A stretch of 32,000 nt of DNA, from the NCBI GenBank assembly GCA_016432445.1, contig CP066689.1:900001-932000 (forward strand), read 5' to 3'. The position numbers and the translations under genes are program-made. Below the pieces are notes generated by a model. That model made no database searches and had not been told where the DNA came from. It saw nothing but the letters and a program-made list of their open reading frames with translations. This stretch comes from Candidatus Saccharimonadota bacterium. GTDB lineage: Bacteria; Patescibacteriota; Microgenomatia; UBA1406; GWC2-37-13. Position 1 is the stretch's first letter, and each line of letters opens with the position of its first letter. Positions 1-32,000 of the stretch are shown here, one piece after another.

Positions 1-1
1 T

Positions 2-298
2 AAATTTAAAGATAAGCGAAAAATATATCTGACTCCCGGCTTAGTCGAAACCGGTGAAAGGAAAGAAGAGATACACTATAATATAGGTAAAAGATTGTCA
101 GTTGTTGCCGACATCGTAATCTTAATCAAAAATAGCGTTACGCCTTTTATTGCCAAAGGATTAAAAGATAATAAATTTCCTGAAAAAAATATTATTTTAT
201 TTGAAACAGTCAAAGAAGCGCATGACAGCTTAAGCGGAATTTTAAAATCAAAAGATGTAATCTTGTTTCAAAACGATTGGCCTGACAATTATTTTTAA
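2..298 (+). CDS. murF: MurF (UDP-MurNAc-tripeptide--D-Ala-D-Ala ligase), C-terminal fragment; the 5' end lies outside the window
   Basis: Frame 2 is open from base 2 (KFKDKRKIYLTPGLVETGERKEE...), upstream of the ATG at 95 used by the ORF track. It has a Mur-ligase C-terminal-like TPGLVETGE segment and sits directly upstream of ddl, the classic murF-ddl order. Confidence 0.6.
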   Translation, partial: KFKDKRKIYLTPGLVETGERKEEIHYNIGKRLSVVADIVILIKNSVTPFIAKGLKDNKFPEKNIILFETVKEAHDSLSGILKSKDVILFQNDWPDNYF

Positions 299-306
299 AT
301 TATTTT

Positions 307-1479
307 ATGCATACAATAGGAGTATTTTTCGGAAGCCGAAGTCCCGAACATGATATTTCAATTATCACCGGCCAACTTATAATCTCGGAACTTAATAAAC
401 TTGGAAAAAATGTCGTGGCCATCTACTTGGACAAAGAAGGACACTGGCTTATCGGTCAAGAAGTAAGCTCACTTAAAACTTTCATTTCAAATGTTACTTT
501 ACCTCATAATCTTCAGGAGTATTATCTAGATCTTGAAAAATCTCATGGAAAAATGGTTTTTAAGAAAAAGGGGATTATCGGACAAGAAATCAATATTGAT
601 TTAGCTTTTCCTGCTTTCCACGGAAAATACGGAGAAGACGGCACTATTCAAGGGATGTTTGAAATGCTGGATATTCCCTATGTAGGTTGCGATGTTACAT
701 CTCTTTCACTAACTATAGATAAAGTTTTAACAAAACTTCTTTATCAGGCTCAAGGAATTCCCACGACCAAATTCATCTTCTTTCATAAAAACGATTGGAA
801 CAATGATAAGAATAAATGGATAAATAAAGCTAAAGAAAACTTACAATGGCCGGTAATTGTTAAACCTGCAACATTAGGTTCATCCATTGGAATTGCTAAA
901 GCTAATGATGAAAAAGAACTCGAGTTTGCCATCGAAGTTGCTTTTCATTACGATACCAAAGCTCTTGTTGAGGAGTGTGTTGACAATCTTTCAGATATAA
1001 CCTGCGCGCTTTTAGGGAACAACGATCCAACACCATCATTACTTCAGGAATCAGTTTTTGAAAAGGATTTCTTAAGCTATGAAGATAAATATCTTAAAGA
1101 AGACGGAACTCAACTGGGTGAAGCTTCTAAAAATCTTTTCATTCCCGCTCGCTTAGATCAGAGAACAACCCAAGAGATACAAGAAATGGCTGTGAATATT
1201 TTTAAAATTTTTGGCTGCTCAGGCACAGCTCGAGTGGACTTTCTTTATGATAAAAAATTAAAGAAATTTTATGCCAACGAGATCAATCCTTTACCAGGTA
1301 CTCTATACCACCATTTATGGCAAAAAAGCGGAATGGATATTTCTGAAGTTTTAAAAAGGCTTATTAATCTTGCTCAAGAGAAATATGAAGAAAAAAAATC
1401 CATAAATTATTCCTTTAAATCAGATCTTCTAAAGTTCGCCAATTCAGTTAAACTTCAGCTTAAAAATAATGAAAAATGA
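307..1479 (+). CDS. ddl: D-alanine--D-alanine ligase (ATP-grasp)
   Basis: N-terminus GVFFGSRSPEHDISIITG. ATP-grasp segments PVIVKPATLGSSIGI and ARVDFLYD...NEINPLPG. It follows murF. Confidence 0.9.
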   Translation: MHTIGVFFGSRSPEHDISIITGQLIISELNKLGKNVVAIYLDKEGHWLIGQEVSSLKTFISNVTLPHNLQEYYLDLEKSHGKMVFKKKGIIGQEINIDLAFPAFHGKYGEDGTIQGMFEMLDIPYVGCDVTSLSLTIDKVLTKLLYQAQGIPTTKFIFFHKNDWNNDKNKWINKAKENLQWPVIVKPATLGSSIGIAKANDEKELEFAIEVAFHYDTKALVEECVDNLSDITCALLGNNDPTPSLLQESVFEKDFLSYEDKYLKEDGTQLGEASKNLFIPARLDQRTTQEIQEMAVNIFKIFGCSGTARVDFLYDKKLKKFYANEINPLPGTLYHHLWQKSGMDISEVLKRLINLAQEKYEEKKSINYSFKSDLLKFANSVKLQLKNNEK

Positions 1480-1507
1480 AAAGTATAAGCTAATTACCAC
1501 GATATAA

Positions 1508-2077
1508 TTAATTACTCAGAGTTTGGGTGGAATATTTAGTACTTAAATTTTGAGTGCGTTTAAGGGAGTTTGCAATCAGTCCGGTTTCTTTGCCATTGAT
1601 GTAAATTGTTATATCATTGACATTAATATTGGCAAACTGGGAAAGAGTTTCTTTAACCTGAGCTTCAAGCCGTTGAACATCACAAACCCCATTTAACTTT
1701 AAATTACCGCTAAAGTGAACCAAAGTTGTTCCGTCCTCATAAACTGTGACATCATCAAGAATTAATTGTGAATCAGGGAAAAAATTATAAAGCACAAATG
1801 CTCCTTTTGAAACTTCCCTTGCATTAAATAATTCTTTTATTGTTAACGCAGTCAAATCTTTTTCATTTTCAAAAAGGATTTTTCTTTCGTAGGAAACTAA
1901 GCTATCATTGCAAGCAACTTTCTTACCGTATTTACCATTGTCAGCCAATGCGACCAGATAAACTTTAGCTGTGGCTATATTTTGAGTCTTTCCTTGAGCA
2001 AAGGTAAGAATCAGTACTGCTAAAAGGGGGAATATTAAGATAAAAGTCAGTAATGCTAAAAGCAATTTTTTATTCAT
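1508..2077 (-). CDS. Secreted or membrane-anchored GerMN-like domain protein (hypothetical)
   Basis: N-terminal hydrophobic signal or anchor (LLLALLTFILIFPLLAVLIL). The remaining pattern (VYLVA...; ...VHFSGNL...; ETLSQF..INVNDITIYINGKE) resembles GerMN domains. The match was made by eye only. Confidence 0.45.
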   Translation of the reverse strand: MNKKLLLALLTFILIFPLLAVLILTFAQGKTQNIATAKVYLVALADNGKYGKKVACNDSLVSYERKILFENEKDLTALTIKELFNAREVSKGAFVLYNFFPDSQLILDDVTVYEDGTTLVHFSGNLKLNGVCDVQRLEAQVKETLSQFANINVNDITIYINGKETGLIANSLKRTQNLSTKYSTQTLSN

Positions 2078-2242
2078 AAAGATTATTCTAAATCAGCTTT
2101 TTATGAAGCCCGTTAATATTAAGTTAAAAAAAAGTAAGAGATTTAATATTCTTAGGTTTCTTACTGCATTTTTACTCAACTATAACTGTCTTATTACTTT
2201 TCAGTATTATTGTAGTAAGAGATTATTAATTATTTTATAACT

Positions 2243-2824
2243 ATGGTTTATGAACTGCCGAAGTTGCCTTATGCTTATGATGTTTTAGAGCCTTATATTG
2301 ATGCTCGGACCATGGAGTTTCATTATTTAAAGCATCACCAAGTTTATACCGATAAATTAAATCTGGTCCTTCATAAATACCCTGATTTACATAATCAGCC
2401 ACTAGAAGATTTGTTAAAAAATTTAAAAAGTTTACCGATGGATGAAGCCGACCGAACTGCTTTTAAAAACAATGGGGGAGGGTATATCAATCATAAAATG
2501 TTCTTTTTCCTTATGGACCCCAAAAAAGAAAAGGATGAGGAGTTAACAAAAAGAATTAATGAAACTTTTGAATCTATTGATAAATTTAAAGAATTATTCA
2601 ACACAAGTGCGTTAAATCTTTTCGGCAGCGGTTATGCCTGGCTTGTTGAGGATGAAAACAAAGACTTAAAGGTTTACTCTTTACCAAATCAAGACTCCCC
2701 TTACACCTTGGGACATAATCCTTTAATCTGCCTTGATGTCTGGGAACACGCCTATTACCTTAACTACCAAAATCGCCGAGCCGACTATATTAAAAACTGG
2801 TGGAATGTTTTAAAGTTAATTTAA
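2243..2824 (+). CDS. sodA: Fe/Mn superoxide dismutase
   Basis: LPKLPYAYDVLEPYIDARTMEFHYLKHHQVY and DVWEHAYYLNYQNRRADYI are hallmark Fe/Mn-SOD motifs. Metal specificity cannot be decided from the sequence. Confidence 0.92.
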   Translation: MVYELPKLPYAYDVLEPYIDARTMEFHYLKHHQVYTDKLNLVLHKYPDLHNQPLEDLLKNLKSLPMDEADRTAFKNNGGGYINHKMFFFLMDPKKEKDEELTKRINETFESIDKFKELFNTSALNLFGSGYAWLVEDENKDLKVYSLPNQDSPYTLGHNPLICLDVWEHAYYLNYQNRRADYIKNWWNVLKLI

Positions 2825-2932
2825 TATTTAATAGAAAGTTAAGCAAACATGTGACATATATAGCTTCTTGTTTTTTAACCTGTCTAAAATCGCCTATTTT
2901 AGCGGTATTTTAAAAGTGTAAGGTATACTTGA

Positions 2933-3877
2933 TCAATTTTTATATAAAGTAAGGACTGTATCCATATTATTGACCGAAAAACCTCCGGCTCTTACACGGT
3001 TAAGAGAAAAAATATCATCTTTCACTTGAAAGGTACCGGAAACTACGGTGACAGCCGCTGAGAAAGATGCCTCCTTAACCGCATCAATAACGTCAGAATT
3101 GAAAGCACCATAAGGATATGCAAAAGTTTTTACCTTTATATTAAAATCCTCCTCAAGCCTTTGTTTACTTTCCAGTATCTGCTGTCTTATCATCGTCTTT
3201 GATAATCCTTTAAGATAAAGATGATCAGTCGTATGGGCGCCAATCTCAACCAAACCGCTTGATATAAGCTCTTTTATCTCATCCTCGTTTAAGAAATCTT
3301 TTCTGCCTATAAAATTATTGACTATATATATGGTAGATTTTATCTTGTACTTTTTAAGAAGCGGAAATGCATCAGTATAAAAGTCTTTATAGCCATCATC
3401 AAAGGTTAAAATAATGCTTTTAGCCGGCGCTTTAATTTTCCCTTTTAATATCATGGGAATATCTCTGGCAAAATAAGATGTATATCTATTTTCCTTTAAA
3501 TTCTTAAGCTGTCCTTCAAATAGATAAGGATTAATATTCAAACTCTGGCGAATAGTGTCACCTTTATCTTTAACATATTCTACATAGTGATACATGACAA
3601 TCGGAAGTTTTAACTTAGCTGTAGAAATGCCTTTTACATCATCAGGTTTTTGCAAGTCTTTAGGATCATAATATTTAGCGCTAATGCGGGTCCGGAAATC
3701 ATCTGATGATACCTGGCTAAAGAATAATTTATTACCTGATAAACTTATACCAGACCCTAAAATCACGCCTAGCAAAAGTGTCCAAATCCATAATCTTGAT
3801 AACTTAAGGCGCTTCGCTGATCTTTTCCTTTTTACTTTTTTTATAGCTTTCCTCATATTAATACGCCATTTTACCAA
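2933..3877 (-). CDS. Polysaccharide deacetylase (NodB-homology domain) with N-terminal membrane anchor
   Basis: ILTFDDGYKDFYTDAFPLLKKYKIKSTIYIV (the TFDDG motif) and HTTDH. There is a basic N-terminus followed by a TM helix. Confidence 0.8.
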   Translation of the reverse strand: MVKWRINMRKAIKKVKRKRSAKRLKLSRLWIWTLLLGVILGSGISLSGNKLFFSQVSSDDFRTRISAKYYDPKDLQKPDDVKGISTAKLKLPIVMYHYVEYVKDKGDTIRQSLNINPYLFEGQLKNLKENRYTSYFARDIPMILKGKIKAPAKSIILTFDDGYKDFYTDAFPLLKKYKIKSTIYIVNNFIGRKDFLNEDEIKELISSGLVEIGAHTTDHLYLKGLSKTMIRQQILESKQRLEEDFNIKVKTFAYPYGAFNSDVIDAVKEASFSAAVTVVSGTFQVKDDIFSLNRVRAGGFSVNNMDTVLTLYKN

Positions 3878-4129
3878 AAAAAACGCTACTTCCCTATAGA
3901 AAAAATAATAAAAATCAGAGTAGAGGATAGAATAGATTATTCCAACAATCTATATATAAAAACTAATTATTGAAAATTAGACAAAAACTGCAGTTTTAAG
4001 GACAAATCACAAATAGAGGATTTTTAAAGAAAATCTGTTAAAAATGGTACAAATAGTAAAATAAAAAAACCATTAAATGAATAATTTTCTGAAATATCTT
4101 TAAATATACACTCCTCTTCCGGAAACAGT

Positions 4130-4167
4130 ATCTAACGTCGTAAAAGATACAATTTACGACGTTAGAT
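4130..4167 (-). other. Perfect 15-bp stem-loop (ATCTAACGTCGTAAA / TTTACGACGTTAGAT, 8-nt loop) about 50 nt beyond the predicted 3' end of rnpB
   Basis: Arms at 4130-4144 and 4153-4167 are perfectly complementary. No immediate U-tract follows on either strand, so it is not a textbook intrinsic terminator. Confidence 0.35.
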
Positions 4168-4214
4168 GGCCTTTCTTCTCTGCGGGAAATACCGCATAAC
4201 AAAACATTTTGAGA

Positions 4215-4690
4215 CTATTGGGGGTATTAGGGATGTTTCTTGCAAAGGGAAGCTTACTGGCTGTGTCACCATAATTATCCATAATTATTTCTAAATAAAG
4301 ACTCCTTCCACTATCTTAATTTCAAAATATTGACACTCTTTTACCACTATCTTAAGTCTCCTTAACCCCTTCTTCTAGAAACAAAGGTGCCGTTAATTTC
4401 TAGCTTATTGTGTCAATCTAAATCGTGATTTTTGAGCCTGCCTGCCGGCAGGCAGGGCTAAATTAGCAGAAATCGGCCTAATCTGACATCTAGAAGGTGA
4501 TTCTTTCTGGAGCGTTGTAACAACCCGTTTATTATATTTCTATCTGGTAGCATTTGTCCACATAAATACAACCTATAGTTTCATTTGTATTAATACTATA
4601 GGCTATTCACTCACGTCCGTGAGCTTTCCTTCTCCCTCGCTAAGCGCTGGAATACCAAGTTCAGCTTGGGACTACCCTCTCCTCTGCTTT
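4215..4690 (-). ncRNA. rnpB: RNase P RNA (bacterial type A-like), boundaries approximate
   Basis: The minus strand reads ...GCGAGGGAGAAGGAAAGCUCACGGACGUGAG..., which resembles CR-I GAGGAAAGUCC. Later come ...CCAGAAAGAAUCACC..., ...GGUAAAAGAGUG... (cf. GGUAAGAGCGC) and ...UAGAAAUAAU...GACACAGCCAGUAAGCUUCCC (cf. UAGAUGAAUG...ACAGAACCCGGCUUA), all in the canonical order. AAGCUCAC pairs with GUAAGCUU to form P4 with one mismatch. GAGGGUA pairs with UACCCCC as a possible P1. The region has no credible ORF. Confidence 0.6.
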
Positions 4691-4697
4691 ATAGATC

Positions 4698-4725
4698 ACT
4701 ATAATTTTTATAATCGTTATAACAA
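4698..4725 (-). promoter_or_regulatory. Sigma70-like promoter for rnpB: TTGTTA-N16-TATAGT
   Basis: On the minus strand, TTGTTA lies at 4725-4720 and TATAGT at 4703-4698. This places the transcription start near 4690-4691, at the AAAGCAGAGG start of the RNA. Confidence 0.4.
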
Positions 4726-4752
4726 TTATATTAATCAAATAAATTTACCAAT

Positions 4753-5568
4753 TTACCATTGTAATGATAACAAAGCGATAGCGAAAACAAATCCTATAAC
4801 GATAAGATATTCCCTTATCGTTTGAGAAAAAAGCTTTTGTTCAAGATAATGATAAATTAGTCCACACAGACTGTAGTAAACTGCAGTAATAAACAGAGCA
4901 AATATGGATAATTTTATCGGAATAAAGGATAATAATATGGCTATTTGAAACATAATAATACTTATAAAAAAAGCATAATTAATTGTTGTTCTTTCTAAAT
5001 TAATTTTAGGTTTAACGCTCCACAAAAGCTGTAAGGCTAGAAAAAAAACAATTATAAATATTAACAATCCGTTAACGAAAGGATTCAACCGAAACGACAA
5101 AATAACATTCGACATTAAAAAAATAACTAAAGTTTGATAAAAATAATTTACTGAAAAAGCCGCCCGATAAAGCTGTAAACTCTTCTCTACTCCTACATTA
5201 AATATATTGGAACAAAGTAAAAGGGCATAAAGTGAAAATACAAATATTGCCATAAAAGGTAGTCGAGTAATCCACCGAACCGGGAAAAGAAAGTAAAAAA
5301 GATAAAAAGAAAGAGTCAGCAGAATCGGCATTATAAAAAGCATCAGCCACTCAGTCTTCTCTATTCCTTGAAGTATAGAAAAATAAGTCAACAAGTAGGT
5401 AACTACTATAAAAAGCGGAATAAAATAAAGAGCTTTATCAAAGAAGAAAAAGGTTGATAACATCATAACTAAAGTTATAAGACCGCTGCTTAAAACAAAT
5501 CTTATCCTCTTCTCAATTTTATTTGAAGATTTGTAAACTGCCTGTTTAAGATTTTCTATTATTTTCAT
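4753..5568 (-). CDS. Polytopic integral membrane protein, unknown function
   Basis: 271-aa ORF with about 8 hydrophobic helices. I recognise no motif. Confidence 0.6.
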   Translation of the reverse strand: MKIIENLKQAVYKSSNKIEKRIRFVLSSGLITLVMMLSTFFFFDKALYFIPLFIVVTYLLTYFSILQGIEKTEWLMLFIMPILLTLSFYLFYFLFPVRWITRLPFMAIFVFSLYALLLCSNIFNVGVEKSLQLYRAAFSVNYFYQTLVIFLMSNVILSFRLNPFVNGLLIFIIVFFLALQLLWSVKPKINLERTTINYAFFISIIMFQIAILLSFIPIKLSIFALFITAVYYSLCGLIYHYLEQKLFSQTIREYLIVIGFVFAIALLSLQW

Positions 5569-5583
5569 AATGATATTTTACGA

Positions 5584-6306
5584 TTATTCTGTAAAAACGG
5601 CATTTGTATAAACATTTTGGACATCATCAATTTGCTCAATAGCCTCAATCAAAGCAATTGTTTTATTTTGATCTTCTTTATTTAAAGAAACAGATGAAGA
5701 GGCAATAAACTCTACTTCAGGAGCATCACCTTTAAAGTTATCTAAGAAATTTCCAACCTTACCTATATTTTCATAAGGAAAATAAACAGTAGTTGTGTTT
5801 TCATCTTCATCTATATCTATTGCTTGAATTTTTTCTGCAAACTTTAAAATGTTGTCTTGGGAATTTTGATTTTTATCAAAATGTAATACTCCTCGCTTCT
5901 CAAAAAGATAAGCGACTGAGCCTTGATTTCCTAATTTTCCACCATGCCGTTCTAGTGTGTTTCTCACCTCAGTAATAGCTCTGTTTTGATTATCTGTTGC
6001 CGCAAAAATAAGCATAACCACTCCATGAGGAGCAAAGGCTTCATAGCGTACTTCTTTAAGACTAATTTTATCGGGTCCACTCCCCTTTTCAATGGCGCGC
6101 GTTATATTATCTTTGGGCATGTTGTATTGTTTAGCTTTCTCAACAGCAAGACGCAGTCTGACATTTAGATCAGGATCAGGTATACCTCCTCCTTCAGTGA
6201 CAGCCAAAGTTATTAAACGAGAAAGCTTTGAGAAGATGGCGCCTTTCTCAACATCTTTAGCTTGTTTTTGCCTTTTTATTTTTGACCATTTAGAATGCCC
6301 TGACAT
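5584..6306 (-). CDS. YebC/PmpR family DNA-binding regulator
   Basis: MSGHSKWSKIKRQK... is the family N-terminus. I place the start at ATG 6306, which has a GGAGG 4 nt upstream. The track's TTG at 6330 adds 8 unlikely residues. Confidence 0.9.
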   Translation of the reverse strand: MSGHSKWSKIKRQKQAKDVEKGAIFSKLSRLITLAVTEGGGIPDPDLNVRLRLAVEKAKQYNMPKDNITRAIEKGSGPDKISLKEVRYEAFAPHGVVMLIFAATDNQNRAITEVRNTLERHGGKLGNQGSVAYLFEKRGVLHFDKNQNSQDNILKFAEKIQAIDIDEDENTTTVYFPYENIGKVGNFLDNFKGDAPEVEFIASSSVSLNKEDQNKTIALIEAIEQIDDVQNVYTNAVFTE

Positions 6307-6323
6307 ACTGCCTCCATTATACC

Positions 6324-6351
6324 TTGACAAAGATTGAAAATAAAATATACT
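6324..6351 (+). promoter_or_regulatory. Consensus promoter TTGACA-N16-TATACT for the TPR gene, with a near-leaderless layout
   Basis: TTGACA at 6324-6329 and TATACT at 6346-6351, with ATG at 6364. The predicted leader is about 6 nt and has no SD. Confidence 0.45.
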
Positions 6352-6363
6352 TTACTTCAAACT

Positions 6364-7146
6364 ATGAATGATCTAGATATTTTAGAACAGCAAGCCGTAG
6401 ACGCAGCTGTCACAAGCAACTGGAAAGTGGCTATATCTTTAAACAAAAAGATTCTTGAGGCAGACCACGACAATTTGTCGGCATGCTTAAGATTAGGCTT
6501 TGCCAATCTCCAGGTCAAAAATATAAAAGAAGCAAAAAAATATTATAACAAAGCCCTAAAGATACAACCTAGAAACCAAGTGGGTATAGAAAACCTTGAA
6601 AGAATTCAAATCTTAAGTGAAAAGGGATTAAAAAAAGCTGCTGCAGCTAACCTCGATCCTAATCTTTTTCTAGAAGTACCTGGCAAAACTAGGACTGTCA
6701 CTTTAGTTAACTTAGGTCAAAAAAAAGACTTAGCGGAGCTTGTTGTCGGACAAGAAATAGCACTAAAATCAAAAACAAGAAAGGTCGAAGCTAGAACTGT
6801 TTCTGGAGAATATATTGGTTGTTTACCTGATGATTTATCAAAAAGGCTTATCTTTTTTTTAAAAGCCAAAAGTAAGTATTCAGCTTATATTAAAGAATCA
6901 AACTTAAATAAAGTCATAATTTTTATAAAAGAAATATTAAAAGGAAAAAAAGTACTTAACTACTCATCTTTTCCTCAGAATATTCAAACAAACTTGGGAC
7001 AGATAACTGAGGAAAAAACAGCAGATCAAGAAGAAGAATCTTCGTCAGAAGAAGATGAATGGGATGTAATTTCACGCGAATTAACTCCAGAAGAAAAAGA
7101 AGAAATCCCAGGTATTCACCTTGATGAAGAAGAAACCGAAGAATAA
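6364..7146 (+). CDS. TPR-repeat protein with a central beta-rich domain and a highly acidic C-terminal tail
   Basis: TPR-like N-terminus (AISLNKKILEADHDNLSACLRLGFANLQVKNIKEAKKYYNKALKIQP). The C-terminus is EEESSSEEDEWD...EEKEEIPGIHLDEEETEE. The start is moved to ATG 6364 because the track's TTG at 6334 lies inside the promoter. Confidence 0.6.
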   Translation: MNDLDILEQQAVDAAVTSNWKVAISLNKKILEADHDNLSACLRLGFANLQVKNIKEAKKYYNKALKIQPRNQVGIENLERIQILSEKGLKKAAAANLDPNLFLEVPGKTRTVTLVNLGQKKDLAELVVGQEIALKSKTRKVEARTVSGEYIGCLPDDLSKRLIFFLKAKSKYSAYIKESNLNKVIIFIKEILKGKKVLNYSSFPQNIQTNLGQITEEKTADQEEESSSEEDEWDVISRELTPEEKEEIPGIHLDEEETEE

Positions 7147-7298
7147 TGCTTAATTTTATCTTTCAGTATTAATATAGTCCCCTTAATTTTTCTTGAAGAC
7201 AAGAGCTTTTTAATTTCTTGAGGAACATCCAGATCTTTCATGGATCTTAAAGCCAATAAAAATGCAGCAATGAATAGTATTATAAAAATAATAAACAT
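7116..7298 (-). CDS. Possible small single-pass membrane protein (60 aa)
   Basis: A hydrophobic N-terminus (MFIIFIILFIAAFLLAL) is followed by RSMKDLDVPQE. The 3' end overlaps the opposite-strand TPR gene by 31 nt. There is no SD. Support is weak. Confidence 0.3.
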   Translation of the reverse strand: MFIIFIILFIAAFLLALRSMKDLDVPQEIKKLLSSRKIKGTILILKDKIKHYSSVSSSSR

Positions 7299-7300
7299 AA

Positions 7301-7346
7301 AGATTTATGATTCACGATTCATGAATCTTAAATCATGAATCAGATT
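7301..7346. repeat. Palindromic word-repeat module (ATGATTCACGATTCATGAATCTTAAATCATGAATC), copy 1
   Basis: Contains the self-complementary 12-mer GATTCATGAATC, and TGATTCA pairs with TGAATCA. It is nearly identical to 12866-12907 apart from a 7-nt indel. It lies at the 3' end of the LCP-like gene. Confidence 0.5.
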
Positions 7347-8245
7347 TCCCATTCTCTTTCCTTACTTCCAACTACGAAAATTATATCATAAATCCCTGTC
7401 TTATCTTGAACCAAATTACAGCCAAAAAAAAGAGCAATTTTACCGGCTGTTAAAGAATGCTTTGATAAGTTCTCTTTTATAAAACAACTTTTTTTTGAAT
7501 CTTCTACCCACGTCATATCAGCTATCCTTATACCGTTTCCCTCTAAAATTGCACCCATTGATGAAGCTGTTGTTGCGCTTTGAGGATATATTATTTGAAC
7601 ATTTTTCTTTTCTTCACGGAATATTTTTTGATAAAAATACCCCTGATAGGTTTTAGCGAAATCTTCAAGAGAAAATAATTGATTACCCTCTTTTTTATTA
7701 GTCACCAAATTTTTTAACTGATTGAACTCCTGCGGTCTTTTTCTTAAAAACTGTAAATATATGTATAAACGATCAAACCATCCTGCATTTGATTCACTAA
7801 AAAAAACCTCATTAAAACTGGGAATTGCAAATTTTTCTTTTCTTGAATCTCCATAATAAATATCTATTTTTTCAGGTAAAAAGTAGAAATCGACAAAAGT
7901 TTTCGTAGTTAGAGAAAAAGTCTTTTTTATGATTTCCGGTTTTTTTTCGAGCTTTGCTAATTTGCCTAATCCGCCAACGCGGTAATCACCATAGCCACCA
8001 GGCACAGGCACGCGCAAATCCGGAAAAAAAGAAATAACGTAATGAACTTTATCCTTATTTCCTAAAGAAAAAAATCTTGTATCCTCTCCGTACATTATTA
8101 GATTTATTCTTTCTTTATCTTGAAAGAATAAAGAATCTTTTGCCTCTCTTATTAAAGTAAATATTATTAATGCAGATATTATTAATAGAACACTCCTAAC
8201 GCTAAACGCAGAGCGCAGAACTTTGAACGATTTATTGCCTTTCAT
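7340..8245 (-). CDS. Membrane-anchored LytR/CpsA/Psr (LCP)-like protein, divergent
   Basis: An N-terminal TM helix is followed by INLIMYGEDTRFFS...VISFFPDLRVPVPGGYGDYRVGGLGKL, which resembles the LCP core (iNiLllG.D...isiPRD..v.ipG.G..Ki). The ATGA start/stop overlap with the upstream antiporter gene suggests coupling. Confidence 0.45.
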   Translation of the reverse strand: MKGNKSFKVLRSAFSVRSVLLIISALIIFTLIREAKDSLFFQDKERINLIMYGEDTRFFSLGNKDKVHYVISFFPDLRVPVPGGYGDYRVGGLGKLAKLEKKPEIIKKTFSLTTKTFVDFYFLPEKIDIYYGDSRKEKFAIPSFNEVFFSESNAGWFDRLYIYLQFLRKRPQEFNQLKNLVTNKKEGNQLFSLEDFAKTYQGYFYQKIFREEKKNVQIIYPQSATTASSMGAILEGNGIRIADMTWVEDSKKSCFIKENLSKHSLTAGKIALFFGCNLVQDKTGIYDIIFVVGSKEREWEI

Positions 8246-9969
8246 ACGGCTCCCTGCTCAATTTTGAAATGATGTAATTTTTTGACTATGTCTTCTTTTG
8301 AAAGTTTTTTTATTAAAAATAATTTTTTAATAATAGATAATGATGCTTCAAGTTCAGGCTGTACTACAATATGGGCTCCTAAATCTTTCATTCTTTGTCG
8401 ATGTTCATTTTTGTGAACGCGGCTAATAATAAAAATTTCGGGATTCAGTTTTTTGGCGTTAAGAATAATTGCTTCCTGCGAATACTTTTCTGCGACAACT
8501 GAAACTAAAACTAATGCATTTTCAACCTGAGCATAATCTAGTATATCAACATCGGTTGGATCTCCATAGAAAATCGGCACTCCTTCTCTTTTTCCTTTAG
8601 TTACAGTATGAAAATTATAATCAACGGCTATAAAAGGAATATTAGCTAGCATAAGGGCTCGTCCAATATGTGATCCTACTCTGCCGTAACCGCAAATAAC
8701 CACGTGGTTTTTAATTTCCAGCAAATCTATTGGAGACCGATCGAAATCAATTTTATGCTTTATAAAGACTTCAACAGAAGGAATATATTTCTTAAGAAAC
8801 GACCTCATTTTTAAATAAATAATATCTTTGCTGTTAATAACCAGAGGCGTCAATATTAAAGTCAATAAAACTGATGAAATTGCAAAAAGGTATTCTTGTG
8901 AAGTAAAAATTTTATTGACAAAAGCCATCGATAATAATAAAAAAGCATTTTCACTAATCTGAAAGAGTAAAATTGCCAGTGAAAAAACAATACGAGAACT
9001 AAAGCGGAAATATAAAAAAATACCGACGATAATAAGAGATTTTATTAAAACGACAAATAAACTGAATAAAAGAATTGAAGGGATGAGATTTAAAATAGAT
9101 GTAATCTGAATATTGGTACCAATGAAGATAAAAAATATAATAGCTAAAATATCTCTGAAAGGACGAATCTGTGAAAAAACATGGTGATGTTCAAGAGTCT
9201 GAGACACTAAAACTCCAGCAACAAACATCCCAATAAGAATCGGTACATTAAAACTTGTTGATAAATAGCCAATAAAAAAAATGAAAATAATAATAAAAAG
9301 ATTTAACAACTCACGCGAGGAACGGACTATCTTATCAAAAATAAGAGGCACAAACATTCGACCCAAATAAAACATTATTCCTAAAATCAGAGATGCTTCA
9401 ACTAATCCTATTCCAATATTTTTAATTACAGTGAAAAAAGAGGCTGACTGATTATTAAAAGAAGCAAAAATAATAATTGAAGGTATAAAAGCTAAATCCT
9501 GAAACATTAGTAAACCGATTGCCAGTTCGCCAGTAAAAGATGACTCATCTCCCTTTTCTTGAATTATCTTAGCTACAAGTGCAGTTGATGAGGAAGCAAA
9601 AGCTATTCCAATAAGTATAGATTGAAGAATATCGAATTTGAAAAATATACTTAAAATTGCAATCGCAATTGTTGATAATAAAACCTGAATTGTTCCTCCT
9701 ACTACGATCGCCCGTTTTAATACTAGTATTTTTTCAAAATTTATTTCTAAACCTATCGTAAAAAGCAAAAGGATAATTCCAAAGGAAGCAAAATTTTTAA
9801 TAAACTCTTGAGAAATGAAGCTGTTAAAAAAAGTTCCCAGTACAATTCCTGCTATTAAATAACCTATAATTGGAGAAATGTTTATTTTCTTGAAAACATA
9901 AGCGAAGATAAAAGGAACTGAAAGAAATACCAAAACATTAAAAAAAAATGATGCCGGAATATCGCCCAT
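8242..9969 (-). CDS. CPA2-family cation:proton antiporter (KefB/KefC-like) with C-terminal RCK/TrkA-N domain
   Basis: About 12 TM helices are followed by a Rossmann motif VVICGYGRVGSHIGRAL and then DILDYAQVENA... Confidence 0.85.
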   Translation of the reverse strand: MGDIPASFFFNVLVFLSVPFIFAYVFKKINISPIIGYLIAGIVLGTFFNSFISQEFIKNFASFGIILLLFTIGLEINFEKILVLKRAIVVGGTIQVLLSTIAIAILSIFFKFDILQSILIGIAFASSSTALVAKIIQEKGDESSFTGELAIGLLMFQDLAFIPSIIIFASFNNQSASFFTVIKNIGIGLVEASLILGIMFYLGRMFVPLIFDKIVRSSRELLNLFIIIFIFFIGYLSTSFNVPILIGMFVAGVLVSQTLEHHHVFSQIRPFRDILAIIFFIFIGTNIQITSILNLIPSILLFSLFVVLIKSLIIVGIFLYFRFSSRIVFSLAILLFQISENAFLLLSMAFVNKIFTSQEYLFAISSVLLTLILTPLVINSKDIIYLKMRSFLKKYIPSVEVFIKHKIDFDRSPIDLLEIKNHVVICGYGRVGSHIGRALMLANIPFIAVDYNFHTVTKGKREGVPIFYGDPTDVDILDYAQVENALVLVSVVAEKYSQEAIILNAKKLNPEIFIISRVHKNEHRQRMKDLGAHIVVQPELEASLSIIKKLFLIKKLSKEDIVKKLHHFKIEQGAV

Positions 9970-10022
9970 ATATACAATATACTACACAAGTTAGAGGTTA
10001 TGGGTGATGAGTTATGAGTTTT

Positions 10023-10388
10023 TTATTTGCGTATTTTGCTCTCACATTCAATGCAGTATCTTGCCTCAGGAATAAGTTTTAACCTTGGCATTGGTATCAT
10101 CTTAACACATCTCTCGCATTGTCCATATCTTTTTTTTGCGAGCTTATCTAGTGCAAGATCAATATCCTTCAATCTCTTTTTCATCTCCTGTATCTCAGCT
10201 TCTACTGTTTGGTGGCCAATCTGTTCTCTGGCATCAGTATCAACAGCCGCATTGTCAGAGGTATAATCGGGATCTGAAAAAGGATCATTTTTTTTAAGCT
10301 CCTCAATCCTTAGATGTATTCTTGTCCTTGTCTCCTTTAATTTTTTTTCCTGTCGTTTTATAAACTCGGCTGATAGTTTTTTGTCCAT
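10023..10388 (-). CDS. DksA/TraR-family C4 zinc-finger protein
   Basis: Coiled-coil N-terminus followed by CERCVKMIPMPRLKLIPEARYCIECE (CxxC-N17-CxxC). Confidence 0.8.
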   Translation of the reverse strand: MDKKLSAEFIKRQEKKLKETRTRIHLRIEELKKNDPFSDPDYTSDNAAVDTDAREQIGHQTVEAEIQEMKKRLKDIDLALDKLAKKRYGQCERCVKMIPMPRLKLIPEARYCIECESKIRK

Positions 10389-11178
10389 AAAAGTAAATAG
10401 AATTTTTAATTATTTGTATTTTTCCTAAAATAGAACTCCTAAAATAGTATAGGAAGTAAAATGTAAATGTCAAGAGGATAGCTAATGAAAATGTTTTGTT
10501 TAAACTGTCAGTCGTAATAAATGTTAAATGGGCAGATTTCAAAGGATCAAATAAGAAGTAAACTAATCCTAAATACCACCAAAAAAAATAAAAATTAAAT
10601 CCTTTTGCATATTTTTGGCGGCGGATTCCGAAAAGCAGCTTATAACTAAGATAAGCACCTATTATAAATAGGAATCCTTCATAAAGAGCCGTCAGATGCC
10701 TAAATCCGTCAAAACCTGCATATTTGATAGCTAAGAAGAACTTCGTTTTTGTCCCAACCTCAACACCAGAAAAGAAACTGCCAATTTTACCTAATCCCAA
10801 AGCTAAAAGTCCCGGTGTAATAAAATAATCAACAATATCAAAAAATTTTATCTTTTTGATTAAGAAAAAAATATAAAGGCCTAAAGCGGCTCCAACTACA
10901 CTGCCAAAAAGAGAAAGACCCGGATAACCGTTAATAAGGATATACTTTAAGATATCAAAGCCAAACTGATTAAAATTAAAGATTACGTAAAGTAGACGCC
11001 CAACTATGAATCCTGAAGCCATTGAGATAAACAGTCCATCAAATACATCTTCTTCCTTAAATGAGGTCAGACGAATGTTTCTCCATAAGAGAAATGTTCC
11101 CCAAAAAAAAGCCAAAACTAAAAAAACTCCGAATGTATAAATCTTAAAAAACCCTAAATCAATAAGAACTGGAAACAT
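10303..11178 (-). CDS. lgt: Prolipoprotein diacylglyceryl transferase
   Basis: MFPVLIDLGFFKIYTFGVFLVLAFFWGTFLLW..., GRLLYVIFN and a polytopic profile typical of Lgt. The Lys-rich tail overlaps the dksA-like start by 86 nt. Confidence 0.8.
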   Translation of the reverse strand: MFPVLIDLGFFKIYTFGVFLVLAFFWGTFLLWRNIRLTSFKEEDVFDGLFISMASGFIVGRLLYVIFNFNQFGFDILKYILINGYPGLSLFGSVVGAALGLYIFFLIKKIKFFDIVDYFITPGLLALGLGKIGSFFSGVEVGTKTKFFLAIKYAGFDGFRHLTALYEGFLFIIGAYLSYKLLFGIRRQKYAKGFNFYFFWWYLGLVYFLFDPLKSAHLTFITTDSLNKTFSLAILLTFTFYFLYYFRSSILGKIQIIKNSIYFYGQKTISRVYKTTGKKIKGDKDKNTSKD

Positions 11179-11186
11179 TTTATATT

Positions 11187-11250
11187 ACGCGTTTAGCGTT
11201 TTGAGTTTAGCGTTTTGCGCTTGAACGCATAACGCACAACGAATAACGAT
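11187..11250. repeat. Inverted repeat built from GCGTT / AACGC words in the lgt/GT39 divergent spacer
   Basis: The left half is GCGTTTAGCGTTTTGAGTTTAGCGTTTTGCGC and the right half is GAACGCATAACGCACAACGAATAACG. The core hairpin GCGTTTTGCG-cttgaa-CGCATAACGC pairs at 9 of 10 positions. Confidence 0.5.
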
Positions 11251-11269
11251 TAGTATAATTATAGATAAA

Positions 11270-12862
11270 ATGATAAAAATAACAACTATTCTTCTTATCG
11301 GCCTAACCCTTCGCTTGTGGGGTTTAAACTGGGATCAAGGCTTCCACATGCACCCTGATGAAAGAATGCTTATTATGATAGCTGATAAAATTAATTTTTT
11401 TGATAATCTCAATCCCGATTTTTTCAATTATGGAACTTTACCTCTTTATCTTCTAAAAGCGCTCGCCCAGATTACTGATTTTTTCTTATTTACTCAATTT
11501 TCTAATTATGATGGTCTTTTATACCTGGGACGGTTTATGTCTGTAATCGCCGATGTAACCGTTATTTACCTCATATCTCTTATTTCTAAGCTTCTTTTTA
11601 AAAGAAGACAGCTTATCTTATGGCCGGCTTTTTTGTACGCCGTAGCTTTTTTTCCTATTCAAAACACGCATTTCTTTATTGTTGATGTTTACTTAAATCT
11701 CTTCTCTACTCTTCTTATTTACTTACTATTAACCTTTCTTATTAAACCTTCGTTTAAAAAGGTCTTTTTAATTTCTTTAGTAAGCGGAGCTTTACTGGCT
11801 ACTAAACTTACTGCAGTAATCTTTTTTATTTTAGTAATAGCTGTTTTTTTTATTAAAGAAAAAGATAATTTTAAGCAGTTTATTCTAAACTCAATATATT
11901 TTTTAATTTTTACAGTAATGTTCCATTTCATCTTCATGCCCTATGCCTATCTTTCCTTTGGAAAATTCATCGAGTCCTCTCTTCTTCAATCTAAGATGAA
12001 CTCTGATCCTTATATTTTTCCCTACACTCTTCAGTATGTTAATACTTTTCCTTATCTTTACTATCTTAAAAATATATTTATTTGGGGGCTTGGACCGGTT
12101 ATTTCAGCATTAGGGATATTAGGGTTAATTAGGGTTATTAGGGAGATTAGGAAAAACAGGCAAGATAAATTAATCCTCGTTATCTTTGTTATCTTTTATT
12201 TTATTTATTTTCTTGCCATCGGACAATCTGCTGTTAAGTTCATGCGGTACATGCTCCCTCTCTACCCCTTTTTAGCTGTTATGGCAGGATATGGTTTGTA
12301 TAATATAAAATTTTTAAAGATTATAAAAATTATAATCGTTATAGGGATTATCATCTGGACTGTTTTTTTTCTTAATATTTATTCATACCCTAACACCCGC
12401 ATCCAGGCAACTCGGTGGATACTGGATAACATACCAATAGGCTCAACTTTAGCTATTGAGCACTGGGATGACAGACTTCCTATCTTTGGTAATGAAAAAT
12501 ATAACTTTGTAGAAATGAGTTTATATGAGCAACCTGACGACAATCTTAAATGGACTAGTTTGAAGCAGCGTTTAGCTCAAGCTGATTATATTATCATCGC
12601 CTCAAACCGCCTCTATGTTCCCTTACAAAAACTCGCTGACTGTAGCAAATACCGTTCATGCTATCCTCAAACCGCCAAATATTATGATGACCTATTCAAC
12701 GGCCGGTTAGGGTTTAAAAAAACAGCAGAATTTACTGACTATCCCACTTTAGGAATTAATATTGGATCCGCCAACTGGCGGATGAAAATTGCCGACGACA
12801 ATGCCGACGAATCCTTCACAGTCTACGACCATCCGAAGATAATGATATTCAAGAGGATTTGA
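11270..12862 (+). CDS. GT39/ArnT-like (PMT_2) membrane glycosyltransferase
   Basis: LRLWGLNWDQGFHMHPDERM near the N-terminus, then more than 10 TM helices and a soluble C-terminal domain. TATAAT at 11254-11259 lies 10 nt before the ATG. Confidence 0.8.
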   Translation: MIKITTILLIGLTLRLWGLNWDQGFHMHPDERMLIMIADKINFFDNLNPDFFNYGTLPLYLLKALAQITDFFLFTQFSNYDGLLYLGRFMSVIADVTVIYLISLISKLLFKRRQLILWPAFLYAVAFFPIQNTHFFIVDVYLNLFSTLLIYLLLTFLIKPSFKKVFLISLVSGALLATKLTAVIFFILVIAVFFIKEKDNFKQFILNSIYFLIFTVMFHFIFMPYAYLSFGKFIESSLLQSKMNSDPYIFPYTLQYVNTFPYLYYLKNIFIWGLGPVISALGILGLIRVIREIRKNRQDKLILVIFVIFYFIYFLAIGQSAVKFMRYMLPLYPFLAVMAGYGLYNIKFLKIIKIIIVIGIIIWTVFFLNIYSYPNTRIQATRWILDNIPIGSTLAIEHWDDRLPIFGNEKYNFVEMSLYEQPDDNLKWTSLKQRLAQADYIIIASNRLYVPLQKLADCSKYRSCYPQTAKYYDDLFNGRLGFKKTAEFTDYPTLGINIGSANWRMKIADDNADESFTVYDHPKIMIFKRI

Positions 12863-12916
12863 TTCATGATTCACGATGCATGATTCATGAATCTTAAATC
12901 TTGAATCGTGAATCGC
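12860..12916. terminator. Bidirectional hairpin region between convergent genes; copy 2 of the GATTCATGAATC module
   Basis: TGATTCATGATTCACGATGCATGATTCATGAATCTTAAATCTTGAATCGTGAATCGC. GATTCACGAT pairs with ATCGTGAATC, and the palindromic 12-mer is internal. It fills the whole gap between the two stop codons. Confidence 0.5.
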
Positions 12917-12917
12917 T

Positions 12918-13961
12918 TTATAAAAATCTTTTAATGACTCCCAGTATCCCTTGCTTCCAACCGACAGTATGCGTAACGCCTGAAGTGCGCGATTTTACTT
13001 CTTTATAATGCTTCAAGTACCATTTATAAGCTTTGATCAATGCCTGAGCATTAGAATACTTAGGATACCAATTTAATGTTTCGATTAATCGATTAATCGA
13101 AACGAAGGAATCTTTATCCGCTGTTTCATAAACCCATTTGTAAAGAGGAGATAAATGAAGAATCTCAAAAAATCTTAAAACCAGTTTTAAAGGAACTGAA
13201 GGAACTGGAAGAATATGAGAACCTGAGTTGGCAAAAGCAAATAATTCTTCAAGATCTTTACTGATTGTCGAAAACTTCTGCGCTCCGATATTGAAAGCAT
13301 CATTATACTTTTCTCCCTTTTTATCCAAAAATAAATAAATTACTTCAACCAAATCATCTACATCTAAAAGCTGATAACGGTTTTTCCCGGAGCCAAAAAC
13401 CGGTATTCTTTTGCCGTCATGAATCCAGTCAAATAAAATCTCAAAAACTCCTAAACGGCCAACTCCGACAAAGGTCTTAGGGCGGATAATTGTTACGGGC
13501 AAACCTTTTTTTATTGCTTTAAAACATAAATTTTCTGCCTGTATTTTTGACTCGCCGTAAGGACCAACCCCAACCTTAGAGTCATCTTCTTCAATGGGAT
13601 GCTTTATTGGTACCCCGTAAACTGCAGTTGAGGATATATAAATAACTCTTTTTACTTTATGTTTGATTGCGGCATCCAGTATATTTTTTGTGCCATCAAT
13701 ATTAGTGCTGTAGATGTCTTGTCTTTTCCATAAAGGTAAAGCTGCAGCGCAGTGAATAACAACATCTTTTCCTTTAACAATGTTATCCATTTTCTTTTTA
13801 TCTCTAATATCAGCAATTATCAGCTCATTTTTCCTGTCGTATTCTTCTTGATTAAACTTATTAATATCTATTAAAGTAAGATCAAAACTGCCTTTTTTGT
13901 TAAGGTAAGCTGTTAAATGATAACCTAAGAAACCTGAGCCGCCGGTAATAAGTATTTTCAT
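12918..13961 (-). CDS. NAD-dependent sugar epimerase/dehydratase (extended SDR)
   Basis: MKILITGGSGFLGYHL (the GxxGxxG motif) and YGESK (the YxxxK motif). Confidence 0.85.
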   Translation of the reverse strand: MKILITGGSGFLGYHLTAYLNKKGSFDLTLIDINKFNQEEYDRKNELIIADIRDKKKMDNIVKGKDVVIHCAAALPLWKRQDIYSTNIDGTKNILDAAIKHKVKRVIYISSTAVYGVPIKHPIEEDDSKVGVGPYGESKIQAENLCFKAIKKGLPVTIIRPKTFVGVGRLGVFEILFDWIHDGKRIPVFGSGKNRYQLLDVDDLVEVIYLFLDKKGEKYNDAFNIGAQKFSTISKDLEELFAFANSGSHILPVPSVPLKLVLRFFEILHLSPLYKWVYETADKDSFVSINRLIETLNWYPKYSNAQALIKAYKWYLKHYKEVKSRTSGVTHTVGWKQGILGVIKRFL

Positions 13962-13991
13962 CTTGCTAATGTTACAATATATAAATTGTAA

Positions 13992-14990
13992 ATGGAAAAA
14001 CTAAAATCAAATCTTAGATTATCAGAGATTCAAAAACAAGAGAAAAAAATTATCTATGTCTTTATTTTATCTTTATTTATCTATCTTATTTTTGTTTTCT
14101 ATGGCGATATTCAAAAAATAACTAAGGTAGCTTCATTGTTTAACTGGAAACTAGTACCTTTAATTCTGTTTTTTACACTGTTAAATTATTTTCTCCGAGC
14201 CGTCCGTTTTTATTTTTATTTAAAAAGTACTAACAATTATTTGTCTTTTTACCAATCTTTAATCATCTTTTTCTCTGGTCTTTCTATGACTGTAACTCCA
14301 GGAAAAAGCGGTGAGGTTATCAAAGCTTATCTTGCCAAAAAGATAGCTAACAAAAAGTTCTCTGAGATTATACCTATCTTAGTTTTTGAAAGACTTACTG
14401 ATGGCATAGCTATGTTAATTATGGCTGTCGGAGGCATTTTTATTGTCCAGAACTCAAAGCTTTTTTTTATTTTATCAGCTTTATTTGTTTTGCTATTTGT
14501 AATTTTTATTAAAGGCCATAATTATTTCCTTCTGTTTATTAACTTTCTTGAAAAAAAAATTCCACGGCTTAAAGTCTTAGATTTTTTCATTATTTTTTTC
14601 AGTCATTCTCAAAAACTACTAAGACCAAGGACTTTATTGTTTGGAATATTTATTGGTTTTGTTGCCTGGTCATTTGAAGGTCTATCAATGTATTTATTAG
14701 TAAAAGAATTTGTAAATACGGATGTAATTAAAGCTATTACTCTTTCTTTTTTCATTTTTTCATTTTCATCAATTGCCGGATTTTTTGTTTTAATCCCGGG
14801 AGGAATTGGAGTAGCCGAAGGATCAATGACTTATTTTTTAACTCAGTTTTTTCCTCTGTCTCTTCCTCAATCTATATTTATCGTTTTAATATTCCGTTTC
14901 TTAACTTTATGGTTTGGTGTATCTCTGGGTCTTAGTATACTAATTGCGTATTTAAGAAAGAGTATATCTGATAATAAAAATCAGGTTTGA
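13992..14990 (+). CDS. Flippase-like / lysylphosphatidylglycerol-synthase TM-region (UPF0104) family membrane protein
   Basis: Eight or so TM helices, with LLNYFLRAVRFYFYLK and PGGIGVAEG patterns typical of this family. It lies in a glycan-gene neighbourhood. Confidence 0.6.
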   Translation: MEKLKSNLRLSEIQKQEKKIIYVFILSLFIYLIFVFYGDIQKITKVASLFNWKLVPLILFFTLLNYFLRAVRFYFYLKSTNNYLSFYQSLIIFFSGLSMTVTPGKSGEVIKAYLAKKIANKKFSEIIPILVFERLTDGIAMLIMAVGGIFIVQNSKLFFILSALFVLLFVIFIKGHNYFLLFINFLEKKIPRLKVLDFFIIFFSHSQKLLRPRTLLFGIFIGFVAWSFEGLSMYLLVKEFVNTDVIKAITLSFFIFSFSSIAGFFVLIPGGIGVAEGSMTYFLTQFFPLSLPQSIFIVLIFRFLTLWFGVSLGLSILIAYLRKSISDNKNQV

Positions 14991-16075
14991 TTACCTTTTT
15001 TATGCCTGACTATTTTCTTTACTATATCTTTTATCATTTCTTTTGAGTTTTTCCCTTCATGTGAAACAACCTGAGCTTTTCCTTTTTGGGGAATAAGTGA
15101 CAGAACCATTCTTAGTACTCCTCCATTTTTTTCTTCCTTGACAAATACTTTAGCTTTAATAATGCCGGGAAGTTTAGTTAAGAAAAAAGGCAGTTCGTTT
15201 AAAAATGGTTTAACCACTTGTTTATTTTTTTGAGAAAGGTTTTTACTTGTTATTTGCGTAGGTTTGGGCAGTTTTGGTTTTAAAACAAGGGTTAAAAAAT
15301 CTCTTTTAGTAATAATATGTAAAGGATAATTTTCTTCATTAACAATGACAATGCTGCCGATCTTTCTTTCCATAACCAAATCCAAGGCATCAACCATGCT
15401 ATCGCTCGGCTTCATTGTTAATACCGCAGTTTTAGAAAAATGCTTAACCGGCTGATGATAAAAGCTTATTTTGTTAACCTCACCATCCTTTTGATGCAAC
15501 CTTTCTTTCGGAGTAATTAGATAATGTATAAGGTCATAATAACTAAAAATTCCTTTCATTTTTAAATCTTTCCCTATAACTACAAGTTTGGATATTTTAT
15601 GTTTTTTAAAAAGATTAATAGCTGTAGAAATCTGATCATTTTCATAGACTGTGATTAATGGTTTATTTTTCCTTTTTATGATTTCTCCAATTTTTATCTT
15701 AAATACAGAGCTATTTATAGGTGCGGCTAATAACTTATTAGCTGAGAGCATACCTAAAAACTGATTATCATCCTTAAAAACAGGGAGATAATGAATACGT
15801 GAGTTCATAAAAAGCTGGGAGGCTCTTTCAACTGAATCAGTAATCAATAATTTAGGCGGATGATACAAACAACGTTCAACTTTAGCATTACCGGGATGGG
15901 AACTTTGGATTAAGCTATAATAGGGGTTAATCACTCCTAAAAAAACATCATCCTGCGAAAAGACAAAAGCCGCATCATGAGTGGTTGAAAGTTTAGAAAG
16001 GGCACCGGCCATTGTCTCTGTAGGTCTAATCTTAATAATGTTATCATTACTTATAAGGTCAGATAAGTCGTGCAT
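14981..16075 (-). CDS. CBS-domain protein (about four CBS repeats) with an extra C-terminal alpha/beta domain
   Basis: Repeated CBS-like units (e.g. HDAAFVFSQDDVFLGVINP; IHYLPVFKDDNQFLGMLS; ISKLVVIGKDLKMKGIFS; IGSIVIVNEENYPLHIITKRD). The track ORF runs to ATG 16159, but a TTGACA-N17-TATGAT promoter (16156-16128, minus strand) sits inside that extension. I therefore prefer ATG 16075 (MHDLSDL...). Confidence 0.75.
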   Translation of the reverse strand: MHDLSDLISNDNIIKIRPTETMAGALSKLSTTHDAAFVFSQDDVFLGVINPYYSLIQSSHPGNAKVERCLYHPPKLLITDSVERASQLFMNSRIHYLPVFKDDNQFLGMLSANKLLAAPINSSVFKIKIGEIIKRKNKPLITVYENDQISTAINLFKKHKISKLVVIGKDLKMKGIFSYYDLIHYLITPKERLHQKDGEVNKISFYHQPVKHFSKTAVLTMKPSDSMVDALDLVMERKIGSIVIVNEENYPLHIITKRDFLTLVLKPKLPKPTQITSKNLSQKNKQVVKPFLNELPFFLTKLPGIIKAKVFVKEEKNGGVLRMVLSLIPQKGKAQVVSHEGKNSKEMIKDIVKKIVRHKKGNQT

Positions 16076-16177
16076 AATATAAATATATATTATTATGGGA
16101 TAAAAAACAAGACGAGAATTTAAACTTATCATACGATCACTTTTCTCATATGTCAACATTAAATTTCTCTTTTTTTG

Positions 16178-16186
16178 TGATAAAAT
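16178..16186 (+). promoter_or_regulatory. Extended -10 element TGaTAAAAT, 6 nt upstream of the aminopeptidase ATG (leaderless layout)
   Basis: TG at 16178-16179, TAAAAT at 16181-16186 and ATG at 16193. There is no SD. Confidence 0.4.
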
Positions 16187-16192
16187 ACCTTC

Positions 16193-17329
16193 ATGCAGCC
16201 AGCTACCAGAGACATTAAGCTTGCCCGTATTTTAATTCATCACTCTCTTAAACTGAAAGCCAAGGAGTGTATTTTAATTACTATTTCTGATTTCAATGCT
16301 CTACCTCTCGTAAAAGCTGTTTTTATAGAAGCTTTGAAAACAGGAGCTTACCCTGTTGTTGATACCCAAATAAATCCATTTATGAACCGCGGCGGAGCTA
16401 CAGGATTAAGATATCAGTTTTATAAATTAGCTAATGACTGGCAGCTTAACTATATTCCATCAGAGATTTTGGAAGCACAGATGAAATGGGCTAATGCCTA
16501 TGTAAGAATCGTGACTATTGATAATACTCAAGAATTAAATCAAATCGCTCAAGAAAAAATTACTACTACTAATAAACTTGTGCGGCCTTTTTTGGACAAA
16601 ATGATTGATAAAGACAGGTGGGTTTTAACTTACTATCCCACTCCATCTATGGCTCAAAATGCCAGCGTTTCTCTTGACTGGCTTTTAGATTTTTACTATA
16701 AATCCTGCATTGTTGATTATGACAAAATGAAAAAACAGCTGACAAAGATCGAAAAAGTGCTTGACGACGGATCAATCGTCAGGATTGTTGGAAAAGATAC
16801 TGATCTTACTTTCTCAATAAAAGGCAGACTGGCTAAAGCCTCTTATGGCGAACGCAATATCCCAGATGGAGAGGTTTTTTTAGCTCCGGTTTTTGAAACT
16901 ATTGAGGGAAAAGTTTATTTCGATCTACCAACCAATTACAATGGCGCAGATGTCTCAGATATTCATCTTGAGTTTGAAAAAGGAAAAGTAGTTAAAGCCA
17001 CATCAAAAGTCGGCAATAAAGCCATGCAGAAAATCTTAGATACAGATCCTGGAGCCAGAACCTTTGGCGAGCTTGGAATCGGAGTAAACTACCAGATAAA
17101 AAATGCTATGAGAAATACTCTTTTTGATGAGAAAATAGGAGGAACTATCCATTTAGCCTTGGGCAGTTCTTACAAAGAAAAAAGAGGCGGCGCTCCAGTC
17201 GGCTTTAATAAATCCGCCATTCATTGGGACATTGTCAAAGACATGCGCAAAAAAGGTTCAATACTTTATGTTGATGATAAGGTATTGATGAAAGAGGGAA
17301 AGTTTTCAATTGGCAACCGCGTAGGTTGA
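16193..17329 (+). CDS. M29-family aminopeptidase (AmpS/PepS-like)
   Basis: The N-terminus IKLARILIHHSLKLKAKECILI, the segments PDGEVF.AP and GELGIGVN, and the GGTIHLALG pattern match thermophilic metalloaminopeptidases. Confidence 0.85.
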   Translation: MQPATRDIKLARILIHHSLKLKAKECILITISDFNALPLVKAVFIEALKTGAYPVVDTQINPFMNRGGATGLRYQFYKLANDWQLNYIPSEILEAQMKWANAYVRIVTIDNTQELNQIAQEKITTTNKLVRPFLDKMIDKDRWVLTYYPTPSMAQNASVSLDWLLDFYYKSCIVDYDKMKKQLTKIEKVLDDGSIVRIVGKDTDLTFSIKGRLAKASYGERNIPDGEVFLAPVFETIEGKVYFDLPTNYNGADVSDIHLEFEKGKVVKATSKVGNKAMQKILDTDPGARTFGELGIGVNYQIKNAMRNTLFDEKIGGTIHLALGSSYKEKRGGAPVGFNKSAIHWDIVKDMRKKGSILYVDDKVLMKEGKFSIGNRVG

Positions 17330-17347
17330 TTAGCCATAAATTGGAAG

Positions 17348-18004
17348 TCAACTCTTCTTTGCTTTGTCTGCTAAAAATTGTTTGCCGTGGCCGACGCTTG
17401 TATTAATGGGCACATTGTTTTTACATAAAAGACAATCTTTTTCTTCGTAAGATTCGGTTACATACACATCCAAAGATGAAAAAGGCGCTCCGATAGTCTT
17501 TTCGTTTACTAGTTTGGGATCACGGTTCACCATAACACAAACCCCAACCACCTCTCCCCCAGCTTTTCGCACCACCTCAACCACTTTTTTAACAGATATT
17601 CCTGTAGTAGTTAAATCTTCCAACACCAAAACTTTTTTTCCTTTTATATATTTGTCATATCCTCTTCTAAATATTTGATTACTTTCAGATGCTGAGGAGG
17701 TTGTTCCTTTATCTTTTTCCGTATATGTACTTAACACTTCTCTCTTTTTTAACTTCGACAAATAATAAGCTGTCCACTGAGAAAGAATAGTCCCGCCGAT
17801 TGCCGGTGCAACCACCATATCAATTTTTTTATTTTTAAATTTTCCAGCAAATATTTTACCTATCTTAGCTGCTTCCACCGGATGAAGATATAAAAGATCT
17901 TTATTAATGTAATCTTTAAGATGTCTTCCTGATGTGCCGACAAAATGACTATCGGCAATAATCGCTCCCACCTTTTTTAAAATATCAACAACACTTTCTT
18001 GCAT
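17348..18004 (-). CDS. pyrE: Orotate phosphoribosyltransferase (type I PRTase)
   Basis: PRPP loop VLVLEDLTTTGISVKKVV, GTSGRHLKDYINKD and VVAPAIGG. It lies directly downstream of pyrF on the same strand. Confidence 0.75.
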   Translation of the reverse strand: MQESVVDILKKVGAIIADSHFVGTSGRHLKDYINKDLLYLHPVEAAKIGKIFAGKFKNKKIDMVVAPAIGGTILSQWTAYYLSKLKKREVLSTYTEKDKGTTSSASESNQIFRRGYDKYIKGKKVLVLEDLTTTGISVKKVVEVVRKAGGEVVGVCVMVNRDPKLVNEKTIGAPFSSLDVYVTESYEEKDCLLCKNNVPINTSVGHGKQFLADKAKKS

Positions 18005-18023
18005 AGATATAAGTAATTTATAA

Positions 18024-18836
18024 TTAACGATATTTATTTATTTCATCTCTTAGTTTTCCCGCTTCTTCCCGGGCTCCTTGAGCAAAATCTTTACCGGATG
18101 ATGCATAAAGAATACTGCGGCTGGCATTAAATACTATCCCTCCTCCATTTTTATCAACCCCAGCTCTTACAGCTTTTTCTATTTGACCACTTTGCGCACC
18201 AAAGCCGGCTGAAAGAAAAAATTTATTTGGAAACAGTTTTCTCATTTTTTTAAGTTCCTCAGGATATGTGGCGCCGACAAAAATACTGATATTATCTTCT
18301 GGCCACTTACTAATTTTTTTGGCCATTGCCATGTAAAAAGGTTCTCCTCCAGCTTCCATATCTTGAAACATACTCGAATCAGGATTGGATGTTTTAATGA
18401 GCAAAATTACTAATCGATCTTTATATTCTAAAAATGGTTTAACTGCATCATAACCAAGATATGGATAAACTGTAATCGCGTCAGCATCCCAATATTCAAA
18501 AGCGGCAATTGCATACTTAGAAGCCGTATTACCAATATCCCCTCTTTTCATATCCAAAAGAACAGGAATCTCTGGATAAGATTTTTTAATATACTCAATT
18601 GTTTTTTTTAACTGTTTTAATCCTTCAATACCATAAGCTTCATAAAAAGCAATATTGGGTTTGTAAGTGGCCACAAGATCATGTGTTGCATCAATCATTG
18701 ACTTATTAAATTCAAAAATCGCATCCTCTGATTGTTGAAGATGAGAAGGAAATTTCTGAAGATCAGGATCCAATCCTAAGCAAACAAGTGAATCATTTTT
18801 TTTGATAATTTTTTCGAATTTCTTTTGCGCATTCAT
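18024..18836 (-). CDS. pyrF: Orotidine-5'-phosphate decarboxylase, type 2
   Basis: LVCLGLDPD and LLDMKRGDIGNT (the DxKxxDIxxT motif). The length is about 270 aa. Confidence 0.9.
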   Translation of the reverse strand: MNAQKKFEKIIKKNDSLVCLGLDPDLQKFPSHLQQSEDAIFEFNKSMIDATHDLVATYKPNIAFYEAYGIEGLKQLKKTIEYIKKSYPEIPVLLDMKRGDIGNTASKYAIAAFEYWDADAITVYPYLGYDAVKPFLEYKDRLVILLIKTSNPDSSMFQDMEAGGEPFYMAMAKKISKWPEDNISIFVGATYPEELKKMRKLFPNKFFLSAGFGAQSGQIEKAVRAGVDKNGGGIVFNASRSILYASSGKDFAQGAREEAGKLRDEINKYR

Positions 18837-18850
18837 ATCTTATGTTAATA

Positions 18851-18943
18851 AACACCTCGACCTCCGGCCACTCCTCTTACAAAGAGGAGAATTAATCCCC
18901 TCTTGTTAAGAGGGGTCTCTGATATTTTATCGGAGGGGGTGTT
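18851..18943 (-). promoter_or_regulatory. Nested structured element: an outer stem enclosing two near-identical hairpins, located between the LOG-like stop codon and the pyrF start codon
   Basis: The outer stem pairs AACACC..CCTCCG (18851-18866) with CGGAGG.GGTGTT (18931-18943). Inner hairpin 1 is CTCCTCTT-aca-AAGAGGAG (18871-18889). Inner hairpin 2 is CCCCTCTT-gtt-AAGAGGGG (18897-18915). It could be a terminator for the upstream gene or a pyrF leader structure. Confidence 0.4.
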
Positions 18944-19531
18944 TTATTTTCTTAATTTTAACTCATCCAAAACTTTTTGCACTAAATTTTGAGGATCAGC
19001 GTCAAAAATCACTTTTCCTTTACCGGGTTTGTTGATTTTTGGGAATAAACTCACCAATTCATCAGCAATACCGCCGGTTCCAGTTAAAACCCCAATTACT
19101 TTCCCCATATCAAAAAGGTTGGTAAACTCATTCATTGTCCCCCATCGACCAGAGATAATAATGGCTCCATCACAGTTGGACGTTGAAATCACGTTGCGAT
19201 ATTTTTGACAAACTTTAGGTAATGATGAATACTCAAAATCTTTGGGAGTAAAATTTATTTTTGAATAAATAGAAAGATCATCATGGGGAGTAAATTTTTT
19301 TTGACCATCCATATCTTTTTCGGGAGAAAAACCGACGACCTCGACTCCCTTTTTAAAAGCTGCAGAAGCCGCTGTGTAAGGAAGCCCCGTACATGCGCCA
19401 GTAATGAGAGTAATGTCAAAATCGCCTAAAATCTGACCTAAATTTCGTGCTTTTTCATCAATTGAAAGATCCTCACTCACTGCCGATCCATAAACACCAA
19501 TTTTATATTTCATCAAAAAATATTGTAACAT
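18944..19531 (-). CDS. TIGR00725 / LOG-family (SLOG) Rossmann protein, possibly a nucleotide phosphoribohydrolase
   Basis: IGVYGSA..., ITGACTGLPYTAASAAFKKGVEVVGFSP and GGIADE patterns. An alternative start at ATG 19513 (MKYKIGVYG) lies 8 nt after a TACAAT -10 box. Confidence 0.65.
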   Translation of the reverse strand: MLQYFLMKYKIGVYGSAVSEDLSIDEKARNLGQILGDFDITLITGACTGLPYTAASAAFKKGVEVVGFSPEKDMDGQKKFTPHDDLSIYSKINFTPKDFEYSSLPKVCQKYRNVISTSNCDGAIIISGRWGTMNEFTNLFDMGKVIGVLTGTGGIADELVSLFPKINKPGKGKVIFDADPQNLVQKVLDELKLRK

Positions 19532-19637
19532 AAGAAAGAATTATTTCATTGCTACATTGTTGAATTGTTTCAACTCAGGCTGTCAGAACAACATTTCCAA
19601 CCCGGGAGGTTGAAAAGTTGATAACATGCATTTGAGG

Positions 19638-19665
19638 TTGATAAATATTTATTTTTTTATATAAT
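19638..19665 (+). promoter_or_regulatory. Promoter TTGATA-N16-TATAAT for the pyrD fusion gene, leaderless layout
   Basis: TTGATA at 19638-19643 and TATAAT at 19660-19665. The ATG at 19674 is 8 nt after the -10 box. There is no SD. Confidence 0.5.
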
Positions 19666-19673
19666 TTTACCTA

Positions 19674-21575
19674 ATGCATTCATCATTAACTTCTTCAAAA
19701 AAGGAATCTCCAATAACAAAACACAAATCATTATTACATTCTGGTTTTTCTTCTCCCGCTTCCCAATGGACATATGACATTACTAAATCATATGATTGGA
19801 ATTATGAGCATGGACCAACATTTACTGGTGAATTCCCCAAAAGAACCATTAAACCGTTAAAAAAATTTCTTACTTTCAAGGTAAATTCATTATTTGGAGT
19901 GCCCGCTGGTCCATTGGTAAATAGCCAATGGATTGAGTTATATGCAAAATTGGGATTTGATATCTTAACCTATAAAACGGTACGAACAAGAAGCTACCCA
20001 GCATTTCCCATGCCTCACATGTTGTATGTCGAACCAGTTTCAGCGCGGAACAAAGATCAACAAGACTATTTAGGAAGACCGTATATAAAAAAACATGAGC
20101 ATCTCGCAATGACTAATTCATTTGGAGTTCCTTCCAAAGATCCAGACGTTTGGCAGGAAGATGTTGCCAAAACGCTTGACTTAATTGGGGAAGGACAACT
20201 CTTAATCGTGAGTGTTATGGGAACGCAAACTGGGGCAAAAAATGAAGATGAGTTTATCGATGATTATGCTAAATGCGCGAAATTAGCACTGGAAGCGGGC
20301 GCAAAAATAATAGAAATCAATTTGTCGTGCCCCAATCTTCATGGGACTGGAGTCATATGTTATGACGTTGCGCTAGTTGAAAAAATATGTAGTCAGGTTA
20401 AAAATGCTATAGGAAACATTCCTCTTATTGCAAAAATTGGCTACTATTCCGATAGTAAACTGCTGAATGATTTTGTGAAAAAAAATCATACGTATTTGGA
20501 TGGAATTGCCGTTATCAACACTATACGGGGAAATGTTAAAGACGTTCAGGTGAAAAATTCGGTTATGCGCCAGATTGATTCAAGCGGTATCTGCGGTAAA
20601 CTAATTAAACCATATGGACTAGCTATGGTTAAACAATTGAATAAAATGCGAACAGAGAAACATCTAGAATTTGCAATAATCGGCGTTGGGGGCGTGACAA
20701 GTCCAGAAGATTATGAAGAATACATTCGTTTGGGAGCCAACGCTGTGCAAAGCGCCACAGGAGCAATGATGGATCCCTATTTAGCGTATAAAATATACAA
20801 AAAAGAAACAGAACAGAAACAAGATTATCCGCTCATAAAAACATTGGGAGCAAGTAATTTTCAAACAATGATTGGAAACAGCAGTCTTACTGACCTCAAA
20901 AAATTATATTTAGATATGCTCTATCCTCAAAATACTTCACGTGTAAAGAATACGTTACAAATAAGTCCAAAGCCATTTAGTCTCAAACATGGGGAAAGAG
21001 GCAGAGTGGTGTCGCATGTGTATTTAAATCATCGTGAATCTTTATTGAGCGACCCAATTGATAGAAAGTTGCTTGCTCAGCTGTTAGACCAACTTATCAA
21101 AGAAAAGATATTGGCAGGAAAAAAATCAAAATATGGAGTAATTTCTATCGCTTCCTCCTCAAGTCCGGAGCTGACAGCATTGATGCTTGACCTTTTTCCG
21201 GACACTATTTCTCGAGCGGTATTTCTTCCAGATCATGTGCTTAATTCGGAACGCGGTACTCATACTTCATTATATGGCGAAATTGACGATTCGATTCCAT
21301 GGGTGTTAATCGATGACGTCTTTACTTCGGGAAAAACATTTAAAAATTCATTGGAAAATCTCAAAAAAATACTAGGAAACACTTACAAAAAAATTCAAAT
21401 CTATGGAGCAACATTAGTATATAGAAATACCGAAGATGCAGACCTATTTCTCAAAAATACTAAACAACCAATTCATTCGTTGGTATCTCTTAACGATATA
21501 TTGGAATATCATTGGAAGCATTTGTCGCCATCACAAAAAAAAATAATACGAAAAGAACGTGTTGAATTACAATGA
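19674..21575 (+). CDS. pyrD: Fusion protein: class-1 dihydroorotate dehydrogenase (N-terminal ~380 aa) plus an OPRT-like type I phosphoribosyltransferase domain (C-terminal ~200 aa)
   Basis: DHODH region: EINLSCPNLHG (Cys in the SCPN loop indicates class 1), IAKIGYY, AVINTI, SGICGKLIKPYGLAMV and IIGVGGVTSPEDYEEYIRLGANAVQSATG. C-terminal region: ERGTHTSLYGEI...PWVLIDDVFTSGKTFKNS (PRPP loop). Confidence 0.8.
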   Translation: MHSSLTSSKKESPITKHKSLLHSGFSSPASQWTYDITKSYDWNYEHGPTFTGEFPKRTIKPLKKFLTFKVNSLFGVPAGPLVNSQWIELYAKLGFDILTYKTVRTRSYPAFPMPHMLYVEPVSARNKDQQDYLGRPYIKKHEHLAMTNSFGVPSKDPDVWQEDVAKTLDLIGEGQLLIVSVMGTQTGAKNEDEFIDDYAKCAKLALEAGAKIIEINLSCPNLHGTGVICYDVALVEKICSQVKNAIGNIPLIAKIGYYSDSKLLNDFVKKNHTYLDGIAVINTIRGNVKDVQVKNSVMRQIDSSGICGKLIKPYGLAMVKQLNKMRTEKHLEFAIIGVGGVTSPEDYEEYIRLGANAVQSATGAMMDPYLAYKIYKKETEQKQDYPLIKTLGASNFQTMIGNSSLTDLKKLYLDMLYPQNTSRVKNTLQISPKPFSLKHGERGRVVSHVYLNHRESLLSDPIDRKLLAQLLDQLIKEKILAGKKSKYGVISIASSSSPELTALMLDLFPDTISRAVFLPDHVLNSERGTHTSLYGEIDDSIPWVLIDDVFTSGKTFKNSLENLKKILGNTYKKIQIYGATLVYRNTEDADLFLKNTKQPIHSLVSLNDILEYHWKHLSPSQKKIIRKERVELQ

Positions 21576-21705
21576 CATAGGGTGAATCGAAATATGATTT
21601 TTTAGGCCGCAAAGTTTATTTATCATTTGAATTTTGGAATTTTACTACGTAATTCTTACTCCCCTTTAATACTCCTCTCACCTTAAAGATATATCTTGTG
21701 GGCAT

Positions 21706-21846
21706 ATGCCTATATGGGATTTAAGCGATTTCTTAAGAATAATCGGCTATTTTTTCGTTTTATTCGTAATCCTGATCGTAGTGTCTTTGTTTGTCAATCC
21801 TGATTCTCTCTTAAACATCAAAGTTCAACCTTCACCAATTCCTTAA
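21706..21846 (+). CDS. Possible 46-aa single-pass membrane peptide (below the ORF-track cutoff)
   Basis: My own translation is MPIWDLSDFLRIIGYFFVLFVILIVVSLFVNPDSLLNIKVQPSPIP, which has one clear TM helix. No SD is present, and support is by composition only. Confidence 0.25.
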   Translation: MPIWDLSDFLRIIGYFFVLFVILIVVSLFVNPDSLLNIKVQPSPIP

Positions 21847-21879
21847 TTTTTTGATTTTTTTACCCAAAATTAAGGAAAA

Positions 21880-21960
21880 ATGAGGTATTCACCTCAAGAA
21901 ATTACTACGATTTTAAAAAAACACTTGCATTTTTATAAAAAACGTATAAACTGTTTTTAA
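21880..21960 (+). CDS. 26-codon upstream ORF ending 1 nt before the start of the 137-aa gene
   Basis: AAGGA lies 3 nt upstream of ATG 21880. The peptide is MRYSPQEITTILKKHLHFYKKRINCF. The TAA stop at 21958-21960 is followed by one base and then ATG 21962, which has no SD of its own. Confidence 0.25.
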   Translation: MRYSPQEITTILKKHLHFYKKRINCF

Positions 21961-21961
21961 C

Positions 21962-22375
21962 ATGGTTACGATTGCAGAAACCCCTATCTCCTTAACTCCA
22001 GAAGATATTTATACTTTTCCAGGCGAAAACGAAACAACAAGATGTCATATTGGTTTATCAGCTGATCAAATGGCCGTTATAAGCCAAGCTGGTTTAGGAA
22101 TGTGCCAGTTATTATGCCATGCTAAAGAAATTAGAATTACTGATTTAGGTCCTGATTATGTTGTAAAAAAAGATGAAGAATCTCCATTTCCCATCAAACC
22201 AGATGATCCTCCTGCCTGCACTCGTCCTTACACTGTAAAAATTCGCGGTAAAACTTCTAAAAATGGATCTGTTAATATAGTTATTCATTCCGAGCAAAAT
22301 CCTGAAGTATTAAAAGAATTACCTTGCGGACTTGGACAATTAATCATTACAGCTATTGCAACTGAACAAAAATAA
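21962..22375 (+). CDS. Hypothetical 137-aa soluble protein with 5 Cys; first gene of the argG operon
   Basis: Clean ORF with a 5-nt gap to argG. I can assign no family. Cys residues at positions 28, 48, 52, 86 and 122. Confidence 0.6.
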   Translation: MVTIAETPISLTPEDIYTFPGENETTRCHIGLSADQMAVISQAGLGMCQLLCHAKEIRITDLGPDYVVKKDEESPFPIKPDDPPACTRPYTVKIRGKTSKNGSVNIVIHSEQNPEVLKELPCGLGQLIITAIATEQK

Positions 22376-22380
22376 AACCT

Positions 22381-24000
22381 ATGCAACAGAAAAAAGATTA
22401 TCAAAAGGTTTCTTCTTACGAAGGTAAAAAAGGTGAAGTCAAAAAAGTTGTTCTTCTCTACTCCGGCGGTTTAGATACTTCAGTCATGATCAAATGGATT
22501 CAGGAAGAATATAAAGCGCAGGTTATTGCTTTGGCAATTGACATCGGACAACAAGCTGATGATATGGAAGAGATCAGGAAAAAAGCCCTAAAACTTGGGG
22601 CACTCAAAGCTTGTGTAATTGATGCTAAAGATGAGTTTGCTGAAGAATACATCAGCAAAGGAATCAAAGCCAATGCTTCTTATCAAGGAAAATATCATTT
22701 ATCCACTCCTATTGGTCGCCCGTTATTAGCCAAATGGGCGGTTAAAATTGCCGCAGCAGAAGGCGCTGACTGCATAGCTCATGGTTGTACCGGCAAAGGT
22801 AATGATCAAGTAAGAATTGAAGCGACAGCTCTAGCCATAAACCCTGATATAAAAATCATAGCTCCAGTTCGTGAATGGGCAATGGGAAGAGATGAAGAAA
22901 TTATCTATGCGAAAAAACACGGCATTCCGGTCAAGCAAACTGCTGATAAACCTTATTCCTACGACGATAATATGTGGGGCGTTACCGGAGAAGGCGGAGA
23001 GATCGAAAATCCATCGATCCTCCCCCCATTGGAGAAAATACTTTCTATCTGCACTTTACCTGAAAATGCTCCTGATAAAGCGGAGAATCTCGAAATTGAA
23101 TTTGTTAAAGGTCTGCCTGTAGCAGTGAATGGAAAACACATGAAACTAGCTGATATTATTATTCATTTAAATAAAATTGGAGCAAAACATGGAGTTGGCA
23201 TAGCCGTTCACATTGAAGACCGTGTTGTTGGATTAAAAGTTAGAGGCATATATGAGGCGCCTGCTGCAGAAATAATTATCAATGCCCACCAGAATCTGGA
23301 AAAATATGTCTCCACCCGTCAGGAAAATGAGTTCAAATCTTTAGTTGATACTAAATGGGCATATCTTTGTTACGGAGGCTTCTGGCTTGAACCTCTTTTT
23401 AAGAATTTAAACGTTTATATAGATTATGCTAACAAAAAAGTTACCGGAAAAGTAACCTTAAAACTTTACAAAGGAAAAGCTGAGACGGTGGCCGTCGAGA
23501 CTCCAAACACAATTTTTGAAGAAAAATTAGCAACCTTTATGGCTTCTGATGCTTTTAATCAAAATGCCTCTCCAGGATTTATTGAACTTTATTCGCTTCA
23601 GATGAGACTGGCCCAAAGGGCAGAAAAAACAGCTTTAATTTCAATAAGTCAGAGGCAAAACAAAATAAAATTCTTAAAAGAAGCTCAAAAACTTTACGAT
23701 ATGAAATATAAACTTTATGCTACCTACAAAACTCACAAGTTTTTGAAAACCAATGGAATCGAAGCAATTATAGTTAATAAAATATCTCAACCTCATCTGA
23801 CTCCAAACTTACTTGATCTTTTAAGGCAAAACCGATTTGATATGATAATTAACATAATGGATAACCGGAATGTTAAGAAAAAGATAAAAACTGATGGTCA
23901 GGTTATAAGAGAGTATGCCCTAAAGCATAAAGCTCATTTAATCACTAATCTTGATGTGGCCAAACAGTTTGTAGAGGAATTATATCTGCGGCAAAAGTAA
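22381..24000 (+). CDS. argG: Argininosuccinate synthase fused to a C-terminal MGS-like (CarB allosteric-type) domain
   Basis: ArgG core: VVLLYSGGLDTSV, AHGCTGKGNDQVRIE, YSYDDNMWGVTGEGGEIENP and HIEDRVVGLKVRGIYEAPAA. From residue ~418 (nt 23632): ALISISQRQNKIKFLKEAQKLYDMKYKLYATYKTHKFLKTNGIEA...FDMIINI...DGQVIREYALKHKAHLITNLDVAKQFVEEL, which resembles the CPSase large-subunit C-terminal domain. Confidence 0.88.
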   Translation: MQQKKDYQKVSSYEGKKGEVKKVVLLYSGGLDTSVMIKWIQEEYKAQVIALAIDIGQQADDMEEIRKKALKLGALKACVIDAKDEFAEEYISKGIKANASYQGKYHLSTPIGRPLLAKWAVKIAAAEGADCIAHGCTGKGNDQVRIEATALAINPDIKIIAPVREWAMGRDEEIIYAKKHGIPVKQTADKPYSYDDNMWGVTGEGGEIENPSILPPLEKILSICTLPENAPDKAENLEIEFVKGLPVAVNGKHMKLADIIIHLNKIGAKHGVGIAVHIEDRVVGLKVRGIYEAPAAEIIINAHQNLEKYVSTRQENEFKSLVDTKWAYLCYGGFWLEPLFKNLNVYIDYANKKVTGKVTLKLYKGKAETVAVETPNTIFEEKLATFMASDAFNQNASPGFIELYSLQMRLAQRAEKTALISISQRQNKIKFLKEAQKLYDMKYKLYATYKTHKFLKTNGIEAIIVNKISQPHLTPNLLDLLRQNRFDMIINIMDNRNVKKKIKTDGQVIREYALKHKAHLITNLDVAKQFVEELYLRQK

Positions 24001-24006
24001 AATTTT

Positions 24007-25032
24007 ATGAAAAGAAAAAAAAGAAGCAGGTGTCTGGATCTTAAAGAATCAATCTTAAAAGAAATTCACAAAAAAGGAGGCTGGGTTAACACCCACTCAC
24101 ACCTCGATCGGGCTTTTACGCTTAGTAAAAAAAACTTTCCTTATGCCAATGCACACCTTCATCAAAAATGGGAGTTGGTTGATGAGTTGAAAAGAACTTC
24201 TACTGTTTCAAATATATATGACCGCATGGCCTACGGCGTAGAAAAAATGCTAGCCCAAGGAGTCCAAGCTTTGGGAAGTTTTATTGATGTTGATGAAGTT
24301 ATTAAAGATAAATCAATTATAGCGGCCCAAAAAATAAGGGATAAATATAAAAAAGATATAAAAATAAAATACATGAATCAGGTTTTAAAAGGAGTAATAA
24401 ACAAAGAAGCCCGCCGATGGTTTGATCTTGGAGCGTCATTTGTAGATATAGTCAGCGGTCTTCCAGGAAGAGATAAAGGCCACGAGGAAGAACATCTGGA
24501 TATAGTATTTGATACCGCTAAAAAAATGGGCAAAATGATCCATGTCCACGTTGACCAGCTAAATACCAGTAAAGAAAAAGAGACAGATCTTCTGGCAAAA
24601 AAAACTAAAGAACATAAAATGGAAGGAAAAGTAGTGGGAATTCACGGCATCTCAATTGCCGCCCACCCAAAAGAATATAGAAAAAAACTATATAAACAAA
24701 TAAAAGATGCCGGCCTTATGCTTATCTCCTGCCCTACTGCCTGGATAGATTCCATTTATGTTCATTCAAAAGATCCTAACCGGATCGGCGTTGAAAGATC
24801 AGAAGAAATGGCACCGATTCACAATGCCATTCTACCTGTTGACGAACTATTGGCTGAAGGAATAACTGTGGGAATAGGGACAGATAACATTAACGATATC
24901 TATAAACCCTTTACTGATGGCGATATGTGGACAGAATTAAGATTTATGCTTGAATCCTGCCGTTACTATGATGTCAAAGAACTTGTCAAAATAGCCACCA
25001 TCAATGGCCTAAAAGTACTAGGATTAACTTAA
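24007..25032 (+). CDS. CodA-type (subtype III) metal-dependent amidohydrolase lacking the N-terminal beta-sandwich; specificity uncertain
   Basis: VNTHSHLDR (the HxH motif), IHVHVDQLN (cf. CodA DVHCDEIDD), VGIHGISIA (cf. TASHTTA) and GIGTDNINDIYKPFTDGDMW (cf. GHDDVFDPWYPLGTANM). There is a 6-nt gap after argG. Confidence 0.8.
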   Translation: MKRKKRSRCLDLKESILKEIHKKGGWVNTHSHLDRAFTLSKKNFPYANAHLHQKWELVDELKRTSTVSNIYDRMAYGVEKMLAQGVQALGSFIDVDEVIKDKSIIAAQKIRDKYKKDIKIKYMNQVLKGVINKEARRWFDLGASFVDIVSGLPGRDKGHEEEHLDIVFDTAKKMGKMIHVHVDQLNTSKEKETDLLAKKTKEHKMEGKVVGIHGISIAAHPKEYRKKLYKQIKDAGLMLISCPTAWIDSIYVHSKDPNRIGVERSEEMAPIHNAILPVDELLAEGITVGIGTDNINDIYKPFTDGDMWTELRFMLESCRYYDVKELVKIATINGLKVLGLT

Positions 25033-25119
25033 CTTCCATCCACCAGATCATCCCACCTACGCGGTTGCCCAATTTATGCTTTAATCTAGCGTTTTGGATT
25101 GATATAATTTGAATATCTT

Positions 25120-25203
25120 GCCGCGATGGTGGAACTGGTATACACGCAGGTCTCAAAAACCTGTGAGGGCAACCTCATGTCGGTTCAAATCCGACTCGCG
25201 GCA
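25120..25203 (+). tRNA. tRNA-Leu (anticodon CAA), type II with long variable arm; CCA not encoded
   Basis: Acceptor stem GCCGCGA/TCGCGGC with discriminator A. Anticodon stem CAGGT/ACCTG with loop CT-CAA-AA. Variable arm GAGG-GCAA-CCTC. T arm GTCGG-TTCAAAT-CCGAC. Confidence 0.95.
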
Positions 25204-25222
25204 CATCTATCTTTTTTAATAC

Positions 25223-25250
25223 TTGACTATTAATAAATAAAACTTATACT
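25223..25250 (+). promoter_or_regulatory. Promoter TTGACT-N16-TATACT, leaderless layout
   Basis: TTGACT at 25223-25228 and TATACT at 25245-25250. The ATG at 25261 is 10 nt after the -10 box. Confidence 0.45.
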
Positions 25251-25260
25251 TATATAAAGT

Positions 25261-25665
25261 ATGACAATTGAACCAGGTAAATCAAAAATGAATGCGTGGA
25301 TTACTTTTATCGGAGTCGTCCTTCTTCTCATTGGAATTTATGCCTCAGTAAAAACTGTTGTCAACCTAACCCTTTTTGAAAAGTATCCGCAAACTGGCGT
25401 TTTGTCAATCAATTTTTTTGGTGCTCCTACCTATTATCAGCGGGAACAAGACTGTCTTTACCCACAAACTTACTATACTCCTGACGGCCAGAAAACAAGA
25501 CAACCTAATGAAGAAGAAAAAACAAGAGAAAAAAATCAGCAAAAAATCTGTGTTGAAGGCGTAAAAGAACAGCGGCAAACCGCTAAGATTAACGACATTA
25601 GTCAGTCTCTTTTATTTCTTTTCTTGGGAGCTGGTGTCTTAGCCGCCCGCAAAATATTCTTCTAA
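25261..25665 (+). CDS. Two-TM membrane protein with a charged Gln/Glu/Lys-rich loop, unknown function
   Basis: TM helices at both ends (WITFIGVVLLLIGIYA; LLFLFLGAGVLAA). Confidence 0.55.
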   Translation: MTIEPGKSKMNAWITFIGVVLLLIGIYASVKTVVNLTLFEKYPQTGVLSINFFGAPTYYQREQDCLYPQTYYTPDGQKTRQPNEEEKTREKNQQKICVEGVKEQRQTAKINDISQSLLFLFLGAGVLAARKIFF

Positions 25666-25669
25666 CTAC

Positions 25670-26212
25670 ATGTATTTATTGTTTCTCTTAATCCCAGTCG
25701 TTGGAGTAATTTTCTTTTTTACCTCTTCCCGGTTATCTCCTATTCCCTACTTTCCTTCAAATATAAAAGACATCGACCTAATCATAAAAGCTTTAAGTTT
25801 AAAAAATAATCAGATCATAATTGATCTTGGAGCCGGAGATGGCCTGATAGTATTTGAGGCTGCCAAAATGACTTTTGAGAAGAAATTAAACACTAAGTTT
25901 ATTGCTGTTGAGATCAATCCGGTTTTGTTGCTAATCCTTCATTGGAAAAAATTTTTTCATGAAAACAAAAAAAATATTCAAATAGTTTTTGGAAATATGT
26001 TTAAAATGAATTACTCAAAATTACTCCCTAAACATAAATCTCAAATAACCTACTATCTTTATATTTCCCCATGGTTTTTGGAAAAAACTATCGCTAACAT
26101 CAAAAATCAGTTAAAAAATTTTTATATAATCACTTATATGTACTCTATCCCAAAAAGGAAAGAGATTAAAAAAATTAAAGGAAAAAATAATATTTTTACA
26201 TATAAATTTTAA
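25670..26212 (+). CDS. Membrane-anchored class I SAM-dependent methyltransferase
   Basis: An N-terminal TM helix is followed by IIIDLGAGDGLIVFEAA (motif I). The stop codon overlaps the next start as TAATG. Confidence 0.6.
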   Translation: MYLLFLLIPVVGVIFFFTSSRLSPIPYFPSNIKDIDLIIKALSLKNNQIIIDLGAGDGLIVFEAAKMTFEKKLNTKFIAVEINPVLLLILHWKKFFHENKKNIQIVFGNMFKMNYSKLLPKHKSQITYYLYISPWFLEKTIANIKNQLKNFYIITYMYSIPKRKEIKKIKGKNNIFTYKF

Positions 26213-26775
26213 TGATCACATTAATAGCCAATATTGATCGAGGAATCACCGCTTTTCTTTATAATTTCTTCCCTCATAATCAATTTTTTGACTATATTTT
26301 TTCTTTTTTCTCTTTTTATGGAAGTTCAATAATCATCTGGTTTATTGCTGCCTTGCTTCTTGTCATTTTTGCCGAAAAAAAGAATAAAAAATTCATCATT
26401 TATCTTGCCGTGGCCTTATTAATAACCCTTTTTTTGACAAATGTTGTTTTTAAAAATGTTTTTCACCGCGTAAGACCTGTTCAAACTCCAAATACCTCTA
26501 TAAGCTGTCCTAAAGATTTTAGTTTCCCTTCAGGTCATGCCTCTGCCGCTTTTGCCGGAGCCGTTGTTTTGGCTGTTTTTGATAAAAAAAGGAAATATTT
26601 CTACTATGGAACCGCTATTCTCATTGCATACTCCCGCATTTACCTTGGCTGCCATTATTTTTTGGATGTTTTAGGAGGAAGTATTGTCGGTTCTATTGTC
26701 GCTTATCTAACTCTACGATTCGGTCAGATTTTTTTGGATTGTTTTCGCGGTTGTACTACTAAAAATTCTTCATAG
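26212..26775 (+). CDS. PAP2-family phosphatase (undecaprenyl-diphosphate / phosphatidate phosphatase type)
   Basis: KNVFHRVRP (the KxxxxxxRP motif), PSGHAS and SRIYLGCHYFLDVLGG (the SRxxxxxHxxxD motif). Confidence 0.85.
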   Translation: MITLIANIDRGITAFLYNFFPHNQFFDYIFSFFSFYGSSIIIWFIAALLLVIFAEKKNKKFIIYLAVALLITLFLTNVVFKNVFHRVRPVQTPNTSISCPKDFSFPSGHASAAFAGAVVLAVFDKKRKYFYYGTAILIAYSRIYLGCHYFLDVLGGSIVGSIVAYLTLRFGQIFLDCFRGCTTKNSS

Positions 26776-29060
26776 TGTTCTGGAGGGAAAAGACAGCCAT
26801 GCATGCTAATTGTTCCATCCGTTCCAACAATCGGTTGAGTGACTCTGTCTTTTCCATAACGCGGATCATCTTTATGTTTATCGCCTGCACCCATGTAACC
26901 TTCTTTTTTATACGGATTGGACATGTCTACAACAGGATAAAATCCATGCTCACAGCAATTTTTAATTCCATATCCTCGAGCTTTAAGCACCATTTGTCTT
27001 CTAACAATATATTTACTTCTTGATCCTGTTCTTTTCCCAGGTCTACCCTCAATAATAACGACTTTTCCATTTAGTCTATCTAAGAAAAAATTATAGGTAG
27101 TTTCATCATCAGATTTTTCAATTTCAAATCCCTGATTTTCTAAAGAAGCTAAGTAATTTTCAGTAACCTTCTCCATAACTGCAATACGCTGTTCAAGGAG
27201 CAAATCATGTCCTTTAACCGGTCCTACCAGCCAAAATCCATAACTAAATATGTCATTTATATTTTCCGGATCTTCTTCGAAGCTTTTTCTTAAGAAAGAG
27301 TTAAAAAGCTTCCAAGGTTTTTGATCTACAATAAAATAATACTGACCGTTTGACCTAATTTCCATAATATTATCCATGTTCTCTTCTCTGATTCTGTAAA
27401 CTTTATTGGGAACAACTTTACCAAAATATTTTAATATGCTATCATCAAAAAATTTATTGCCGGCTTCAAATTTCCGATCAAAAATGTGTTTTGCCAAAAG
27501 AGCCTTAAAAAAAATAAGTATTTTCCTGCCTGATTCAAACTTAACTACTCGATTAGAATCCTGAAATGCATACATACAAAGTTCCGGCAAGTAAGCGCCC
27601 CTTGTTTCATTTCTTTCTTCATGTGCCTGATAGAGTCTGCTTAATTTTGGGTCATGCGCCTTTAATATTTCACCAAATTCAGGAATATATTTATCTATTT
27701 CCCGAAAGACACCTTCAACGTATTTTGTCTCAAATCCAAAAGCCTCAGCAATAAAATTAATGAAACTTTTATGTAGTCGCGTCTTGAAATCAGTATTGAC
27801 TTCGCCATATGTCCCAAGTTTTCTAAATAAAGTCTGGGGAGTTTCATTATTTTCTAAAGCAGCTGCTGTAAAACCGTTTAGCATAAAAGATTGTAAGGCT
27901 ACTGCTGTCTTTGTGGTCATAGCGGCATTACTTTTTGTCTGTGTTAGTAAGGTCAATAAATGCAATATATCAACACCTCGGTTGCCTTTATTTAAACCTA
28001 GTTTAATCAAATCTGCTTGCCATTTCGCCCTAGTTTTAATTTTATTTAAATTAGTGAGGCCGTTTTTTTCCTCTTCAACACCAAAAATTTTTTCACCCCA
28101 TATTTTTTCCGTATCACTTGTTAATGCTTGTACTGTTAATCCTAAGGCATGAAGATTAATGATCGTGCGCTCCTGAAGTTTTGCAAATTCCTGACCAAGC
28201 TCTGTTTCTTTACCTCTAAAGTATTCTGCATACATTTCTGCATTTACTTCATCTATTGCTATCCTTATAAAACTTTCTGCATTACCAGGTCCAAACGCCT
28301 CTTCAATATCTTTATAAATATCAGCCAGTAAACGATATGGTTTTTTACATTGTTCTTTAACAATAGGTTTCGCACAAATATTTTTTATTACTCTTTTTTT
28401 AATTTCTTCTTCTGTTTCAGTAAGAAAATCTAGCAAACCCTCTAGTGCATTTTCTCTTTTTAAACGACTTAAAGGAGAGATCTGAATTCCTGAGGAACCT
28501 ATATTAGCACTACTTTCAATAAGTTTTAAACCTCTTACTTGACCGCGTATTTGAGCTTTACGAAGTTCATCTATACTAATCTGAACGATTTGTTCTATTT
28601 TGTCCTGTTCTTTATCGCTAGCATGGGCTTTAGCTATTTGAGTAGATAACACAGGAAAACTTACTAATGAAGTTTCTCGATCTTCGTTGGCATATTTTCC
28701 AAAAGGAATAGTATAGGTATAAGCGTCTTTCCCCTCAACAATATATATTGGCAACTTATCTGAATAAGGCATAATATGCAGTGTTGTTTCTTCTCTAGTC
28801 TCTCTGTAAGCGGCTTCTAAGTCAGATTCACCAGGATTCTTTTGTCCTCCAATCGGAGTTAACATATTGGCTGAAGCAACGCTTTGTCTGGATTTCAGCG
28901 CCATGTTAATCTCGATTAACGTAGGTTCTAATCCATCTCTCAATGTTGAAAGCGCTTGCTTTGCAGTAATAATACTCCATGGATAAACTCTCACAACAGG
29001 AATGCGAGTTCTTTTTTCTCCCTCAAGGTTACCCCATACTTTTGCTTCAAAAGAAGACAT
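26724..29060 (-). CDS. Large (~780 aa) cytoplasmic protein: N-terminal Nudix hydrolase domain plus ~590 aa of unassigned helical and alpha/beta sequence with a Cys/His-rich C-terminus
   Basis: The Nudix box GQKNPGESDLEAAYRETREETTL fits Gx5Ex7REUxEExGU except at the last G. No signal peptide or TM helix. I prefer ATG 29060 (MSSFEAKVWG) as the start; the track uses TTG 29075. Confidence 0.7.
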   Translation of the reverse strand: MSSFEAKVWGNLEGEKRTRIPVVRVYPWSIITAKQALSTLRDGLEPTLIEINMALKSRQSVASANMLTPIGGQKNPGESDLEAAYRETREETTLHIMPYSDKLPIYIVEGKDAYTYTIPFGKYANEDRETSLVSFPVLSTQIAKAHASDKEQDKIEQIVQISIDELRKAQIRGQVRGLKLIESSANIGSSGIQISPLSRLKRENALEGLLDFLTETEEEIKKRVIKNICAKPIVKEQCKKPYRLLADIYKDIEEAFGPGNAESFIRIAIDEVNAEMYAEYFRGKETELGQEFAKLQERTIINLHALGLTVQALTSDTEKIWGEKIFGVEEEKNGLTNLNKIKTRAKWQADLIKLGLNKGNRGVDILHLLTLLTQTKSNAAMTTKTAVALQSFMLNGFTAAALENNETPQTLFRKLGTYGEVNTDFKTRLHKSFINFIAEAFGFETKYVEGVFREIDKYIPEFGEILKAHDPKLSRLYQAHEERNETRGAYLPELCMYAFQDSNRVVKFESGRKILIFFKALLAKHIFDRKFEAGNKFFDDSILKYFGKVVPNKVYRIREENMDNIMEIRSNGQYYFIVDQKPWKLFNSFLRKSFEEDPENINDIFSYGFWLVGPVKGHDLLLEQRIAVMEKVTENYLASLENQGFEIEKSDDETTYNFFLDRLNGKVVIIEGRPGKRTGSRSKYIVRRQMVLKARGYGIKNCCEHGFYPVVDMSNPYKKEGYMGAGDKHKDDPRYGKDRVTQPIVGTDGTISMHGCLFPPEHYEEFLVVQPRKQSKKI

Positions 29061-29092
29061 ATAAAAATTAGCCAAATAAATATTTTATAGGA

Positions 29093-30421
29093 TTATATCA
29101 CATCAAAGCTTCCTCGATACATCCCCATGCCGCAGGAGAAGGAAATACGGCCTATCTCTTCTGGAGTAAATTCAATGATATTATCGCCTCTTTCTAAAAG
29201 TTTTTGAACTCCAAGTTTAGGAACAACTAAAAATCCTTGACAGCCAAAAACATTTTGTCCTTTAATAACCCACCTTACCGGAACTTTGCTTTTAACAGTA
29301 AATAAGTTAGGAGAATAACCACTTGAGTTAACATTCATTGTTGCTATTTGGTAACCGTTTTTAATCTCAACAGTTGAAGAACCGCTGGCTGAAGCAGAAA
29401 AACCTGGAAAACTTATCCCTTGAAGCGCAAGAAAATTGGAAAAGTAACTGAGACCTACAAGCAAAATCACAACGCCGACAACTCTGTAAAAAACTGCATA
29501 ATATTTTGATTTAGTAAACGCTGAAGCCAAACCAATCACCATAAGCATAGGAACTGTTCCTAAAGCAAATATTCCCATTGTCAAAGCGCTTTTCACCGGA
29601 TCGGCTTGTCCTAAAGCATAAAGCTGAACAGTTTGGGTAAAACCACAAGGCAAAAGATAAGTAATCGCACCTAAGAAAAATGAAGTTTTTTTAGGATGAA
29701 GCAAAAGTTTATGTTCAAGTTTTTGAAAAATACCTTTAGTAAATGACGTTGAGATTACAGAGGAAAACTGAATTAATTTCAACATATTAAGTCCCACCAC
29801 AACCATCATAACAGCTACAAATAACGAAAGAATTGAACCTAACTGGAAATTATTGGATAAAGTCTTGCCTACAAAACCTGTTAAAAAACCAAAGACTGTA
29901 TAGGTTAGTACCCGACCAACATTAAAACTTAAAGCCGGGATAATATTTTCAGTAACTGATACGCCGGTTTTTTTAAGTTTACCAATGGTTGCTAAAAATA
30001 ATGCACCTGATGTGGCCATACAGGTTGAGGTTGAAGCAATCAAGCCTAAGATAAACACTGTTGACAGAGTTAATCCGGCGGCAGTATTAAACTCAGGCAG
30101 AAGATTCAGTTCTTGAGCAAAAAAATAAAGAATAAAAAATATAACAGCTATAGCTCCCGCATTAAAAACACGGTTAAGATAAGGTTCTGTTTCTTCTCTT
30201 TCTCCTTTTTCTAAAATCGCATATCCATACTGAATAATCTTGCGATTTAGCGTGTGATGATTTAAATGCCCAGTGTAATAAACTTCTGTTTTTTGGGTGC
30301 GGAAATTGGCTTTAACTTTTTTTACATTATCAACTTCTGCAAACTTATCCTGAATCAAAATATCACAGGAAGGACAGTGCATTCCTTTAATATGCACTGT
30401 TGTTTTTTTTATGTCAGTCAT
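29093..30421 (-). CDS. Heavy-metal transporter fusion: N-terminal HMA domain, TauE/SafE- or DsbD-like permease, and C-terminal cupredoxin-like domain
   Basis: TVHIKGMHCPSCDILIQDKF (HMA, the GMxCxxC motif), then about 6-8 TM helices. The C-terminus GYSPNLFTVK...FGCQGF...EFTPEE.GRISFSCGMGMYRG parallels the free cupredoxin-like protein at 30757. Confidence 0.75.
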   Translation of the reverse strand: MTDIKKTTVHIKGMHCPSCDILIQDKFAEVDNVKKVKANFRTQKTEVYYTGHLNHHTLNRKIIQYGYAILEKGEREETEPYLNRVFNAGAIAVIFFILYFFAQELNLLPEFNTAAGLTLSTVFILGLIASTSTCMATSGALFLATIGKLKKTGVSVTENIIPALSFNVGRVLTYTVFGFLTGFVGKTLSNNFQLGSILSLFVAVMMVVVGLNMLKLIQFSSVISTSFTKGIFQKLEHKLLLHPKKTSFFLGAITYLLPCGFTQTVQLYALGQADPVKSALTMGIFALGTVPMLMVIGLASAFTKSKYYAVFYRVVGVVILLVGLSYFSNFLALQGISFPGFSASASGSSTVEIKNGYQIATMNVNSSGYSPNLFTVKSKVPVRWVIKGQNVFGCQGFLVVPKLGVQKLLERGDNIIEFTPEEIGRISFSCGMGMYRGSFDVI

Positions 30422-30436
30422 AGATAATTATTTTAC

Positions 30437-30483
30437 TTGATTTTACTTATAAATCAATTTATAATATCCCTATGGGGGGGATT
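30437..30483 (+). promoter_or_regulatory. csoR promoter (TTGATT-N17-TATAAT) overlapped by a CsoR-type operator ATATCCCTATGGGGGGGAT
   Basis: TTGATT at 30437-30442 and TATAAT at 30460-30465. The pseudo-palindrome ATCCC-N5-GGGAT within 30464-30483 resembles known CsoR boxes (TACCC..GGGGGTA type). It lies in the divergent spacer shared with the transporter gene. Confidence 0.55.
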
Positions 30484-30487
30484 ACAC

Positions 30488-30757
30488 ATGTTTAAACCAA
30501 AAAATACAAAAGAACGGATTCTTCACCGCCTAAAAATATCCTTAGGCCATTTAAAAAAAATTGTTGAAATGGTTGAAAACCAACAGTACTGTATTGACAT
30601 CTTACACCAATCGCAAGCGGTTCAAAAAGCTTTAAAAGAAACAGATAATATCATACTGGAAAATCATCTTAAATCATGCGCCGCTGACGCTATAAAAAAA
30701 GGCAATAAAGATAAAGCCATTGCCGAAATTATTACTATTTTTAAGAAAAGTAACTAA
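30488..30757 (+). CDS. csoR: CsoR/RcnR-family metal-sensing repressor
   Basis: RLKISLGHLKKIVEMVENQQYCIDILHQSQAVQKAL...HLKSC carries the C-H-C ligand pattern. The start is set at ATG 30488. The track's TTG at 30437 is the -35 box. Confidence 0.85.
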   Translation: MFKPKNTKERILHRLKISLGHLKKIVEMVENQQYCIDILHQSQAVQKALKETDNIILENHLKSCAADAIKKGNKDKAIAEIITIFKKSN

Positions 30758-31119
30758 TGAGCTTTGATAAAGTTTTAGTCATCGTAAGCGGCATTATTGG
30801 AATTGTTTTCACTTACTGGTTTTTTTTGGCCAAACGTGAAAAAGTTACCGAAATTGCAGACTCTTCTGTTGATATCATTGTTGAAGGCGGCTACTCCCCT
30901 AATATTATTGCTATTCCAAAGAATAAAACTACAAAAATAAATTTTTTAAGAAAAGATTCAAATGATTGTTTGGATGAAGTGGTTTTAGGTGATTTTAAAA
31001 TAAGAAAAAAACTCCCGCTTAATGAAAAAGTAACTATTGAGCTGACACCTAAAAAATCCGGGGAGTTTACTTACTCCTGCGGAATGAATATGTACCACGG
31101 GAAGATCATAGTTAAGTAA
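30757..31119 (+). CDS. Membrane-anchored cupredoxin-like metal-binding protein
   Basis: An N-terminal TM helix is followed by GGYSPNIIAIPKNK...DC...ELTPKKSGEFTYSCGMNMYHG. The TAATG overlap with csoR suggests coupling. Confidence 0.7.
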   Translation: MSFDKVLVIVSGIIGIVFTYWFFLAKREKVTEIADSSVDIIVEGGYSPNIIAIPKNKTTKINFLRKDSNDCLDEVVLGDFKIRKKLPLNEKVTIELTPKKSGEFTYSCGMNMYHGKIIVK

Positions 31120-31223
31120 ATCCAAATTTCAAAATCCAAATAACAAATGTCAAACATTCATTTAACATTTGACATTTGAGCTTTGGATTTGATTTGACAT
31201 TTGTCATTTGGATTTTAGATTTA
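31118..31223. repeat. Long imperfect inverted repeat built from AAATCCAAA / AAATGTCAAA words and their complements
   Basis: AAATCCAAATAACAAATGTCAAA (31132-31154) matches the reverse complement of TTTGACATTTGAGCTTTGGATTT (31168-31190) at 20 of 23 positions, with a 13-nt loop. Extra copies of the same words flank it. It sits between the cupredoxin stop codon and the copA start codon. Confidence 0.5.
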
Positions 31224-31228
31224 AAGAT

Positions 31229-32000
31229 ATGAATATAAAAAAAACATTTGCTATTAAAGGCATGCATTGCGCTTCTTGCGTTTATGTTATTGAAAGCGCT
31301 TTAAAAAAAGTTAATGGCGTAAGCCAAGCCAATGTTAACTTAGCTATTGAAAAAGCGACAGTTACTTATGATCCTGAAAAAGTAACAGATGAAAAATTAA
31401 TGTCTGCTGTAGCCAACGTAGGTTATAAGGCTTCAATTAAAGAAGAAATAGAAACAGAGGATAAAGAAAAAGAGGAAAAACAACAAGAATTAAAAAAACT
31501 TTTAACAGAGGTTATTGTCAGTTTAGGTTTAGGATTACTCATTCTTTTTGGAAGTTTTCCTAAATTATCAGATTTTGCTCCTGTAATTTTAAAAAATCCG
31601 CTAGTTTTGTTAATCTTAGCCACTCCGGTTCAGTTTTGGGCAGGCTCAAGATTTTATCGAGCCACTATCCCTGCCCTTAAGCACCGTACTGCCAACATGG
31701 ACACTTTGGTAGTAATAGGAACAACAGTCGCCTACTTTTACTCCGCCATTGTTACCTTCTTTCCGGATGTAGTAAAAAAAATAGGTATTGAACCAATGCC
31801 TTACTTTGATGTATCAGTAATAATAATTGCTCTTATTTTACTCGGACGTTATTTTGAAGCTAAAGCCAAGGCTGGGACATCAGAGGCAATTAAAAAACTT
31901 ATCGGTCTTCAAGCAAAAACAGCAAGAGTTATCCGTAATGGAAAAGAAATTGACGTACTCATAAATGAAGTACTGATCGGTGATGTCATAAGAGTCAGAC
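31229..32000 (+). CDS. copA: Copper-translocating P1B-type ATPase, N-terminal part; continues beyond the window
   Basis: My own translation is MNIKKTFAIKGMHCASCVYVIESALKKVNGV... (HMA domain), then TM helices with ANMDTLVVIGTTVAYFYS, LLGRYFEAKAKAGTSEAIKKL and ...VLIGDVIRVR. The frame is open to the window end, so it is absent from the ORF track. Confidence 0.9.
   Translation, partial: MNIKKTFAIKGMHCASCVYVIESALKKVNGVSQANVNLAIEKATVTYDPEKVTDEKLMSAVANVGYKASIKEEIETEDKEKEEKQQELKKLLTEVIVSLGLGLLILFGSFPKLSDFAPVILKNPLVLLILATPVQFWAGSRFYRATIPALKHRTANMDTLVVIGTTVAYFYSAIVTFFPDVVKKIGIEPMPYFDVSVIIIALILLGRYFEAKAKAGTSEAIKKLIGLQAKTARVIRNGKEIDVLINEVLIGDVIRVR

Follow-up and report, generated by a model that had tools for sequence, protein, structure and literature searches.

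Genes and features of the locus

The window, a 32-kb stretch of a 1.10-Mb contig, contains three co-directional open reading frames (ORFs), all on the plus strand, whose coordinates and spacings of 5 and 6 nt match exactly those given by an earlier sequence-only reading of this DNA. Together with their surroundings, the features are as follows:

17348..18004, minus strand: pyrE-like phosphoribosyltransferase (PRT; best match TIGR01367 pyrE_Therm)
18024..18836, minus strand: pyrF, OMP decarboxylase (TIGR02127 pyrF_sub2)
19674..21575, plus strand: divergent class-1 DHODH-like domain (aa ~34-400; PF01180) with a C-terminal PRTase-like domain
21962..22375, plus strand: lineage-specific orphan of 137 aa, 5 nt upstream of ArgG-MGS and outside the conserved module
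22381..23619, plus strand: ArgG core of the ArgG-MGS fusion (aa 1-413; PF00764 and PF20979, NF001770)
23620..24000, plus strand: CarB-type MGS-like domain fused C-terminally to ArgG (aa 414-539; PF02142), a putative UMP/IMP-binding regulatory module
24007..25032, plus strand: PRK06886-family metal amidohydrolase of 341 aa, TIM barrel only (NF005365), the candidate enzyme acting after ArgG
25120..25204, plus strand: tRNA-Leu(CAA), marking where the transcription unit ends downstream (ARAGORN and Rfam)

The pyrF and pyrE-like genes had been named as neighbours of the three-gene set and were both found there. PyrF scores well above its model cut-off (242 versus 110.6 bits), and the pyrE-like PRT stays under that of its best match (118.7 versus 150 bits) and is 63% identical to the PRT located after the module in locus L016. 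The statement that the set directly follows a pyrD-PRT gene holds only in part: a DHO_dh-PRT gene is located upstream, but it ends 386 nt before the orphan and does not abut it. This protein matches PF01180 with 102.7 bits and carries the class-1 NLSCPN motif including the catalytic Cys, and it scores under every PyrD equivalog cut-off. Members of the same divergent DHODH clade (42-51% identity) follow the amidohydrolase in L005, L022, L024, L032, L034 and L139, and also occur near it in Saccharibacteria.

Genes for carA, carB, pyrB, pyrC, argF and argH were not found in the window, as the sequence-only reading had stated; a Pfam scan of 30 ORFs (the orphan and 29 of the 31 that reach 100 aa) and tblastn searches with E. 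coli CarA, CarB, PyrB, ArgI and PyrC agree on this. The orphan, previously counted as an operon member, falls outside the conserved unit. Neither Pfam nor NCBIfam matches it, no real homologue was found among 1.8 billion representative proteins, and tblastn gave no match in the other fetched loci searched; its single similarity is a weak one (43% over 53 aa) to the ORF that occupies this position in L140, the closest relative.

A predicted argininosuccinate synthase with a CarB-type domain

The middle ORF (22381-24000) encodes 539 aa and had been described as a complete ArgG that carries the MGS domain of CarB. Domain searches bear this out, with PF00764/PF20979 at aa 22-410 and PF02142 at aa 432-522. 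The protein exceeds the cut-offs of both the NF001770 argG equivalog (513.6 versus 334 bits) and TIGR00032 (458.6 versus 268 bits; aa 19-415), and its aa 22-415 align with nearly the full-length core of Thermus thermophilus ArgG (369 bits). The P-loop YSGGLDTS at aa 27-34 has the SGGxDTS form of N-type ATP pyrophosphatases. Equivalents of T. thermophilus Y84, T88, R92, T116, N120, D121, R124, S173, E258 and Y270, which form the citrulline and aspartate sites of that enzyme, are all kept. By curated model and by substrate-site residues, the protein is thus a predicted argininosuccinate synthase. The 120 best matches of ArgG-MGS all carry the fusion, and those with a named source come without exception from Patescibacteria.

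The MGS domain scores 55.3 bits with PF02142 (cut-off 24.1). This tail matches the C-terminus of CarB in NF003671 (aa 414-533 versus CarB 933-1045) and in TIGR01369, and also matches PDB 2yvq and 5dot. Equivalents of E. coli CarB S948, K954, T974, T977, K993, N1015 and T1042 are present; in CarB these residues belong to the UMP/IMP site or contact ornithine. Among eight aligned sequences, K954, T974, T977, K993 and N1015 occur in all, S948 is the same or conservatively replaced, and T1042 is found in most. The roles of S948, T977, K993 and T1042 in CarB have been described (PMC6245113). The residues for UMP binding and UMP inhibition in CarB are kept, which agrees with the nucleotide-binding character previously suggested for this domain.

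Members of a single MGS subfamily (35-46% identity) occur in fusions with three different partners, namely ArgG, the amidohydrolase (MGS-AH) and DHODH, and the CarB UMP/IMP-site residues are present in all three fusion types. The MGS-AH fusions are common in high-GC bacteria, which are probably Alphaproteobacteria and presumably operate the canonical pyrimidine pathway.

Family, fold and active site of the amidohydrolase

The third ORF encodes an Amidohydro_1 protein that belongs to NF005365/PRK06886, a family annotated as "hypothetical protein" (463.1 bits, cut-off 340), for which we found no assigned function. It has 1733 homologues at E<=1e-5. The start annotated by NCBI is a CTG at 24034, giving 332 aa and a gap of 33 nt to ArgG-MGS. 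Foldseek places an AlphaFold2 model of this protein (pLDDT 89.6) closest to CodA, 5-methylcytosine deaminase and AtzC (TM ~0.8, ~20% identity), and imidazolonepropionase is also among the fold matches. AtzC is the best PDB sequence match as well (~23% identity, E 2e-18, barrel only); overall, the amidohydrolase is about equally close to AtzC and CodA.

Residues H30, H32, H181, H213 and D293 are invariant. Four of them (H30, H32, H181 and D293) align with mononuclear metal ligands and H213 with His249 of AtzC, an essential second-shell His; Gln125 and Asn294 are kept and correspond to residues that hold the ring in CodA and AtzC. Base deaminases of this superfamily conserve a catalytic Glu in the HxxE motif. 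Here the position of this Glu (E. coli CodA Glu217) is occupied by an invariant Gln in alignments of 30 and 40 sequences (H181-V-D-Q184).

The label "CodA-like" given by the sequence-only reading therefore holds for the fold but not for the catalytic motif, and all CodA models remain under their cut-offs (NF005759, 85.7 versus 403 bits; NF005748, 64 versus 438; NF006685, 58.9 versus 483), which speaks against identity with CodA. A divergent PyrC gains no support from sequence or fold either: no dihydroorotase (DHOase) model of NCBIfam or Pfam matches, none is among the top 50 Foldseek matches, and tblastn with E. coli PyrC returned nothing. The likeness to AtzC appears to be one of mechanism and not of family membership, as it extends to the site residues but not to sequence closeness.

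Linkage and gene order across genomes

In 28 of the 47 distinct loci that encode the amidohydrolase, an ArgG-MGS gene is no more than 5.4 kb away, with four gene orders represented. ArgG-MGS is immediately upstream and co-oriented in 12-13 loci, the order is reversed in one, the two genes are convergent in eight, and in six a pentein gene alone separates them. Seven loci of Saccharibacteria encode a pentein resembling DDAH, ADI or arginine dihydrolase between the two genes. When ArgG-MGS was used as the seed, three of four loci had an overlapping amidohydrolase gene immediately downstream. Most loci with both genes also hold pyrD, pyrK, pyrE or pyrF; a DHO_dh-type gene is found within 6.1 kb in 21 loci (one of them PreA-like) and pyrF in 13. 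The grouping with pyrD that had been noticed in a single window thus recurs across genomes, which supports the view that ArgG-MGS and the amidohydrolase are a conserved, often translationally coupled pair within or beside predicted pyr clusters in divergent CPR lineages. The pentein gene inside Saccharibacteria operons also fits the earlier suggestion of a citrulline source such as arginine deiminase.

Two loci illustrate this arrangement. On a 1.23-Mb chromosome (L047), the order is amidohydrolase, ArgG-MGS, PyrD (1B), PyrK, PyrE and PyrF, where PyrD and PyrK exceed equivalog cut-offs, PyrF exceeds an equivalog-domain cut-off and the best match of PyrE is under its cut-off. In L139, the module is preceded by purBEC, purM, an aspartate-aminotransferase-like gene and a PEP carboxylase-like gene, and is followed by DHODH, PyrF and PRT genes.

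By tblastn, ATCase/OTCase, E. coli-type DHOase and CarAB were detected neither in the window nor in 725 kb of first-scan loci (mostly CPR-type, with flanks of up to 10 kb on each side, ~20 kb), except in the Dehalococcoidia locus L048. The order there is pyrR, MGS-AH, carA, HAD and carB, so that MGS-AH occupies the usual slot of pyrB/pyrC.

Other neighbourhoods were also observed. ArgH is the immediate neighbour of the amidohydrolase in L050 and L010/L011 and is found beside the pair in L051/L052, so argininosuccinate probably also feeds arginine synthesis in some of these organisms. Fusions located in arginine operons had been named as evidence against a pyrimidine role; this is seen in part in L051, where ArgH follows ArgG-MGS. 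Most ArgG-MGS loci adjoin pyr genes. A uridine kinase gene (udk) of the same orientation stands 29-440 nt from the amidohydrolase in 10 CPR loci, with a cytidine deaminase gene (cdd) nearby, a pattern that also fits a salvage role. In Melainabacteria, Flavobacteriales and Ignatzschineria, family members with ~60% identity have neither ArgG nor pyr genes beside them. These solo genes outside CPR, together with MGS-AH in bacteria that presumably have the canonical pathway, indicate that the activity is not needed only for the replacement of PyrB/PyrC.

A putative citrulline-fed entry into pyrimidine synthesis

From the domain identities, conserved residues, gene linkage and three MGS partners described above, we infer a substrate and product for the amidohydrolase, ring closure, nucleotide regulation and a replacement of CarAB/PyrB/PyrC. 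In our preferred reading, to which we give a probability of roughly 45%, ArgG-MGS and the PRK06886 amidohydrolase would form a conserved two-enzyme module of pyrimidine nucleotide synthesis in CPR bacteria (Patescibacteria) that replaces CarAB, PyrB and PyrC via argininosuccinate. The more specific proposal of a new route to the ring in many CPR bacteria is slightly more tentative: arginine or citrulline would provide C2-N3, ArgG would add aspartate and the amidohydrolase would expel ornithine from argininosuccinate, or from a cyclic form of it, to yield dihydroorotate, bypassing CPSase, ATCase and DHOase. The shared CarB-type MGS would then sense nucleotides for a complex of ArgG, amidohydrolase and DHODH, or serve to assemble it.

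Judged by its family membership, ArgG would condense citrulline and aspartate with ATP to argininosuccinate, a compound that already contains all ring atoms of dihydroorotate, with the side-chain nitrogen of ornithine on C2 at the future position of the oxygen. A single metal-bound hydroxide of the amidohydrolase could then displace ornithine from that carbon, much as AtzC displaces an alkylamine (isopropylamine). The product would be carbamoyl-aspartate, or dihydroorotate if ring closure precedes or accompanies this step, and the neighbouring PyrD(/PyrK), PyrE and PyrF would carry it on to UMP. Since no dihydroorotase candidate other than the amidohydrolase was found, the scheme needs one enzyme for two steps or spontaneous ring closure. 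Citrulline may be formed from arginine by a DDAH/ADI-type hydrolase, the gene of which is in the operon in Saccharibacteria, and ornithine would be released or recycled. The MGS domain, as the allosteric domain of CarB, may place the module under nucleotide control of the UMP/IMP type. Entry into pyrimidine synthesis through these two enzymes had been put forward by the sequence-only reading and is supported in part; the linkage, citrulline-forming gene, MGS residues and non-deaminase active site speak for it, whereas the ArgH neighbours and solo family members speak against it.

Three other explanations were weighed. The amidohydrolase might be an analogous dihydroorotase acting on carbamoyl-aspartate from a PyrB encoded elsewhere, with ArgG-MGS serving arginine and the clustering reflecting a common use of aspartate and carbamoyl units. 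It does stand where pyrC is expected (before pyrD in CPR and in the pyrR-carA gap in Dehalococcoidia), ArgH accompanies ArgG-MGS at some loci, the superfamily includes ring-amide hydrolases, and imidazolonepropionase is one of the fold matches. We nevertheless consider this unlikely. It gives no reason for the translational coupling of the amidohydrolase to ArgG-MGS instead of pyrB in four arrangements, for the citrulline-forming hydrolase between the two genes, or for the presence of one MGS subfamily on ArgG, amidohydrolase and DHODH; the NCBIfam/Pfam matches are only of CodA/AtzC type, the top 50 Foldseek matches include no DHOase, and no ATCase was found in the 725 kb of flanks.

Arginine salvage (by ArgG, alone or together with ArgH) and pyrimidine salvage might also be grouped by chance or by a loose functional tie, with the amidohydrolase acting on a pyrimidine base, nucleoside or nucleotide; the sequence-only reading had listed a co-location of this kind as a simpler alternative. 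This seems quite improbable: the linkage, seen in 28 of the 47 loci with gene overlaps and varied order, is far beyond chance, the catalytic Glu of HxxE is an invariant Gln, and every CodA model is under its cut-off. It would account for the same-strand udk-amidohydrolase pairs with cdd nearby (10 loci), the CodA fold with its retained ring-holding equivalents (Gln125 and Asn294), and the family standing alone in ordinary bacteria. Very improbable, in our view, is a shift of ArgG-MGS to another ureido compound (e.g., urea to guanidinosuccinate), the product of which the amidohydrolase would deiminate or cyclise. ArgG paralogues of other chemistry, argG_rel (NF038212) and a nitrile synthetase (PDB 9lei), are among the weaker matches, and a deiminase-type reaction would suit the superfamily; against this stand the scores for the argG equivalog and argG_rel (513 versus 189 bits), the conservation of the T. 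thermophilus residues that bind citrulline by its amino-acid end, as well as aspartate, and the citrulline-producing pentein in the operon.

De novo synthesis of pyrimidines in six steps is regarded as an essentially universal pathway, and CPR bacteria are usually scored as incapable of it because their genomes lack the first three. We found no prior description of an ArgG-MGS/amidohydrolase module in the literature, and the gene content suggests an undescribed way to start pyrimidine synthesis in many of these bacteria. If the module supplies dihydroorotate, many "incomplete" CPR pathways would be complete and estimates of host dependence would change, the amidohydrolase superfamily would gain a new reaction and PRK06886, with its many homologues, a function, and arginine and pyrimidine metabolism would be linked in a new way.

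Comparison with known systems

ArgG-MGS shares the full catalytic core, P-loop, substrate residues and equivalog-level score with the ArgG of arginine synthesis and the urea cycle, and differs in its additional C-terminal CarB-type MGS domain and in mostly adjoining pyrimidine genes instead of argF/argH. The amidohydrolase has in common with AtzC (N-isopropylammelide isopropylaminohydrolase) and CodA, both of subtype III, the barrel fold (TM ~0.8) and the His-His-His-Asp mononuclear site, and possesses equivalents of AtzC His249, Gln160, Asn304 and Lys65 (the last as Arg or Lys). Unlike these enzymes, to which it is only ~20% identical, it forms its own NCBIfam family (PRK06886) and is without the flanking beta-sandwich domain (341 aa versus ~400-425 aa), and it has Gln where CodA has Glu217.

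As in the canonical pyr operon (CarAB, PyrB, PyrC, PyrD/K, PyrE and PyrF), the late genes pyrD(/pyrK), pyrE and pyrF are clustered here, and the proposed module likewise would use the carbon skeleton of aspartate and a CarB-type allosteric domain at the entry. In contrast to that operon, the cluster is without carAB/pyrB/pyrC and has ArgG-MGS and a CodA/AtzC-like amidohydrolase in their place; the carbamoyl unit would come on citrulline instead of carbamoyl phosphate, at a cost of ATP to AMP + PPi. Thermococcus kodakarensis, which is without CPSase, derives the carbamoyl group of pyrimidines from arginine via citrulline (arginine synthetase pathway): OTCase phosphorolyses citrulline to carbamoyl phosphate, which then enters canonical ATCase and DHOase reactions (PMC13260591). 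The proposed module would resemble this archaeon in using arginine/citrulline as the carbamoyl source, but with no OTCase or ATCase seen at the module loci, its intermediate would be argininosuccinate.

Gene organization of the pyrimidine region

We regard the feature as a pyrimidine operon whose entry module is non-canonical. It lies in an AT-rich window (GC ~33%) with the following layout:

17348-18004, minus strand: pyrE-like phosphoribosyltransferase (PRT) gene
18024-18836, minus strand: pyrF, score above the equivalog cut-off
18944-19531, minus strand: SLOG cluster-4/TIGR00725-like (LOG-related) gene, between pyrF and the dihydroorotate dehydrogenase (DHODH) fusion
19674-21575, plus strand: DHO_dh-PRTase fusion, assigned by Pfam
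21962-22375, plus strand: orphan ORF, 137 aa
22381-24000, plus strand: argininosuccinate synthase fused to a CarB-type MGS domain (ArgG-MGS), 539 aa
24007-25032, plus strand: amidohydrolase, 341 aa
25120-25204: tRNA-Leu, which closes the unit downstream

The last three ORFs, described in the sequence-only reading as co-directional with gaps of 5 and 6 nt, were reproduced at the same coordinates; with the NCBI start of the amidohydrolase gene (CTG at 24034), the gap that separates it from ArgG-MGS becomes 33 nt. That reading had placed the operon directly after pyrD-PRT, and this needs correction, as the end of the DHO_dh-PRTase fusion is 386 nt from the orphan. Its statement that carAB, pyrB, pyrC, argF, and argH are absent from the window was borne out by Pfam scans of 30 ORFs (the orphan and 29 of the 31 ORFs that reach 100 aa) and by tblastn with E. 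coli CarA, CarB, PyrB, ArgI, and PyrC, in which the sole CarB match was the MGS tail of ArgG-MGS. An Rfam scan of the window revealed neither a riboswitch nor a PyrR-type element, and promoter and terminator scans gave nothing that exceeded shuffled controls.

The orphan contains no Pfam- or NCBIfam-type domain, and a search against 1.8 billion representative proteins returned only itself and low-complexity matches; tblastn of the other fetched loci also found nothing. In the closest relative (L140, whose ArgG-MGS is 87% identical), the corresponding position holds an ORF with 43% identity to the orphan across 53 C-terminal residues. The orphan is probably a real, fast-evolving, lineage-specific gene. 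It had been counted as an operon member of the candidate pathway, but it falls outside the conserved system, and we left it out of the module because the exhaustive search yielded no homologue.

Several neighbors deserve mention in their own right. The SLOG protein has no counterpart in the other loci; because SLOG proteins act on nucleotides, it may be part of the nucleotide cluster. The PRTase-like domain of the DHODH fusion (20874-21575, C-terminal 233 aa), present besides the separate pyrE-like gene, resembles PyrE (E about 1e-3) and PRTase-CE only marginally, and no such fusion was seen in related loci. A 783-aa protein with a TTG start (26724-29075, minus strand) has as its only match a marginal one to NUDIX close to the N-terminus, and its 3' end overlaps the 3' end of a PAP2 gene (26212-26775, plus strand) by 52 nt.

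The ArgG-MGS fusion protein

Annotation agreed with the earlier proposal of a complete ArgG that carries the MGS domain of CarB: the protein scores 513.6 bits on the argG equivalog NF001770 (cut-off 334), and its core aligns with Thermus thermophilus ArgG over aa 22-415 (369 bits). It retains the SGGLDTS P-loop and the equivalents of T. thermophilus Y84, T88, R92, T116, N120, D121, R124, S173, E258, and Y270, the roles of which we take to be those in the Thermus structures. Residues 414-539 form the MGS-like domain, whose best matches are CarB allosteric domains. Alignment with E. coli CarB showed conserved counterparts of K954, T974, T977, K993, and N1015; that of S948 is kept or conservatively replaced, and that of T1042 is conserved in most sequences. 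According to a review of CPSase, UMP binding and inhibition depend critically on T977 and K993, S948F abolishes the response to UMP and IMP, and T1042 holds ornithine (PMC6245113). A catalytic methylglyoxal synthase or IMP cyclohydrolase was rejected as the leading reading of this domain, given that its top hits and the residues it conserves point to the allosteric site of CarB. The MGS tail alone as a protein query returned only 23 short fragments, and the distribution was therefore taken from the full-length search.

The amidohydrolase

The amidohydrolase of the window belongs to NCBIfam PRK06886 ("hypothetical protein"; 463 bits, cut-off 340) and scores far under all cytosine-deaminase cut-offs. 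It shares 100% identity with a protein from a Candidatus Roizmanbacteria MAG, which makes the source of the window a CPR (Patescibacteria) bacterium. The nearest solved folds of an AlphaFold model built from 40 homologues (pLDDT 89.6) are CodA, 5-methylcytosine deaminase, and AtzC (TM about 0.8, ~20% identity), and no dihydroorotase was among the top 50 structure matches. The protein consists of the TIM barrel only, without the beta-sandwich domain of CodA and AtzC. Invariant in the family are the metal ligands H30, H32, H181, and D293, as well as H213, which corresponds to the essential His249 of AtzC. The residues by which AtzC holds a planar ring (Gln160, Asn304, and Lys65) have equivalents in Q125, which is invariant, and in N294 (Asn or Asp) and R35 (Arg or Lys), which are kept.

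In base deaminases of the amidohydrolase superfamily, the Glu of the HxxE motif serves as proton shuttle; here this position is an invariant Gln184. Together with the sub-threshold model scores, this led us to reject cytosine deaminase as its identity, and judged from its sequence the enzyme is something other than a classical cytosine deaminase. The label "CodA-like" given to it earlier thus holds for the fold but not for the catalytic Glu or the model scores. Its closest mechanistic analogue is AtzC, whose reaction replaces an alkylamine on an amidine-type carbon.

The window amidohydrolase also carries a 13-residue insertion (IYVHSKDPNRIGV; aa 249-261, window 24751-24789) that is missing from almost all homologues and present in a shorter version in Saccharibacteria; it falls where confidence in the model is low (pLDDT under 50 for residues 260-272).

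Linkage across genomes

Loci were gathered in three ways: from the amidohydrolase in species-representative genomes, from exact-protein look-ups, and from an MGS-amidohydrolase fusion in metagenomes. The survey of co-occurrence and synteny called for by the sequence-only reading covered 47 distinct loci that encode the amidohydrolase and found ArgG-MGS within 5.4 kb in 28 of them; several of the others are simply short contigs. ArgG-MGS lies directly upstream on the same strand in 12-13 loci, is separated by a single inserted gene in 6 (Saccharibacteria), follows the amidohydrolase in 1, and is convergent at 0.1-5 kb in 8. The best 120 ArgG-MGS matches are all fusions (518-572 aa) with PF02142, and the named ones are all Patescibacteria (CPR). 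When look-ups were seeded from ArgG-MGS, the amidohydrolase gene was immediately downstream and overlapping in three of four (L138, L139, and L140); for the fourth (L137) it appears to be located elsewhere (L042). Chance would not produce linkage of this frequency and tightness in gene orders as varied as these.

A DHO_dh-type gene is present within 6.1 kb in 21 loci (one of them PreA-like, L014) and pyrF in 13. The order in Pacebacteria and Microgenomates is ArgG-MGS, amidohydrolase, DHODH, (PyrE), PyrF, and that in a 1.23-Mb chromosome (L047, OZ246405.1) is amidohydrolase, ArgG-MGS, PyrD, PyrK, PyrE, PyrF; here PyrD and PyrK exceed their equivalog cut-offs and PyrF its equivalog-domain cut-off, and the best match for PyrE falls short of the cut-off. 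In L139, the module ends a purine gene run that also includes aspartate-aminotransferase-like and PEP carboxylase-like genes, and is followed by DHODH, PyrF, and a PRT. A second arrangement has udk directly 5' of the amidohydrolase gene, PyrD-PyrK, PolX, and cdd upstream, and ArgG-MGS convergent downstream. With the window, these loci lead us to take it as established that ArgG-MGS and the amidohydrolase cooperate and that the pair serves pyrimidine nucleotide supply in CPR bacteria.

Seven Saccharibacteria loci (L031, L033, L035, L036, L037 at 225-1028, L040, and L045) encode, between ArgG-MGS and the amidohydrolase, a 267-aa pentein-fold hydrolase with a C-terminal GGGIHC motif. It is akin to dimethylargininase, arginine dihydrolase, and arginine deiminase, and scores under all curated cut-offs; dimethylargininase and arginine deiminase produce citrulline, the substrate of ArgG. 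Apart from one Dehalococcoidia locus (L048), the window and 725 kb of first-scan loci (mostly CPR-type) were tblastn-negative for ATCase/OTCase, E. coli-type DHOase, and CarAB; the DHOase negative covers the E. coli type. A pooled Pfam scan of 136 neighbor proteins was read for the best 25 of 182 families.

In the second CPR arrangement, the interval from cdd/PolX to udk-amidohydrolase repeatedly encodes a conserved protein of ~545 aa that matches nothing in Pfam (L008:4601-6226, L039:7486-9171, L041, L043, and L049). The PreA-like DHO_dh, from Gastranaerophilales (L014:12585-13787), has a 4Fe-4S dicluster domain and lies 1.6 kb downstream of a stand-alone amidohydrolase. Nine records with the CPR-type module are labeled "uncultured Gammaproteobacteria" or "Pseudomonadales" (L023, L025, L030, L034, L037, L039, L046, L047, and L049); these labels may be wrong, or the module may reach beyond CPR.

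MGS domains on three enzymes

In L048 (3971-5491), the amidohydrolase carries a fused MGS domain at its N-terminus, and the gene order is OCD-family gene, pyrR, MGS-amidohydrolase, carA, HAD, carB, so that the fusion occupies the usual place of pyrB and pyrC. Similar fusions (about 470-505 aa, 53-64% identity) were identified in 80 metagenome loci (L057-L136) from soil, peat, marine, and sludge sources, mostly in high-GC genomes. Their neighbors nadA, nadB, tag, and a ygfZ-like gene, read from the cluster sequences, have an alphaproteobacterial look, and relevant neighbors are limited to pyrR (2 loci) and an OTC-like gene (2 loci). Against annotated plasmids, tblastn with the fusion found only paralogues of at most 31% identity.

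An 833-aa triple fusion in L139 (10589-13090, plus strand), seen at this one locus only, lies directly after ArgG-MGS and the amidohydrolase and joins an AsnRS-like class II core (aa 33-335, without anticodon domain), an MGS domain (aa 374-466), and DHODH. Pyrococcus AsnRS is the best PDB match of the core, which also matched archaeal asparagine synthetase A. Such an aspartate beta-carboxyl-adenylating domain could hint at ATP-driven ring closure. Because the MGS domains of the ArgG, amidohydrolase, and DHODH fusions share 35-46% mutual identity, they form one subfamily placed on any of the three enzymes, which suggests, by a Rosetta-stone-type argument, that these enzymes work together under one ligand.

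Proposed pathway and alternative explanations

Our main reading, to which we give a probability of roughly 45% from sequence and gene context, is an argininosuccinate route to dihydroorotate through ArgG-MGS and the amidohydrolase. In argininosuccinate, aspartate would account for N1, C6 (with its carboxylate), C5, and C4 of the pyrimidine ring, and the citrulline ureido group for C2 and N3; the remaining changes would be replacement of the ornithine nitrogen on C2 by oxygen and closure of the N3-C4 bond. An AtzC-like amidohydrolase would make this replacement and yield carbamoyl-aspartate, or dihydroorotate if cyclisation came before it. The exchange at C2 suits such an enzyme because the site is mononuclear, the deaminase Glu is dispensable, and the leaving group is an alkylamine. 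Cyclic anhydrides of argininosuccinate are known from the clinic, and the term occurs in three clinical papers. PyrD, PyrE, and PyrF would carry out the remaining steps. Citrulline would come from the deimination of arginine, and nucleotide feedback on the module would act through the MGS domain. Counted from arginine, conversion of ATP to AMP would equal the two ATP of CPSase, and the genes would take up much less sequence, as would befit a reduced genome. The reverse, catabolic direction was rejected: OMP decarboxylation is irreversible, and making a guanidine from a urea costs energy.

The hypothesis of a citrulline-to-dihydroorotate route put forward from the window alone gains from the linkage to pyr genes, the pentein between the pair, and the MGS residues, but ArgH beside the pair in L050, L051/L052, and L010/L011 counts against it. 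Also against this route are amidohydrolases ~60% identical in Melainabacteria, Flavobacteriales, and Ignatzschineria that lack relevant neighbors, and the MGS-amidohydrolase fusion in probable Alphaproteobacteria, which are expected to have the canonical pathway. The activity of the family is also useful where PyrB and PyrC exist, possibly in an arginine-pathway shunt or in disposal of argininosuccinate anhydride.

We consider it unlikely that the amidohydrolase is an analogous dihydroorotase and that ArgG-MGS makes only arginine; this agrees with the gene position of the amidohydrolase, but leaves unexplained its coupling to ArgG rather than to pyrB, the inserted pentein, and the common MGS domain. 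Somewhat less probable still is co-located pyrimidine and arginine salvage, which agrees with the udk and cdd neighbors and the stand-alone homologues, but conflicts with the absence of the catalytic Glu and with how strongly ArgG is linked. An ArgG of altered specificity seems very improbable, as the protein scores as an argG equivalog and retains the substrate residues.

Comparison with known systems

Full-text literature searches yielded no account of ArgG-MGS, PRK06886, or an argininosuccinate-hydrolysing enzyme, and the underlying pathway, if proven, would be categorically new. A Saccharimonadia preprint describes "near-complete" pyrimidine modules and enrichment of argG and argH in one genus, and leaves the two unconnected. 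The nearest published idea comes from Thermococcus, in which arginine is converted to citrulline and OTCase then provides carbamoyl phosphate for pyrimidines (PMC13260591); different from the argininosuccinate route proposed here, that pathway still proceeds through ATCase and DHOase.
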